DNA of 64,000 bases from Nitrospirota bacterium (GCA_049325335.1 JBMOMC010000001.1:1-64000), one strand, 5' to 3'. Positions 1-64,000 are shown, counted from the first letter of the stretch. Numbers and translations are program-made. The notes: generated by a model not told the origin, from the sequence alone.

Positions 1-24
1 CGACTTCGCTACTGTCCGTTTCAT
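1..24 (-). CDS. 5' end of a gene running off the left edge (MKRTVAKS...)
   Basis: ATG at 24-22 preceded by AGGAGG; only 8 codons visible. Confidence 0.4.
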
Positions 25-895
25 GCGGCTCCTCCTGTGTGTGCGTTGGGGATGTCTTCGCCGACACCCACTTCACCACATCAGGAGCCGCTACTCCAAT
101 CTCAACTAAGTTTAGGACGATCTCTGCCGCTTCTTCCTTCAACGAATGACCGACATAGTGCTTTAACAGCACATCGAATTCTTCATCTGGCGACGGATTT
201 TTATCGAAATCACGGCGATTGTTGAGCCACTGCCACACATCAGGGGTAATATCCCCTTGGGTCGAAAGTTTGGTAAGCACATCAGCGATGAAGACCTCAA
301 GCGCTGTTGCTGCGAGCACGACCGCTGTTCCGATCTTGGGAAGCGAAGCGGTAGCATCCAGGAGGATATCGTTCCAACGCGGGGGTATCCAGCCTGGCTC
401 TAGACTGTGGATGTCGTCCCACACCGGGGGGGTTACCGAGACGAATGACCAAGTCCATGCTTTTCCACCCCTACCTCTGACCAGGCCCTCCTTTGGCTCA
501 AGTTCTGTACCGTCGTCGTGGAGATATTGGAGGCGCCAAGACCCACGAGGAAAATCGATTGGTGTCACCTGAGCGCCCTGGGTCACATATCGCAGTCTCG
601 CCAACAGGCCTGTGATAGCACGCCGAAGTAGCTCCTCCGGTGGATCCATTGGCGAATCTTTCTCACGACAATAAGTGTCTTTCCGGAACTCGAACTGGAG
701 AGTGTTGGCTGCGAAGGAACTAACGCCATTCGCTTCAAGATTGTCAGGAACGTCCGCATGAATCGGAACATCACTTCGGCCTGGAGGCATTGCGGTTACA
801 TGATATCCCTCGTCCACATAGGTGTAGGCTGTAAAATAAGTATTGTTGGGTACGATCATGACAAACGGAGTATGGACGTAAAACCTAGCCAACAT
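1..895 (-). CDS. hypothetical protein, possibly HEPN-like, open to the window edge and absent from the ORF track
   Basis: ATG at 895 after GGAGGAGG; hand translation has no stop down to position 2 (MLARFYVHTPF...AVVLAATALEVFIADVL...EEFDVLLKHYVGHSLKEE); lower GC than neighbours. Confidence 0.7.
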   Translation of the reverse strand, partial: MLARFYVHTPFVMIVPNNTYFTAYTYVDEGYHVTAMPPGRSDVPIHADVPDNLEANGVSSFAANTLQFEFRKDTYCREKDSPMDPPEELLRRAITGLLARLRYVTQGAQVTPIDFPRGSWRLQYLHDDGTELEPKEGLVRGRGGKAWTWSFVSVTPPVWDDIHSLEPGWIPPRWNDILLDATASLPKIGTAVVLAATALEVFIADVLTKLSTQGDITPDVWQWLNNRRDFDKNPSPDEEFDVLLKHYVGHSLKEEAAEIVLNLVEIGVAAPDVVKWVSAKTSPTHTQEEPHETDSSEV

Positions 896-941
896 GGCCT
901 CCTCCAAGAGATCAAAACTCTGAGAGCCTCAACAACGCCCA

Positions 942-1702
942 CTATCCTACGCGGTCAATGGTTCTGACCGCCAACGACAAACAGACGAACGTGAACGCCA
1001 TAAAGCACGCAAATTCGATCAACACCACGCCCGTCGATCCAATCCCCAGCAGGCTGTAACGCAACACGTCCACCTGCCACGTCATGGGGTTGATCCATGC
1101 GATGGCGCGGAACCATGTGGGCAGGGAGTCGATTGGGTAGAACATGGTGCTGAGGAACATCAGGAGGATGTAGGCGGCGCTGTTGAAGGTGTTGAAGGAG
1201 TCCATGCGATCGAAGTGGATCGCGGGGATGCTCAGGAAGAAGAACCAGCCGGCGGTGGTGCACATGACCACCAGCATGGTCACGGGCAACCAGACCCAGC
1301 GGACCGCGATGTCTAGGGCCAACGCGCCCAGCAGAATCGCGAGCAGGGCGCCGGTGGCGCTGAGCAAGACGTTGAAGCAGATTTTGCCGAACAGGAACTG
1401 GCGGCGGGTGATGGGATAGGTGAGCAGTTCATAGAAGATGCCGGAGTCCTTGTCCATAAAAAATCCCCACGACGTGTTCAGCGCAATGCCGAACGTGGTC
1501 ATGGCCAGCACGCCGGCCAGGAAGAAGTCCGCGTACGGGATGGGCGTTCCGCCGATGGCAAACCCTTGGCCGAACGTGCGCTCGAACCCGAGGCCGAACA
1601 GTAAGAGATACGCGACCGGCACGAACAGGTCCCAGAACACGAACCCGATATTGCTGACGCGCTGCCGCCAGTCGCGGTAAAAGATCGCCACCAGCCCGCT
1701 CA

Positions 1703-1703
<1 letters not shown>
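942..1703 (-). CDS. ABC-2 type transporter permease
   Basis: Multiple TM segments, FYPIDSLP and WINPMTWQVD motifs; ATG overlaps the ATPase stop (TGATG). Confidence 0.9.
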
Positions 1704-2662
<959 letters not shown>

Positions 2663-2727
2663 GGGCCAATGCAAACAAGACCGACGCAGGCGATCGGACG
2701 CCAGCGCCACCGCTTGTCCGTTGCGCG

Positions 2728-3537
2728 CTACTTCCGGACGCCGATCGTCACCAGATAGTCGCGCGGCATAGCCACGCCGAGTTCGGTTCGGTACCCGTCG
2801 TGGAAGGCGATAAAATCTTGCTTCAATTTCTCCCGCCGCTCCGGGTCCAGGTTCGCGGCCAGGGATTTGGTGGGGCCGTAGCCCGCCACGAAGATGTCCC
2901 AGACCGCGGAGCCGCTGGGCTCGCGCAGCACCGTGGTCCCGGTTTCGAATTTGAGGTCAAAGGTTAAGCCCAGAAGTTGTTTCACCCGCTCCGGGCTGCC
3001 CCACTCGAACGGAGACGGCGGCGGAGGCGTGGGCGGCGCGGGCATGTAGGGTTTCATAACCTTGAACAGGCCGGCGACGGTTCCTTCAGCAGGCCAAGTG
3101 GTGAGGCCCAGGCGCCCGCCGGGCTTGCACACGCGCGCCAACTCGGCTGCGGCCGCCTCGGGGTCGCGCACGAACATGACCCCGCAGGTCGAAATCACGG
3201 CATCGAAACTTCGATCGTTGAAGGGCAGCTTCTCGGCGTCGCCAACTCGAAAGTCGATGGCCAGCCGAGCCTCGGCCGCCGCGGCTTTGGCTGCGTCGAT
3301 CAGATCAGCGCCCAGATCCACGCCGGTCACCGTGGCGCCTCGTGCAGCCACGCGGCGCGCGGTCCAGCCCGTACCCGTGGCCACGTCCAGCACGCGCTCT
3401 CCCGGCCGTGGAGCGAGGCGAATGACGCAGTGTTCGATCGAATCGGCAATGGTCTGGCTGATTCGCTCGTACTGCTGCCCGCCCGCGTTCCACGTGGCGG
3501 CCATCTTGATGTTTTGTGGCTGAATGGCTTCCGTCAT
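2728..3537 (-). CDS. class I SAM-dependent methyltransferase
   Basis: VLDVATGTG, GDAEKLPF, FDAVIS, KPGGRL motifs. Confidence 0.9.
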   Translation of the reverse strand: MTEAIQPQNIKMAATWNAGGQQYERISQTIADSIEHCVIRLAPRPGERVLDVATGTGWTARRVAARGATVTGVDLGADLIDAAKAAAAEARLAIDFRVGDAEKLPFNDRSFDAVISTCGVMFVRDPEAAAAELARVCKPGGRLGLTTWPAEGTVAGLFKVMKPYMPAPPTPPPPSPFEWGSPERVKQLLGLTFDLKFETGTTVLREPSGSAVWDIFVAGYGPTKSLAANLDPERREKLKQDFIAFHDGYRTELGVAMPRDYLVTIGVRK

Positions 3538-3646
3538 ATACCCTCCCAGGTTATCCGATACGATCGATGAGGCTCACCGCCGATGTGCTTCAGTTGCCCG
3601 CGATAGTACGCGGAGTCCTATATGTTGGTGCAAGCCTCGCCCCCAA

Positions 3647-4528
3647 CTACGTTCGTGAGTCGGCAACCGCCAGCCTAGCGAACCGTCGCTGCAATCCGTT
3701 GACCTGCGCAAGGTAGGCACGGATATCATGGTCACCGCACCGCTGGCCCGCGGTCACCCGAAAACCGCGCGCGGCATAGCCGTCGCCCGCTCCCGCTCCG
3801 CACAGGTGGATCACCGCGGCCAGATCCTGCTTCTGCCGAAGCGTGGCCGCCGCGATCCGTCGGCGCTCCATCACCCTCGCCACGCCGCGATCCAGCATCG
3901 CCGCGGTCATCTCAATGGCGTGGCTGGGCAACACACGCGTGTAGAGGTTGTTGAACCAGCACAATCTCGCCCCCTCCAACGGGGCATCCTCGACGACCAC
4001 ATGGTCGTGAATGCAGTACCGCCTCGCCTCGCGGAACGTCCCGTCCGTGATCTGGTACATGCCGACCGCGCTGGACGCGGGCTGGTACAGCTCGAAGGGG
4101 TCCTTCGTCACACGCCACCGCCAGTACGTCCGCGCCACGGGGTTGCCCGCGCCTTCGACCTGGGCGAGCGCCGCCAGAAAATCGGGCGTGATGACGGCGG
4201 TCGAATGCGCGCGAAAGAGCGGTCCATACCGATCCCACGTCTCGGGCGGACTCTTGGCCAGCGCGTCGCTCACCGGAAAGAACAATTCCGTTGGCTTGCG
4301 AACCGTCTGATAGATCCAATTGGCCGCGGACCACGTCACCACGAGGACAACCACCGCGAAAAGGAACCGCACCGTCATCGGCGCTCGCCACATCACCCGG
4401 AGCACACGCCGGGGCAACGACACGCGACGACGTCTGGCCGCAGTCCGGACCCGACGCACGCGCCGCTTTCGTGGAGCGGATCTGGTCGCGCGCAAACGTG
4501 ACCTGAGCACCATGAGCCGATGATCCAT
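3647..4528 (-). CDS. membrane-anchored lytic transglycosylase (SLT domain) protein
   Basis: Arg-rich N-terminus, one TM, AQVEGAGNP catalytic Glu and SAVGMYQITDGT motif. Confidence 0.75.
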   Translation of the reverse strand: MDHRLMVLRSRLRATRSAPRKRRVRRVRTAARRRRVSLPRRVLRVMWRAPMTVRFLFAVVVLVVTWSAANWIYQTVRKPTELFFPVSDALAKSPPETWDRYGPLFRAHSTAVITPDFLAALAQVEGAGNPVARTYWRWRVTKDPFELYQPASSAVGMYQITDGTFREARRYCIHDHVVVEDAPLEGARLCWFNNLYTRVLPSHAIEMTAAMLDRGVARVMERRRIAAATLRQKQDLAAVIHLCGAGAGDGYAARGFRVTAGQRCGDHDIRAYLAQVNGLQRRFARLAVADSRT

Positions 4529-4595
4529 CAGCAAACGACTGAAGCGAGACAGTCGCTACTACGTCAACGAGTCCAGCCTGACCCTCAAGGCCACT

Positions 4596-4829
4596 CTAAC
4601 GGGCCTTGTTCTCCTCGACCCGTTGTTTATAGGTGTCGTAAGGCATCGTAGCCGTCTCCATGCAACGCGCTCGTTCATCGTGATCCATCAACCGGTTACA
4701 CTCGTGGTAACGCCATCCTTGACCAGAGTCATAAACCTGCCGGGACGTACAGGCGGACACCAACATCGCGAGAACCAATATAATCAAACTCAGCGGCGCT
4801 CTCAACGCACTCCTCCCGTATAACCTCAT
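4596..4829 (-). CDS. small putative lipoprotein
   Basis: Hydrophobic leader with VSAC lipobox; overlaps the upstream stop. Confidence 0.65.
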   Translation of the reverse strand: MRLYGRSALRAPLSLIILVLAMLVSACTSRQVYDSGQGWRYHECNRLMDHDERARCMETATMPYDTYKQRVEENKAR

Positions 4830-5314
4830 CCGTGTGCCACCGCTCTTAGATCAAACAACTGGGGTGTGACATGAGTGCCGGACACCAGCAGACGCCCGGC
4901 AGCAACCGGCAGCTGAAAGCGCCGCGGACCCGCGCTACCCGGATTCACGAACAACACCCCGCGCTCAATTCGATGCGCCGGGCGGTGCGAGTGCCCCGAC
5001 ACCACCACATGGAACCCGGCTGCCGCCGGATTAAGATCGAGATCGTCGAGATTGTGAATCACGAGCACGGACATGACACCGACCTTCAACACGTCCGTTT
5101 CCGGCAACGCCGAGGCCCACGATCCCTTGTCGTTGTTGCCGCGGATCGCCGTCACCGGCGCCACCCGAGACAACTCGTCGAGCACTGTGGGATCACCAAT
5201 GTCACCCGCGTGGATAATAAAATCGCTGCCTCGCAATGCATCCGCGGCTTCGGGCCGCAACAACCCGTGTGTATCGGAGATGAGACCAACCGTGAACGTG
5301 CGAGTCGACGACAT
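4826..5314 (-). CDS. YfcE-family metallophosphoesterase
   Basis: ISDTHG, HAGD, GNND, GHSH, NPGS motifs. Confidence 0.92.
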   Translation of the reverse strand: MSSTRTFTVGLISDTHGLLRPEAADALRGSDFIIHAGDIGDPTVLDELSRVAPVTAIRGNNDKGSWASALPETDVLKVGVMSVLVIHNLDDLDLNPAAAGFHVVVSGHSHRPAHRIERGVLFVNPGSAGPRRFQLPVAAGRLLVSGTHVTPQLFDLRAVAHG

Positions 5315-5337
5315 AAAGTCAACGAGTCAAGCCTTCC

Positions 5338-5736
5338 CTACGATTGTCTCTGCAAGCACTCCTCACCCAGTACGTTCTCCACCGACCGTCCCTTGTACCC
5401 AGGCAACTCGCTCACTTCTCCGAATCCAAGACTAATTGCCTCCTGGAGGCTATCCGCGGCGATTTCGTATGCGTTGATTGAGCCTGCGGGCAAACCACAT
5501 ACAGCCGCGTGTAGCAAACCATCACCAGATCGGCAAGATGAGAGAACTTTTATGTAATTTCCCGTGAGCGTCTTCTTCATGACCTCCAGCGGAATTCCTT
5601 GTGTGCCACACTGAACGTCACCACGATGTTTATAGACCCAAACGGTTGACAACGAACTAGGTTCGATCTCGTAGGGCACGCTGCATGAAGGTATCGTCAC
5701 CAGCAAACATGAGAAAACTACCCTTCTATTCCACAT
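5338..5736 (-). CDS. hypothetical Cys-containing putative lipoprotein
   Basis: Leader ending IPSC, several Cys, GAGGA upstream, lower GC. Confidence 0.6.
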   Translation of the reverse strand: MWNRRVVFSCLLVTIPSCSVPYEIEPSSLSTVWVYKHRGDVQCGTQGIPLEVMKKTLTGNYIKVLSSCRSGDGLLHAAVCGLPAGSINAYEIAADSLQEAISLGFGEVSELPGYKGRSVENVLGEECLQRQS

Positions 5737-5756
5737 CCGTCCTCTTCAGTTCCTAT

Positions 5757-5805
5757 GGGGACGTTCCTAAATAATCTAAGAAAGAATTGGGGCCAGATTT
5801 ATTTT
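5757..5805. repeat. two short GGGG-initiated AT-tailed motifs, possibly REP-like
   Basis: GGGGACGTTCCTAAATA (5757-5773) and GGGGCCAGATTTATTTT (5789-5805) at the edge of a lower-GC block. Confidence 0.35.
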
Positions 5806-5807
5806 CG

Positions 5808-6275
5808 TCATTTCTGCCGCTTGGGCGGGGATACCACCGCCCACCCCAATGCCGCGATCGCCGCGATGAGGATGGTCCCGTTCAGCGCCACGGCGCGGCG
5901 GTGGAGGGTGTCGAAACGCTCGCGGGTGACGGGGTTTTCGCTTGCGGGGTCGGTTTGGCGAAGTTCGGCGCGGAGGGTGCGCGCTTCGGGGGAGATGCCG
6001 AGTCCGGCGTAGAGCGTGGCGCCCAGCAACGCGATCAGTAAGACGTTGCGGACTTTGCCGCGAAACCCTGCCGCGAACCACAGCGTCACCACGGCAAGCC
6101 CGCCGCAGACGTAGCCCACAATGTGATACGGGGCAAAGAGCTTGTTCATCAGATCCCCGGCTTGCTGCGTGGGAAAGGTCTGGAACGCGATGGGCGCGAG
6201 CAGGCCGGAGAAGAACAACATCACGCCCACCCAGAAGGCGAGCACGGCGATGTGTAGTCGCGCCCAGATCGTCAT
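5808..6275 (-). CDS. DUF4149-like membrane protein
   Basis: Four TM segments, [10 protein letters not shown] and FDTLHRRA motifs. Confidence 0.75.
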
Positions 6276-6646
6276 GGCTGCGGAGTGAACCCCGGTGCGC
6301 GGTGGCGGGCTGTGACCACGGTGTGGATGCCGCCGCGCACGAAGAAGTCGCCCTCGATCTCCGCAAAACGCGGCTGGATCGTGGCCACCAGGTCGTTGAG
6401 GATCGCGTTGGTCACGGCTTCGTGGAACGCGCCTTCGTTACGGAACGACCATAAATACAGTTTCAGCGATTTGAGCTCGACGCAGAGCCGATCCGGGATG
6501 TAGCGAATGCGAATCGTGGCGAAGTCGGGCTGGCCGGTCTTGGGGCACAGACAAGTGAACTCCGGGCACTCGAACCGGATCTCGTAATCGCGTTCGGGAT
6601 TCGGGTTCGGGAATGTGTCGAGCGACTTGGAGGGGCTGGCGGGCAC
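6272..6646 (-). CDS. queF: NADPH-dependent 7-cyano-7-deazaguanine reductase
   Basis: [33 protein letters not shown] motifs. Confidence 0.95.
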
Positions 6647-6715
6647 GGGCGGATGGTACCGCAGCGCTCCCAGGCTTTGCAATCCGCCGCGGGCTTTGAG
6701 TAGAATCGAGAAACT

Positions 6716-7075
6716 ATGCCACCTAGAGGGCTTATCCGACCGATATTCTCGATCTCGTTGCTCCTGCTGTCGGGCATGTCCGCCTTGGCCGCCGAATCCA
6801 AGGCCCCTACCAAGCCGCCTCTGATGGCGGAAGGGACGGTGACCATCACCGAGGTGAACTATTTCTCGAATTTCAATATTGCGGCGTACTCGATCGCGGC
6901 CGGCGCCATGATGATCTGGGCGGACCGCATGGGACCGCTATGCCCGGGCACCGAAGTCGGGACCACGATCACGGCGCGCTACGACAACAAGCTGATGTTC
7001 CTTGGGGACGAAAAGGACCGCTGCAAGCTGACGATCCGGCGGATGGAGTTCACGGGTCCGCCCCAGCCCCACTGA
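6716..7075 (+). CDS. secreted hypothetical protein
   Basis: Signal peptide ending ALA-A, two Cys. Confidence 0.6.
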
Positions 7076-7094
7076 CTGAGACCTCATCCGGCCG

Positions 7095-8834
7095 TCAGCG
7101 GACGGCCACGACCTCGTCTGCGGGCTTGCCCGCAGGCAATACCGGCAACGACACGCCGCGCGGGGTCACGGTCATCGACGCATCGCGGTAGGCCCGGGCC
7201 GCGGGGTCCTTGGTGACGCGCTGGGCCAACCGATACAGCTTCCACACCAACGCCAACGTCCCGGTCAGCTCGGCGGAGACTTCCCTGATCCGCCGCCGGG
7301 CAAATGTCCAGCGCGATTCGATGGCAAGCCCGGGCCGTCGCTCGGATCGGTGTTTGCGCCGGAGAATGCCCGCCTGCAACGGGTGCACGCCCTCGACGAA
7401 CATCGAGCCTCGAAACCAGATGAACTGCCCCAGCATCTTGCCCACGCTGTGGCCCTCGGCGTGCCGGCGCCGGAAGATCGTCTCCATGTGTTCCCACGTG
7501 TAGAACGATTGCCACGCGCCCTGATACGCTCGCATCCACTCGTCACGGGACATCTTGGGATGACGCGCGCACGGGTGTTCCGTGTCGTACCAGTTCATAT
7601 CCGGTTCAAGCCACGCGCCTTGTTTGACCATGGTCTGATGGTCTTCGGACCCCGGTAACGGCGTCAACACGAAGAACTCCACCAGGTCGAGCGGCAACTC
7701 GCGCTTGAGGATTTCCACGTCGCGCATGACGGATTCGTAGGTGTCGTTGGGAAAGCCGATGATGTAGCCCGCGAATGTGACCGCGTTGGCCTTGCGCCAG
7801 GCTTGGAGCATCTCGCGGTACTCGTGGACCTGGTTCTGCTTCTTGCCCGTGTCCTTCAGCGTCTGCGGGTTGACGTTCTCCATCCCGATGAACACCTTTC
7901 TGCAGCCGGCTTTGCCCGCTTTTTCCACAAAGCGCGGGATGCGGTGGCTCGCGGTGTCCACCTGAAGAATGAAGGAGATTTTGATGCCGTCCCGCTTGCG
8001 CAGCAGGATGATCCGGTCGAAGATCGCCTCCCAGTGTTTGTTGCGGGCAAAATCGTCGTCGGTGATGAAGTACCGTTGAATGCCCATGCGATGGTTGGCG
8101 CGGATGATCGCCTCGATGTCGTCCGCGGTGCGGTACCGCGACTTGCGGCCCTGCACGTTGATGATGGTGCAGAAGCTGCACTCAAAGGGACAGCCGCGGC
8201 CCGCGTCGAACGTCGTGAGATGTCCGACGTAGCGCGACACCACGTCGGCCGGAAGGACCGGCACGGTCTGGCCCTGCAGATTCGGCAAGTCCTTCAAGAA
8301 ATTGTACAAGGGCTTCAACCGACCGTGGAGTGCGTCCTCCAGCACGTCGCCCCAATGTTCTTCCACCTCGCCCGCCACCAAGCTGATGCCTGAGTCCATC
8401 GCCGCGGTCAGATCAGCCGGAATGGTCTCCAGCATCGACAGGCACCCACTGACATGGAACCCGCCGATCAGCACGGGCACCCCCGCCGCGCGGAATTGAC
8501 GCGCCAGATCCATGGCCCGCGGAAACTGGTTGGACTGCACGCCGGCCAGACACACCACGCCCGGTGAACCTGGCGCGGTCAATTGGCTGATGATTTTTTT
8601 GATCGGGATCCGTTGGTTGGTCTCGTCGTAGACGTCGATCGGCACGTGAACGTCCGGCCCCAAGCGACCCGCCGCGACCACCGACTCCGTGATTCCGTAG
8701 AGACAGGCCAACGTGTTGCTGGGAATACACGAGCGCATCCACCGGATCACGTACCCCTCGTCGTCGTAATGCGACGGTTTGATCATCACGACCCGGAACG
8801 TCCGTTGATTCCGGTGCTCCATTACGGCGTCCAT
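7095..8834 (-). CDS. B12-binding radical SAM protein
   Basis: GRGCPFECSFC (CxxxCxxC); N-terminal IGGFH..GEVE cobalamin-binding-type domain; AGGAGG before ATG 8834. Confidence 0.88.
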   Translation of the reverse strand: MDAVMEHRNQRTFRVVMIKPSHYDDEGYVIRWMRSCIPSNTLACLYGITESVVAAGRLGPDVHVPIDVYDETNQRIPIKKIISQLTAPGSPGVVCLAGVQSNQFPRAMDLARQFRAAGVPVLIGGFHVSGCLSMLETIPADLTAAMDSGISLVAGEVEEHWGDVLEDALHGRLKPLYNFLKDLPNLQGQTVPVLPADVVSRYVGHLTTFDAGRGCPFECSFCTIINVQGRKSRYRTADDIEAIIRANHRMGIQRYFITDDDFARNKHWEAIFDRIILLRKRDGIKISFILQVDTASHRIPRFVEKAGKAGCRKVFIGMENVNPQTLKDTGKKQNQVHEYREMLQAWRKANAVTFAGYIIGFPNDTYESVMRDVEILKRELPLDLVEFFVLTPLPGSEDHQTMVKQGAWLEPDMNWYDTEHPCARHPKMSRDEWMRAYQGAWQSFYTWEHMETIFRRRHAEGHSVGKMLGQFIWFRGSMFVEGVHPLQAGILRRKHRSERRPGLAIESRWTFARRRIREVSAELTGTLALVWKLYRLAQRVTKDPAARAYRDASMTVTPRGVSLPVLPAGKPADEVVAVR

Positions 8835-8897
8835 CAGCGCCCTCCTCGGCCAACGCATCATAACCGATTCCGAGAAAAACAACAGGGAATCTCGGCG

Positions 8898-8926
8898 TTG
8901 CGATCATCAACGCGCTTCGCTATACT
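8898..8926 (+). promoter_or_regulatory. sigma70-type promoter
   Basis: TTGCGA-N17-TATACT upstream of 8956. Confidence 0.55.
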
Positions 8927-8955
8927 GCCGCGTCGGATTTTTCGGGGAGGAGCGC

Positions 8956-9486
8956 ATGGGCTCGACCAGCCGGATCATCGTCGCGGGAATCGTGGGCGGC
9001 CTCGCCATGCAAGCCTATTCCTTGTTCGCCTGGCTCGTGTTGCCGTATAACCGCTCATTTTTCGACATGCTCCCCATGGCAAGCAGTCTTCAACAACTCT
9101 TCTTCGAACACGCGCCGGATCTGCGCGACGGCATGTGGGTGTTCGGCCAGCCAGGCTCGACCGATCCCGGCGGCGTGGTGTTGCTGTTTCTGAACGGCTT
9201 GCCCCATCCCGCGTGGGACTTCGCCGGCGGCGGGGTGATTTCGCTCTTAACCGGGCTCGCGGTGAGTTGGATTTACGCGACCACCGCATCGATCTGGGCG
9301 CCCGCGCCGCGCAAAGGCGTGTTGTTCGTCATGATGCTGGGTGCGGTGGCCGCGATCCCCGCGCAGTTCCACCTGGCCATCACCGTGGGCCAGCCCATTC
9401 CGTTTTCCCTGGCCATGGCCGCGGACACGGTGATTCAGTTTACGCTCCTCGGTCTCGTGCTCGCCGTCGCGCACCGCCGCGCCTGA
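8956..9486 (+). CDS. hypothetical membrane protein
   Basis: Four hydrophobic segments, GGAGGA RBS. Confidence 0.7.
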   Translation: MGSTSRIIVAGIVGGLAMQAYSLFAWLVLPYNRSFFDMLPMASSLQQLFFEHAPDLRDGMWVFGQPGSTDPGGVVLLFLNGLPHPAWDFAGGGVISLLTGLAVSWIYATTASIWAPAPRKGVLFVMMLGAVAAIPAQFHLAITVGQPIPFSLAMAADTVIQFTLLGLVLAVAHRRA

Positions 9487-9512
9487 TACGGTCTCGGAAA
9501 CCGCTCGCCCCG

Positions 9513-11237
9513 GTGGACGCATTGACCAAACCCGATCTGCTGCAAGACATCACCCGACTGGTCCAAACGATCAGCGCGCCGCCCGTGAGCCGCGACACGC
9601 GACGCGCCTGTCGCGACCGTCTCGCGCAACTGCGCGAAACCTATCGCGCCAAACCCGACCTGTTCGATCCCGCCACCATTCGTTTACTCAAACAACTCGC
9701 GGAGGAACTCGACTCCGTGCCGTCCGCGGTGGGGCTGACCCCGCGCGAAGTCCTGCGCGCCGCGTTCGGTTACACCGAGTTCCGGACCGGTCAGGAAGAG
9801 ATTATTTCCGCAACGCTGGAGGGCCGAGACTGCATCGGGGTGATGCCCACCGGCGCGGGCAAATCGTTGACGTACCAGATTCCCGCCCGCATCCTGGGCG
9901 GGACCACCCTCGTCATTTCGCCTTTGATCGCGCTCATGAAGGACCAGGTGGACGCGCTCGACGAGTTGGGGATTCGCGCCACGTTCATCAACACGAGCCT
10001 GGAGCCCGAGGAACGGCGTTCGCGCGTGGCGGCCTTGCGCGCCGGGCGGTACGAACTGGTGTACGCGGCGCCCGAGGGCATCGAAGCGTCGCTGGCCGAC
10101 GTGCTCGCGGGATGCGACATCCGACTGGTCGCGGTGGACGAAGCGCACTGCATCAGCCAGTGGGGACACGACTTTCGTCCCGCGTATCGGAACCTGGCCG
10201 GCCTCAAGACGCGATTCGGCGGCGCGCCCGTGCTCGCGCTCACCGCCACCGCGACCGCGGAAGTGGTCGCCGACATCGAACGCCAACTGGGCATGCGCGC
10301 GCCCATGCGCTTTCGCGGCTCGTTCTTCCGGCCGAACCTCCGGCTGTCCGTGTACCGAAAGGGCGACGGCCGCAACACGCGCGCCGACATTTTATCGCTC
10401 GTGCGCGAGCGCGCGGACCGCAGCGGGATCGTGTATTGTCTGAGCCGAAAATCCGTGGAGGCCGTCGCGGAGTTTCTCCGCGAACACGGCATCCGCGCCC
10501 GTCCGTACCACGCGGGCATGGACTCCGGCGACCGCGCGCGGGTCCAGGACGCGTTCCGGCGCGACGAGATCGACGTGGTGGTCGCCACCGTGGCCTTCGG
10601 GATGGGCATCGATAAACCCAATATCCGGTATGTGATTCACCGGGACATGCCCAAGAGCCTGGAGGGGTACTACCAGGAAATCGGCCGGGCCGGACGAGAC
10701 GGCTCGCCCAGCGACTGCGTGCTGTTTTATTCGTGGGCCGAAGTGGCGAGTTACGATCGGTTCGTGGGCGGCGTCGAAGCGCCGGGCGTCCGCGACCGCG
10801 CGCGCGAGCTCACGCGCGAGATGTTCGCGTGGGCCGATCGCCGCGCGTGCCGCCACCAGACATTAGTCGCGTACCTGGGGGAGCAACTCGCGCCGTGCCG
10901 AACCTCGTGCGACGTCTGCAGCGGGGTGGACCTGCTCGCCACCTCGCGCGTCGCGGCGAAAAAACCCCGTCGGCAACGGACCGACGACGCGGAGGACGTC
11001 CCCATGGACGAGGCGCTGCTCGCGCGCCTCAAATCCCTGCGCAAACAACTGGCCGACGCGCGCGGCATCCCCGCGTATCTGGTGTTCTCCGACGCGGCGT
11101 TGATCCAGATGGTCGAACGCCGTCCCGCCGACGAAACCGAGTTCTTGGCCGTCAGCGGCGTCGGCCCGAAAAAGCTGGCGCAGTACGGATCGGCCTTCCT
11201 GGAAGCCCTTCGCCGCGACCCCCCTCGCGCGCCATGA
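9513..11237 (+). CDS. recQ: RecQ-family ATP-dependent DNA helicase (start approximate)
   Basis: MPTGAGKSL, VDEAHCISQWGHDFRP, QEIGRAGRDG, Cys-rich Zn region, C-terminal HRDC. Confidence 0.93.
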   Translation: MDALTKPDLLQDITRLVQTISAPPVSRDTRRACRDRLAQLRETYRAKPDLFDPATIRLLKQLAEELDSVPSAVGLTPREVLRAAFGYTEFRTGQEEIISATLEGRDCIGVMPTGAGKSLTYQIPARILGGTTLVISPLIALMKDQVDALDELGIRATFINTSLEPEERRSRVAALRAGRYELVYAAPEGIEASLADVLAGCDIRLVAVDEAHCISQWGHDFRPAYRNLAGLKTRFGGAPVLALTATATAEVVADIERQLGMRAPMRFRGSFFRPNLRLSVYRKGDGRNTRADILSLVRERADRSGIVYCLSRKSVEAVAEFLREHGIRARPYHAGMDSGDRARVQDAFRRDEIDVVVATVAFGMGIDKPNIRYVIHRDMPKSLEGYYQEIGRAGRDGSPSDCVLFYSWAEVASYDRFVGGVEAPGVRDRARELTREMFAWADRRACRHQTLVAYLGEQLAPCRTSCDVCSGVDLLATSRVAAKKPRRQRTDDAEDVPMDEALLARLKSLRKQLADARGIPAYLVFSDAALIQMVERRPADETEFLAVSGVGPKKLAQYGSAFLEALRRDPPRAP

Positions 11238-11247
11238 CCCGCGTGAA

Positions 11248-11276
11248 TTGACATCACCCAGGGCCTCTCCTAGAAT
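11248..11276 (+). promoter_or_regulatory. sigma70-type promoter of citrate synthase
   Basis: TTGACA-N17-TAGAAT. Confidence 0.7.
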
Positions 11277-11359
11277 TTAGCCGTGATCCGGTGATGGGAT
11301 GTTGAGCACCGCTCCCGCCATCCCGGATGTGGCGGGTCCGCGGCGAAAGGAGTCGTGAC

Positions 11360-12505
11360 GTGGAATACTCTCCCGGTCTGGCAGGCGTTCCCGCAGCGCG
11401 TTCGAAAGTGAGCTACCTCGACGGTCCGAAGGGGCTCCTCGCGTACCGCGGGGTGCCGATCGACGTCTTGGCCAAACACAGCACGTTCGTGGAAACCGCG
11501 TACCTGCTCGTGTTCGGGGACCTACCCACGCGGCCCATGCTGGATCGGTTCCAGGCGGACCTGATCGCGCACCGTCAAATTAAGTTTCGCATCACGGACT
11601 TGATGAAGTGTCTGCCGGAAACCGGTCATCCGATGGACGCGCTCCAGGCGGCCGTAGCCGCGCTGGGCATGTTCTACCCGGCCAAAAACGTCCGCGACCC
11701 GGAGGTCCAATACAACTCGGCCGTGCGTTTGCTGGCCAAACTCCCCACGATCGTCGCGGCCTACTCACGCATGCGACGGGGCGACAACCCGATTCCGCCG
11801 CAGGACGACCTGGATCACGCCTCCAACTTCCTGTACATGCTCACCGGCAGAGTGCCGGACCCGTTGATCGCGCACGTATTGGACGTCTGTTTGATCCTGC
11901 ACGCCGAACACACCATGAACGCCTCCACATTTTCGGGGTTGGTCACGGCTTCCACGCTCGCGGACGCGTACACCGTGGTGTCCTCCGCGATCGGCACGTT
12001 GATGGGCCCCTTGCACGGCGGCGCGAACGAGGAAGTCCTGCTCATGCTGCGGGAAATCGGCAAACCCGAGAACGCCCGCGCGTACGTGGAACGGCAACTC
12101 AGCTCGGGCGGCAAAGTGATGGGGCTCGGGCACCGCGAATACAAGGTCAAGGACCCGCGCGCCGTGATTCTCCAATCGTTGGCCAAGGAGCTGTTCGCCA
12201 AATTCGGAAAGTCGCCGCTATACGAAGTGGCGGAATACGTGGAGCGCGCCGCATTGGATCTGCTGGCCAAGAAGGGCGTGTACCCCAATGTGGACTTTTA
12301 CTCCGGAATCGTGTACCAGAAGATGGGGCTCGAACCGGACTTCTTCACGCCGGTGTTCGCGATGGCGCGGGTGGCGGGGTGGCTCGCCCACTGGGTCGAG
12401 CAGCTCCACGACAACCATATCTTCCGCCCGACCGAAATCTACGACGGGGTGATGAATCGGCCGTACACCCCCGTCGAGCAACGGGCGGCGCAACAAGCGG
12501 TCTGA
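11360..12505 (+). CDS. gltA: citrate synthase
   Basis: HAEH, GPLHGGANE, GLGHREYK, PNVDFYSG; AAAGGAG before GTG. Confidence 0.93.
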   Translation: MEYSPGLAGVPAARSKVSYLDGPKGLLAYRGVPIDVLAKHSTFVETAYLLVFGDLPTRPMLDRFQADLIAHRQIKFRITDLMKCLPETGHPMDALQAAVAALGMFYPAKNVRDPEVQYNSAVRLLAKLPTIVAAYSRMRRGDNPIPPQDDLDHASNFLYMLTGRVPDPLIAHVLDVCLILHAEHTMNASTFSGLVTASTLADAYTVVSSAIGTLMGPLHGGANEEVLLMLREIGKPENARAYVERQLSSGGKVMGLGHREYKVKDPRAVILQSLAKELFAKFGKSPLYEVAEYVERAALDLLAKKGVYPNVDFYSGIVYQKMGLEPDFFTPVFAMARVAGWLAHWVEQLHDNHIFRPTEIYDGVMNRPYTPVEQRAAQQAV

Positions 12506-12586
12506 CGCATTCGTCGCGCCGTTTACGCGGTGACTGAATGAGGGCTCGGTCTTCGGAGCAACGACGAACCACGGAGGGGTGATCCG

Positions 12587-13177
12587 ATGAAGAGATCCCG
12601 ATCAGCGGCTTCGAAGAAACGAACGACTGCGGTATCTAGAAAACCGACGACGCCCAAGAAGTCTCGATCGTCTGCGGCGAGTCGTCGAACCGCAAAGAAA
12701 GCCGTCTCGCGCACGGCAAAGAAGAACACCGCCGCAACGCGAACACCCGCGAAGAAAACGACCGCGCGCAAGCCGGCCCCAAAGCGTGCTCGCGCGGCCA
12801 CACCCACACCGCGAGCGAAGGCAACGCCCACCCGTCGAACCGCGACGAAAAAGCCGGCGACGACGCGCGTTGCCCGAACGCCAAAGGTCGCGCCGGCCGC
12901 CGCGCCGGTTCAGACGGTTCCGGCCAATGAATTAAAGGTCGGGGTGGTCACGCACTACTACTCCCACCTCGCGGTGGCGGTGGTGTCGCTCACGGACCGG
13001 GGCCTTCGCGTCGGGGACCGCATTCACATCAAGGGCCATACCAGCGACTTCTACCAACCCGTGGACTCGCTGCACATCGAACATGAATCCGTGACAGCGT
13101 CGGACCGGGGACGGGCCGTGGGCATGAAGGTCACGGACCATGCCCGCGAACACGACACGGTCTACGTCGTGACGTAG
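12587..13177 (+). CDS. histone H1-like K/R/A/T/P-rich region fused to a translation-factor-like beta-barrel
   Basis: About 110 aa basic low-complexity N-terminus; VGVVTHYY...LRVGDRIHIKGHTSDF C-domain. Confidence 0.75.
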   Translation: MKRSRSAASKKRTTAVSRKPTTPKKSRSSAASRRTAKKAVSRTAKKNTAATRTPAKKTTARKPAPKRARAATPTPRAKATPTRRTATKKPATTRVARTPKVAPAAAPVQTVPANELKVGVVTHYYSHLAVAVVSLTDRGLRVGDRIHIKGHTSDFYQPVDSLHIEHESVTASDRGRAVGMKVTDHAREHDTVYVVT

Positions 13178-13192
13178 ACCGAGGGGCGCGCG

Positions 13193-13846
13193 TTATCCCG
13201 GTTTCGTCCGACGCCGCAACACGTAGGCGGCAAGGCGAGCCGACTCCTCCGAGGCAAGTCGCCCCCACTGCACCCCGTACACCGGGCCCACCTCCCTGGG
13301 ATACCGGATGGTGTACATATTGCGCACCGTGCCCGACGCCACGATCGGCTTGTGATCGTCAAATGTCAGTTCCAACCGCGGCACGGTGTGCCCAACCGCG
13401 AACGAGGTCGCGTGCGGCGACGAAAAGGCCAACCCGCCCTCGCTGAGATTGTGGACCTCCGCCGGAAACCACTCGCCGGAGGCGGTCACGGCCACACGCA
13501 GCTTCGCCTCGCCCGCCGGGTCCACCCGGTGATGGACCCGGCGATCCACCTGGTGCATTTCGGTCGGATACCGGATCAGGAACACCGGGAGCGGATCGGA
13601 TTGCCGGCGGACGATCAGCGACGCGAATTCGTACAACACCTTGTCGATGACTACCCGCACCCGCACGACCGCCGCCGCGCGCGGCGCGTCTCCCGAGATC
13701 ACATCGAGCACGAGGCTTTCGGCGTCCTGCACGCGTCGCGAGCCGGAAAGTCGTCCCGTACACGACGCGCCCTGGCCGTCGAACAGCAACTCGCACGGAA
13801 GGCGCTGGCTGATCATCCGCTCCAGCGATTTTCTGACATCATCCAT
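13193..13846 (-). CDS. PilZ-domain (YcgR-like) c-di-GMP receptor
   Basis: RxxxR (RVHHR) and NxSxGG (NLSEGG) motifs. Confidence 0.85.
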   Translation of the reverse strand: MDDVRKSLERMISQRLPCELLFDGQGASCTGRLSGSRRVQDAESLVLDVISGDAPRAAAVVRVRVVIDKVLYEFASLIVRRQSDPLPVFLIRYPTEMHQVDRRVHHRVDPAGEAKLRVAVTASGEWFPAEVHNLSEGGLAFSSPHATSFAVGHTVPRLELTFDDHKPIVASGTVRNMYTIRYPREVGPVYGVQWGRLASEESARLAAYVLRRRTKPG

Positions 13847-13898
13847 CCCACACTCCTTTCGCAGGCCACACCCGGATCCGTCCCATGCTCACGGCCGA

Positions 13899-15029
13899 TC
13901 AACTCGTCACGATTTTCGTCCGCCTTCGATCAATGACGCGAAATAACGGACTTTCGTACCCGCCGCGCTCCATGATTTCCCGCAAGGTGGGCACTCGATC
14001 CAGCAGCGGGCCCCGCTTGGGGCGCCACGCAGGGGAGCAACGTTGGTTGGCGAGCGCGAGCCACTCACGGAGTGGCCGCGTCACGCCCCCCGTGTCTGCG
14101 CCGAACCCCAGCCGGCACGGCACGCGCCGTTCGCAATCGGTATCCGCGAACAGCGTCGCCTTGAGACGCTCCGTGGTGACCGCGCCCGGCGCATCCACCA
14201 CGATCCGCACGCGATCCGGCGTTGACTGGTCCTCCAGTTGGGTCAGGGTGAGCCGGCCTCGTTTGGCCAAGTCCCGAATCTGGCCAAGCACCGCGGCGAT
14301 CAAGACCCCGGGCGGAAGCGAGGTGATCGCCACGCGGGTCCGGAACCCTTGTAGCTCCTCGTCGATGTCCGCGCGCAACACCAAGGTCTCGGCCCCGGTT
14401 TCATACAACCGTCGGACCGCCTCCACGCCCCAAATCACTCCGCCGGAGGGAAAGTCCGGTCCCGGCATCACCGCCATCAGGTCATCCAGCGATTCGTCCG
14501 GATCTTGCCGGACGTGTTCCATCGCGGTCCACAGTTCCGACAGATTGTGCGACGGAATCATGGGCGCGCCGTCGAGGCGGCCGTTGAGCAATCCCAGCGG
14601 CAACAACGGCGGGCGATCCAGCGGCAACACCGTATCGGACACCTTGGACGCGCTCACGCTCACCAAATCGGGCCCGCCGGGATCATCGTCGTGATGATCT
14701 CCGATCATGCCCGCGGCGTCCAACAGCGGATACCGCGCGCGCCACGGTTGCGTCAGGCGCAGCAGCGTTCGGTAGACGTGCCCGACCGTACCGGGAAGAT
14801 ACTCCTGCCGCACGTGCGCCGAGACGTCGTCGCACGCGGCCTCCACGTCGTCGGGGTCGAGCCCCAACTCGCGGGTGCAGAACACGGTCACCACCCGTTT
14901 CGCATCGATCCGGTCGTGCGGCTCGTCCACGAGTTCGTGAACCACGTGCAGGAGTCGGCGGGTCTCCGGCGTGCATCCGTCCAACAGGTCGATCGGCGCG
15001 GACGCGCCCAACAGCGTCATGCCGGACAT
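13899..15029 (-). CDS. divergent, truncated GyrA/ParC-like protein lacking the catalytic Tyr
   Basis: DGCTPETRRLL, RYPLLD, LLNG, IPSHNLSE, PGPDFPSGG, LYETG, ITSLP, DRRRTKI echo GyrA N-terminal motifs. Confidence 0.8.
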   Translation of the reverse strand: MSGMTLLGASAPIDLLDGCTPETRRLLHVVHELVDEPHDRIDAKRVVTVFCTRELGLDPDDVEAACDDVSAHVRQEYLPGTVGHVYRTLLRLTQPWRARYPLLDAAGMIGDHHDDDPGGPDLVSVSASKVSDTVLPLDRPPLLPLGLLNGRLDGAPMIPSHNLSELWTAMEHVRQDPDESLDDLMAVMPGPDFPSGGVIWGVEAVRRLYETGAETLVLRADIDEELQGFRTRVAITSLPPGVLIAAVLGQIRDLAKRGRLTLTQLEDQSTPDRVRIVVDAPGAVTTERLKATLFADTDCERRVPCRLGFGADTGGVTRPLREWLALANQRCSPAWRPKRGPLLDRVPTLREIMERGGYESPLFRVIDRRRTKIVTS

Positions 15030-15068
15030 GACCCCGCGGCCTCGCGGGCACGGCCCGCGCACGCGTGC

Positions 15069-15272
15069 TTAGAGGGGTTGTGCGTCATACCCGGCCTGCT
15101 TGATCGCCGCCACCAAGGTCGCCACGTCCGCCCGAACGTCGTACAGGACCGACGCCACTTCGTCCTCCGCGAACACCTCCGCGTCCACGACCCCTTCCAT
15201 GTCGCGAAGCGTCTTCGTGAGCAACGCGGCCTGCTCGTCGGTGATGTCCGGAACTCGGATAAACGCTCTCAC
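15069..15272 (-). CDS. HMA/CopZ-like fold protein without CxxC
   Basis: L..MEGVVDAEV....ASVLYD....LVAAIKQAGYDA pattern; GTG start inferred. Confidence 0.65.
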   Translation of the reverse strand: MRAFIRVPDITDEQAALLTKTLRDMEGVVDAEVFAEDEVASVLYDVRADVATLVAAIKQAGYDAQPL

Positions 15273-15373
15273 GATCCCCGTACGCGCGACATGGAGCGTA
15301 ACTATAGTCAATCCCCCCCGCGCCATGCAAGGTGCTGGACGCTCGCTCCGCGCGCGCGTTACACTGCTTCGCC

Positions 15374-16069
15374 ATGTGGATCAACCTGCAGCGCGAGATC
15401 ACCGGCTGCGCCACCTGTCCCCGACTGGTCGCGTACCGGGAACGCGTGGCAACAGAGAAGCGCCGTCAGTACCGCCACGAGACGTACTGGGGGCGTCCGC
15501 TGCCCGCGTTCGGCAATCCGGACGCCCGACTCGTGATCATCGGATTGGCGCCGGCCGCGCACGGGGGCAATCGCACTGGACGGATGTTTACCGGTGATTC
15601 GAGCGGTCTGTGGTTGGCCCGCGCGCTCCATCAATCGGGATTCGCCAATCAACCCACGTCGGAACGTCGCGACGACGGACTGACCCTCCACGACGCGCTG
15701 ATCACGGCCGCGGTGCGCTGCGCGCCGCCCGATAATAAACCCACGCCGGCGGAGTTTGCGGCCTGCCGCCCGTTCCTGATCCGCGAGCTCGAACTACTGA
15801 AGGGGGCCGCAGTTGTGGTGGCGCTGGGCAAACTCGCGTTCGACGCGTACCTGACCGCGCGCTCGGACATGGGACGGAGCGTGCCCAAACCCCGACCCGC
15901 GTTCGGCCACGGAGCCGCGCACGCATTCCCCGACGGCGTGACGCTCATCGCGTCGTACCACCCCAGTCGACAAAACACCCAAACCGGCAGACTCACGGCC
16001 GCCATGCTCTCCCGCGTGTTCCGTTCCGCTCGCCGCGTACTGGATCAACCCCGCGGACGACGCCGATGA
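15374..16069 (+). CDS. uracil-DNA glycosylase family 5 (UdgB-like)
   Basis: [46 protein letters not shown]. Confidence 0.92.
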
Positions 16070-18750
16070 CACCGAGCACGGCGCAAACCGCGGAGGCCAC
16101 GCGCCTGGCGGACGACGAGTCTCGCGCGGCGAATTGGAAACGGTGGGGTCCGTATCTCGCCGAGCGCGCGTGGGGCACGGTGCGGGAAGACTACAGCGCC
16201 CGCGGATCGTTCTGGGAGTATTTCCCGCACGATCACGCGCGCTCCCGCGCGTATCGATGGACCGAAGACGGCCTGGCGGGGTTCTGCGACCGCCACCAGT
16301 ACATCTGTTTCGCCCTGGCACTCTGGAATGAACGCGACCCGATCCTCAAGGAACGGCTCTTCGGACTGACCGGCAACGAAGGCAACCACGGCGAAGACGT
16401 CAAGGAATACTACTTCTACCTGGACTCGACCCCGACGCACTCGTACATGCGCGCGCTCTACAAGTATCCGCAGGCCGCGTTCCCGTATGACCGGCTGGTG
16501 GCGGAGAATCGCCGCCGTGGGCGATCACATCCCGAGTTTGAATTGATCGAGACCGGCGTGTTCGACGCAGACCGCTACTTCGACGTGTTCGTCGAATACG
16601 CCAAATCCGCGCCAGACGATCTGTTGATCCGGATCACCGCGGTCAATCGAGGCCCCGAGGCCGCGCCGCTTCACCTCCTGCCCACCGTCTGGTTTCGCAA
16701 CACCTGGTCCTGGGGACTCGATGTCCGGCTGCCCAATCTCCGCCGGGTTGACGCCGCCTCCGATACCCGGATCATCGCGCTGCGGCATCACTACTACGAC
16801 CGGCGGTGGCTCGCGTGCGACGGCGAGCCCGACCTACTGTTCACCGACAACAACACGAACCTCCGCCGGCTGTTCGGCGTCGAGAACCCCACGCCCTACG
16901 TCAAGGACGGGATCAATGACGCAATCGTCTCGGGCCGACGCGATGCGGTGAATCCCAGGCCCACCGGGACCAAGGCCGCGGCCCGCTACCCGATCACGCT
17001 CGGGCCCGGCGCGTCCACCACCATCAGGCTCCGGCTGACCGACCAGGAGCCCGTCGGCGACCGCCCGCTGTTCGGAGCGGACTTTGAACGGATCGTGCAC
17101 ACGCGCCGGCGCGAGGCGGAGGCGTTTTACGCCGGGATCATTCCCGCCGGCGCGTCGGATGACGCCGGGAACGTGATGCGGCAGGCGTTCGCCGGCATGT
17201 TATGGAGCAAACAGTTCTACCACTACGACGTGACTCGCTGGCTCCGCGGCGATCCGGCCGGCCCGGACCCGCCGGCGGAGCGACTGCTCGGCCGCAATCA
17301 CGAATGGCGGCACCTGCACAACGCGGACGTGGTCTCGATGCCCGACAAGTGGGAGTACCCCTGGTACGCGGCGTGGGACCTCGCGTTTCATTGCATCCCG
17401 CTGGCGTTGGTGGACCCCCGGTTCGCCAAGGACCAACTCCTCTTATTTCTGCGTGAGTGGTACATGCACCCCAACGGCCAGTTACCGGCCTACGAGGGCG
17501 CGCTGGGCGACGTGAATCCTCCGGTCCATGCCTGGGCCGCCTGGCGGGTCTATAAGATCGAAAAGAAACATTGGGGCCGAGCGGATCGCCGCTTCTTGGA
17601 GCGCGTGTTCCACAAACTCCTGCTGAATTTTACGTGGTGGGTCAATCGTAAGGACGCGGCGGGCCGGAACGTGTTCCAGGGCGGGTTTTTGGGATTGGAC
17701 AACATCGGCGTGTTCGACCGCAGTGTGTCGTTCCCCGGGGGCGGACACATCGAGCAATCGGACGCCACGAGCTGGATGGGCATGTATTGCCTCAACATGC
17801 TGGCCATCGCGTTGGAGCTCGCCCGCGAGAACTCGGCCTACGAAGACGTGGCCACCAAGTTCTTCGAACACTTCGTCTACATCTGCAGGGCTATGAACGA
17901 TCGCGGCGGATCAGGGGTGGGCCTCTGGGACCCGGAGGACGCATTCTATTACGACGTGCTCCAACAACCCGGCCGCCGTCCGTTCCCGCTCAAACTCCGG
18001 TCCATGGTCGGTTTGATCCCGCTCTTCGCGGTCGAGACGCTGGACTCGGACACGGTGGACCGCGTGCCCGGGTTCAAACGCCGGCTGCAGTGGTTCATCG
18101 AACACCGGCCGGATCTGGCCGATCACGTGGAAACGCGCACCAAGGCCGACGGCCACATGCACCGCTTCCTGTCCCTGGTCAATCGCGACCGCCTAGCCGC
18201 GGTGTTGCGCACCCTGTTGGACGAAGGCGAGTTCCTGTCGCCCTACGGGATCCGCTCGCTGTCGGCCTGCCACCGCGACCGGCCTTACCGCCTGCAGTGC
18301 GACGGCATCGAACATCATGTGGCGTACGACCCGGCGGAATCACGCTCCGGATTGTTCGGCGGCAACTCCAACTGGCGAGGCCCGGTCTGGTTTCCGGTCA
18401 ATTTCTTGCTTATCGAGTCGCTGCAAAAGTTCCACTACTTTTTGGGCGATACGTACACGGTCGAGTGCCCTTCGGGGTCGGGCAAGTTGATGACGCTCCG
18501 GGACGTCGGCGCAGAGCTCTCGCAACGGCTGACCCGGATCTTCCTCCGAGGCGCCGACGGTCTGCGCCCGGTGTACGGAGACCACGACACGTTCCAGCGC
18601 AACCCCCACTGGCGAGACCTCCTGCTGTTTTACGAATACTTCCACGGCGACCGCGGCACAGGGCTTGGCGCCAGCCATCAAACCGGCTGGACCGGCCTTG
18701 TGGCCAAACTCCTCCAACAGCTCGGCGACCGACCGCCCTCGCGGGCCTGA
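16066..18750 (+). CDS. GH63/MGH1-like glucosidase
   Basis: [56 protein letters not shown]. Confidence 0.88.
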
Positions 18751-18752
18751 TA

Positions 18753-21700
18753 TCAGCCGGCAACGGTGTCGCCGTCCGTTGATTCGGGCAGCGACCGGCC
18801 CCGCCACCACGCGTAGATCACGGGAATCACGACCAGGGTGAGCAGCGTTGACGTGACCATCCCCCCGATCATGGGCGCGGCGATACGCTTCATCACGTCG
18901 GCGCCCGCGCCCCGGCTCCACATAATCGGCAGGAGGCCGAAGAGGATCGCGGAGACCGTCATCACCTTGGGCCGCACGCGCAGCACGGCGCCTTCGATCA
19001 CCGCGTCCAGCAATTCAGCGTGCGTGCGCAACCGTCCCTCGCGCCGTCGACGGTGGAAGGCTTCGTCGAGGTAGATGAGCATGATCACCCCCGTCTCCGC
19101 AGCCACGCCGGCCAGCGCAATGATCCCCACCCAGACCGCGACGCTGAGGTTGTAGTGAAGCATCCCCAGTAAGAGCACGCTCCCGACCACCGCGAAGGGG
19201 ATCGATAGGAGCACGATCAGCGTCTGCGCCACCGAACGAAAATTGAGATAGAGCAACACAAAGACGAGGAGCAGGGTGATCGGCACCACGATCTTCATCC
19301 GCTCTTGCGCGCGCAGCAGGTACTCGTACGATCCGGCCCAGACCAAGGACGTCCCGGTGGGGAGCGTGACCCGTTCGGCGACTCGGTGTTTGGCGTCTTG
19401 CACGTAGCCGGCGAGATCGCGCCCCGCGACATCAACGTAGACGATGCCCGCGAGCGAGCCGTTCTCGTCCCGGACCATCGAGGGCCCCATCGTGACGGTA
19501 AGACTCGCCAGTTGGGCGAGGGGAACCGTGGCTCCGCCGGGCGTGGGCACGAGCACATGTTTGAGGCTCTCCGGGTCCTCGCGCAGGGCGCGCGCGTACC
19601 GGACGTTGACCGGATACCGCTCACGACCCTCCACCGTGGTGGTGACGTTGACGCCGCCGATCGCGGCTTCGATCACGTGTTCGACGTCGCCGACCGTCAG
19701 GTTATACCGCGCGGCCCGTTGTCGGTCGACCGCGATGTCGAGGTAGTAGCCGCCGGTGACCCGTTCGGCAAACGCGCTGCGCGTGCCGGGAAGATCGGCC
19801 AACGCGCCTTCGATGGCTTGGCCGACGCGGTCGATCTCCGTCAGATCACGACCGAGGATCTTAATGCCCACCGCACTGCGCACGCCCGTGGCCAGCATCT
19901 CGGTGCGGGTCTGGATCGGCATCCACCAGATGTTGGGCATCCCGGGAAAGTGGACCAGCCGATCCATCTCGGCGATGAGGCCGTCCCATGTCATCCCGGG
20001 ACGCCACTCGGATTCGGGCTTGAGCGTGATCGTAGTCTCGGCCATGGACAAGGGTGCGGGGTCGGTTGCGGTCTCGGCCCGGCCGATCTTCCCAAACACG
20101 GTGTCCACTTCGGGAATGGTCTTGAGTAACGCGTTCTGCTGCTGGAGGACCTGCGTGGCCTTGGTGATCGAAATTCCCGGGAGCGCGGTGGGCATGTAGA
20201 GGATCGTCCCCTCGTTGAGCGGCGGCATGAACTCCGACCCCAACGAGCGGTAGATGGGGATCGTCGCGACCAGGAGGAGCACGGCCGCGGCCATGACCAC
20301 CACGCCATGACGCAGGGCCACGCGCGCCACGGGGGCGTAGAGCGCGACCAGGGCACGGTTGATCGGGTTCTTGGCGGTGGGGGTGATGTGGCCCCGAATC
20401 AGAGCCACCATGAGCAACGGAACCACCGTGATCGACACGATCGAGGCAAAGAACATCGAGAAGGTCTTGGTGAAGGCGAGCGGCTTGAACAGCCGTCCCT
20501 CCTGCGCCTCCAACGTGAAGACCGGGAGAAACGACACGGTGATGATCAACAGGGAGAAGAACAACGGCCGGCCCAACTCTTTGGCGGCGTCGATGATGAT
20601 CGCGCGGCGCCGGGCGGGGTCGCGCGCGGCGACCGGGTCCTGTTCGAGCCGCTGGTGTGCGCCCTCGATCATCACGATCGCGGCATCGACCATGGCCCCG
20701 ACCGCGATCGCGATCCCGCCCAGCGACATGATGTTTGACGTCAACCCCAAGGCCTGCATCGCAATGAACGAGAGGAACAAGGCGAGCGGCAATGTCAGAA
20801 TGGCGACCAGCGCCGAACGGACATGAAATAGAAAGACGATACTCACTAAGCTGACCACTACCGTGACTTCGACCAGCTTCTCGCGCAGGGTCGCGATGGC
20901 GCGGTGGATCAGGTCGGAGCGGTCGTAGGTGGCGACCACGGAGATGCCCTCCGGAAAGGACGGCTGCAATTCCGCGAGCTTGGCCTTCACCCGGTCGATG
21001 ACCGCGAGCGCGTTTTCGCCGTACCGCATCACGACGACGCCGCCCACCACCTCGCCTTCGCCGTTGAGTTCCACGACCCCGCGGCGCATCTCCGGTCCGA
21101 GCGCGATCGCGGCGACGTCTCGGAGCAGGATCGGCGTGCCGGTCGCGGAGCTTCCCAGCGGCACGACCTGGAGATCCTGGAGCGATTGTAGATAGCCGCG
21201 GCCCCGGATCATGTACTCGCGTTCGCTCATCTCGATCGCGCGCCCGCCCACGTCGTTGTTGCTCATGCGAACCGCGTCGATCACCCGCGTGAGGGGGATG
21301 TGGTAGGCCAGCAGTTTGTTCGGGTCGACCGCGATCTGGTACTGCTTCACGAACCCGCCGACCGACGCCACCTCCGCCACGCCTGGGACCGATTGCAATT
21401 GATAGCGAAGAAACCAATCCTGGAACGATCGCAATTCGGCCAGGTCGTGCCGACCTGTCTTGTCCACCAGTGCGTATTGATACACCCAGCCCACGCCGGT
21501 CGCGTCGGGGCCGAGAATCGGCGTCACCCCTTCGGGCAACCGCCCGCCGATCTTGCTCAGGTATTCGAGCACGCGGCTGCGCGCCCAGTACAGATCGGTC
21601 CGATCCTCGAAGATCACGTAGACGTACGAAAAGCCGAAATCCGAGACGCCCCGCACCGACCGCACGTGCGGGGCCCCGAGCATACTGGTCACGAGCGGAT

Positions 21701-21899
21701 AGGTGATCTGATCTTCGACCAGGTTGGGACTTCGCCCTTCCCAGGTGGTGTAGATGATGACCTGAACGTCCGAGAGATCCGGGAGTGCGTCGACCGGGGT
21801 ATGGATGACCGCCCAGACGCCCCAGAACGACAAGGCGATCGCGGCGAGCCCGAGCAGGAACGGGTTCTTGGCGCTCCACTCGATGATCCGTTGAATCAC
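18753..21899 (-). CDS. cusA: CusA/CzcA-family heavy-metal RND efflux permease
   Basis: DALPDLSDVQV, LGPDATGVGW, EFMPPLNEGTILYMP, DPAPLSM; 1048 aa. Confidence 0.93.
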   Translation of the reverse strand: MIQRIIEWSAKNPFLLGLAAIALSFWGVWAVIHTPVDALPDLSDVQVIIYTTWEGRSPNLVEDQITYPLVTSMLGAPHVRSVRGVSDFGFSYVYVIFEDRTDLYWARSRVLEYLSKIGGRLPEGVTPILGPDATGVGWVYQYALVDKTGRHDLAELRSFQDWFLRYQLQSVPGVAEVASVGGFVKQYQIAVDPNKLLAYHIPLTRVIDAVRMSNNDVGGRAIEMSEREYMIRGRGYLQSLQDLQVVPLGSSATGTPILLRDVAAIALGPEMRRGVVELNGEGEVVGGVVVMRYGENALAVIDRVKAKLAELQPSFPEGISVVATYDRSDLIHRAIATLREKLVEVTVVVSLVSIVFLFHVRSALVAILTLPLALFLSFIAMQALGLTSNIMSLGGIAIAVGAMVDAAIVMIEGAHQRLEQDPVAARDPARRRAIIIDAAKELGRPLFFSLLIITVSFLPVFTLEAQEGRLFKPLAFTKTFSMFFASIVSITVVPLLMVALIRGHITPTAKNPINRALVALYAPVARVALRHGVVVMAAAVLLLVATIPIYRSLGSEFMPPLNEGTILYMPTALPGISITKATQVLQQQNALLKTIPEVDTVFGKIGRAETATDPAPLSMAETTITLKPESEWRPGMTWDGLIAEMDRLVHFPGMPNIWWMPIQTRTEMLATGVRSAVGIKILGRDLTEIDRVGQAIEGALADLPGTRSAFAERVTGGYYLDIAVDRQRAARYNLTVGDVEHVIEAAIGGVNVTTTVEGRERYPVNVRYARALREDPESLKHVLVPTPGGATVPLAQLASLTVTMGPSMVRDENGSLAGIVYVDVAGRDLAGYVQDAKHRVAERVTLPTGTSLVWAGSYEYLLRAQERMKIVVPITLLLVFVLLYLNFRSVAQTLIVLLSIPFAVVGSVLLLGMLHYNLSVAVWVGIIALAGVAAETGVIMLIYLDEAFHRRRREGRLRTHAELLDAVIEGAVLRVRPKVMTVSAILFGLLPIMWSRGAGADVMKRIAAPMIGGMVTSTLLTLVVIPVIYAWWRGRSLPESTDGDTVAG

Positions 21900-21900
21900 G

Positions 21901-23601
21901 TTATTTGCCCGCCTGTACAGTGACGTGCATGGTGACCGGCATGGCGTTTGGGCGCGTCACGGTCGCATCGATCGTCCACGCGCCCTTCATCGCCAGATCC
22001 ACCGCGGCTTCGTAGATGCCGTCTTTGAGATGGCTCGCCTTCACCGTTTCGACCTCCATGCCCGGCATGGCCATGGTGTATGCCACCGTCACCGCGGCGT
22101 CCGTCACGGGCGCGTTGTTCGCGCGGACCGTGACCCGGACCGTGTTTTCACCTTTCTTGGCCGGCGCGGGGACCGTCTCCACGGTGAGGGTGAGTCCGCC
22201 GATCGTCTGCGTGGAGGGGGTATCGGCCGCGCTCATCGACATGCCTGGCATGTCCGTCATGTTGTCGGCTCCCATCCCCTTCATGTCCTTCATGTCCGGC
22301 ATGCCTTCCATCCCCTCCATGTCCATCTCACCCATCTGCGCCTGCTCCATCCGGATGCCGCCCATACCGAGCGCGCCCATCATGTTGGTCGCCGCCATCA
22401 GCTTGCTCTCCGAGTCGATCAAAAAGGTCGCCGACGTCACGACCCGATCACCCGCCGCCAGTCCGTCGACCACTTCGGTATAGTCGCCGAACGATCGGTC
22501 GATCGCGATTTGCCGCGGCTCATAGCGTCCATCGCCTCGATCCAGAAATGCGATGGTTTGCGTGCCCGAGTCCAGCACCGCGGTGCGGGGAACGGCGAGC
22601 ACCGGCTGACCGTGGACCCGGATCGTCACGTCGCCATACATCCCGGGCTTGAGCCGACCGTCGGGGTTGGGGAATTCCAGCCGAACCCTGGTCGTCCGCG
22701 TGTCGGGCGACACCACCGGATCGATGAACACGACCCGACCATGGAACACCCGGTGAGGAGAGGCAGCCAGGGTGACTTCCGCGCCCTGATCCACCGCCAC
22801 CAGCGGGAGGTCGTGCTCGTAGACATCCGCATAGACCCACACCGTGGAGAGGTCGGCGATCTCATAGAGCGGCATGTCCGGCGTCACGTACATGCCCTGA
22901 AACGCCATCTTCTTGGTGATGACCCCCGAGATCGGCGCCACGAGCGTGGTCTCGGCCTTGGGGTCTCCGTCGGCCAAGGCGTCGATCTGATGGTCGCTCA
23001 GGTTCATGAGCCGGAGCCGCTCCCGCGCCGCCGTCACTTGCGCCTCGGCTCCGGTTCGGATCGGTTCCATCGGGGACTGCCCCACTCGGGCTTGGGTGCG
23101 GAGGGCCAATCGATACTCGGCCTGGGTGGAGGCGAGCTCGGGGCTATAGATCGTGAGCAAGGGTTCTCCGGCGCGCACGGCTTGGCCCGTAAAATCCGCG
23201 GCGAGATGGGATACCCACCCTGCGACCCGGAGATTGACTTGCTTGACCCGCCGCTCGTCATACGCCACAGTGCCGACCGCACGGATGCCCGTCTCAAACG
23301 GCCGACGTTCCACCGGACCGGTCTTGACCCCGATGGCCTGACGACGGGCGGACGTGAGTGTGACCTGATCCTGGCGCTGGTCGTTCCGGCCTCGATCCAT
23401 CCGCATACCCGCCATGTTTCCACCCGACATGTCCATGTCCGTCATCTCGGACATGGACGCCATCCCGCCCGAGGCCTCCGGGCTTTCTGCCGCGGCCATC
23501 TGGCTCGACAGGACCCACCACCCCACGGATACGGTGACCATGATGCCGCCGAGAAAGCCCAAGAGGGTTACCGTTGTAGTTCGATACGCTTGCTGTGTCA
23601 T
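21901..23601 (-). CDS. cusB: CusB-like RND periplasmic adaptor with Met-rich segments and a C-terminal YtkA/FixH-like domain
   Basis: YSPEL, IADLSTVWV, LKPGMY, FLIDSES; two Met-rich tracts. Confidence 0.88.
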   Translation of the reverse strand: MTQQAYRTTTVTLLGFLGGIMVTVSVGWWVLSSQMAAAESPEASGGMASMSEMTDMDMSGGNMAGMRMDRGRNDQRQDQVTLTSARRQAIGVKTGPVERRPFETGIRAVGTVAYDERRVKQVNLRVAGWVSHLAADFTGQAVRAGEPLLTIYSPELASTQAEYRLALRTQARVGQSPMEPIRTGAEAQVTAARERLRLMNLSDHQIDALADGDPKAETTLVAPISGVITKKMAFQGMYVTPDMPLYEIADLSTVWVYADVYEHDLPLVAVDQGAEVTLAASPHRVFHGRVVFIDPVVSPDTRTTRVRLEFPNPDGRLKPGMYGDVTIRVHGQPVLAVPRTAVLDSGTQTIAFLDRGDGRYEPRQIAIDRSFGDYTEVVDGLAAGDRVVTSATFLIDSESKLMAATNMMGALGMGGIRMEQAQMGEMDMEGMEGMPDMKDMKGMGADNMTDMPGMSMSAADTPSTQTIGGLTLTVETVPAPAKKGENTVRVTVRANNAPVTDAAVTVAYTMAMPGMEVETVKASHLKDGIYEAAVDLAMKGAWTIDATVTRPNAMPVTMHVTVQAGK

Positions 23602-23621
23602 GGTTGTGTTCCTTTCCGCAT

Positions 23622-24875
23622 TTAAGGGAGATCGTTTCCGACAACGCGCTCCAGTTCGGCGCGTTGTTCGGCCCAATCAGCAAGCGCGACATCCGCCGCG
23701 AGACGCACGTCGCGCAACTGCCGTTCGGCGTCGATAAGATTCAGAAAATCGGTCCGGCCGGTCGTGTACGCGATCCGCGCCGACTCCAACCCCTGTTCGG
23801 CTTGCGCCATGATACCGTTGCGATAGAAATCGATCAGCGTCTGGGCGGTGGTGAGCTTGAGGAATACATCTCGGACCAAAAACACGGTTTCGTTCCGGGC
23901 CGCGTCCACCTCGGCCGCGGCCCGTGCCCGACCTGCGGTTTCCTCCGCGACCTTTGCCCGGTATTTCCCGGCGGCCGCCCACGGGAGCGTCATCTTACCC
24001 GCGAGCATCCAGCGGTTCGGTCCGTCGTGCACGTCCCAGTACGAGACCTCCGCCATGAAATCGGGCCACCAACCGCGCTTGGCCAGCGCGATGGCTTCCT
24101 CTTGACGTTCCACCATGCGCCCAGCAGCGCGAATCTCGGGGCGCTGCTCCAGAGCTTGCGCCTCCAGTACATCAAGCGAGACCCGCAGGGATTGATATTC
24201 AATCTGCGCCGTGCCGAAGAACAACGGGTCCTCGGGACGGCCCGCGAGCGTGTTGAGCTCGATGCGCAGGCTCTGCTGCTCTTGTTCGAGCGCCAGGAGA
24301 CTTGCGTGCAGCGTGGAGAGTTCAATCTGGGCCTTAAGGCTCTCCTGCTGGGTCGCCTGCCCGACCGTGTAGCGGTGCAGCGCGCTCTGAATCAACTCGT
24401 TCAACAACGCCTGGTGCTCGCGGTGAACCGCGATCTGTTGCTGCACGCGGTAGAGCCGGGCGTACGCCGTTTTCACCTGGGCCCGGATACGACGCGTCAC
24501 GGCAAGATAGTCCTGTTCCGCGGCCTCTGAATCGAGCGCGGCGATACGGCCCCGTAAGGCCCGCGTGCCGGGTGAGGGGAAGGCCTGTTCGATCCCGTAC
24601 CAGGTCTGACCGGTCTCACCCAGGTTCAAATCCGACGGGACATCCCATTCGGTGATGCTGACGACCGGGTCCTCAAGCGCACGCGCCTGAGGGGCTTGGG
24701 TTTTGGCCGCTTCCCACCGTTGCCGCGCCGCGACAATGGTCGGGTTGGCGGCCGTGGCCCGATCGAGCAGCGCTTCGAGCGTCTGATCAGCGGACCACCC
24801 GCTGGAGGGATCAACGATCGCGGCGTGCACCGCCGCAAGACCGATCAACAACACCCGACAGAGTCGCACTGACAT
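23622..24875 (-). CDS. TolC-family outer membrane protein
   Basis: Signal peptide, ANPTI, RPEIRAA, YTTGRTDFLNLIDA; first gene of the RND trio. Confidence 0.9.
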   Translation of the reverse strand: MSVRLCRVLLIGLAAVHAAIVDPSSGWSADQTLEALLDRATAANPTIVAARQRWEAAKTQAPQARALEDPVVSITEWDVPSDLNLGETGQTWYGIEQAFPSPGTRALRGRIAALDSEAAEQDYLAVTRRIRAQVKTAYARLYRVQQQIAVHREHQALLNELIQSALHRYTVGQATQQESLKAQIELSTLHASLLALEQEQQSLRIELNTLAGRPEDPLFFGTAQIEYQSLRVSLDVLEAQALEQRPEIRAAGRMVERQEEAIALAKRGWWPDFMAEVSYWDVHDGPNRWMLAGKMTLPWAAAGKYRAKVAEETAGRARAAAEVDAARNETVFLVRDVFLKLTTAQTLIDFYRNGIMAQAEQGLESARIAYTTGRTDFLNLIDAERQLRDVRLAADVALADWAEQRAELERVVGNDLP

Positions 24876-24966
24876 ACCATCCTCTCGTTTCGGTTGTGAG
24901 GTCGCACAACGGACCAACGCCCCATCGCGCGAAGCGATGAGCGTTACCAGAACAGCGAGCGGACGA

Positions 24967-25362
24967 TCAGCGGATCAGCGAGGCGTGCAGTACAAACAGG
25001 GGAACGTGTGGGGGAACCGGACCATGCGGCTCGGCGTACTCGACGCGGTGGGGGATCTCGGACCACAACGCACCGCTGATAACGTCAGGCGGGACGAACG
25101 TCACCGGTGCGATGGGAAGCACCGTCAACGTATCGAGCGCATACTGGAGCGTGATGGATAAGGAAACCGTCTGCCCGGGGTGGAATGGGCACTCCATGGG
25201 GCTGGATGCGGCGTCTCCCAGGACCGGAGCTTCGGTCATCGCCAACGACGGGAGGGGACAGAGCGCCGACACGACCATAAAAAACACCAGAACCGACGCG
25301 ATGACGCCTCCAATCGTCCGCCGTCCGAATAACGTATCCACCGACCACTGGCCCAGCCGCAT
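24967..25362 (-). CDS. small membrane protein upstream of the metal efflux operon (DUF2946-like)
   Basis: TM segment, CPFH, C-terminal PPHVPLFVLHASL; position inferred as typical. Confidence 0.5.
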   Translation of the reverse strand: MRLGQWSVDTLFGRRTIGGVIASVLVFFMVVSALCPLPSLAMTEAPVLGDAASSPMECPFHPGQTVSLSITLQYALDTLTVLPIAPVTFVPPDVISGALWSEIPHRVEYAEPHGPVPPHVPLFVLHASLIR

Positions 25363-25451
25363 CGCCACGAAACAACCATACCCCCGAGGGAAACCGGCTG
25401 TCAAGACGACTCGGTTGCACCGCAGCGCATCGTCTGCTACGCTGCGACGCG

Positions 25452-25877
25452 ATGATCACGAGACGCTCTCGCCGGTTGGCGCTGACGCTCGCCGCGGTGT
25501 TTGCGGCGCGCACGGCCTACGCGGGGCTGGTTCACGGCCCACTCGTGTTGACTCCGCTGGTATATGCCCGGTTTCCGACCGCGATGAACCCCGCGCTCAA
25601 CCTCCCCGCGTTGCTCGCGGTCGAAGCGCTGGTCTCGCTGCTACTAGTCGTGTCGTTCGCCGCCTACTTCCGACAGGGTTGCCCCGGCTGGCGATCCGCC
25701 GCCACGTTCGGCCTCTGGTTCGGTGCCCTGCTGTACGTCCCGCAGAACCTGCTCAATTGGATTTTACTCAGCCCGGTTCGTCCCCCGCTGGTGGCGGCCT
25801 GGATCGCGGCGGGACTCGGCAGCGGCGTGGTGAGCGCATTGGTCTGCTGCGCGTTCATCCCGCGCTCGGCCGACTAA
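25452..25877 (+). CDS. hypothetical membrane protein
   Basis: Four hydrophobic segments. Confidence 0.65.
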   Translation: MITRRSRRLALTLAAVFAARTAYAGLVHGPLVLTPLVYARFPTAMNPALNLPALLAVEALVSLLLVVSFAAYFRQGCPGWRSAATFGLWFGALLYVPQNLLNWILLSPVRPPLVAAWIAAGLGSGVVSALVCCAFIPRSAD

Positions 25878-26395
25878 CGGGCGCCCTCGGGCCGCGCGTC
25901 ACGGTCGAGAAACGCCGTCACCCGCGCGGCAGCAATGTCCGCGTGAAACAGCAACGGCTGGAACGACCGCAACCCGACGTCAAATTCCTCCTCCCACGGA
26001 AGGTGATGGCCGCGATCCGGCCACACCAGTTGGAGCGCGGGGAACGGACGCCCGCCGTAGAACCATGCGGCGTCCGGGAGCAGACGGTTGCGCCACATTT
26101 CATCGACGCCGCGAAACACGCAGCGATACGGCGGTGCCAGCAGCGTATCTTCCTGGCCGTCCGCGTACGAACCGCCCTCTTGGAGCGACCGTCCGATCGC
26201 GTCCAACAGCCCGCTGAGCACGTCATTCGGCAACCCGAAGACCGCGACCTCCGGATGGCTAAACGTCTGCGTGAATCCCACGGAAAACGCCCAGCCGTGG
26301 TGCCCGTTGTCCGGCGTCACGATCACGGCGTGCCACCCGACGGTGTTCACGTCGTGGATCACGAGTCGGCCATTTTCGGGGCGACGCTCCATCAT
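25874..26395 (-). CDS. DUF4262-like protein
   Basis: GWH, FSVGF....HPEV.VFGL, ALQLVWPD.G..LPWE motifs. Confidence 0.8.
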   Translation of the reverse strand: MMERRPENGRLVIHDVNTVGWHAVIVTPDNGHHGWAFSVGFTQTFSHPEVAVFGLPNDVLSGLLDAIGRSLQEGGSYADGQEDTLLAPPYRCVFRGVDEMWRNRLLPDAAWFYGGRPFPALQLVWPDRGHHLPWEEEFDVGLRSFQPLLFHADIAAARVTAFLDRDARPEGAR

Positions 26396-26448
26396 AGCGA
26401 CCACGTTAACACAAAAACCGAAATGCAGCGTGCGTCCCCCAACCATAG

Positions 26449-26476
26449 GGAACTTTTTTTGACGATTCGCGTCTAA
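26449..26476 (+). promoter_or_regulatory. ECF sigma promoter, probably autoregulatory
   Basis: GGAACT-N16-GTCTAA, 32 bp upstream of the ECF sigma ATG. Confidence 0.7.
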
Positions 26477-26508
26477 GCGTGTGGAGAACGTCACCTAGAA
26501 CGGACGCA

Positions 26509-27123
26509 ATGGACCGGACGGCTTTCGAGGATCAGATCATTGGGCTGCTGGACGACCTGCTGGGGGCGGCCATGCGGCTCGCCAAGAATCGGCAGGACGC
26601 CGAAGATCTGGTGGCCGAATCGGTGGCCAAGGCCTGGGCCAACCGACGCTCGCTGCACGATCCCGCCCGCTTCCGGGCCTGGCTGTTTCGAATCCTGACG
26701 AACGTGTTCATCAGCGAGTGTCGGAAACGCAGCGCCCGCCCGAAAGCCGACGTGTCCCTGGACGCGCCGGGTGATAGCGAGGCGGCGTTTTCCCTCTTCG
26801 AGGAGCTGCACCAGCCCTTCTTGTTGTGGTGGGGAAATCCCGAGCAGGACTTTCTTAACAAGCTCCTCCGCCGCGACATCGAACGCGCGGTGGACGCGCT
26901 GCCGGAGACCTTTCGCATGGTGGTGGTCTTGGCGGACATGGAAGGGTTTTCGTATCACGAGATCGGCCGGATGCTGGGGGTCCCGATCGGCACGGTGCGA
27001 TCGCGCTTGGCGAGAGCGCGAAGTCACTTACAGAAGGCGCTCTGGGTCCACGCAAAGGAGACGCCGGTGGATCACCACTCACACGAGGCATGCCATGAAG
27101 CGGGTCAAGACGATCGGATGTGA
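26509..27123 (+). CDS. ECF RNA polymerase sigma factor (SigH/SigR-like)
   Basis: DAEDLV, FRAWLFRILTN, GFSYHEI..MLGVPIGTVRSRLARAR. Confidence 0.93.
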   Translation: MDRTAFEDQIIGLLDDLLGAAMRLAKNRQDAEDLVAESVAKAWANRRSLHDPARFRAWLFRILTNVFISECRKRSARPKADVSLDAPGDSEAAFSLFEELHQPFLLWWGNPEQDFLNKLLRRDIERAVDALPETFRMVVVLADMEGFSYHEIGRMLGVPIGTVRSRLARARSHLQKALWVHAKETPVDHHSHEACHEAGQDDRM

Positions 27124-27334
27124 AGAAGCCTTGTCCCACCTCCTCGAGTACCTCGATCAGGAGGTGGGAGCGACGACACGCCATCAAGTCGAACATCATC
27201 TGGACGCGTGCCGAAGTTGTTTCTCGCGCGCGGAGTTCGAACGACATTTACGGGACAAGCTTCGCTCGACGGGACGGCAGCCGGCAGGCGAGTCGTTTCG
27301 AGAACGGATCAAAACCCTGGTGAAGCGGTTTTAA
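27095..27334 (+). CDS. zf-HC2 (ZAS) anti-sigma factor
   Basis: CEE..L.EYLD.E and HLDACRSC (HxxxCxxC); overlaps the sigma 3' end. Confidence 0.9.
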   Translation: MKRVKTIGCEEALSHLLEYLDQEVGATTRHQVEHHLDACRSCFSRAEFERHLRDKLRSTGRQPAGESFRERIKTLVKRF

Positions 27335-27360
27335 CCACCAATCACTGAGGAGGACGCTCG

Positions 27361-27801
27361 ATGAACCCATTACGCATCGCTGCTGTGGTTGGACTCTCCG
27401 TCGCGGTCGCGGCCGTTGGCTGCGCGCGCCATACCAAACCCGAGGCGTCACTCTATGAGCGACTGGGCGGCAAACCCGCCATTACCGCGGTCGTCGCGGA
27501 TTTCCTGAACACAGTGGGATCGGACCGTCGGATCCAGCACCAGCCCGCGCCCGAACGCGTCCCGATGCTGGCCACCAACCTGGTGGATCTCGTCTGCCAA
27601 GCCACCGGAGGGCCGTGCCAGTACCAGGGACGGCCGATGAAGGCCGCACACGCCGGGATGGGCATCACCGGCAGCGAGTTCGAGGCGGTGGTCGATGACC
27701 TCGTCCAGACCCTCGACCACTACCAGGTGCCCGAACGGGAGAAAACCGAGTTGCTCGCCATGTTGGCGCCGATGCGGGGCGACATTGTCGAAGCGCAATA
27801 A
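27361..27801 (+). CDS. group I truncated hemoglobin with lipoprotein signal
   Basis: AVGC lipobox, LYERLGG, GGP..Y.GR.M..AH (proximal His). Confidence 0.88.
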   Translation: MNPLRIAAVVGLSVAVAAVGCARHTKPEASLYERLGGKPAITAVVADFLNTVGSDRRIQHQPAPERVPMLATNLVDLVCQATGGPCQYQGRPMKAAHAGMGITGSEFEAVVDDLVQTLDHYQVPEREKTELLAMLAPMRGDIVEAQ

Positions 27802-27876
27802 CCACGGCACCGAGGATCGCTGCTTTCCGTGACGGGTAACATACGGCCCGTCGCGGCACCCACAAAGGAGAGACAC

Positions 27877-28659
27877 ATGGTCGCCATCACTGACACGAAC
27901 AAAGATTCGATCTTCAAGGCCGTCTCACACATGTACACCGACGTGGCGCGTTGCCCCACCCGAACGTTCCACTTCCCTACCGGCCGCCCCGCGTGCGAGT
28001 TCGTTGGGTACCCCGCCCACGAACTCGACGCGATACCGACGACCGCCGTGGAGTCGTTCGCGGGCGTCGGATACCCCTTTGCCGTGGGGGCGATCCGGGA
28101 GGGCGACACCGTGCTCGACATCGGGTCAGGATCGGGAACCGACGTACTCATCGCCTCGCTGCGGGTGGGACCGAGCGGCAGGGTCTACGGCTTGGACATG
28201 ACGCCGGCCATGCTCGAGAAGGCACGGTCCAACGCCGCCGCCATGAACGCGCGGCACGTGACGTTCATCGAAGGGAACGCCGAAAAGATCCCGCTTCCCG
28301 ACGCCTCGGTGGATGTCGTGACCAGCAACGGCGTGTTGAACCTCGTACCCGACAAGCCCCGTGCCTTTGCCGAAATCTTCCGCGTCCTCAAGCCTGGTGG
28401 CCGGATCCAGATCTCGGACATCGTACTCGGCAAACCCATCAAAGAAACGTCGCGGGAGAATCCACAACTCTGGGCCGAGTGCATCGTGGGGGCGGTCCTC
28501 GAGGACGAGTACGTGGCGCTCTTCCGCAAGGTGGGCTTCGCCGACGTTGAAACGGTTTCCCACGTCGATTACTTTTCGCGGAGCCCTGAACCCGACACCC
28601 GCGAGGTGGCTGAGAAGTACGGCGCGATCACGGTCATCTTGAAAGGCACGAAGGCGTAG
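27877..28659 (+). CDS. ArsM-like SAM-dependent methyltransferase
   Basis: FHFPTGR, SFAGVGYP, VLDIGSGSGTD, SNGVLNLVPDK, LWAECIVGA. Confidence 0.85.
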   Translation: MVAITDTNKDSIFKAVSHMYTDVARCPTRTFHFPTGRPACEFVGYPAHELDAIPTTAVESFAGVGYPFAVGAIREGDTVLDIGSGSGTDVLIASLRVGPSGRVYGLDMTPAMLEKARSNAAAMNARHVTFIEGNAEKIPLPDASVDVVTSNGVLNLVPDKPRAFAEIFRVLKPGGRIQISDIVLGKPIKETSRENPQLWAECIVGAVLEDEYVALFRKVGFADVETVSHVDYFSRSPEPDTREVAEKYGAITVILKGTKA

Positions 28660-28694
28660 CTCCCTCCCAACCGATCACGGATGGAGGTGGGGTC

Positions 28695-29783
28695 ATGTCA
28701 CTGACAGCAGCACATGCGACGTTCGATCAGGCCAAGGCCGAGGCCTTTGCTGGGAAAGTTCTCACCGCACTCAATCACGGCGCGCTGTGCCTAATGATGT
28801 CGGTGGGCCACCGCACCGGGCTCTTCGACGCCCTGAGCACGTTGCCGCCCGCCACGTCGATGGAGATCGCCGAGTGCGCGGGCCTGAACGAGCGTTACGT
28901 CCGCGAGTGGCTCGGCGCCATGGTGACCGGCGGGGTGGTCGAATTCGACCCGGCAAGCCTGCGCTACCGACTTCCGGGCGAGCACGCGGCCTACCTGACA
29001 CGCGCCGCCGCGGACAACATGGCGGTCTTCGCCCAGTACATCGCCGTGATGGGGGGCGTGGAGGACGACATCGTCGAGTGTTTCACGCGGGGCGGTGGCG
29101 TGCCGTACGAGAAGTTTCCGCGCTTCCACGAGGTGATGGCCGAAGACAGTGGCCAGTCGGTGCTGTCCGCGCTCGAGTCGCACATCCTACCGCTGGTGCC
29201 GGGGCTGACCGAGCGGCTCGCCCGGGGCATCCTCGTGCTCGACGCCGGCTGCGGTCGGGGGCGCATCCTCACGCGACTCGCCGAGCTCTACCCCCAAAGC
29301 CGCTTCGTGGGGATGGAACTCTCGCACGAGGCCACCGGGTACGGGCGTGCGGAGGCGGCGAGGAAGGGCCTCGCAAACGTCGAGTTCACGGCCGCGGATT
29401 TGAGTAATTTCGACGAGACCGCCGACCCCGAATCCTTCGACTTCATTACGACGTTCGACGCTGTCCACGACCAGGCCAGGCCGCTCAACGTGCTCAGAGG
29501 CATCCACCGGGCCCTGAAATCGGACGGAGTGTATCTCATGCAGGACATCAGTGGCACGAGCCACGTGCACAAGGACATCGAGCACCCGATCGGGACGTTT
29601 CTCTATTCGATTTCCTGCATGCACTGCATGACGGTATCGCTCGCCCAGGGCGGGGAAGGCGTGGGCGCGATGTGGGGCGAAGAGAAGACGCGCGAGTACC
29701 TGAGCCGCGCCGGGTTCCGGTCCGTGGCCATGCACCGCCTGGCGCACGACATCCAAAACAATTGGTACGTGGTGAGGAAGTAG
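28695..29783 (+). CDS. SAM-dependent methyltransferase with N-terminal winged helix (Rv2258c-like)
   Basis: GHRTGLF, LNERYVREWL, VLDAGCGRG, FDAVHD, CMHC. Confidence 0.85.
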   Translation: MSLTAAHATFDQAKAEAFAGKVLTALNHGALCLMMSVGHRTGLFDALSTLPPATSMEIAECAGLNERYVREWLGAMVTGGVVEFDPASLRYRLPGEHAAYLTRAAADNMAVFAQYIAVMGGVEDDIVECFTRGGGVPYEKFPRFHEVMAEDSGQSVLSALESHILPLVPGLTERLARGILVLDAGCGRGRILTRLAELYPQSRFVGMELSHEATGYGRAEAARKGLANVEFTAADLSNFDETADPESFDFITTFDAVHDQARPLNVLRGIHRALKSDGVYLMQDISGTSHVHKDIEHPIGTFLYSISCMHCMTVSLAQGGEGVGAMWGEEKTREYLSRAGFRSVAMHRLAHDIQNNWYVVRK

Positions 29784-29803
29784 CGTAGGGTTCGACCGAA
29801 CGC

Positions 29804-30619
29804 GTGGATCCGACGATCGGCATAGTCCGGGCGGCGCCAGCCTTCGGTGGTCTCGCCGTGCTGCTCGCCGCCGAGGCGGTGCGGCCGTTCCGTGCACCGG
29901 TCCAGGCCAAGCTGCGCCACGTGGCCACGAACCTCCATCGCGGGCAGCAACGCGGTCGTGGTCAATCTCCTGTTCGGCGGCCTGTTGCTCGCGTGGGCGG
30001 ACCACGCAGCCCGCGCCGGGTGGGGGCTGTTTTCGTAGGTCCCGCTCGGGCTCGCGGGGAACGTCCTCACGTCGGTCGTCGTCCTGGACCTCGTCTTCTA
30101 CGGCGCGCACTGGGCCAACCATCGCGTCCCGGTGCTCTGGCGCTTTCACCGCGCCCACCACAGCGACGTGGACTTCGACACCACCACGGCACTGCGCTTT
30201 CATTTGGGCGAGATCTCTGGTCAACGGCGGTCAAGGCGACCTCGATCGCGCTGCTCGGTGTGTCGCCGTGGGGCTTGGTCGCGTTTGAAGCCATACTCGG
30301 ACTGGCCGCCCAGTGACAGCACAGCAACCTGCGCCTACCAGACCAATGGGGTGCTGCGCTGCGCCTGGTCATTGTCACGCCGAACATGCACCGCATCCAC
30401 CACTCGCGGGTGCCGGAGGAGCACAACGCGAACTACGGGACGATCTTCTCGTGGTGGGACCGGTTCGCGCGAACGTACCAGATGGACGTCGACCAATCCG
30501 GCATCGCGATCGGCCTTGCCGAATACCGTACGCCTAGGGAGGCCACGTTTTCACGGTTTTGGCTCATGCCATTTGACCCAGGATGTCATACGCGTTCAAC
30601 GGGTGGAACCACCCGCTGA
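29804..30619 (+). pseudogene. sterol desaturase/fatty acid hydroxylase family pseudogene
   Basis: His boxes HWANH, HRAHHSD, HSN, HRIHHS split by frameshifts near 29936 and 30215 and stops TAG 30036-38 and TGA 30314-16. Confidence 0.85.
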
Positions 30620-30657
30620 ATTGGCGTAAAATTCTCAGCCTTACCTTAGGGGGAACC

Positions 30658-31515
30658 ATGGCCCATCTCGACACCCAACAACACATCGACATGCAGCGCC
30701 GGGACTGGAACCGGGTCGCGCCCGCGTGGGAAAAGTGGGATCGGCTGCTCGACGAGAATCTCGCGTTCATCAATTACCGGCTCGTGGGTGACGCACGGCT
30801 CCGTCCTGGTCATCGGGTGCTGGACCTTGGCTCCGGAACCGGTTACCCCGCGGTGCTTGCCGCGCAAGCGGTCGGACCTAAGGGCGAGGTCGTCGGCCTC
30901 GACGTGGCCGACGACATGCTCGAAGCGGCGCGCCGCAAAGCCAAGGCCCTGGGCTTGGCCAACGTCGCGTTCCGGCCTGCCGACGTCACCACGCTGCCGT
31001 TTGACGCACGTTCGTTCGACGCGGTCATTTCGCGTTTTTGTCTGATGTTCCTTCCGGACGTGCCCAAGGCCGTGGCCGAAGTCGCGCGCGTGCTCAAACC
31101 AGGCGGGTACGTGGCGGCCGCGGTCTGGTCGTCACCGGATAAGAACCCTTTTGGTCGAGCGTCGATCGACGTGATCAAAACCTTCATCGACGTCCCCACC
31201 CCGGCGCCGGATCAGCCCGGGATCTTTCGACTGGCCCCACCAGGAGACCTGCTGGGAATGATGACGCGGGCGGGCCTGACCGGTCTCGGCGACGAGGAAG
31301 TCATCGCGGAATCTCCCTTTGCCTCACCGCAGGAATTTTTGGACAACCTGCTGGACATCGCGGCGCCGATTCAAAATCTGATGGCCAAGCTGACCGCCGC
31401 GCAACAGGAGGCCGCGAAGGAAGGCATCAAACGCGCGGTAGAACCCTATCGCCGGGGAACAGGCGTGGCCTTACCCATGGCGATCCGAGTCGTGACCGCG
31501 CGGAAACCGGCCTAA
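30658..31515 (+). CDS. class I SAM-dependent methyltransferase
   Basis: VLDLGSGTG, LPFD..FDAVISRFCLMF, LKPGG. Confidence 0.9.
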   Translation: MAHLDTQQHIDMQRRDWNRVAPAWEKWDRLLDENLAFINYRLVGDARLRPGHRVLDLGSGTGYPAVLAAQAVGPKGEVVGLDVADDMLEAARRKAKALGLANVAFRPADVTTLPFDARSFDAVISRFCLMFLPDVPKAVAEVARVLKPGGYVAAAVWSSPDKNPFGRASIDVIKTFIDVPTPAPDQPGIFRLAPPGDLLGMMTRAGLTGLGDEEVIAESPFASPQEFLDNLLDIAAPIQNLMAKLTAAQQEAAKEGIKRAVEPYRRGTGVALPMAIRVVTARKPA

Positions 31516-32498
31516 TCACCGAGTCGCCAATACCGCAGCACCGGCTCTCCCGCGCGTTCCACCACGGCGATCACGGACTTTTTCACGCCGTTGGCTTCGC
31601 CCTCCGAATAGATCGAGAAAAACCGGCTGCCCACGTCGAGTTGCGGCGAAATGGCGCTGACCACCGCGGGAGGGAGTCCCGCGACTCGGTTGAGTTGATT
31701 GAGGCTGGAAAACGGACGGGCCGCCACAAGCTGCTCGACCTGTTCGGCCGACAGCGGAAATCGAAACACGCCGTCGCTGACTCGTTCCGGCAACGACTCC
31801 AAGATGAGCGGGTCCGCGGTATTCACGTTGATTCGATCATCCGCCGCTCCGGGAACATTCCAATACACGGTCAGATACGGGCTGATCGTACGGTACACCT
31901 CGTCGGTCACGCCTTTGATCAGGTGCAATTCGGCGAGCGTCTCCAACGGGCCGTTTTTACAGGCATAGGGACGGTCGAGTGCTTGATAATAGGAGGCCTC
32001 CGCGCCCCGAGGGCCCGGGATATCGTCGCGATCCAGCCAGTCCACGATCGCGTCCGCCAACTCGGGATCAAGATCTTTGAGTGCCAGGAGACGTTTGAGT
32101 TGTTCGATCCGGAACGGGTTGGTCGGTTTGTTCCCGTCTTTGGTGACGAGGGCGTTGAGGTTCAATTTCCCGCCCTCGTCTTGGGCGGCCAGCGACACGG
32201 CGCCGTCACCCACCGGATACGGCGGGAACGGAGTAGCCCACAATTCGTCGAGGCTGTCGACCGCACCGGTTTTGACCATGTCGTCCTTGAGCACGGCTTG
32301 CGCCGCGGCCACGCCGGACGTTGCGAGGTGGAAGGCTTTCATACCGTCGCGGAAATTGCCCGCCGCGCGCATCGCGGTGCGCGTGGATCGGTCGAACTCC
32401 AACACCGCGGTCACGAGCAAGACCAACACCAGCAGGGTGAGCACGAGCGCGAGACCGCGCTGGCCGCGACCAGCCGGCACATCAAACGAGTTGTTCAC
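31512..32498 (-). CDS. gspK: type II secretion minor pseudopilin K (start approximate)
   Basis: QRG|LALVL, DEGGKLNLN, DAIVDWLD, INVNTA. Confidence 0.9.
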   Translation of the reverse strand: MNNSFDVPAGRGQRGLALVLTLLVLVLLVTAVLEFDRSTRTAMRAAGNFRDGMKAFHLATSGVAAAQAVLKDDMVKTGAVDSLDELWATPFPPYPVGDGAVSLAAQDEGGKLNLNALVTKDGNKPTNPFRIEQLKRLLALKDLDPELADAIVDWLDRDDIPGPRGAEASYYQALDRPYACKNGPLETLAELHLIKGVTDEVYRTISPYLTVYWNVPGAADDRINVNTADPLILESLPERVSDGVFRFPLSAEQVEQLVAARPFSSLNQLNRVAGLPPAVVSAISPQLDVGSRFFSIYSEGEANGVKKSVIAVVERAGEPVLRYWRLGD

Positions 32499-32511
32499 CC
32501 CCCTACTCGGT

Positions 32512-33060
32512 TCAGGACATGCGCTCATAGGTCGAGACCACGAACGACCCGTCCAGGAGTTTGGGGTCCGCGTATCGCGTCTTGAGGCGCAACGATTTGA
32601 TGCGGAGGCGCTGCGGCGCCCGATCAAGCCTTTCCAAATACGCCACGATCTGGGCAAGGGTGATGGCTTCGAGTTTGACCTCGGCCGTGACCTCGCGGTA
32701 CGGAGCCGACGTCTGCGCGGGCTGCGGCCGGATCGAAGTCAGTCGGTTGCGGATCTGCTGCACGGAGGCGGACTCTTCCAAAAACGATAAGAGCGCGAAG
32801 GCCCCGGTATTGGCCACGCGATGATCCAGGACCGCGACTTGGTCCACGGCCACGCGGTACTCCGCCCCCAGCCGCGTGACCCGATCCAGATCCTCCTGGC
32901 GGTGGAGGATTCGACGATCCAACCGCGCGCTGCGCTCCAGCAGCGGGTCCACCACCAGGCCGTAGACCGCCAAGAGCGCGGCCGCGGCGCCGCCGACCCC
33001 GAGCACCACGCGTTCGCGCTCCGTGCGCTCGCGCCACCAGTTCGACCATTGCGCCTTCAT
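32512..33060 (-). CDS. gspM: type II secretion protein M
   Basis: ERER followed by one TM; position after gspL. Confidence 0.82.
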   Translation of the reverse strand: MKAQWSNWWRERTERERVVLGVGGAAAALLAVYGLVVDPLLERSARLDRRILHRQEDLDRVTRLGAEYRVAVDQVAVLDHRVANTGAFALLSFLEESASVQQIRNRLTSIRPQPAQTSAPYREVTAEVKLEAITLAQIVAYLERLDRAPQRLRIKSLRLKTRYADPKLLDGSFVVSTYERMS

Positions 33061-34556
33061 ACGCCCTCGGCAAGCGTGATGGTCATGATGAATCGCACCT
33101 TGGATTGGTCGGCCGTGGTCTTGGCGTCGCTGACCGTCACGGTCTTGACCATCGGCGACTTGGCCACCGCGCCCTCGATTTTGTTGACCCAGTCGAAGGA
33201 CACGGTCTCCGCCTCCACGCGGACCTTGTCCTGATCGATCACGAGTTCCGACACCGCGATGCCGCTCTCCGGCGGAATCGCGTCGGTCAACGCCAACAAC
33301 ACGTCCAAGACGCCCAGCTCGCCGCCCAAAAAGGCCCGTTGTTTCCTCACGGCGTCGATCGCGGATTGGAGTTGCTCGGGTTCGCTGACCGCCGCGGTCC
33401 CGGGCAATGCGCGCTCGAACGCGGCGCGAACTCCGGCGTTGATGTCCGTCAATCGCCGTTCTTTCAACGCAAGACGCAGGCCGGCGTCCACGCCCGCGGC
33501 GGCCAGTGCGAACACGGTCACGGCGGCCAAGGCCGCCAACCGCCGACGCAAGACCGCGCGCTCGCGGCCGTGGATGAACGCGCCGCGACGGAAGTTGATC
33601 CGGTCCGCTCCGCGCGCCGCCAGCAAACCGAGCCCCGCGGCCAACGCCACCGGGCCGAGCGGTCGCTCAACCCCGCCCACCGGCGCGGTCGGCCACGGCA
33701 CCCAATCCAGTCCCAACACGGCCGCGACGGCTTGCCCGGTTTCGGGAATCGCGGACCACGACCCGCTCACCGCGACCGCAGTCACTCGACGCGACGATTC
33801 GACGCGGTCCGCGCGCAAGGTGCGGGCGACCTCATCGAGCACGGGTTTGAGCGCGGACACCAAGGCATCCGCCACCACTCCGCCGGGAACCTCCGCCCGG
33901 CGATCGCCGATCGCCAGCTCGTCGAGCGCCGCGTCGGACCAGCCGCAGCCTCGCTCCACCGCGGCACGCGCGGCCGCGCCGTCCCAGAGCACGGCGCGCA
34001 TGGCGCGCACGCGGCCTTGCGCGATCAACGCGAGCGTGACCGCCCGTTCATCAAGATGCACCAGCGCCAGATCGATATGAGCGGGCAACCACTCGCCCGC
34101 CGCGGCGGCCAAGGCTTCGGCGTCCACGGTCACGAGCTTGGGGTCCACGCCGCCTCGGGCCGCCTCCTCCAGGCGCGCGCGCAACGTGGTTTTCGGCAAG
34201 GCCGCGGCCAACACTTTGGACTGATTGCCCGCACGCTCCACCAGGGTCCCGTCGATTACCACGTCGTCCAGATCAAACGGAATCTGGCCCTCCAGCTCCG
34301 AGGGCAACGCCGCGTCCCACTTGGACTGCTGTGCGAACGGTAACGTCACGACCCGACCCGACACCTGATATACGGGCACCGCGATCGCCGCGGGCGCGGC
34401 CCGCAGCTTCAGCGACCGGAGCAGGCGAGCGCGATCGTCCTCGCCCTCGGGCGCCCGCGACGAGCGCATGGCGTCGAGTTTCACGCTCTTGAGTCCGACG
34501 TTCACGACCACGGCCGTCAACGTGGATCCCCCGATATCGAACCCGATTCCTCGCAT
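33057..34556 (-). CDS. gspL: type II secretion protein L
   Basis: Actin-like N-terminus (GFDIG, IPFDLDD), INFRRG, one TM, PilN-like C-terminus. Confidence 0.82.
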   Translation of the reverse strand: MRGIGFDIGGSTLTAVVVNVGLKSVKLDAMRSSRAPEGEDDRARLLRSLKLRAAPAAIAVPVYQVSGRVVTLPFAQQSKWDAALPSELEGQIPFDLDDVVIDGTLVERAGNQSKVLAAALPKTTLRARLEEAARGGVDPKLVTVDAEALAAAAGEWLPAHIDLALVHLDERAVTLALIAQGRVRAMRAVLWDGAAARAAVERGCGWSDAALDELAIGDRRAEVPGGVVADALVSALKPVLDEVARTLRADRVESSRRVTAVAVSGSWSAIPETGQAVAAVLGLDWVPWPTAPVGGVERPLGPVALAAGLGLLAARGADRINFRRGAFIHGRERAVLRRRLAALAAVTVFALAAAGVDAGLRLALKERRLTDINAGVRAAFERALPGTAAVSEPEQLQSAIDAVRKQRAFLGGELGVLDVLLALTDAIPPESGIAVSELVIDQDKVRVEAETVSFDWVNKIEGAVAKSPMVKTVTVSDAKTTADQSKVRFIMTITLAEGV

Positions 34557-34557
34557 C

Positions 34558-35442
34558 TTATCCCACGGACAGTCCGTTCACGCTCACCCCGGGGCGAACC
34601 AGTCGCCCGCTTACCCGCACCGTGATCGCCCCGTCTTTTTCCCCGGCCAACGCCAACATCGGCATCCGAGCTTTGGCCTCGGCGGACGGCTCCACGCGCA
34701 GCGTGACGTTCACCACGCTCTCGGTCCACGGCGCGCGTATCAAGATGGTGCCGTCGCCCGACACCGTGCCCAACGGCCCGCGACCCGCGATTCGCTGCAA
34801 CGTCAATGTCCCTCCCTTGAGCGTGAGTTGCCCGGTCACCGTGTCGAACTCGATGCCGTTGACCGGGAACCCCGACACCGTGATGCCGTCAACCTTGAGC
34901 CCCGAAAGCTCCACCGACCCCGTCCCGTCCCCAAGCCACCACGCTTCATTGAGCCACCGACAGCTCAGGTCAACCTGCAGCGTCCCGCGCCACGAGCCGC
35001 TCGGCAGTCCGGGAAGTTTCGCGAGATCGAATCCGCGCCCGAACTGATCCAACGCGGACCGCATCCCGTCCGCCTCGCGCCGCAACGCGAAGCCGCCGCG
35101 GGCGGTGCCGCCGTACGCGTCCCAGGCCACGTCCGCTTCGACCCGTCGGCTGAGCAACGGAATCACCGCGACCTGAATCCGCACCGCGTCCAGATCCACG
35201 CCCCGCTCGGGCCGATCGCGCTGGGCCGCATGAACGCCGCGCCACGACACGCCGACCGGGAAGCGCCACGTGCGCTCGTCCACCGTGATCACGGCCTTGG
35301 CCCGCTGTTGCACCTCCGCCAATAGCCGGACCTGCAGCGCCTCGACCGGGAATTGCCACGCCAAAAACACGAGGAACACCGCCAACGTATACAGCGCATA
35401 CGCGGCAACGGTCCCCCACGGTATTCGCCGACCGAACCGCAA
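34558..35442 (-). CDS. gspN: type II secretion protein N
   Basis: N-terminal TM plus FP, beta-rich body, cluster position. Confidence 0.75.
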   Translation of the reverse strand: MRFGRRIPWGTVAAYALYTLAVFLVFLAWQFPVEALQVRLLAEVQQRAKAVITVDERTWRFPVGVSWRGVHAAQRDRPERGVDLDAVRIQVAVIPLLSRRVEADVAWDAYGGTARGGFALRREADGMRSALDQFGRGFDLAKLPGLPSGSWRGTLQVDLSCRWLNEAWWLGDGTGSVELSGLKVDGITVSGFPVNGIEFDTVTGQLTLKGGTLTLQRIAGRGPLGTVSGDGTILIRAPWTESVVNVTLRVEPSAEAKARMPMLALAGEKDGAITVRVSGRLVRPGVSVNGLSVG

Positions 35443-35455
35443 GGCGTCGCCGGGG

Positions 35456-36214
35456 TTACTGCCTTGCCAGCGGCAACGGCACCGTGGTGCGAACGCGTTC
35501 GGCCGGCGCGGATCCGGACCCCGCGAGCGCCACCGTGACCTCCACCGCTTCCGGAAGCGCCGTCCGTTGGGATGCGTCCCACTCGTCCACCCACTCGCCG
35601 CGAGTCAGGTACCGCAACCGGAACGTGGTCACGCCCGCGGCCAGTTCGTCCGTCTGCAGCGCCCATCCCCCATCCGCCAGCGGATTCACCCGTTCATCCC
35701 GCACCAATCGGCCGCCGGCTTCTCCCGAACCCGGCTCAACCCGGTAGGTGACCTCCGCCACGTCGGACTCCGGGCGATCCCCCACGTAGCGGCGATGCGC
35801 GAACGTGGTCCATGCCAGTTGATCTCGTCGTTCCTCCTCCGGTGACGCCGTATCTTTGCTCCCGAGAAACCGCCCCCGCGCGGTCTGGTCCGTTGCCCCC
35901 GGCACGATGCCTTCCCGGAACCAATACGCGGACGACAGTTCATCAATCAAACGCTCCATGATCACCTGGACCTGCCGGACGCGATCCGTGACCTCCGCAG
36001 TCTCCCGCGTCACGTCCATGCTCCGGGCAAACGCCCCGTACACGATCGTCATCACCACGGCCAAAATCCCCATCACCACCACGACTTCAATGAGAGTAAA
36101 TCCGTAATGCGCCGAGGGCGCAACTGACGATCGTGTCGCTCCTCGCGGATCGCGCAGCAACCCGCACTGCGCTAAGGGCGCAACTGATACTCGTATTCCT
36201 CCGCGCTCGCGCAC
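35456..36214 (-). CDS. gspJ: type II secretion minor pseudopilin J
   Basis: G|FTLIEV, W..EWD....LPEAVEV. Confidence 0.88.
   Translation of the reverse strand: MRERGGIRVSVAPLAQCGLLRDPRGATRSSVAPSAHYGFTLIEVVVVMGILAVVMTIVYGAFARSMDVTRETAEVTDRVRQVQVIMERLIDELSSAYWFREGIVPGATDQTARGRFLGSKDTASPEEERRDQLAWTTFAHRRYVGDRPESDVAEVTYRVEPGSGEAGGRLVRDERVNPLADGGWALQTDELAAGVTTFRLRYLTRGEWVDEWDASQRTALPEAVEVTVALAGSGSAPAERVRTTVPLPLARQ
36099..36203. repeat. 60-bp degenerate tandem repeat (about 1.7 units) in the gspJ leader
   Basis: Units start at 36099 and 36159, each with a TGCGC(C/T)-N3-GGCGCA hairpin. Confidence 0.8.
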
Positions 36215-36218
36215 GTGG

Positions 36219-36719
36219 TCACCGTCCCGCCGGTTTCTGGAACACGTAGCGGACTAGGTCCACTCGCTCGGATTGCGCCGGGGCCCAGGTCACGCTGACC
36301 CGCACCTCGCGCACGAAATCAAACGGCGTGGCCGCGACGTCTTGTCGCCACGCATAGCCGGCATGGTCATCATCAAAACGACCTTCGCTTGACCCGATCT
36401 CCGGGAACGGCCCCACCACCGTGTCGCCCAGACGCTGCTGCGCCAAGGCCGTGGCTTGGATCATGGCCCGCGCCCGGTCGTGCATCACGATGTCGCTATT
36501 GCGCAGCCCCAGCAAGGCCACGAACGCCACCGCAATAATGGCCAAGGCGATCATGATTTCCAGCAAGGTAAACCCGCACTGCGCCGTAGGCGCAGAATCA
36601 GATGGCCCCATTCCCTTCGGGTGGCGCAGCAATCCACGTTGCGTCGAGGGCGCAACTGGTAATAGTCCTTTTCCTTGCGGATCGCACAGCAACCCGCACT
36701 GTGCCGACGACTTGTTCAC
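36219..36719 (-). CDS. gspI: type II secretion minor pseudopilin I
   Basis: G|FTLLEIMIALAI; GTGA overlap with the gspH stop. Confidence 0.88.
   Translation of the reverse strand: MNKSSAQCGLLCDPQGKGLLPVAPSTQRGLLRHPKGMGPSDSAPTAQCGFTLLEIMIALAIIAVAFVALLGLRNSDIVMHDRARAMIQATALAQQRLGDTVVGPFPEIGSSEGRFDDDHAGYAWRQDVAATPFDFVREVRVSVTWAPAQSERVDLVRYVFQKPAGR
36571..36707. repeat. 60-bp degenerate tandem repeat (about 2.3 units) in the gspI leader, same family as in gspJ
   Basis: Units start at 36571, 36631 and 36691; shared CGGATCGC(A/G)CAGCAACCCGCACTG. Confidence 0.8.
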
Positions 36720-37327
36720 GTCGTCCCCACGACCTCCACGTACCCATCGGTGACCGCGACACGGCCCGTGACCGGGTTGATGGATACGGTGTACTGCGCG
36801 TCACGCTCGTCTTTGAGATGGATCGTGGTGCGGGTGGTTGCGCCGGACGGGAAAAACTGCGTGAACGCGGTGCCGGACGTGATCAGGCCTTGATGAGCCG
36901 TCACCACGTCCTCGAACCGCACGTCGGACGGCAGGCGCCGCTTCGATCCGACCGGTGCGCTCTCTTCCAACACCCCGCCGACCGGAGTGAGCACGGTGAC
37001 CCAGTATTCGCGTTGATCCAAATCGTAATACAGCCGCTGAATCGTGTGTCTCGCCACCGCCTCCTGCACCAGCGCGGACGCCACGCCCGTCAACTCGCGC
37101 GACGCGGCACGCGCGTCACCGCCGGCGAACCGGTGCAAGCTCGGCGTCACCAACATCGCCATGAGCGCGAGAATGAAGACCACGATGGTGATTTCGATGA
37201 GCGTAAAACCGGACGATTGATCGATGCGGGCCCTACCCGGGAAATCCCCGGGTGCTCCCCGATGACACGGGGGGGCGGGGGAGATTTCGCGTGGGCGCGT
37301 CTGATCCGATGGTCGATCGAACGTCAC
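36716..37327 (-). CDS. gspH: type II secretion minor pseudopilin H
   Basis: G|FTLIEI, FFPSG, TGRV; GTGA overlap with the gspG stop. Confidence 0.85.
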   Translation of the reverse strand: MTFDRPSDQTRPREISPAPPCHRGAPGDFPGRARIDQSSGFTLIEITIVVFILALMAMLVTPSLHRFAGGDARAASRELTGVASALVQEAVARHTIQRLYYDLDQREYWVTVLTPVGGVLEESAPVGSKRRLPSDVRFEDVVTAHQGLITSGTAFTQFFPSGATTRTTIHLKDERDAQYTVSINPVTGRVAVTDGYVEVVGTT

Positions 37328-37803
37328 TTCAGGTCCCAGTTCTCCAAGTCCGCGTCCTTGCCGTCGCCCCCGCGCTCACCATCCCCGCCATAGGAGAGCA
37401 GGTCGAAATCCCCATGCGTTCCCGGCGACAAGTACACGTAGGCGTGACTCCAGGGGTCCTTGGGCACCTTCGGCAAATACCCACCGGTTCGCCAACGCTC
37501 GGGAACCGGGCTCGACGTGGGTTTGGTCACCAACGCCTCCAACCCCTGCTCCGTGGTTGGGTACACGCCGCTGTCGAGTTTGTACAGGTGCAGCGCCTGT
37601 TCAAGATTCTTCATCTCCACCACCGCCGCGGTGCGCCGCGCATCGTCGGTCCGGCCCACGATCTTGGGGACCACGAGGATCGCTAAAATCGCCAAGATCG
37701 TCACCACCACCATGACCTCGATGAGAGTGAACCCGGCCGTGGCGATCACCGGCTTCATCCCGCGAACCATGCCTCTCACCAACCACCCCGACGGACTTCT
37801 CAC
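37324..37803 (-). CDS. gspG: type II secretion major pseudopilin G (start approximate)
   Basis: G|FTLIEVMVV, YPTTEQGLEALV, PKDPW, SYGGDG. Confidence 0.95.
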   Translation of the reverse strand: MRSPSGWLVRGMVRGMKPVIATAGFTLIEVMVVVTILAILAILVVPKIVGRTDDARRTAAVVEMKNLEQALHLYKLDSGVYPTTEQGLEALVTKPTSSPVPERWRTGGYLPKVPKDPWSHAYVYLSPGTHGDFDLLSYGGDGERGGDGKDADLENWDLK

Positions 37804-37807
37804 GGCA

Positions 37808-39016
37808 TCACCTCACAATCTGACTCATTTCAAAAATCGGCAGCAGGATCGCCAACACAATGAACAGAATCACGCCGCCCATCACCAGAATCATGACCGG
37901 CGAGAGCAATGACGTGATCGAGCCCAATGTGGTTTCGACCTCGTGATCGTACGTGTCCGAGACCCGCTTCAACATCGTCTCCAGCTCACCGCTCAGCTCA
38001 CCCACCGCGATCATGTGCGTGACCAAGGGAGGAAAGACCCCGCTGGCGCGCAACGGCTCGGCGATGCTCTGCCCCTGCCGGATACGCTCGCGCGCCGAGT
38101 CGATCGCCTCGGCGATCACCTCGTTACGCACCACGTGCCGGACGATCTCCAGCGCGGTCAACAACGCCACGCCACCGGCCAGTAACGTGCTCAACGTCGA
38201 GGAGAATCTCGACAAGGCGATGAGGCGGTTCAGCCGACCCATGATCGGCAGTCGCAACGCCAGCGCGTCGAGCCGCCGTCGGCCCAGCGGCGTGCGGGCG
38301 TACCGAGCGAACGCGATGCCGCCGACGACCGCCGCCAGCGCGAAGACCCACCACCCCACCCGCACCACGTCGCTGGCCGCGATGAGGATACGCGTGGGCC
38401 ACGGCAACGCCTGCTGAAGATCCGCGAACACGGCTGTAACCTTGGGCACCACGAACGCCACGAGAAAGACGAGGATTCCCAGGCTCACCGCCAGCATCAG
38501 CACTGGGTACGTTAATGCGCTCACGACCGCGTTGCGCACCTTGGCCTGCCGTTCGAGAAAGTCGGCCAAACTCGCCAACACCCGATCCAATGTGCCGCTG
38601 GCCTCGCCGACCCGCACCATGTTGACGTACAGCGTCGAGAACACCGACGGGTGGGCCCCGAGGGCTTCGGCAAAGGAGCCTCCCTCGCGAATGCGCTCAC
38701 GCACCGCCGCCACCACGCGTTTGACCGCGGTGCGCTCGACCTGTTCCCCCAACGCGGTCAACGCGTCGATGAGCGGGAGCCCCGCCGCCAGCAATGTGGC
38801 GAGCTGCCGCGTCAGGACCGCGGTTTCGACCGCGGACACGCGTTCGCCCCACACCGGACGACCGGCCGCGGGGCGCGCCGCGGTCGCGGCCACGTCCACG
38901 GGAAACACGCCCGAACGTTTGAGTTTTTGCCGCGCGTCCTTGGGGCTGTCGGCGTCGATCACCCCCGAAACCGTTCGGCCTTCCGTGGTCAATGCGGTGT
39001 ATTCAAAGACGGGCAT
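37808..39016 (-). CDS. gspF: type II secretion inner membrane protein F
   Basis: MPVFEY, TRQLATLL.AGLPL, GEASG, ALTYP, GELSGEL. Confidence 0.93.
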   Translation of the reverse strand: MPVFEYTALTTEGRTVSGVIDADSPKDARQKLKRSGVFPVDVAATAARPAAGRPVWGERVSAVETAVLTRQLATLLAAGLPLIDALTALGEQVERTAVKRVVAAVRERIREGGSFAEALGAHPSVFSTLYVNMVRVGEASGTLDRVLASLADFLERQAKVRNAVVSALTYPVLMLAVSLGILVFLVAFVVPKVTAVFADLQQALPWPTRILIAASDVVRVGWWVFALAAVVGGIAFARYARTPLGRRRLDALALRLPIMGRLNRLIALSRFSSTLSTLLAGGVALLTALEIVRHVVRNEVIAEAIDSARERIRQGQSIAEPLRASGVFPPLVTHMIAVGELSGELETMLKRVSDTYDHEVETTLGSITSLLSPVMILVMGGVILFIVLAILLPIFEMSQIVR

Positions 39017-39071
39017 GGCGCGACGGTCACTTAGGCGGCGGACGGGTTCCGACGATCGCCGGTCGGGGACA

Positions 39072-40850
39072 TCATCCGACGTCCTCGGCGGTGACCCGCA
39101 GCACCTCTTCGGTGGTCGTGATTCCGGACACGACTTTCTGCGCGCCGTCTTCGCGGAGGGTTCGCATCCCGTGCTCCATCGCGCGGGCCTTGATGGTGTT
39201 GGCGTCGGTCTTGGCGAGGACCAACGCCCGCAACTCGTCGTCCAAGACCAGAATTTCGTAGATCCCGGTCCGCCCACGGTACCCGGTCGACAGGCATTCA
39301 GCGCACCCGCCAGCACGAAACCAGGGGGTCGCCGACGCGCGCTCCGCGCTCATGCCGAGTTTGGCCAATTCGTCCGGCGAGGGGTGATACGGTTGGCGGC
39401 AGGCCGCGCACAGGACGCGCACCAGGCGCTGTGCCACGATCGCCACGAGCGACGACGCGACCAGGAACGGCTCGATCCCCATATCCAGCAACCGCGTGAT
39501 CGCGCCCGCCGCGTCGTTGGTATGAAGCGTGGAGAAGACCAAGTGTCCGGTCAACGACGCGTGGATCGCGATCTCCGCGGTCTCGCCGTCACGGATTTCG
39601 CCGACCATAATGACGTCCGGGTCCTGGCGCAGGATCGACCGCAGGCCGGCCGCGAACGTGAGGTTGATCTTTGGATTGACCTGCATTTGCCCGACCCCGC
39701 GAAGCTGGTATTCGATGGGGTCTTCGATGGTGATGATGTTCTTTTCCGGGGCATTGATGGTATTGAGCGCGGCGTAGAGCGTGGTCGTCTTCCCACTCCC
39801 GGTCGGGCCGGTGACGAGCACGATGCCGTGACTGAGGCGAACGAGGTGGCTCAATGTTTTGAGCCGTTGCTCGTCGAGCCCGATCTCGGTCAACTGCAGG
39901 AGGAGATTCCCCTTGTCCAACAACCGGAGGACCAGCCGCTCGCCGTGCGCGGTGGGAATGGCCGAGACGCGGATATCCACGTCCCGTCCGGCAATTTTGA
40001 TGCTGATCCGCCCGTCTTGCGGTAGCCGCTTTTCCGCGATATTGAGTCCGCCCATGATCTTGACGCGCGAGATGATGCTGGCCTGGAGCCGCTTGGGCGG
40101 GGTCAACACGTTGTACAACACGCCGTCGATGCGGTACCGAATGAGCAGGTCCCGTTCGAACGGTTCGATATGGATGTCGCTCGCACGCTTCTTGGCGGCC
40201 TCAAACAGCAATGAGTTGACCAACTTGATGATCGGCGCCTCGTCCGCCGCCTCCAACAAGTCGCGGGGTTCTTCGCGCAAGGCCGTGGCCAAGGAGTCAA
40301 GCGATTCCGCGCCGAGATCTTCAATCACTTGCTCGGCCGAGTCCCCGGAACGTTCGTACGCCTGGTTGATGCACGAGACAATGGAGCGGGACGGGGCAAC
40401 CACGGTGCTCACCGGCTTGGCCAACAACAGACGGATGTCATCGAGCGGCGCCGTCACCAGCGGCTGCGCAGTCGCCACCCGGACCACGCCCCCGACCTCG
40501 CGCAGCGGGAGGATCTCGTACCGTTTGGCGAACGCGATCGGCACTTTCACGAGCAGTGCGCGATCGACATCGACAGTGGACACGTGGGACAGATACGGCA
40601 CGCCGAGTTGTTCGGCCAGCGCTTCCAGTACCGCCTCTTCCGTGACGTAGCCCAGGCGCACCAAAATTTCTCCGATGCGCCCGCCCTTGTCCCGTTGCAC
40701 CGCGAGGGCTTCGTCCACCTGCGCGGGCGTCACGCCGAACTTGGCGGCCAAGATGTCGGACAGCCGCCCCGACGCCGCGCCAGGTCCGGTTGACGCGCGC
40801 GCGGAACCGGACGCGTTATCCGGCGTTCCGACGGTGTCGGCCGGTTTCAT
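39072..40850 (-). CDS. gspE: type II secretion ATPase E
   Basis: ASDIHIEP, GPTGSGKTTTLY, LRQDPD.IMVGEIRD, two CxxC. Confidence 0.95.
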   Translation of the reverse strand: MKPADTVGTPDNASGSARASTGPGAASGRLSDILAAKFGVTPAQVDEALAVQRDKGGRIGEILVRLGYVTEEAVLEALAEQLGVPYLSHVSTVDVDRALLVKVPIAFAKRYEILPLREVGGVVRVATAQPLVTAPLDDIRLLLAKPVSTVVAPSRSIVSCINQAYERSGDSAEQVIEDLGAESLDSLATALREEPRDLLEAADEAPIIKLVNSLLFEAAKKRASDIHIEPFERDLLIRYRIDGVLYNVLTPPKRLQASIISRVKIMGGLNIAEKRLPQDGRISIKIAGRDVDIRVSAIPTAHGERLVLRLLDKGNLLLQLTEIGLDEQRLKTLSHLVRLSHGIVLVTGPTGSGKTTTLYAALNTINAPEKNIITIEDPIEYQLRGVGQMQVNPKINLTFAAGLRSILRQDPDVIMVGEIRDGETAEIAIHASLTGHLVFSTLHTNDAAGAITRLLDMGIEPFLVASSLVAIVAQRLVRVLCAACRQPYHPSPDELAKLGMSAERASATPWFRAGGCAECLSTGYRGRTGIYEILVLDDELRALVLAKTDANTIKARAMEHGMRTLREDGAQKVVSGITTTEEVLRVTAEDVG

Positions 40851-40856
40851 GATGGA

Positions 40857-42386
40857 CTACGGTTTGGGGTCCGGGGGGTTGACGCCATCCAACAAGGCGC
40901 GTTGGATGTCGCTCTTGGTGATGTTCAGCGCTTCCAAAAAGCGCCCCATTCTATGGCTCTTGACCTCCCGGAGTTCCGCCATTTCGGTCGGGCTCTTCAC
41001 GATCGTCGGCGTGAGAAAGATCAGGAGATTCGTTTTCTCGGTCCGCTTGCTGCGAAACTTGAAGAGCCAGCCCAGGACCGGGATGTCCCCCAACAATGGG
41101 ATTTTGCGTTCGCCCGTAATTTCGTTGTCGCGAATCAGGCCGCCGATCACGGCGGTCTGTCCGTCGCCCACCAGCACCGACGTGGTGGCGGACCGCTTGT
41201 TGGTCACCACGCCCAACGCAACGGTTCCGGCGGTCTGGGACTCGCTGGACACGCTCGAAATTTCCTGAAACACGTCCAACTTCACCTGGTTGCTCTCAAG
41301 AATTTGGGGGGTCAGCCGCAGCGTGATCCCCACGTCGCGACGCTCGATGGTCGTGATGGTGTTCCCGCCGGAGGTTTGGCTCTGCCCGGTTGGAAACGGA
41401 CGATTCTCGCCCACCACGATCTCGGCTTTTTGGTTGTCGCTGGTCAGGATTTGCGGCGTGGACAGGATGTTGACGTCGTCTCGACTCTGGAGCGCGCGGA
41501 GGACCGCCCGAACGTTGAACGCGCTCACGTCGGTAAAGTCAATGTTGGGGATCTCCGCGAACGTGGGCGGCGCTTCGTTGAGCCCAGCCACGGCCGTCAG
41601 ATTTCGAGCCGGCGTTTGCGTGCCGAACAACGTGGTCACGTCGGCCCCGAGTTCCTTCAGCCGCGCGACCGAGACCTCCATGATGACCGCTTCCACGTAC
41701 ACCTGCCGCCGCGCGGTGTCCAACTTGCGCACGATGTCCTTGAGAATCCCCAAGTCGCGCCCGGTGCCGGTCACGATCAACGAGTTGGTGGGTTTATCGG
41801 CCAAGACTTGGATTGCGCCCTCAAAGTCTCCGGCCGACCGTAACCCGGGCCGGGCAGGACCGGCTTGCGCCGGACGCGCCACCACCACGTTGAGCACCTT
41901 GACCAGCTCTTCCGCGTTGGCATGGGCCAACGGATACACTTCCACCACCCGATCAGACGGCACTTCCGCCACGGGGAGAATCTGGGTCACCTCCCCGGAC
42001 GGCACCGCGGAAAATCCCTTGAGTTCGAGCACCGAGAGAAAGACGCGGTACGCGTCATCCACCGAGAGTTTGGACGGAGAAAAAATCGTGACCTTGCCTT
42101 TGACCTTCTCATCGATCACGAAATTCTTTTGGGTCAATTCCGAGAAAAACTTGACCAATACGGGAAGGTCCACGTCTTTAAAATCGAGCGAGATTTTGGA
42201 ACCCGGCGCGGCGGACTTGGCCTCCGGCGCGGCAACCGGGACGGGATCTTGCGCCGCGACCAGCGCGGGCGCCCACAACATCGCGGCGACCATGCCGCCC
42301 TGCGCAAGGCGCACGCCCAGCGTTCGGAAACGTGTTGACAGGAACCGATGAAGCGGGCGCGAGCCCCGTCGCGTCATGCCGCGCAA
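40857..42386 (-). CDS. gspD: type II secretion secretin D (short form)
   Basis: LDFKDVDL N0 domain, QVYVEAVIMEV, DVGITLRLTPQI, KIPLLGDIPVLGWLF. Confidence 0.92.
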   Translation of the reverse strand: MRGMTRRGSRPLHRFLSTRFRTLGVRLAQGGMVAAMLWAPALVAAQDPVPVAAPEAKSAAPGSKISLDFKDVDLPVLVKFFSELTQKNFVIDEKVKGKVTIFSPSKLSVDDAYRVFLSVLELKGFSAVPSGEVTQILPVAEVPSDRVVEVYPLAHANAEELVKVLNVVVARPAQAGPARPGLRSAGDFEGAIQVLADKPTNSLIVTGTGRDLGILKDIVRKLDTARRQVYVEAVIMEVSVARLKELGADVTTLFGTQTPARNLTAVAGLNEAPPTFAEIPNIDFTDVSAFNVRAVLRALQSRDDVNILSTPQILTSDNQKAEIVVGENRPFPTGQSQTSGGNTITTIERRDVGITLRLTPQILESNQVKLDVFQEISSVSSESQTAGTVALGVVTNKRSATTSVLVGDGQTAVIGGLIRDNEITGERKIPLLGDIPVLGWLFKFRSKRTEKTNLLIFLTPTIVKSPTEMAELREVKSHRMGRFLEALNITKSDIQRALLDGVNPPDPKP

Positions 42387-42434
42387 CAGACCGCCCGTTG
42401 GGACAACGCTCCGCGGGTACTCCGCGGCGACCGG

Positions 42435-43343
42435 TCAGCGAATTTCATAACTAAAACTCTCGCGTCGGTTATTGCGCACGAAATCCAGCGCGATGCGGGT
42501 CTCGTCCTTGAGTTGTTGAAACACCCGCATGAAATTCTCCGGATCTTTGATCTCCACCCCGTTGATCTGCTGCAACACGTCGCCGTTTTGCAGTCCGATC
42601 TTCGCGTACAAACTATCGGGCGCGATCGAGAAAATCTTGAATCCGTCGGGCTTGCCGTCCGAGAAATTGGGAATGACCCGGGCTTTGGTCAACAGTTGCG
42701 AAAGATTCCCCAATGCGGCGTTGACCTCTTGTTTATCCAGCACCCACTGATTCGGCTGCACCTGCCGAATGCCCGCGGTCGCGGACGCGGGATCGAACGT
42801 GGGACGAGACGGAGACGCGGCCCCCGGCCCCGGCGGCGCCACGTCTTGCGTGCCGTCGGTATAAATCGACAACGTCTGCTCCTGAGTCCCCAGCCGCAAC
42901 ACGGCCTGATTGCGCTCGATCTTCGCGAGGATGGCGCCGTCCCTGACCATGTCGCGCAGACGGTAGACCTGTTGTTCGCGCGTCACCTTATCCTCGAAGA
43001 TGGCGTACGATCCGGCCCCGTCTCCCATGCCCGTTCCCACCAAGGTCAGGGGGACATCCAAGGGCGTCACCACCACCGGCGTGGCGGTCTCGGGCTGCAG
43101 GATCGGTTGACCGCGCAGCGCCGGATGAAAGAGATCGCCTTCCAGAATACGTTGGTACGACGGGCGCGTGGGCGCGGACACGCCTCGGTTCCCGATTGCC
43201 TTGGGAAGGGCGGCTTCGGGACGGATCGAGGCTTCAAGCGTGCGTGCGATGCCGACATTCACCGCGTCGGCGATGCAGTAAGCCCCCAGGGTCAGGAACG
43301 CGAAGTGAACCCCTAAAAACAGCCGTGTATGCCACCATGCCAT
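42435..43343 (-). CDS. gspC: type II secretion protein C with PDZ domain
   Basis: TM, LTLVGT..YAIFED, GLQNGDVLQQING. Confidence 0.88.
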   Translation of the reverse strand: MAWWHTRLFLGVHFAFLTLGAYCIADAVNVGIARTLEASIRPEAALPKAIGNRGVSAPTRPSYQRILEGDLFHPALRGQPILQPETATPVVVTPLDVPLTLVGTGMGDGAGSYAIFEDKVTREQQVYRLRDMVRDGAILAKIERNQAVLRLGTQEQTLSIYTDGTQDVAPPGPGAASPSRPTFDPASATAGIRQVQPNQWVLDKQEVNAALGNLSQLLTKARVIPNFSDGKPDGFKIFSIAPDSLYAKIGLQNGDVLQQINGVEIKDPENFMRVFQQLKDETRIALDFVRNNRRESFSYEIR

Positions 43344-43433
43344 GTGCTGGAACGCCCCCTGGAAGGACCGCCCGGCGGCGCCGACTCATCCCGGAATCAA
43401 CGCCTCGCGTATTTCAGTCCGCTACGCTGCATA

Positions 43434-43463
43434 ATTATCAGAGAACATTGGCAAAGTTGTCAA
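43434..43463 (-). promoter_or_regulatory. putative sigma70 promoter of the gsp operon
   Basis: TTGACA-N18-GATAAT on the minus strand. Confidence 0.5.
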
Positions 43464-44152
43464 GAAAACGACCGGGAACGCGGTCGGTCGGACCGCGGCG
43501 TGCGCCGAATGAACAGCTTCACCACCACCAGGCCCGTGACAAAACCGCCGACATGGGCGAACCACGCGACCCCGCCTCCGGCTCGCCCAAGACTCATCGT
43601 CCCATTGAGAAACTGGAGCGCGATCCAGAACCCGAGCAGCCATGCCGCGGGAATGTACTCCATCCGCGAGAACACGCCCAACGGAATCCACGTGAGCACC
43701 CGGGCCCGCGGAAACAAGAGGAGATAGGCGCCCAACACCCCGGAGATAGCTCCGCTCGCCCCGATCATCGGCACCGTGGAGCCGGGCGCGGTCACGGCGT
43801 GGGCGTAGGCCGCCACCACGCCGCAGAGGACATAAAACACGACAAACCGGCCATGCCCCATCGCGTCTTCGATGTTGTTCCCGAAAATCCACAGATACAA
43901 CATGTTCCCGCCGATGTGCATCAGCCCGCCGTGAAGGAACATCGCGGTCAGGAGGGTCGCCGACGGCGGGATCGGGGAAAACGCGTCCCCGCCGAACATG
44001 GCCGCCGGCACGGCGCCGAACATGGCGACAAACCCTTCTCCCTGCGCTCCGAGCGACAGTTGATAGAGAAAGACCGCGACATTGACCGTGATCAGCGTCA
44101 CGGTCACGATCGGCGTAATGGTCGTGGGGTTTTCGTCGCGGATGGGGATCAT
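43460..44152 (-). CDS. rhomboid family intramembrane serine protease
   Basis: FLHGG..H..GNM, GASGAI, AHVGG. Confidence 0.92.
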   Translation of the reverse strand: MIPIRDENPTTITPIVTVTLITVNVAVFLYQLSLGAQGEGFVAMFGAVPAAMFGGDAFSPIPPSATLLTAMFLHGGLMHIGGNMLYLWIFGNNIEDAMGHGRFVVFYVLCGVVAAYAHAVTAPGSTVPMIGASGAISGVLGAYLLLFPRARVLTWIPLGVFSRMEYIPAAWLLGFWIALQFLNGTMSLGRAGGGVAWFAHVGGFVTGLVVVKLFIRRTPRSDRPRSRSFS

Positions 44153-44180
44153 CGGGAGGGTCCTGGAAAACCCCGTGGTG

Positions 44181-44263
44181 GTCCTTCGACGGGCTCAGGA
44201 CGAACGGAAGTGACATTGAAATAACGACGCTTAATCCGTTCGTGGTGGGCTCGTCGAACCACG
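44181..44263. repeat. REP-doublet (REPIN-like) inverted repeat
   Basis: TTCGACGGGCTCAGGACGAACGGA versus reverse complement TTCGACGAGCCCACCACGAACGGA (20/24), 26-nt AT-rich spacer. Confidence 0.7.
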
Positions 44264-44285
44264 CTCAAGATGTTTTCAGAGGAGG

Positions 44286-45872
44286 TTACGACCGACCAAA
44301 CTGAACCAGCGGCCGGCCAGTCATCTCCGCCGGCTGCGGGATCCCCATGAGCGCGAGCAGCGTGGGCGCCACGTCGGCGAAGATGCCGTGGGAAGCCACG
44401 GCCGGACGGTTCGCCGCGTCCAGCCGGAGGCGGCGGTCGATCAAAATACAGGGCACGGGATTGGTGGTGTGCGCGGTATGCGGTCCGCCCGCCTCATCGA
44501 ACATCTGTTCCAAATTCCCGTGATCCGCGGTCAGCACCACGGCACCCCCGCGCGCCAACACCGCGGTCACCACCCGTTCGAGGCAGCGGTCGATCACCTT
44601 GACCGCCTCGATCGCGGAGTCCAGTTTTCCGGTGTGGCCCACCATGTCGGGGTTGGCGTAGTTGATCAAAATAAAGTCATACGCGCCGGAGGCGACTTTG
44701 GCGACGACCGTGTCGGTCACCTCGGGCGCCGACATGGCGGGTTTCTCGTCGTAGGTAGCGACTTCGCGCGGCGACGGGATGAGCACCCGCTCTTCTCCCG
44801 GGTACACGGTTTCCACCCCGCCGTTGAAAAAATACGTCACGTGCGCGTATTTCTCGGTCTCCGCGATCCGCAATTGTTTCCGCCCCAACCCGCTCAACAC
44901 GTCGGCAAAAATGCGCGTAAGCGCCACCGGTTCGAACGCCGCGGGCACGGCCAATCGTTCGTCGTATCGGGTCATGGCGGCGAAACCGGCCCACCGAACG
45001 CGGCGCGCGCGCGCAAACCCGTCGAACGACTCCTGGGTCAGCGCCGCGGTCAACTGCCGCGCGCGATCCGCCCGGAAGTTAAAAAAGATCGCGCTGTCCC
45101 CGTCGCACATCAGCCCCACCGGACGCCCCTCTTCGCAGATGACGATCGGGGCGACGAACTCGTCCGTGACGCCTTGGCGATAACTCTGCTCCACCGCGCC
45201 CACCGCTTCCTTGGCCGTCACGCCGATGCCGGACACCATCGCGTCGTACGCCTTGCGCACGCGGTCCCATCGCTTGTCGCGGTCCATCGGGTAATACCTC
45301 CCGGACACCGTGGCCAGACGCCCCACGCCTTCCGCGGCCATGCGGGCTTCGAGCGCCCGGAGATATCCCAGCGCGCTCTGCGGCGGCGTGTCGCGTCCGT
45401 CCAAAAACGCATGCACCGCGACGCGCGACGCCCCCCGACGCTTGGCCATCGCCAGCACCGCGAACAGATGATCCATATGGCTGTGCACGCCGCCGTCGGA
45501 CAGTAACCCAAGCAGATGCAGGGTGGCGCCGGGAGTTCGCGCCGCGTCCACCGCACCGCACAACACCGGATTGTCCGCGAACGAGCCGTCGGTCACGCTG
45601 CGGTTGATGCGCGTGAAATCCTGGTACACCACGCGGCCGGCCCCTAAATTGAGGTGGCCGACCTCGGAGTTGCCCATCTGTTCGTCGGGCAGCCCCACCG
45701 ACTCCCCGGAGGAAGTGAGTTCGAGCGACGCGTAATCGCGCAAGAGTCCGTGGTAGAACGGCGCGCCCGCGAGCGCGATCGCGTTGCCTTCGCGTTCACG
45801 GCGAACGCCCCATCCGTCCAGAATAATGAGCATGACCGGACGCGGCGCGGGGTGACTCGCCTGGGTTACCAC
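44286..45872 (-). CDS. gpmI: 2,3-bisphosphoglycerate-independent phosphoglycerate mutase
   Basis: LIILDGWG, QMGNSEVGH, SDGGVHSH, AETEKYAHVTYFFNGG, NPDMVGHTG. Confidence 0.96.
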   Translation of the reverse strand: MVTQASHPAPRPVMLIILDGWGVRREREGNAIALAGAPFYHGLLRDYASLELTSSGESVGLPDEQMGNSEVGHLNLGAGRVVYQDFTRINRSVTDGSFADNPVLCGAVDAARTPGATLHLLGLLSDGGVHSHMDHLFAVLAMAKRRGASRVAVHAFLDGRDTPPQSALGYLRALEARMAAEGVGRLATVSGRYYPMDRDKRWDRVRKAYDAMVSGIGVTAKEAVGAVEQSYRQGVTDEFVAPIVICEEGRPVGLMCDGDSAIFFNFRADRARQLTAALTQESFDGFARARRVRWAGFAAMTRYDERLAVPAAFEPVALTRIFADVLSGLGRKQLRIAETEKYAHVTYFFNGGVETVYPGEERVLIPSPREVATYDEKPAMSAPEVTDTVVAKVASGAYDFILINYANPDMVGHTGKLDSAIEAVKVIDRCLERVVTAVLARGGAVVLTADHGNLEQMFDEAGGPHTAHTTNPVPCILIDRRLRLDAANRPAVASHGIFADVAPTLLALMGIPQPAEMTGRPLVQFGRS

Positions 45873-47206
45873 GAGACGCGGACGACCTCCCCCTCCGGCT
45901 TTCGTTTGATCACGATCGGCAACGCGGACATGGTATTCCAGGCCTTGCAGCGCGCGCACCGACCCAAGTACTTCGTGCTGTGGTAATCGCACACGGGGCA
46001 GTAGTACGACACGATCACCCGTTTTTTCAGGCCCAACGCCCGCTTGAACTCCTCGATCGCGGCGGCGTCGTGGCCCTGACGTTGCGCCAGGTTTCCAAGG
46101 AGCCGGTGCAGATCCGGAAAGTGCTCGTCGCTCGCGTCGATGCCCGCCAATACATCCTGCGCCTCGTCGAGCATTTCGAGACGGTAATAGACTTTGCCGA
46201 GGTAGAACCGAAGGGCGTGGTTGTCGGGGTCCTTGCGGACCGCGTCGTGGTAACACCGAAGAATTTGTTCGGGTTCGCCCATATCGATGTACAGATCCTC
46301 TAGCCGGTGCAAGAGAATGATGTCCGGCACCGCGGCGTAGGCCTTTTCGTACAAGGCCACCGCGTCGCGGGGACGGCCCTCCTGCACGATCAACTCGCCC
46401 CACCCCACGTACGCGGGCACGAAGCGTTGGTCAAGTTTGACGGCGCCCCGAAACGCCCGCCGCGCACGATCGCGATCTCCCTTGGCCGTCCACATCCGTC
46501 CGAGTTCGTACTTGATCCCGCACAAGATGCGTTTCGCGTCGGCCGCCTCGGCGGGTGCCTTGGCCGCGCCCACGATCCGTTCTTGCAGGCCGTGCGCGTC
46601 TTCCCACCGCTCCAGTTTCATATACAGGTCGCGCAGCCGCGCCGTCACCGCCGGATTCCCCTCATCGTCCTTGAGCGCCTCGCGGTAGAGCGCGATCGCG
46701 TCGTCGGAACGGTTCGCGGTTTCCAACGTTTCGCCCAACGTCATCACGACTTCGAAATTCTGTTCGTCTCCCGCGCGGGCACGACGAAGGAACCGGATCG
46801 CGTCGTCAAGACTCCCGGTCCGATTTTTGATGGTCCCCAGTTGCACCAACGCCGGCACGTGATGGGGATTAATGTCCAGCACCCGACCAAGGTGCGATAC
46901 CGCTTCCTTAGTGCGCCCGGAGAACCACGCGTGGTGCGCGGCCGTCAAGTGCTCCTGCACCTTGCCCGCCACCTGGCGCTGGCGGCCCACCCGCCAGTTG
47001 GTCCACCAGCGCCTCACTTCGCGCATCCCGAGCGTGGACAACACCAGCGCCCCGCCGAATGCGATCGCACCCAACACGAGCACGGATAGGGCGACCTCGG
47101 TTGAACGGGCCTCCGAAATCCGAAAACTCACTGGCGTGGGATTCAAGTGGGTCAGATACGCCAGAACCCCGAGCAACACCATGACGATCGTGACGAAAAA
47201 ACGCAT
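45866..47206 (-). CDS. lapB: LapB/YciM-like TPR protein with LapA-like N-terminus and C-terminal rubredoxin motif
   Basis: Two N-terminal TMs, TPR repeats, CPVC...CARCKAWNT. Confidence 0.75.
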   Translation of the reverse strand: MRFFVTIVMVLLGVLAYLTHLNPTPVSFRISEARSTEVALSVLVLGAIAFGGALVLSTLGMREVRRWWTNWRVGRQRQVAGKVQEHLTAAHHAWFSGRTKEAVSHLGRVLDINPHHVPALVQLGTIKNRTGSLDDAIRFLRRARAGDEQNFEVVMTLGETLETANRSDDAIALYREALKDDEGNPAVTARLRDLYMKLERWEDAHGLQERIVGAAKAPAEAADAKRILCGIKYELGRMWTAKGDRDRARRAFRGAVKLDQRFVPAYVGWGELIVQEGRPRDAVALYEKAYAAVPDIILLHRLEDLYIDMGEPEQILRCYHDAVRKDPDNHALRFYLGKVYYRLEMLDEAQDVLAGIDASDEHFPDLHRLLGNLAQRQGHDAAAIEEFKRALGLKKRVIVSYYCPVCDYHSTKYLGRCARCKAWNTMSALPIVIKRKPEGEVVRVSW

Positions 47207-47212
47207 GCAGGG

Positions 47213-47656
47213 TTACCCCGGCTCAGAGGGAGTGATGAGACGTTGGCGGTCGCGGGATGACGGCGAGCGGGCCGAACGGGAATCCGGACGCGATACCGGC
47301 AAGTCGATCAACGGCGCGTCGGCCCACAGCCGCTCGATCCGATAGAACTCTCGCGCCTCCCGATGAAACACGTGGACCACGAGGCCCCCATAATCCAAGA
47401 GCACCCACCGGCCGTGCTCCAGTCCTTCGCTGCGCAGTAGTCGCGCGCCTTCGGTGTCGAGCGCCTCGTCCACGGCCTCGGCGATCGCCTTGACCTGCCG
47501 AACGGAATCGCCCGACGCGATCACCAAATAACTGGTCACCGTGGTCAACGCCGCCACGTCAAGCACCATCACGTCGTCCGCAAGTTTGTCGCGGGCGACC
47601 ACGCCGGCGAGGATCGCGATGGTTTTATCCGTCAGAGTCGTGCGGGCTCCCAGCAA
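47213..47656 (-). CDS. rsfS: ribosome silencing factor (start approximate)
   Basis: DKLADD..VLDV, SVRQVKAIA, WVLLDYG.LVVHVF, REFYRIERLW. Confidence 0.93.
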   Translation of the reverse strand: MLGARTTLTDKTIAILAGVVARDKLADDVMVLDVAALTTVTSYLVIASGDSVRQVKAIAEAVDEALDTEGARLLRSEGLEHGRWVLLDYGGLVVHVFHREAREFYRIERLWADAPLIDLPVSRPDSRSARSPSSRDRQRLITPSEPG

Positions 47657-48359
47657 CGCGATTGGAGAGTTCGTTCGTTTCGCGAACTCCGTACAGCCTA
47701 TTTTGGAGTATATAAGACTGTACCGGAGCGGGCAAGACTTTTTTCACGGACCGCCCGGCCGCGAGGTCGCGACGGATCTGGGTGGACGACGCGTCGCACG
47801 GGATGGGCCGAATCAGGCACACCGGAGCGTGCGGCGACAGATCCAAGACCGCCTCGCCGGCCTGGGCATCCAATCGTTCCAATGCCTCGCGCGGGGTCTC
47901 GGCCATCCACGGCAGACCGACTAAGCCCGCGAACGGCGTCCCTTGTCGTCCGATCACGAGCAACCGGCAGGCCGCCACCAACCGGTGCGGATCGCGCCAA
48001 GCGGATAACGTCCGAAACATCTCGATCCCCAGCAGGAACGAGAGATCCGCGTCCGGGTAGCGGCGGCGAAAAACCTCCATGGTGTCGGCCGAATACGACG
48101 GTCCTTCGCGGGTCAGTTCGAGGTCATCAACTCCAAACCTCGGCCAACCGGCCACCGCCAGCTTGACCATCTCGAATCGGTGAGCGGCCGGCGCCAGGTC
48201 CCCGGCTTTATGCGGCGGGATCGCGGCGGGCACGAAGATGACGCGGTCCAATCCCGCCAGCTCGCGCACGCGAGCCGCGATCCGTAGGTGGCACACATGG
48301 ATGGGGTTGAAGGTGCCCCCGAATACCCCGATTCTCGGTGGGGCACGACGCGTCGACAC
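47625..48359 (-). CDS. nadD: nicotinate-nucleotide adenylyltransferase
   Basis: GGTFNPIHVCH, PPHK, SYSADT, SSTQIR. Confidence 0.92.
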   Translation of the reverse strand: MSTRRAPPRIGVFGGTFNPIHVCHLRIAARVRELAGLDRVIFVPAAIPPHKAGDLAPAAHRFEMVKLAVAGWPRFGVDDLELTREGPSYSADTMEVFRRRYPDADLSFLLGIEMFRTLSAWRDPHRLVAACRLLVIGRQGTPFAGLVGLPWMAETPREALERLDAQAGEAVLDLSPHAPVCLIRPIPCDASSTQIRRDLAAGRSVKKVLPAPVQSYILQNRLYGVRETNELSNRVAGSPHDSDG

Positions 48360-48361
48360 GC

Positions 48362-49621
48362 TTAGGTTCTGATCTGGCCGGAACCGAACACGACGAACTT
48401 CGCGCAGGTGAGTTCTTCCAGCCCCATCGCGCCCCGCGCGTGCAGGCGCGACGTCGAGATGCCGATTTCCGCGCCGAGCCCGAACTGGTACCCGTCGTGT
48501 AACCGCGTAGAGGCGTTGATCAACACCGCCGCGGCGTCCACTTCGCGCAGGAACCGCTGGGCGCGGCTATAGTCGGCGGTCAAGATCGCCTCGGTGTGTT
48601 GAGACCCGTAGCGCGCGATGTGAGCCATGGCGTCGTCCATCCCGTCGACGACTTTGACCGCCAAGATCAGATCCAAATACTCCGCGGACCAATCCTCCTC
48701 CGTGGCCGCGACCGCACCCGGCGACGCGGCGAGAGTCCGGGGGCACCCGCGGACCTCCACGCCCGCGCGGCGCAACCGCTCGACGAACGCGGGCAGCCAC
48801 GATCCCGCATGGGCGTGGTGGACCAACAGCGTTTCCAGCGCGTTGCAGGTCCCGGGACGTTGCGCCTTGGCGTTCAGGCACACGGCCTCGGCCATGGCGA
48901 GGTCCACGGGCGCGTCCACGTAGATATGGCACACACCCTTGTCGTGTTTGATCACCGGCACCGTGGCTTGGCCGGCCACGGCTCGGATCAACCCCTCGCC
49001 GCCGCGCGGAATGATTAGGTCAACGTATTGATCGAGTGTGGCCATGACGCGCACGCCCTCGCGCTCGGTCCGCTCGATCAGCGACACCGCGCCGTCGGGC
49101 ACGCCCGCTTTCGCGGCCGCGTCGGTCAACAATCGCGCGATCGTCCGGTTGGACTGAAGTGACTCGGAGCCCCCCCGCAACAACACGGCGTTGCCGGACT
49201 TCAGGCACAACGCCGCGGAATCCGCGGTCACATTGGGACGGGATTCGTAGATGATCCCGATCACACCCAGCGGCACGCGCATCCGCCCCACCTGCATCCC
49301 GTTGGGCCGCACCACCAGGGACGAAATCGCGCCGACCGGATCAGGCAGGTCCGCCACCTCGCGCACGCCCCGGGCCATGTCGTCGATGCGTTGCGGAGTG
49401 AGGCTCAGACGGTCCACGAAGGCCTGGGGACGACCCTCGCCGCGCGCGGTCTCCACGTCGCGGCCGTTGGCGTCCAGGATCTCCGCGCGGTGGGCAACGA
49501 GGGCGTCGGCCATGCCGCGCAGCGCGCGATTCTTCACGTCGCTGGAGAGCACCACGAGCGCGGCGGCCGCGCGTTTAGCCGCCCGAGCCTTCTCCGTGAT
49601 ATGCGCGACCAACTCGTCCAT
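48362..49621 (-). CDS. proA: glutamate-5-semialdehyde dehydrogenase
   Basis: PLGVIGIIYESRPNV, CNALETLLV, GAEIGIST. Confidence 0.96.
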   Translation of the reverse strand: MDELVAHITEKARAAKRAAAALVVLSSDVKNRALRGMADALVAHRAEILDANGRDVETARGEGRPQAFVDRLSLTPQRIDDMARGVREVADLPDPVGAISSLVVRPNGMQVGRMRVPLGVIGIIYESRPNVTADSAALCLKSGNAVLLRGGSESLQSNRTIARLLTDAAAKAGVPDGAVSLIERTEREGVRVMATLDQYVDLIIPRGGEGLIRAVAGQATVPVIKHDKGVCHIYVDAPVDLAMAEAVCLNAKAQRPGTCNALETLLVHHAHAGSWLPAFVERLRRAGVEVRGCPRTLAASPGAVAATEEDWSAEYLDLILAVKVVDGMDDAMAHIARYGSQHTEAILTADYSRAQRFLREVDAAAVLINASTRLHDGYQFGLGAEIGISTSRLHARGAMGLEELTCAKFVVFGSGQIRT

Positions 49622-49622
49622 C

Positions 49623-50777
49623 TCAATCCTCGCGGGAATCATCCAGGACCACGAGATTGTCGCAATGGATGACCTCGTCATAATATTTGTATCCCAATCG
49701 TTTTGCAATCTCGGACGTTTTGAGGCCGCAAATCTTCGCCACGTCCGAGGACGAGTAGTTGACCAGCCCACGCGCCACCACTCGGCCGGCGGAATCCAGA
49801 CACGCCACCGCGTCGCCCGCGGCGAATTCCCCCGACACCTTGGTCACGCCGGAGGGCAACAGGCTTTTCCCGGAATCCACCACCGCCCGCACCGCGCCCG
49901 CGTCCAGCCACACCTGGCCGGAGACCCGCACCGCATGCGCGATCCAGCGTTGCCGGCTATTTAAGCCCCGGGCGCGCGGGAAAAACATCGTGCCCACCGG
50001 TTCGCCCCGCAGCGCACGGTTTAACTCCCCGGTGCGATGACCGCTGACGATGATGGTTGCGGCTCCGCACGCGGCCGCGCGTTTGGCCGCCGCGAGTTTG
50101 GTCACCATCCCCCCGGTCCCCTCGCTGCGGCTCGACCCGCCCGCAGCGCGCTCCACCTCGGGCGTCACCCGCTCCACGTTGACCAACCGCGCGGCCGCGG
50201 GATCGCGGTGCGGATCCCCGGTGTACAAGCCGTCCACATCGGACAGGATGACCAAGAGATGCGCGTCGATCAACCCGACCACCAAGCTCGCCAACGCATC
50301 GTTGTCCCCGAACTTAATTTCATCCACCGAGACCGTGTCGTTTTCGTTGATGATCGGGACCACGCCGAGGCCCAACAACGTCAGCATGGTATGGCGCGCG
50401 TTGAGAAATCGCGTGCGCCGCGAGAGGTCATCGCCGGTCAACAGAACCTGCGCCACGTGCCGTTTGTGGCGCGCGAAGGCCCGTTCATACGCCCACATCA
50501 AGCGGCTCTGTCCGACCGCGGCCGCGGCCTGTTTGAGCGGCAAACTCTTGGGACGTTCGGTCAGTCCCAGCGGCGCCAGGCCGGAGGCGATCGCGCCGGA
50601 CGACACCATCGCCAGTTGGTAGCCGTCGGCCGCGAGCGCGGCGCATTCGCGCGCGAGCGCGCCGATCCGTCGGACGTTGATCCCGCGCGCGTGCGACGCC
50701 AGGACGCTGCTGCCGACCTTGATCACCACGCGCCGAGCGCGGCTCAACACGGACTGTCTTTGGAATGGACCCGTCAC
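49623..50777 (-). CDS. proB: glutamate 5-kinase
   Basis: [29 protein letters not shown] domain. Confidence 0.96.
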
Positions 50778-51826
50778 CGCGTGTCCGAAGATATGGCCGC
50801 GTCGGGCGCGTTCACCGCCGATGCCGACTGTTCCGCGCGGGACACACGGGAGCCCACCGCCCGCAACAACGCGTCGATCCCTTGCCCCGTGGCAGCGGAG
50901 ACTTCAAAATACGGCCAACCGCGCCTGCCGCAGTACTCGCGCAGGACATCCACCGCGCCGCTGCCGGCCGCGTCCAGTTTGGTCGCCACCACCACGAACG
51001 GTTTGGCCGCGAGTTCAGGGCTGGTCAGCGCCAACTCTCGCCGCACGGACTCCATGTCCTCGACCGGCCGTCCGCCCGCCGCATCCGACACGTCCACCAG
51101 ATGCAACAAAAAAGCCGTGCGCTCGACGTGACGGAGAAATTGAATGCCCAACCCCTTGCCTTCGTGCGCGCCTTCGATCAGCCCCGGAATATCCGCCGCG
51201 ACAAAACTCCGGCCTTCGGCCCACGTGACCACCCCGAGCGCGGGTTCCAACGTCGTGAACGGGTACGCCGCGATCTTGGGCCGCGCGGCCGAGATCGTGG
51301 ACAACAAGGTGGATTTGCCCGCGTTCGGCAACCCCACCAAACCGACGTCCGCGAGCAATTTCAACTCCAGCGTCAGGCTGCGCTCCTCGCCCGCCCCGCC
51401 GGGCTCGGCAAACGTGGGGGCCTGACGCGTGGGCGTGGCGAAGTGCTGGTTGCCGCGTCCGCCGCGTCCGCCACGGGCGACCACGAGTTCCTGATCGGCC
51501 GCGATCAAATCAGCCAACACCTCGCCCTGGGACGCGTCGCGCACGATCGTGCCGACCGGCACGCGGATGATCAGATCTTCGCCGCGTTTTCCGCTCTGGT
51601 CCTTCCCGCGGCCGTGTTCTCCTCGTTGCGCCGCGTACAGCCTGCGATAGCGAAGATCTAATAAGGTATGAAGTTGGGGGTCGGCCCGGAGAATGACGCT
51701 GCCGCCGTGGCCGCCGTCGCCGCCGTTGGGGCCGCCGCGGGGGACAAAGGCTTCGCGACGGAAGCTGACGCATCCGTTTCCGCCGTCACCGGCCTTGACG
51801 TGAATGGAGAGATAGTCGACGAACAT
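50774..51826 (-). CDS. obgE: GTPase ObgE
   Basis: Gly-rich Obg domain, [22 protein letters not shown]. Confidence 0.97.
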
Positions 51827-51892
51827 ACCAGGCAGAGGCGCGAATCGCCGACCAATTTCGACGGGGCGCGCCGGCCCCGTGTAGCCAAGGGG

Positions 51893-52153
51893 TTACGCGG
51901 AGACGGGGTAGACGCTCACGCGTTTGCGATCGGTGCCTTTTCCTTCAAAGGTGACCACGCCGGCGATCTTGGCGAACAACGTGTCGTCCCCGCCGCGACC
52001 CACGTTGAATCCGGGGTGGAACTTGGTTCCGCGCTGGCGAACCAAGATGGAGCCCGCCGTCACGACTTGGCCGCCGTACCGCTTGACGCCCAACCGTTGG
52101 GCGTTGCTGTCGCGCCCGTTTTGAGTCGATCCCTGCCCTTTTTTATGCGCCAT
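51893..52153 (-). CDS. rpmA: 50S ribosomal protein L27
   Basis: [26 protein letters not shown]. Confidence 0.98.
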
Positions 52154-52171
52154 ACGTCCTCGTGTCGCCCG

Positions 52172-52486
52172 TTATGCCGCGGCGATCTGCGTAATTTTAA
52201 TGGTCGTCAGTTCCTGGCGATGGCCCCTAGTCTTGCGGTGATTCTTGCGCCGTTTCTTTTTAAAAGCGATCACCTTGCGCCCGCGAGTCTGCGCCACCAC
52301 CTCCGCGGCCACACGCGCGCGCTCCACCACCGGCGCCCCGAGCACCAGCCCCTGGCCGCCCTCGACGGCCAATACACGATCAAATTCCACCGTGGCGCCA
52401 ACCGGTTGATCCAACCGCTCGATCTGAACCAGCTCACCCGGCGCCACCCGGTATTGCTTGCCGCCCGTTTCAATCACCGCGTACAT
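52172..52486 (-). CDS. rplU: 50S ribosomal protein L21
   Basis: MYAVIETGGKQYRV, KKKRRK..GHRQ. Confidence 0.98.
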   Translation of the reverse strand: MYAVIETGGKQYRVAPGELVQIERLDQPVGATVEFDRVLAVEGGQGLVLGAPVVERARVAAEVVAQTRGRKVIAFKKKRRKNHRKTRGHRQELTTIKITQIAAA

Positions 52487-52793
52487 AAGGCCTCCCCAGC
52501 GCAATCCAGTGAAATAAGCTGAATTTTTTAGCACGGGGCATGGCTTAAAGTCAAGCAGCCGCTGATCGGCAGCCGCGAATCGGAGATGGCGACGTCATTC
52601 GCGACACCGCGCCACCTAAGCGCCTCGGATGTCGAACGGAGGACGCTGGCGTCGATCTTGGCATCCTCCGCCGAGCCATCGAACGACGCGAGACCACGGC
52701 ACGGATTCAACAAACGGCCAGCGTGGAAGCGATTGCCGATTGTTGTCGGGTGTTGTCGGAACGACTTAAGGTACGAGAACCCGTGTGAACCGA

Positions 52794-54266
52794 TCAGCCC
52801 GACACCGTGGCCACTGTTTCGGTTCCGGGAAGAGCGACAGGGGAACCGGGCGCTGGGTGGCCGACCTCGCGCGCGATCCGGTCGGCAAGCTGGAGTCCGT
52901 GGGTCAGACAGTCTCGGACCGAAACGCCGCGCAGGTAGTTGCCCGCCAGGTAGAGTCCGGGGAGCGGGGTCAGGAGACGGTCGATGGCGGCCACGCGCGC
53001 GGCGTGACCGATGAGATACTGCGGGATCGCACGCGGGTGACGGACGACGCGGGCGAATTCCGGCCGCCCCGCGAGCCCCACGAGGCCGCGTAGCGCCTCG
53101 ACCGTCCGCCCCACCAGTTCCTCGTCGGTCCACTTCAGCACGTCGTGATCACGCATGCCGCCGAGATAGTTGGTGAGCAACACTCGGCCTTGTGGCGCGC
53201 GATCCGGATACACGTTCGAGCTCCACAGCGATCCCAGGATCGGCAGTTCCTCGCGTTTCGGCACCAAACAACCGGAGCCTTCCGGCAACCGGGGGCAGGC
53301 GTCGCGACGTACGCCCAGGTGCACCAAGCCGACCGGCGCATACGGGATTTGTTCGAGCTGATCCGCCAATAACGGGGAGAGGTCGGTCGTGAGTTTGGCC
53401 GCGACGTCCGCGGGCGTGGCGATCACAAGACGATCCGCGACCAGTTCGCGCGGCTGGCCGCCGACATCCACCCGCGCGAGAAATCGCGCAATGCCGTCGC
53501 GGACCTCTCGGCGCACGCCCAGCACCCTCGCGCCGGTGACCACCCGCTCGCCCAGAGCGGCGCGTAACGCCTCCGGCAAGCGCCCCACCCCGCCGCGGAA
53601 CGAAAAGACCTGGAGCGGACGCCGCGCGCGGCCTTGTTTCATTCTCGTGCGCAGCATGCCCCACACCACGCTCCCGTATTCGCGCTCCAGGGCTACGAGT
53701 TGGGGAAAGCTACTGGACATGGACAAATCATCGGGGTTCCCGCCGAAGATTCCGGCCACGAACGGTTCCACGCCGTAGTCCACCATCTCCGCGCCGAATC
53801 GGCGCCGAACAAACGCGGCCACGCTTTCATCCGACCGCGACTTGGACGAGGGGATCAGGGGTTCGGCCAGCGCGCGCAGTTTGGCCCACGGTCCCCACAA
53901 GGGCGAGCGCGGAACGTCACCCAACCGCGAGGGCACTGGAACCAGCGCGCGGTGTTTGACCAGATACCGGCGGCGGGTGAATGCCTGCTGGAACAGCCGT
54001 TCGTTTTCGAGGCCCAGCTCACGGCACAACCGGTCAACGGCCGGGCTCAGATTGAGCAGGCTGTTGGGGCCGTTTTCAACCAGATACCCGTCCGGCGTGC
54101 GTTCGCTGTGCACGCAGCCGCCCACGCGGGCGGCCTGCTCGAGCACGGTGACGCGCCAGCCAGATTGCGCCAAGCCATACGCGGTTGCCAGGCCGGACAC
54201 GCCAGCGCCGATGACCACTACTTGGTGTTCAGGTTGCACGGTCCAGATCCTCGTTCTGAGGACCAC
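52794..54266 (-). CDS. hemY: HemY-type protoporphyrinogen/coproporphyrinogen oxidase (start approximate)
   Basis: GAGVSGL, ENGPNS, DESVAAFVRRRFG, AIPQY..GH, GVSVRDC. Confidence 0.9.
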   Translation of the reverse strand: MVLRTRIWTVQPEHQVVVIGAGVSGLATAYGLAQSGWRVTVLEQAARVGGCVHSERTPDGYLVENGPNSLLNLSPAVDRLCRELGLENERLFQQAFTRRRYLVKHRALVPVPSRLGDVPRSPLWGPWAKLRALAEPLIPSSKSRSDESVAAFVRRRFGAEMVDYGVEPFVAGIFGGNPDDLSMSSSFPQLVALEREYGSVVWGMLRTRMKQGRARRPLQVFSFRGGVGRLPEALRAALGERVVTGARVLGVRREVRDGIARFLARVDVGGQPRELVADRLVIATPADVAAKLTTDLSPLLADQLEQIPYAPVGLVHLGVRRDACPRLPEGSGCLVPKREELPILGSLWSSNVYPDRAPQGRVLLTNYLGGMRDHDVLKWTDEELVGRTVEALRGLVGLAGRPEFARVVRHPRAIPQYLIGHAARVAAIDRLLTPLPGLYLAGNYLRGVSVRDCLTHGLQLADRIAREVGHPAPGSPVALPGTETVATVSG

Positions 54267-54392
54267 GCCCCTCGGGTCGTCGCAACACCGAGGAAATCGT
54301 GTACGTCATCGCCGTTACCGGATGATAACGCACGAGGATTAGAAATGAATCCGAAAGGAAAGTCAAGCGACGCCGGAACGAGACCGCTCCGG

Positions 54393-55643
54393 CTATTTGT
54401 TCATCGATTCCAGGAATTCACGATTGGTCTTGGTTCCGCGGATCTTGTCGAGCAAGAACTCCATGCTCTCCACCGTGCTGAGTGGGCTGAGCACCTTGCG
54501 GAGGATCCACATCTTATTCAGATCGTCCCGCTCGACCAACAACTCTTCTTTACGGGTGCCGGATAAATTGATGTCGATCGCCGGGAAAATACGCTTGTCC
54601 GCCAGTTTACGGTCCAAGTGTAACTCCATATTGCCGGTGCCCTTGAACTCCTCGAAAATCACGTCGTCCATCCGGCTTCCAGTGTCGATCAAGGCCGTGG
54701 CCATAATGGTCAGGCTTCCGCCGTTCTCGATGTTGCGCGCCGCGCCGAAGAATCGTTTGGGCCGCTGCAACGCGTTGGCGTCCAACCCCCCGGACAGCAC
54801 CTTGCCGCTCGGCGGCGCGATTGTATTGTAGGCACGCGCCAGACGCGTGATGCTGTCGAGCAGGATCACCACGTCACGACGGTGCTCGACCAGCCGCTTG
54901 GCCTTCTCCAGGACCATCTCCGCCACCTGCGCGTGCCGTTGCGGGGGCTCATCGAACGTGGAACTCACGACCTCGGCCTTGACTTGTCGCTGCCAATCGG
55001 TGACTTCTTCCGGCCGTTCGTCGATCAGGAGCACGATCAGCGTGATTTCCGGGTGATTTTTCATGACCGCTTTTGCGATGTTTTGCAGTAACACGGTCTT
55101 CCCGGTACGGGGAGACGCCACGATCAATCCGCGCTGGCCTTTCCCGATCGGCGCCACCAACTCCATCACCCGGGTGGAAATGTCGTCGCCGCCCGGGGCT
55201 TCGAGTCGAACCTTCTCCATCGGATATAGCGGCGTGAGGTTGTCGAACAAAATTTTATCGCGCGCCACTTCCGGATCTTCAAAGTTGATCTTCTCCACTT
55301 TGAGCATCGCGAAGTACCGTTCGCCTTCTTTGGGCGGACGGACTTGGCCCGACACCACGTCGCCGGTGCGCAGGTTAAACCTGCGGATCTGTGACGGCGA
55401 GATATAGATGTCGTCCGGGCCCGGCAGATAGTTGTAATCCGGGGAGCGCAGGAAGCCGAACCCGTCCTGGAGCGTCTCGAGGACCCCTTCGCCGTAAATG
55501 GTCCCGTTCTTCTCCGCCTGCGCCTGAAGGATGGCGAAGATCAACTCCTGCTTGCGCAGATTGCTCGCGCCTTCGATCTTGAGATCCTTGGCGACTTCGT
55601 TGAGGTCGGCGATCGTCTTCTCTTTGAGTTCGCTTAGATTCAT
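54393..55643 (-). CDS. rho: transcription termination factor Rho
   Basis: [39 protein letters not shown]. Confidence 0.98.
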
Positions 55644-55877
55644 GGGGTCTCCTGCGGGCCCAAGGTCATGCCGCGCCGCATCATGTCGCACGCGACCCGC
55701 GTCGCGTCCACGTCATCATGCCTCCGGCGTCGGAAATGACGTTGCTTCGTGTAGTGGTTAATTCGTCCTACTGCAAAATCCGTTGGTCTTCAACGCGTCT
55801 TTGGGGATTGATTCGGATGTCCGTGCCACCGCGACAGTAAATTGGGGTTAACGCCTGGAAGAAACAGAACCGTTGTG

Positions 55878-55906
55878 AGTATACGAAGCCTCATGACAGT
55901 TGTCAA
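55878..55906 (-). promoter_or_regulatory. sigma70 promoter of rho (about 230-nt leader)
   Basis: TTGACA-N17-TATACT on the minus strand. Confidence 0.75.
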
Positions 55907-55933
55907 ATTGCCTCCGACCCGGCCGGCGGCGGC

Positions 55934-56116
55934 TTACACGATATCGCGCGCCTTCACCGTCTTGCGGCCGTCGGCGCGCGCGCGTTCGATCGCGTCGAGA
56001 CACATTTTTTCAACGCGCTGACTCAACGCGTCGAGCGTCTCCGCCGATGTATTAAAGTCCGCTTTTTCACGGACCAACCGTTTAATTTTCGACGACACCA
56101 CCAACATCTCCGCCAT
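55934..56116 (-). CDS. bacterial histone-fold protein, Bd0055/HBb-like (60 aa)
   Basis: MAEMLVVSSKIKRLVREKADFNTSAETLDALS...ARADGRKTVKARDIV with RKTV...D motif; GGAGGAGG RBS. Confidence 0.9.
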   Translation of the reverse strand: MAEMLVVSSKIKRLVREKADFNTSAETLDALSQRVEKMCLDAIERARADGRKTVKARDIV

Positions 56117-56150
56117 ACGCGCCTCCTCCCGGGTTTCGTGACTCGTTGCG

Positions 56151-56747
56151 TTACACAAACAGTGAAATATCGCTGCTCGACGCGAATTCCAAAAACGTGG
56201 CCGCGCCGACCGGCTCCTGCAAGCCGTCGATCAAGTCCTCGCGCTTGATGTTCATCATGTCCATCGTCATCTGACAGGGCCACAATTTCACGCCAGACTC
56301 CTTGGCGACGTCCATGAGTTCCGGCAGCGAGGCAATGTGTTTTTGTTTGATGGTCTGCTTCATCATCAATGTGGCGAGTCCCGTCATGCCGGGCAACGCG
56401 CCCACCAAGTTGGGTATCGGCATCGGCATCGCCGGGTTGGCCACCGGCACGAACTTGAGGTTCTCAACCCCGCCCTTTTTGACGATCTGCAACCCGAAAA
56501 ACGTAAAAAACACGCCGACCTCCATATCGAGCGCGGCCGCGGTGGTCGCCAAGATCAACGGAGGGTAGGCCGCGTCCAGCGTGCCCTTGGACGACACAAT
56601 GGCGATCCGCTTCGGTCGGGTCTTGCGCGCTTCGGCGTCGAGCGCCGCCTTCACCTGCGCGCGCACCAGTTCCTCGAGTCGGTGCTCGGCCAACTCCCTG
56701 ACCTTTGCGGCCACCACTTGGTCGAGTTCTTGCGACGTCAATCCCAT
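56151..56747 (-). CDS. DsrE2-family (DsrE/DsrF/DrsH-like) sulfur carrier
   Basis: KGTLD.AYPPLILA, FFTFFGL, WPCQMTMDMM, VGAATFL. Confidence 0.88.
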   Translation of the reverse strand: MGLTSQELDQVVAAKVRELAEHRLEELVRAQVKAALDAEARKTRPKRIAIVSSKGTLDAAYPPLILATTAAALDMEVGVFFTFFGLQIVKKGGVENLKFVPVANPAMPMPIPNLVGALPGMTGLATLMMKQTIKQKHIASLPELMDVAKESGVKLWPCQMTMDMMNIKREDLIDGLQEPVGAATFLEFASSSDISLFV

Positions 56748-56796
56748 GTTCACTCCTCGGCAACCGCCGGACGACGAGCCGAACGGTTGCGCCGGC

Positions 56797-57042
56797 CTAC
56801 TTGGTCTTGCGGATAAAAAACGTGTACACGCCGGGTTCCTCGCGCGTCTCCAGGATTTCGTGTCCCGTGCTCTTGGACCACGCCGCCATATCGGGCTTAG
56901 AGCCCGGATCAGTCGCGATCATTTGGAGCACTTGCCCGAGGGACATCTGTTCAAGCGCCTTCTTGGTTTTGATCACCGGCAGAGGGCAGTTCAGCCCCTT
57001 ACAATCGAGCACTTGCGAAACCGTGTATGCCGCCCCCATCAT
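56797..57042 (-). CDS. tusA: TusA-family sulfurtransferase
   Basis: LDCKGLNCPLP, ATDPGS..D..AW. Confidence 0.92.
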   Translation of the reverse strand: MMGAAYTVSQVLDCKGLNCPLPVIKTKKALEQMSLGQVLQMIATDPGSKPDMAAWSKSTGHEILETREEPGVYTFFIRKTK

Positions 57043-57093
57043 TCGACCTCGGTATGTGTCACGTTCAGTGGACCAATCGATCTCGCGATATCG

Positions 57094-57360
57094 TTACCAC
57101 ACGGTCACGGTCGCGGCATTGACCACCATGCCGGCGATCTCGTCGTACCCGACTTGCCGGTGCGGGGTGGTGATCCCGCGGGCCTGCGCGTCTTCGTCGT
57201 TGACCCAGACCGTCGTCCCGGCGGGCGGCTCCGCGAACACGCCGTCCTGCACCAACACCACGTCCACGGGTGATTCGCGGCCCTGCGCCGCGATCACGGC
57301 CCAAGCCACGTCATCGGCGCGGCGGCGCACGATGTGGAGCGCGCGACCGCCCGTCACCAC
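57094..57360 (-). CDS. DsrH/TusB-like protein
   Basis: VVLVQDGV, EDAQARG, GYDEI, terminal Trp. Confidence 0.78.
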   Translation of the reverse strand: MVTGGRALHIVRRRADDVAWAVIAAQGRESPVDVVLVQDGVFAEPPAGTTVWVNDEDAQARGITTPHRQVGYDEIAGMVVNAATVTVW

Positions 57361-57698
57361 GGAATCACCACATCGGACGCGGCCAGAAGTGCGGTGAGGT
57401 CCGCGCGCTCGATCGGCTGCACGCGGGCGCGCACCCCCCCCCGATACCGGACGGGCAATGCGTCGCGCTCCACCACTTCACGAATATGACACGCATCGAA
57501 CAACTCCAGGGAATCGGTCAAGCCCGGACGCTGAATGCGGTCGCTCTGTAACGCCAACGCCGCGCACGCGCCGTCGCCCGTGTACGCCACGGTCACGCGA
57601 TGATTGGACAATGTCATGCCCAACGCCATACGCAGCGCTTCATGCACCCGTCCCGTGGTCAGCGGGTTGCTCCGAACAGCGACCACGACGTGTTTCAC
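57354..57698 (-). CDS. DsrF/TusC-like protein
   Basis: P.....EALRMALG, YTGDG; overlaps the next gene. Confidence 0.75.
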   Translation of the reverse strand: MKHVVVAVRSNPLTTGRVHEALRMALGMTLSNHRVTVAYTGDGACAALALQSDRIQRPGLTDSLELFDACHIREVVERDALPVRYRGGVRARVQPIERADLTALLAASDVVIPW

Positions 57699-57704
57699 CG
57701 GTGA

Positions 57705-58043
57705 TTACGACCCAAACGCGAGAAATCGATCAGCTCGGTCAACAATCCGGGACAACTCGTACTGGCTGGCAATTTCAGTCCCAGGGTACAGGTCGGCCTC
57801 GGAGAGCCCCCGGGCTTCAGCGGTCACTCCGCACACCGACACCTTGGCCCCCATACTCATCACGGTCGGAAACGCCGTGTACGCCCGCTTGGGCGACGAA
57901 AACGCTTGCGCATGATACACGCCATCACCCATCAAGAACAATTCGACCTCGTGTCCCTCTTTTAACCAGGCCTCGGAGAGCTTCGCCACGAGATAGCCGT
58001 CCTCATAATCGTCGCTACTCGTCAACAACAGGCCGATTTTCAT
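57705..58043 (-). CDS. DsrE/TusD-like protein
   Basis: GHEVELFLMGDGV, VCGVTAEARG (active-site-type Cys). Confidence 0.85.
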   Translation of the reverse strand: MKIGLLLTSSDDYEDGYLVAKLSEAWLKEGHEVELFLMGDGVYHAQAFSSPKRAYTAFPTVMSMGAKVSVCGVTAEARGLSEADLYPGTEIASQYELSRIVDRADRFLAFGS

Positions 58044-58048
58044 GGCAA

Positions 58049-58078
58049 ATTGTATGATGGCCCGAAAACGTTTGTCAA
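58049..58078 (-). promoter_or_regulatory. sigma70 promoter abutting the dsrE-like start codon
   Basis: TTGACA-N18-TACAAT; the -10 box ends 5 nt before the ATG. Confidence 0.6.
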
Positions 58079-58109
58079 CAGAATCCCGCAGAGAAATAAT
58101 TCGCGTCTA

Positions 58110-58118
58110 TGATACAAT
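58110..58118 (+). promoter_or_regulatory. extended -10 promoter of the PqqC/CADD-like gene
   Basis: TGaTACAAT. Confidence 0.5.
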
Positions 58119-58161
58119 GCGCTGGCGCACGACGCGCGCGACGACCGGAGGGACCCGTCTT

Positions 58162-58893
58162 ATGGCAGCGCAACCGACGTTTCAAGAACAACTCCTACGC
58201 GTGATGGACCGGAAGGACCACTGGGCGTGGAAAGCGTTTTCCAGCGGAGCCGTCACCGTTGACCAACTCAAAATTCACTTTCAGCAAGAATACGTGGTCT
58301 ACGTGCGCGACTTCCCCGTGTTCCTGGCGCGCGTCCACGGGAAAAATCCTCCGATGCCGGTTCGCCGCGCATTGGCGGAAAATCTTTACGAAGAGGAAAC
58401 CGGCGGGCTCACGCGCGGCCGGGCCCACCCGGAAATGTTTTTATATCTGATGGAAGGCCTGAAATTTGCCGCGCGGGACTTCGAGGAGATCCACCTGCTG
58501 CCCGAAAGCGCGGGATACCGACGATGGCTCGACCAAGTCACCGCCGCCGCGTCCTGGATCGAGGGCGCGGCGGTGACCACGATCTTCGTGGAGGGGAGCG
58601 TGCATGAACGCGCGGTCTTCGACGACTCGGTTCGGGAGGAGCCCAACATCGAGCGGAAAATCGCGGAACACCCGTTGGTCAAATACCACGGAGTCCCGCC
58701 CCGTCACTTGGAACTGGCCCGCGCGCACGGCGCCATCGAAGGGCTGCACCGGCGCGACGCGTGGAAGATCGTGTTGGACCACGCCACCACCCCTGAAACG
58801 CAGCAACGCGTGCTCCACGCCATGGAGCGGTCGCTGGAGCTGTGGTTGGCGTATCGGGATGGGGTCGCCAAGGCCTGCGGCATCACCCGATAA
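58162..58893 (+). CDS. heme-oxygenase-like (PqqC/CADD/TenA fold) iron-containing redox enzyme
   Basis: ENLYEEETG...HPE, VEGS, HGAIEGLH candidate di-iron ligands. Confidence 0.8.
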   Translation: MAAQPTFQEQLLRVMDRKDHWAWKAFSSGAVTVDQLKIHFQQEYVVYVRDFPVFLARVHGKNPPMPVRRALAENLYEEETGGLTRGRAHPEMFLYLMEGLKFAARDFEEIHLLPESAGYRRWLDQVTAAASWIEGAAVTTIFVEGSVHERAVFDDSVREEPNIERKIAEHPLVKYHGVPPRHLELARAHGAIEGLHRRDAWKIVLDHATTPETQQRVLHAMERSLELWLAYRDGVAKACGITR

Positions 58894-58910
58894 CGTGGGA
58901 GCCTGTCCAT

Positions 58911-59104
58911 GAGTGGCCATCTGCAGCGTTGTCACTTCGGCTTCGCCACCTGTCGAGGAAGCAACGATTGCATTCCGCGCCTCTGGCGCGGTGCAGGTTC
59001 CGCCTTGCGACCTACCGCCAGAAATTCAAAAGTCGGAAGTCCCCGAAGGGGGCAGCTGACGCGCTCCTGAACAGGCTCCGGTTCCCGGGAACCTCAATCC
59101 ACTC
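58911..59104. ncRNA. candidate structured RNA, family unidentified
   Basis: Nested pairings GAGTGG/CCACTC and CCTGTCGAGGA/TCCTGAACAGG; C(UUCG)G and GCAA tetraloops on the minus strand. Confidence 0.35.
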
Positions 59105-59116
59105 CGAAAATCTCTC

Positions 59117-60037
59117 GTGCCCACACCCACCACAATCGGGATAGCCTGCGCCGTGGTCACGTGCGTGACCTGGGGCGTGGCGGATTATCTGGCTGCGCGG
59201 ATTACGCGCCAGGTCGGCGAGGTCGTTGCGCTACTGCGCGTCCAACTGGTGGGCGCGCCGGTCCTGATCCTCTCGTGGGTGATCCTGCGCCCCCCGCTGC
59301 CCGGCGCCGCCGACCTCGTGTGGATCAGCGCGGCGGCCGCATGTTTTCTGGTCGGGTATGTAAGCTTTTTCTATGGGCTGCGGGTGGGCGTCATCTCCCT
59401 CGTGAGCCCGATCAGCAGCGCTGGCGCTTTGATCCCGGCGCTTGCGGGCATGATGCTGTTCGGCGAAGTGATCTCCGGCGTTCGTTTCGGCGCCGCGGCG
59501 CTGGCGTTGTTGGGCGTTGTGGTTCTCACCGCCGATCCCGCGGCCATCGGATCGCTGGCCGCGGAGGGCCGGCGAAACGGTGTTAAGGCCGGGATCGTGA
59601 CCCTGGTGGCGTGGGGGTCCGGAACCGCACTGCTCTTGCCCGCAATCCGGCATGTCGGCGCGTTCGCTCCCATCGCCGTCCTACGTCTGGAAATTCTGGC
59701 GCTGCTCGCCGGGTGGTGGCTCGCGCGCCGCGCGATCGTCCAACACACGCCCGCCGCGCCCGGTGTCCCGGCCCGCGATACGCCGTTCGCCGGCGGGTGG
59801 AACCTTGTGGTCCCCGCCGCGTTGCTCGACCTGACGGCTTTCTTTGCGTACGGGGTCGCGTTGCGAGACGCGCCGGCCGTGGTCGCGGCGCCCATTGCGT
59901 CCGCGTATCCGTTGGTGACCATTTTGATCGCGCGGCATCATCTCAGCGAGAGGTTGTCGGGCCGCGAGTGGCTCGGCGTCGGCCTCACCCTCGCCGGCGC
60001 CGCCTTGCTCGGCGCGGACTGTTGCGATGCGCCCTGA
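59117..60037 (+). CDS. EamA/DMT family transporter
   Basis: Duplicated TM repeat, SLVSPISS...FGE and APIASAYP...LSERL. Confidence 0.88.
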   Translation: MPTPTTIGIACAVVTCVTWGVADYLAARITRQVGEVVALLRVQLVGAPVLILSWVILRPPLPGAADLVWISAAAACFLVGYVSFFYGLRVGVISLVSPISSAGALIPALAGMMLFGEVISGVRFGAAALALLGVVVLTADPAAIGSLAAEGRRNGVKAGIVTLVAWGSGTALLLPAIRHVGAFAPIAVLRLEILALLAGWWLARRAIVQHTPAAPGVPARDTPFAGGWNLVVPAALLDLTAFFAYGVALRDAPAVVAAPIASAYPLVTILIARHHLSERLSGREWLGVGLTLAGAALLGADCCDAP

Positions 60038-60061
60038 CGGCCGGACTGCGACGACGATCGG

Positions 60062-60090
60062 TTGAAAAGGCGCCAAGCGCCTGCTAAGAT
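60062..60090 (+). promoter_or_regulatory. sigma70 promoter of glmM
   Basis: TTGAAA-N17-TAAGAT, 9 nt before the GTG start. Confidence 0.55.
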
Positions 60091-60099
60091 CAACCCATT

Positions 60100-61494
60100 G
60101 TGTCCAAGCTCGCCGTAGAACGCAGATTATTCGGCACCGATGGGGTCCGTGGCACCGCCAATATCGAGCCCGTCACCGCCGAAACCGCCATGAAATTGGG
60201 GCGGGCTGCGGCGTATCTCTTCAAAAAGCACCACACCGGCCACCACCGCTTCGTCATCGGCAAGGACACCCGTTTGTCCGGGTACATGATCGAGAGCGCG
60301 TTGACCGCGGGCGTGTGCTCCATGGGGGTGGACGTGCTCCTCGTGGGTCCGATGCCCACCCCGGCCATCGCGTTTTTGACCAAGAGCCTGCGCGCGGACG
60401 CGGGGGTGGTGATTTCCGCGTCACACAACCCGTTCGAGGACAACGGCATCAAGTTTTTTTCGCACGACGGTCTGAAACTGCCGGACGGCGTTGAACAGGA
60501 GATTGAGAACCTGGTGTTCTCCGGCGCGATCGAACACGAACGCCCGACCGCCCGGGAGATCGGCAAGGCGTTCCGCGTGGACGACGCGGACGGCCGGTAT
60601 ATCGAATTCGTGAAGAACACGTTGCCCAAGGGCGTGCAGTTCGACGGCCTCAAGGTCGTGGTAGACACGGCCAACGGCGCGGCGTACAAGGTCTCGCCGA
60701 CCGTGTTGCGGGAATTGGGCGCGGAGGTTATCACCATCGCGGACCGCCCGAACGGGACCAACATCAACCAGCATTGCGGCGCGCTGTACCCGGAAACGCT
60801 CCAGAAAGCGGTAGTCGCGCACCAGGCCAACATCGGCATCGCGCACGACGGCGACGCGGATCGCGTGGTGTTCTGCGACGAACAAGGCAAGATGGTCCAC
60901 GGGGACCAGATCCTCGCGTCGTGCGCGCTGGAGTTGGAACGCGCGGGTCGCTTGGCCGGGCACACCGTGGTCGCCACCGTGATGAGCAATCTAGGCTTGG
61001 AGCTGGCGTTGCGACCGGCCGGGATCTCGCTCGTTCGCACCGCGGTCGGCGATCGATACGTGTTGGAGCGTATGCTCAAAGACGGGTACGTCTTCGGCGG
61101 CGAGCAGTCCGGACACGTCATCTTTCTCGACTACAACACCACGGGCGACGGCCTGATCACCGCGCTTCAGGTCCTGGCCACGATGGAACGCACGGGCAAA
61201 TGTCTGTCTGAATTGGCCGCATGTATGACCGTGTGCCCGCAAGTGCTGGTCAACGTGCGGGTCGCGGAACGCCGTGATTTGAACGCGTTCCCCGGCTACA
61301 CGACGCTGCTGTCGGACTTTGAGCGCCGCATCGGTCCGCAAGGCCGCGTGTTGATCCGCTACTCGGGCACCGAACCGTTGCTGCGCGTGATGCTCGAAGG
61401 CGAGGACTTCCACACGATTTCGTCGGTGGCCGAGGAACTCGCGGACAGCCTCCGAACCCTCTTGGGCGCTCCTCCCGCAACCGGAGCCGCATGA
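60100..61494 (+). CDS. glmM: phosphoglucosamine mutase
   Basis: [35 protein letters not shown]. Confidence 0.96.
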
Positions 61495-62183
61495 CCACGC
61501 TGCTGACCGTCGCGTTGCTCCTCGCCGTAACGTGGCCCGGTCCGTCCGCGGCCGCTGACGCGTACGACGCGGTGCTCAACAGCCCCCACAACTTCTTCGC
61601 GCGTTCCGAGTTTCCCGTCGGCCGTCGGGTCTGCACCGGGTGTCACGCCGACGAGCCGGCGCCGATGACTCCGGACGCCGCGCCGCCAGCCGAGAACGAG
61701 ATCGCCCCGGCAGGGGACGCGTTGCCCCCACCCCTGTGGCAACGCGAGGCCGCAGCCTATACGGTCTCGGCGGTTCGATCGACCGACGCGTCGAACGCCT
61801 GTTTGGGGTGTCACGACGGCGTGCTGGGCGGGGAAATCCACCAGACCGTCGCGCGCGGCGCCAAATCGTTCGACCACCCCAATAACGTGGTGTACCCGCG
61901 TCGCGCCAACGGCCAGTTCGTGCCGGAGCGGCCCACAGTCAACGTGTATCGGTATTGGTCGATTCCTGATCTGCGCGACGGCGCGTTGGTGTTGCCCACC
62001 GGGCCGACATCGACCCGCCTCACGTTGCCGGCGGCGGACCAGACGAGTTCCGGCGCGCGATTGGTCCGCACCTCGCAGGGCATGGTCCAGTGCGACAGCT
62101 GCCACGACCCGCACGATAACGCGAGCGCGCCGTTCCTGCGCGCGCCCGCCCAGGATCTCTGCTTCATCTGTCACGACCGCTGA
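61491..62183 (+). CDS. periplasmic tetraheme cytochrome c (doubled-CXXCH type)
   Basis: Signal peptide; CTGCH, CLGCH, CDSCH, CFICH. Confidence 0.88.
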
Positions 62184-62287
62184 CAGACCCGCGCTCGCGT
62201 CCTCCCGACGCGAGTTCACCCCGACCCGACGTTCAGATCTCGGCGGACACCAGGGTCCGCCGACCGCTTATTCCGTTCGCCCTGGCC

Positions 62288-64000
62288 ATGGGGATCGGCA
62301 TCGCGCTGGGGACGGTCGCCGACCGGTTTCCTCTCAGCGCCCTCCTGACGGCGCTCATCGTCATCGCCGTCACCGCGTTCGGTCGCCGCTGGCTGCCCCG
62401 CGCCCTCTCGTTTGGTCCGAAACATTGGCTGATCCTCTTGGCCGCCGCGGCCTACACGATCGCCACCCCGCCCCCCGCCCAGGATCCCAGGCTGCTCGGT
62501 GAACCGGTCGCGGTGGAGGCGGTTCTGGACGAGCCGATCCGTCACATGCCCGACTGGAACTCCGGCACCGCATCAAACCTCCGGCTCTCGGGCAAGACAC
62601 CGGCCGACGTGCCGGGACGGATCAAACTCTCCGGCCCGCCGGAGGCGTTCTTGGGGCTTCGGTACGGCGATCGCGTGCAACTCACCGCCCAGTTCCGTCC
62701 CCCGCGCGGCTTTCGCAACCCCGGGCTCTTTGACTACGGCCGTTGGTTGGAACAACGCGGCATCGTGGCGACCGCCACGGTCAAACCCGGCGTCATCAAA
62801 CGCATCGGGCACGTCCCGTCGCCCCTGCTCGATCCCATCTACGACTGGCGGGAACGGATCCGCGTCGCGGCGATCACCTCCTTGCCGCCGGCAACCGCGC
62901 CGATCTTTCTTGCCATGGTCACCGGAGAAACCGGCTACCTGACGTCGGAACTGCGCGAACGATTCATGGCGTCGGGCACGGTCCACCTCTTGTCCATCTC
63001 CGGGTCGCATCTCGGCCTCATCGCGCTGATCATCTTCGCCGTGGTGCGGCTGGCCGTGCTCCGGTTGCCGGAGCGACTCTTATTGCGCGTGACCATGCGC
63101 GTCATCCCCTCGCAGATCGCCGCGGCGGTCACCGTGGTTCCGGTGACCTTCTATGCATTGCTCGCGGGCGGCCAGATCGCCACCATGCGGTCGCTACTCA
63201 TGATCCTGGTGTACCTGTTCGCCGTGCTCATCCACCGCCACGGCGATCTGTTGAACCTGCTGGCGTTCGCGGCGATCGCCCTGCTCGCGTGGGATCCCCA
63301 CGCGCTGGCCGACGTGTCGTTTCAACTCTCGTTCCTGTCGGTCTGGTGCATCGCCGTGGCGCTGGAGTGGTCATCCGCCCACGAGCCCGCGCCGGAAGAA
63401 TCCGATGCGACCCGCCGCCGACAGCGCCTGCGGTCCACGGTCGCCGCGCTTTTGATCACCTCGCTGGCCGCGGGCGTGGGCACCGCGCCCTTGGTGGCTT
63501 ATCATTTCCAACAGGTCAACTGGGTCGGCGCCATCGCCAACCCCGTCATCATTCCCTTGGCCGGCGCATTGGTGGTCCCGCTCGGCCTGGTCTCCGGCGT
63601 GGCCGCGGCGGTGGCCGCGTCACCCACCCTACCCCTTGCGGAGTGGAATGCGGCGGTGTTGGACCTCTTGCTCCGCGCGGTGGACTTCTTTGCGTCCTGG
63701 CCGCTGGCGACCATCCACGTCGCCGCGCCGTCGATCGCGGTGTTGGCCGCGTGGTACCTCATCATGTCGATGCTGGTGGATCGACGCGTCAAACCCTGGA
63801 AGCGGGGACTGGCCGGCGGTCTGCTAATACTCCTCGCGGTTCCCGCGCTGGTCGGCACACCGAGCTGGATGTCGTCCGCCAAACTCGAAGTCACGTTCCT
63901 CGACGTGGGACAGGGCGACAGTGCGGTGGTGCGATTTCCCTCCGGACGGATCATGGTCGTGGACGGAGGCAAGCGGTTTCACGAGCTGGATGCCGGGCGC
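62288..64000 (+). CDS. comEC: ComEC/Rec2 DNA uptake channel (3' partial, start uncertain)
   Basis: RNPGLFDY, HLLSISGSH, SFQLSF, FLDVGQGD in one frame running off the edge. Confidence 0.92.
   Translation, partial: MGIGIALGTVADRFPLSALLTALIVIAVTAFGRRWLPRALSFGPKHWLILLAAAAYTIATPPPAQDPRLLGEPVAVEAVLDEPIRHMPDWNSGTASNLRLSGKTPADVPGRIKLSGPPEAFLGLRYGDRVQLTAQFRPPRGFRNPGLFDYGRWLEQRGIVATATVKPGVIKRIGHVPSPLLDPIYDWRERIRVAAITSLPPATAPIFLAMVTGETGYLTSELRERFMASGTVHLLSISGSHLGLIALIIFAVVRLAVLRLPERLLLRVTMRVIPSQIAAAVTVVPVTFYALLAGGQIATMRSLLMILVYLFAVLIHRHGDLLNLLAFAAIALLAWDPHALADVSFQLSFLSVWCIAVALEWSSAHEPAPEESDATRRRQRLRSTVAALLITSLAAGVGTAPLVAYHFQQVNWVGAIANPVIIPLAGALVVPLGLVSGVAAAVAASPTLPLAEWNAAVLDLLLRAVDFFASWPLATIHVAAPSIAVLAAWYLIMSMLVDRRVKPWKRGLAGGLLILLAVPALVGTPSWMSSAKLEVTFLDVGQGDSAVVRFPSGRIMVVDGGKRFHELDAGR

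Follow-up and report, generated by a model that had tools for sequence, protein, structure and literature searches.

An HBb-type histone gene at the end of a DsrEFH-like, TusA and DsrE2-like sulfur-carrier gene cluster in one family of Nitrospiria

The closest described histone to the one considered here is HBb/Bd0055 of Bdellovibrio bacteriovorus, for which several entries have been solved (PDB 8FVX, 8FW7, 8CMP, 9EZZ, 9F0E) and which has been reported to be abundant, DNA-binding and probably essential (PMC10627809, PMC11317129). The word "operon" does not occur in the main text of either paper, and term searches of them turned up no discussion of the HBb cysteine. The bacterial dimer category was set by sequence clustering by Schwab et al. 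2024 (PMC11390915), where alpha3 histone genes are said to stand, as a rule, alone in their operons and where the main phyla of the bacterial-dimer section, as given in the main text, do not include Nitrospirota.

Sulfur carriers of the DsrE and TusA families have been treated separately (PMC11094781, PMC12998232). Described systems include DsrEFH of the reverse Dsr pathway, TusBCD of tRNA 2-thiouridine formation, and the tusA-dsrE2/dsrE3 sets of sHdr sulfur oxidisers (PMC11094781, PMC4175335). Operons that join genes with similar expression needs and no specific functional link have been termed cases of genomic hitchhiking, as the term is used in PMC2588523.

The window analysed is a stretch of 64,000 nucleotides from a Nitrospirota bacterium (GCA_049325335.1, JBMOMC010000001.1:1-64000). 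The names carried by homologous proteins and loci would place the genome in class Nitrospiria of that phylum. Six minus-strand open reading frames, dsrE, dsrF, dsrH, tusA and a dsrE2-like gene followed by a histone gene, run from 58043 to 55934. The first two are 6 nt apart, dsrF and dsrH overlap slightly, and the next three gaps measure about 50, 49 and 34 nt. This close packing of six genes had been read from the sequence alone and was found as described, as was a final 60-aa protein with a single Cys, which ends in RADGRKTVKARDIV and carries the Cys at position 39. The same reading placed the histone 34 bp past the DsrE2-like stop with no obvious terminator between them; the terminator scan returned none and the gap had no folding advantage over shuffled sequences (z +1.17). 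The features of the locus are as follows.

58049..58078, minus strand: sigma-70-like promoter TTGACA-18-TACAAT before dsrE, 11/12 consensus
57705..58043, minus strand: DsrE-like subunit, 112 aa, single Cys71 (Pfam DsrE, E 1.7e-15)
57354..57698, minus strand: DsrF-like subunit, 114 aa (Pfam DsrE, E 2.6e-5; TusC model, E 1.8e-4, below cut-off)
57094..57360 (alternative start 57357), minus strand: DsrH-like subunit, 87-88 aa, no Cys (Pfam DsrH, E 0.008)
56797..57042 (alternative start 57039), minus strand: TusA-family sulfur carrier with a CPLP motif (Pfam TusA, E 1e-24, over cut-off)
56151..56747, minus strand: DsrE2-like sulfur carrier, 198 aa, single Cys158 in WPCQM (Pfam DrsE_2, E 5.7e-51, over cut-off)
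56117..56150, minus strand: dsrE2-histone gap, 34 nt, with a strong Shine-Dalgarno GGAGGAGG at 56129-56122
55934..56116, minus strand: HBb/Bd0055-type ("bacterial dimer", alpha3) histone, 60 aa, pI 9.4
55878..55906, minus strand: sigma-70-like promoter TTGACA-17-TATACT of rho, 11/12 consensus, beginning 27 nt past the histone stop
54393..55643, minus strand: rho, the neighbour downstream of the histone, with its own promoter (NCBIfam rho, E 1e-214, over cut-off)

The next gene beyond rho is hemG.

The proposed resemblance of the 60-aa protein to Bd0055/HBb was borne out in sequence and on modelling. A phmmer comparison with the Bd0055/HBb chains gave an E of 4e-21 with 38 of 60 residues identical (63%) over the full length, and an AlphaFold2 model (pLDDT 94.6) matched five HBb entries in Foldseek at TM 0.91-0.95, the best (TM 0.95) at 63% identity. 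Helices were modelled at residues 8-19 and 25-48 followed by a 3-residue C-terminal turn, which gives the short alpha2 and truncated alpha3 of the bacterial dimer histones. The RKTxxxD motif (R51, K52, T53 and D58) is present and the D49-R51-D58 clamp is intact, while ten HBb DNA-contact residues named in PMC11317129 were identical at eight positions and conservatively replaced at two (T8S, K16R). A homodimer was predicted with a score of 0.88 against 0.00 for the best control, with 100% contact agreement and a pLDDT of at least 92. Among solved homodimers 20 of 30 attain this mark, as does 1 of 23 single chains; since HBb is itself solved, resemblance to it may account for the high score.

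The protein is an HBb/Bd0055-type histone and hence an already known type, which shares with HBb the sequence identity, fold, RKTxxxD motif, clamp, Cys39 and predicted homodimer. It differs from the described examples in its Nitrospirota host, a phylum absent from the main phyla noted above, and in that its gene looks like the last of a six-gene unit rather than monocistronic as is generally described for alpha3 histones (PMC11390915). The histone is encoded as a single copy in a genome that also carries four HU/IHF genes. A foreign origin by composition was considered and set aside, as the GC3 of 0.73 was unremarkable against the genome mean of 0.78 +/- 0.07.

The naming of the upstream genes as DsrE-DsrF-DsrH-TusA-DsrE2 held at the Pfam level for its last two members, TusA and DrsE_2 being over their cut-offs there, while a canonical DsrEFH identity did not hold and the three subunits are only DsrEFH-like. 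Against NCBIfam models these subunits scored 23.6 bits for TusD (cut-off 89), 21.4 for TusC (94) and 19.7 for TusB (49; E 7e-4 for the DsrH-like subunit), all below, and the DsrE2-like protein reached 179.5 bits against the DsrE2 cut-off of 210. The nearest solved chain to the DsrE-like subunit was YchN, with the Cys aligned, and the Cys71 column was invariant in 14 of 14 homologues. By analogy with its family, Cys71 would be the sulfur-carrying residue. The CPxP motif of TusA was retained in 25 of 25 homologues, and the nearest solved chain to the DsrE2-like protein was 2QS7, called DsrE2B in PMC11094781.

Similarity to DsrEFH and TusBCD lies in the E-F-H order of three related small subunits, the conserved Cys of the E subunit and a tusA nearby. 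The differences are that the subunits fall far below the TusD, TusC and TusB cut-offs, that the E subunit is nearest YchN, and that no DsrC/TusE or DsrA was found. The DsrC/TusE search (PF04358) of the 99%-complete genome was negative with a positive control in E. coli, DsrA gave no match over cut-off in the same genome, and SoxB gave none. Placement of tusA beside a DsrE2-like gene recalls the sHdr sets of PMC11094781 and PMC4175335, although no sHdr cluster was seen at the two annotated loci among three with CCG-domain reading frames. These two lie at a succinate dehydrogenase anchor and at a rubrerythrin/GlpC-like/DUF3501 locus, neither of which is sHdr; the third is a 984-aa frame outside the annotated set. 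Dissimilatory sulfur oxidation by rDsr, Sox or sHdr was set aside on the lack of DsrA and SoxB matches and on two of the three CCG loci being non-sHdr. MnmA is encoded in the genome. The cluster works like the known relays, lies outside canonical TusBCDE and rDsr by the comparisons above, and is best called a DsrEFH-like/TusA/DsrE2-like relay that may serve biosynthesis or reactive-sulfur handling.

The single Cys of the histone had been put forward as a candidate persulfidation or redox site, which would have TusA or a DsrE protein persulfidate Cys39 and so tune DNA binding. A conserved single Cys in the histone, the conserved cysteines kept by the neighbouring carriers, and the lack of a DsrC/TusE match in the genome, which leaves a place for the acceptor of the relay, are all in keeping with such a modification. 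However, the Cys is ancestral: HBb carries the same residue, and Cys39 was found at 64 of 64 loci, mostly of Bdellovibrionota, without nearby sulfur genes among the best 80 of 582 genome matches. Position 39 in 210 homologues was occupied by Cys in 153, Ala in 18, Leu in 14, Ile in 8, Val in 6, Thr in 5, Ser in 4 and Gly in 1, with 1 unaligned, and Ala was found in four genomes of family f14. The contacts of residue 39 in the dimer model, which rank with those of lowest error, are to I11, L14, V15 and L31 in the other chain, and V11 and L31 are among the hydrophobic-core or interface residues named for HBb in PMC11317129. Cys39 is the family consensus, and from the Ala, Leu, Ile and Val substitutions and the partner-chain core contacts it is read as a residue probably buried in the packing of the predicted dimer core. 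The proposed role as a persulfidation or redox site was not supported, and direct modification by the relay is considered very improbable.

The adjacency of the histone with the sulfur-carrier genes was followed across relatives and was confined to one family. It was present in all 7 genomes of the Nitrospiria family to which the window belongs (the window and six relatives), all of which carry the histone, in the constant order CADD-like gene, dsrE, dsrF, dsrH, tusA, dsrE2, histone, rho and hemG, with glmM and eamA as flanking genes further out. Among 25 metagenome loci, the three closest (78-83% identity) carried the cluster and the other 22, which are distant, were without it; these three and the seven family genomes are treated below as a ten-locus lineage. 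Of 401 genomes of the class, 50 carried the histone, and none of these 50 belonged to the largest sampled family of the class (228 genomes). The flanks of the 43 histone-bearing class genomes outside the family contained no dsrE, dsrF, dsrH, tusA, dsrE2 or rho as searched with window proteins or profiles from cluster homologues, at least 700 nt of upstream sequence being available in 40. For the best 80 of 582 matches in the genome collection, the cluster was found only at the four nearest the query, with 84-98% identity, and not at 12 other Nitrospirota or 64 further loci, mostly Bdellovibrionota.

Histone and sulfur carriers also occurred apart in whole families. The histone was present in 3 of 3 genomes of family f7 with a DsrE2 match in 0 of 3, whereas DsrE2 was present in 5 of 5 genomes of f6 and 6 of 6 of f3 with no histone in either (0 of 5 in f6). 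The five-gene cluster was complete in f10 and f6 and the tusA-dsrE2 pair was found in f2 and f4; the sulfur-relay cluster predates the histone pairing. Other genes follow dsrE2 in these families, including a pyrE-like gene in 4 of 4 loci of f10 and an Rrf2/CymR-like regulator, with a gap of 11-25 nt, in 5 of 5 loci of f6 (one locus of each being family-scanned), the best named match of the regulator being CymR, below cut-off. A further short gene past dsrE2 in f2 was DsrE-like by eye and had no NCBIfam hit.

As a baseline, the unrelated rho-hemG pair was also family-limited, being found in all 7 family genomes but at none of 20 rho loci from elsewhere (some on short contigs), and the histone-rho and histone-sulfur gene adjacencies were both limited to the same family. 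Since the histone-cluster pairing is as family-restricted as rho-hemG and the ten lineage loci are kin, it amounts to one evolutionary event with a depth equal to that of the surrounding ordinary synteny. The suggestion that the arrangement ties a nucleoid protein to sulfur trafficking was not upheld, given a single-family adjacency and partners that occur apart in whole families; the refuting condition named with it, lack of the adjacency in relatives, largely applies beyond this family. A tree of rho grouped family f1 as one clade (100/100), with a backbone that was without resolution and gives no order of events. Approximately 70 nt past the histone of locus L148 the sequence switches to an enolase/septum-initiator-like gene set, which is presumably actinobacterial. 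Because of this change L148 is probably a chimeric contig, and it was dropped as a case of sulfur genes kept with rho lost.

A near-consensus promoter precedes dsrE. Its boxes were identical in 7 of 7 family genomes, and the -10 box stops 5-6 nt short of the dsrE ATG (5 nt in the window); because of this distance and of the lack of a Shine-Dalgarno before dsrE, the gene is probably leaderless. A slightly weaker version, TTGACA-18-GACAAT, was located before dsrE at all three f10 loci examined, none of which has a histone behind the cluster, and the promoter therefore predates the arrival of the histone. The rho promoter was found as an 11-12/12 site in 9 of 10 lineage loci, the tenth of which looks chimeric. 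The dsrE site would act as the promoter of the whole dsrE-histone unit and the rho promoter would be the probable marker of its end.

Between these two promoters no candidate for the histone was detected. From the dsrE start to the histone start no sigma-70 site of at least 9/12 was present in any of the 7 family genomes, and the 34-nt gap had no promoter-like or terminator-like site. A hidden promoter in the 3' end of dsrE2 was examined over the ten lineage loci and rejected, as the loci had no sigma-70 (at least 9/12), sigma-54 or extended -10 site in common, and conservation at third or synonymous positions, for which informative sites were few, did not evidently increase. Histones of other families had a site of at least 9/12 within 350 nt in 14 of 15 loci of a first batch and 9 of 27 of a second (23 of 42 in total), against a background of 4.5% in the window's genome. 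A -10 box of at least 5/6 within 150 nt of the histone was found in 1 of 10 lineage loci (background 6%); elsewhere 29 of 40 loci had one (background 25%), after exclusion of three whose upstream sequence was short or whose N-terminus was long. The upstream AT-rich dip of the other 40 loci (-0.082) was absent from the lineage (+0.004), and in the families most comparable in base composition (f2, f4, f8, f10 and f16) the -10 box was present in 16 of 16 loci.

These patterns bear on whether the histone and the sulfur genes are mere neighbours, with the histone transcribed separately from a non-consensus promoter that lies in the gap or within the 3' end of dsrE2. The description of alpha3 histones as generally single-gene operons (PMC11390915) would fit such an arrangement, and the scan overlooks promoters in Bdellovibrionota and in AT-rich Nitrospiria, as in the second batch above: 0 of 60 mostly Bdellovibrionota loci reached 10/12 despite the high expression of HBb, and the consensus scan therefore misses real promoters. 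A single-copy GC hairpin that follows dsrE2 in most relatives could also stop the upstream transcript, although it has no U-tract. Against separate transcription are the lack of a common motif and of synonymous constraint in the ten loci, the missing AT-rich dip, the -10 boxes in every locus of the comparable families, and a 34-nt gap in the window that is mostly ribosome-binding site. A separate promoter is accordingly judged unlikely. The earlier proposal of co-expression with the sulfur-carrier genes fared well on sequence grounds, with a conserved promoter before dsrE and none before the histone, and co-transcription of the genes from dsrE to the histone is NEVERTHELESS likely.

The gap between dsrE2 and the histone was 34 nt in 2 of 10 lineage loci and 82-171 nt in the other eight. 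A GC-rich hairpin without a U-tract was located in this interval in 7 of 10 lineage loci, with one arm partly degenerate in L148, and is absent from the window's own genome; the window has lost it. A REP-like repeat was rejected as an identity for the hairpin, which is present just once in the genomes of 4 of 5 relatives and is missing from that of the window. Predicted ribosome binding climbs along the unit from -2.1 kcal/mol at dsrE to -11.9 kcal/mol at the histone, the latter anti-SD pairing being the strongest among 12 genes tested. With a strong ribosome-binding site and a hairpin, a protein made in large amounts could be encoded last in an operon that is otherwise translated only modestly.

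The common promoter could instead respond to sulfur or redox state, so that histone supply and chromosome compaction would track sulfur availability in this family. The adjacency is fixed in 10 of 10 lineage loci, family members resemble each other in the bases that directly follow the -35 box, and the f6 cluster ends in the Rrf2 regulator (CymR-like, below cut-off), which hints at regulation somewhere. However, the f6 loci have a different upstream arrangement, the dsrE promoter of the family is near-consensus and looks constitutive, and no operator-like palindrome shared outside the promoter boxes was seen by eye. A repressible promoter would fit poorly with a histone that, as reported for HBb, is probably essential (PMC10627809, PMC11317129), and the 99%-complete genome, in which searches for DsrA, DsrC and SoxB came up empty, gave no sign of a sulfur-energy switch. 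Regulatory coupling is thus regarded as improbable. A bolder version, in which a probably essential histone lost its own promoter, compaction became wired to sulfur if the promoter of the sulfur relay senses sulfur or redox state, and at the boldest the histone itself, for example before dimerisation, is the acceptor of the relay, is quite unlikely.

The explanation that we consider probable is that a lineage-specific rearrangement brought the gene for a nucleoid protein under the control of a strong housekeeping promoter by genomic hitchhiking. By analogy with HBb, the histone would be a nucleoid protein that binds and bends DNA as a homodimer without sequence preference. In the ancestor of one Nitrospiria family, a rearrangement would have placed it behind the older dsrE-dsrF-dsrH-tusA-dsrE2-like cluster, where, with no visible promoter of its own, it is probably transcribed last in a unit driven by the strong dsrE promoter. 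High histone output would then arise post-transcriptionally from the strongest ribosome-binding site of the unit, and in most relatives the GC-rich hairpin ahead of the histone may protect a processed mRNA. The histone and the sulfur carriers would have a common promoter and separate pathways. The arrangement was kept across both genera of the family, and selection on co-expression could also explain this. The hitchhiking examples given in PMC2588523 are widely conserved, whereas the case here is limited to one family of 7 genomes.

In literature searches, with supplements and most subscription papers outside their scope, no title or abstract dealt with Nitrospirota histones or with a histone paired with DsrE/TusA; the supplements of PMC10627809 and PMC11390915 may list such proteins or gene contexts. 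Were the histone to track sulfur status or Cys39 to be modified, a metabolic signal would be tied to a bacterial histone in a way absent from the literature found; both the comparisons across genomes and the structure model speak against it. With a different gene after dsrE2 in each of three families, the tight spacing of the locus is not to be read as function. For the HBb-type histones, the locus offers an apparently polycistronic example against the reported single-gene rule for alpha3 histones and adds their distribution in Nitrospirota, with 50 of 401 genomes of the class carrying one.

The histone is patchily distributed across the class Nitrospiria, being present in most genomes of families f1, f2, f7, f10, f14 and f48, while a class-wide search found it in none of 228 f3 genomes and none of 84 f12 genomes. 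A second, more distant histone-fold match occurs in several Nitrospiria genomes (L229-L232; G033, G038, G424), and some of these second matches sit in frames of 180-207 aa that are possibly ZZ-type or doublet histones.

At four loci of family f10 (L037, L039, L040 and L042) the histone and proB-obgE-rpmA-rplU are arranged tail to tail, and in the window the same four genes are found 3-6 kb downstream of the histone. On this gene order, the histone may have stayed put and the sulfur cluster may have moved in beside it. In family f6 (L058-L062) the last gene of the same sulfur cluster encodes an Rrf2 regulator, most similar to CymR, and no histone match was found in the genomes carrying these loci. 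Shortly past the histone, a metagenome contig (L148:1945-3232) passes into unrelated genes of enolase/septum-initiator-like type that are encoded on the opposite strand, and this contig is probably a chimeric assembly.

A conserved GC-rich hairpin lacking a U-tract is located between dsrE2 and the histone in seven loci of the lineage (L028-L031, L146-L148), two examples being:

L029:6255-6354, minus strand, GC-rich dsrE2-histone hairpin, conserved among relatives
L030:5935-6032, plus strand, GC-rich dsrE2-histone hairpin, conserved among relatives

It occurs as one copy per genome in the genomes tested, has been lost from the window's own genome, and is a candidate mRNA-processing or mRNA-stabilising element. 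Downstream of the histone no intrinsic terminator was found in the window, and a leader of about 230 nt (55877-55644, minus strand) runs from the rho promoter to the rho start. Rho auto-attenuation occurs in E. coli and could also reside in this leader.

Further TusA domains were identified in genome G000, namely two matches on contigs C43 and C7 and one within a fused frame, probably an assimilatory sulfite reductase:

G000:C2:54690-56942, minus strand, 834-aa frame with sulfite-reductase-like domains fused to a TusA domain

In all seven genomes of the window's own family, 5-6 nt separate the end of the -10 box from the dsrE ATG (window 58043-58054, minus strand) and no Shine-Dalgarno sequence precedes dsrE; the dsrE mRNA thus looks leaderless from its sequence. 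Transcribed divergently from dsrE is the following gene:

Window 58162-58893, plus strand, CADD-related redox enzyme resembling heme oxygenases (match to Pfam Haem_oxygenas_2 at E 1.7e-18)

Its promoter is back-to-back with that of dsrE and overlaps the dsrE -35 box, and its position is syntenic across the window's own family. A distant homologue is located near tusA-dsrE2 at one locus in family f4. The CADD-related enzyme is a more plausible candidate than the histone as a partner of the sulfur relay.
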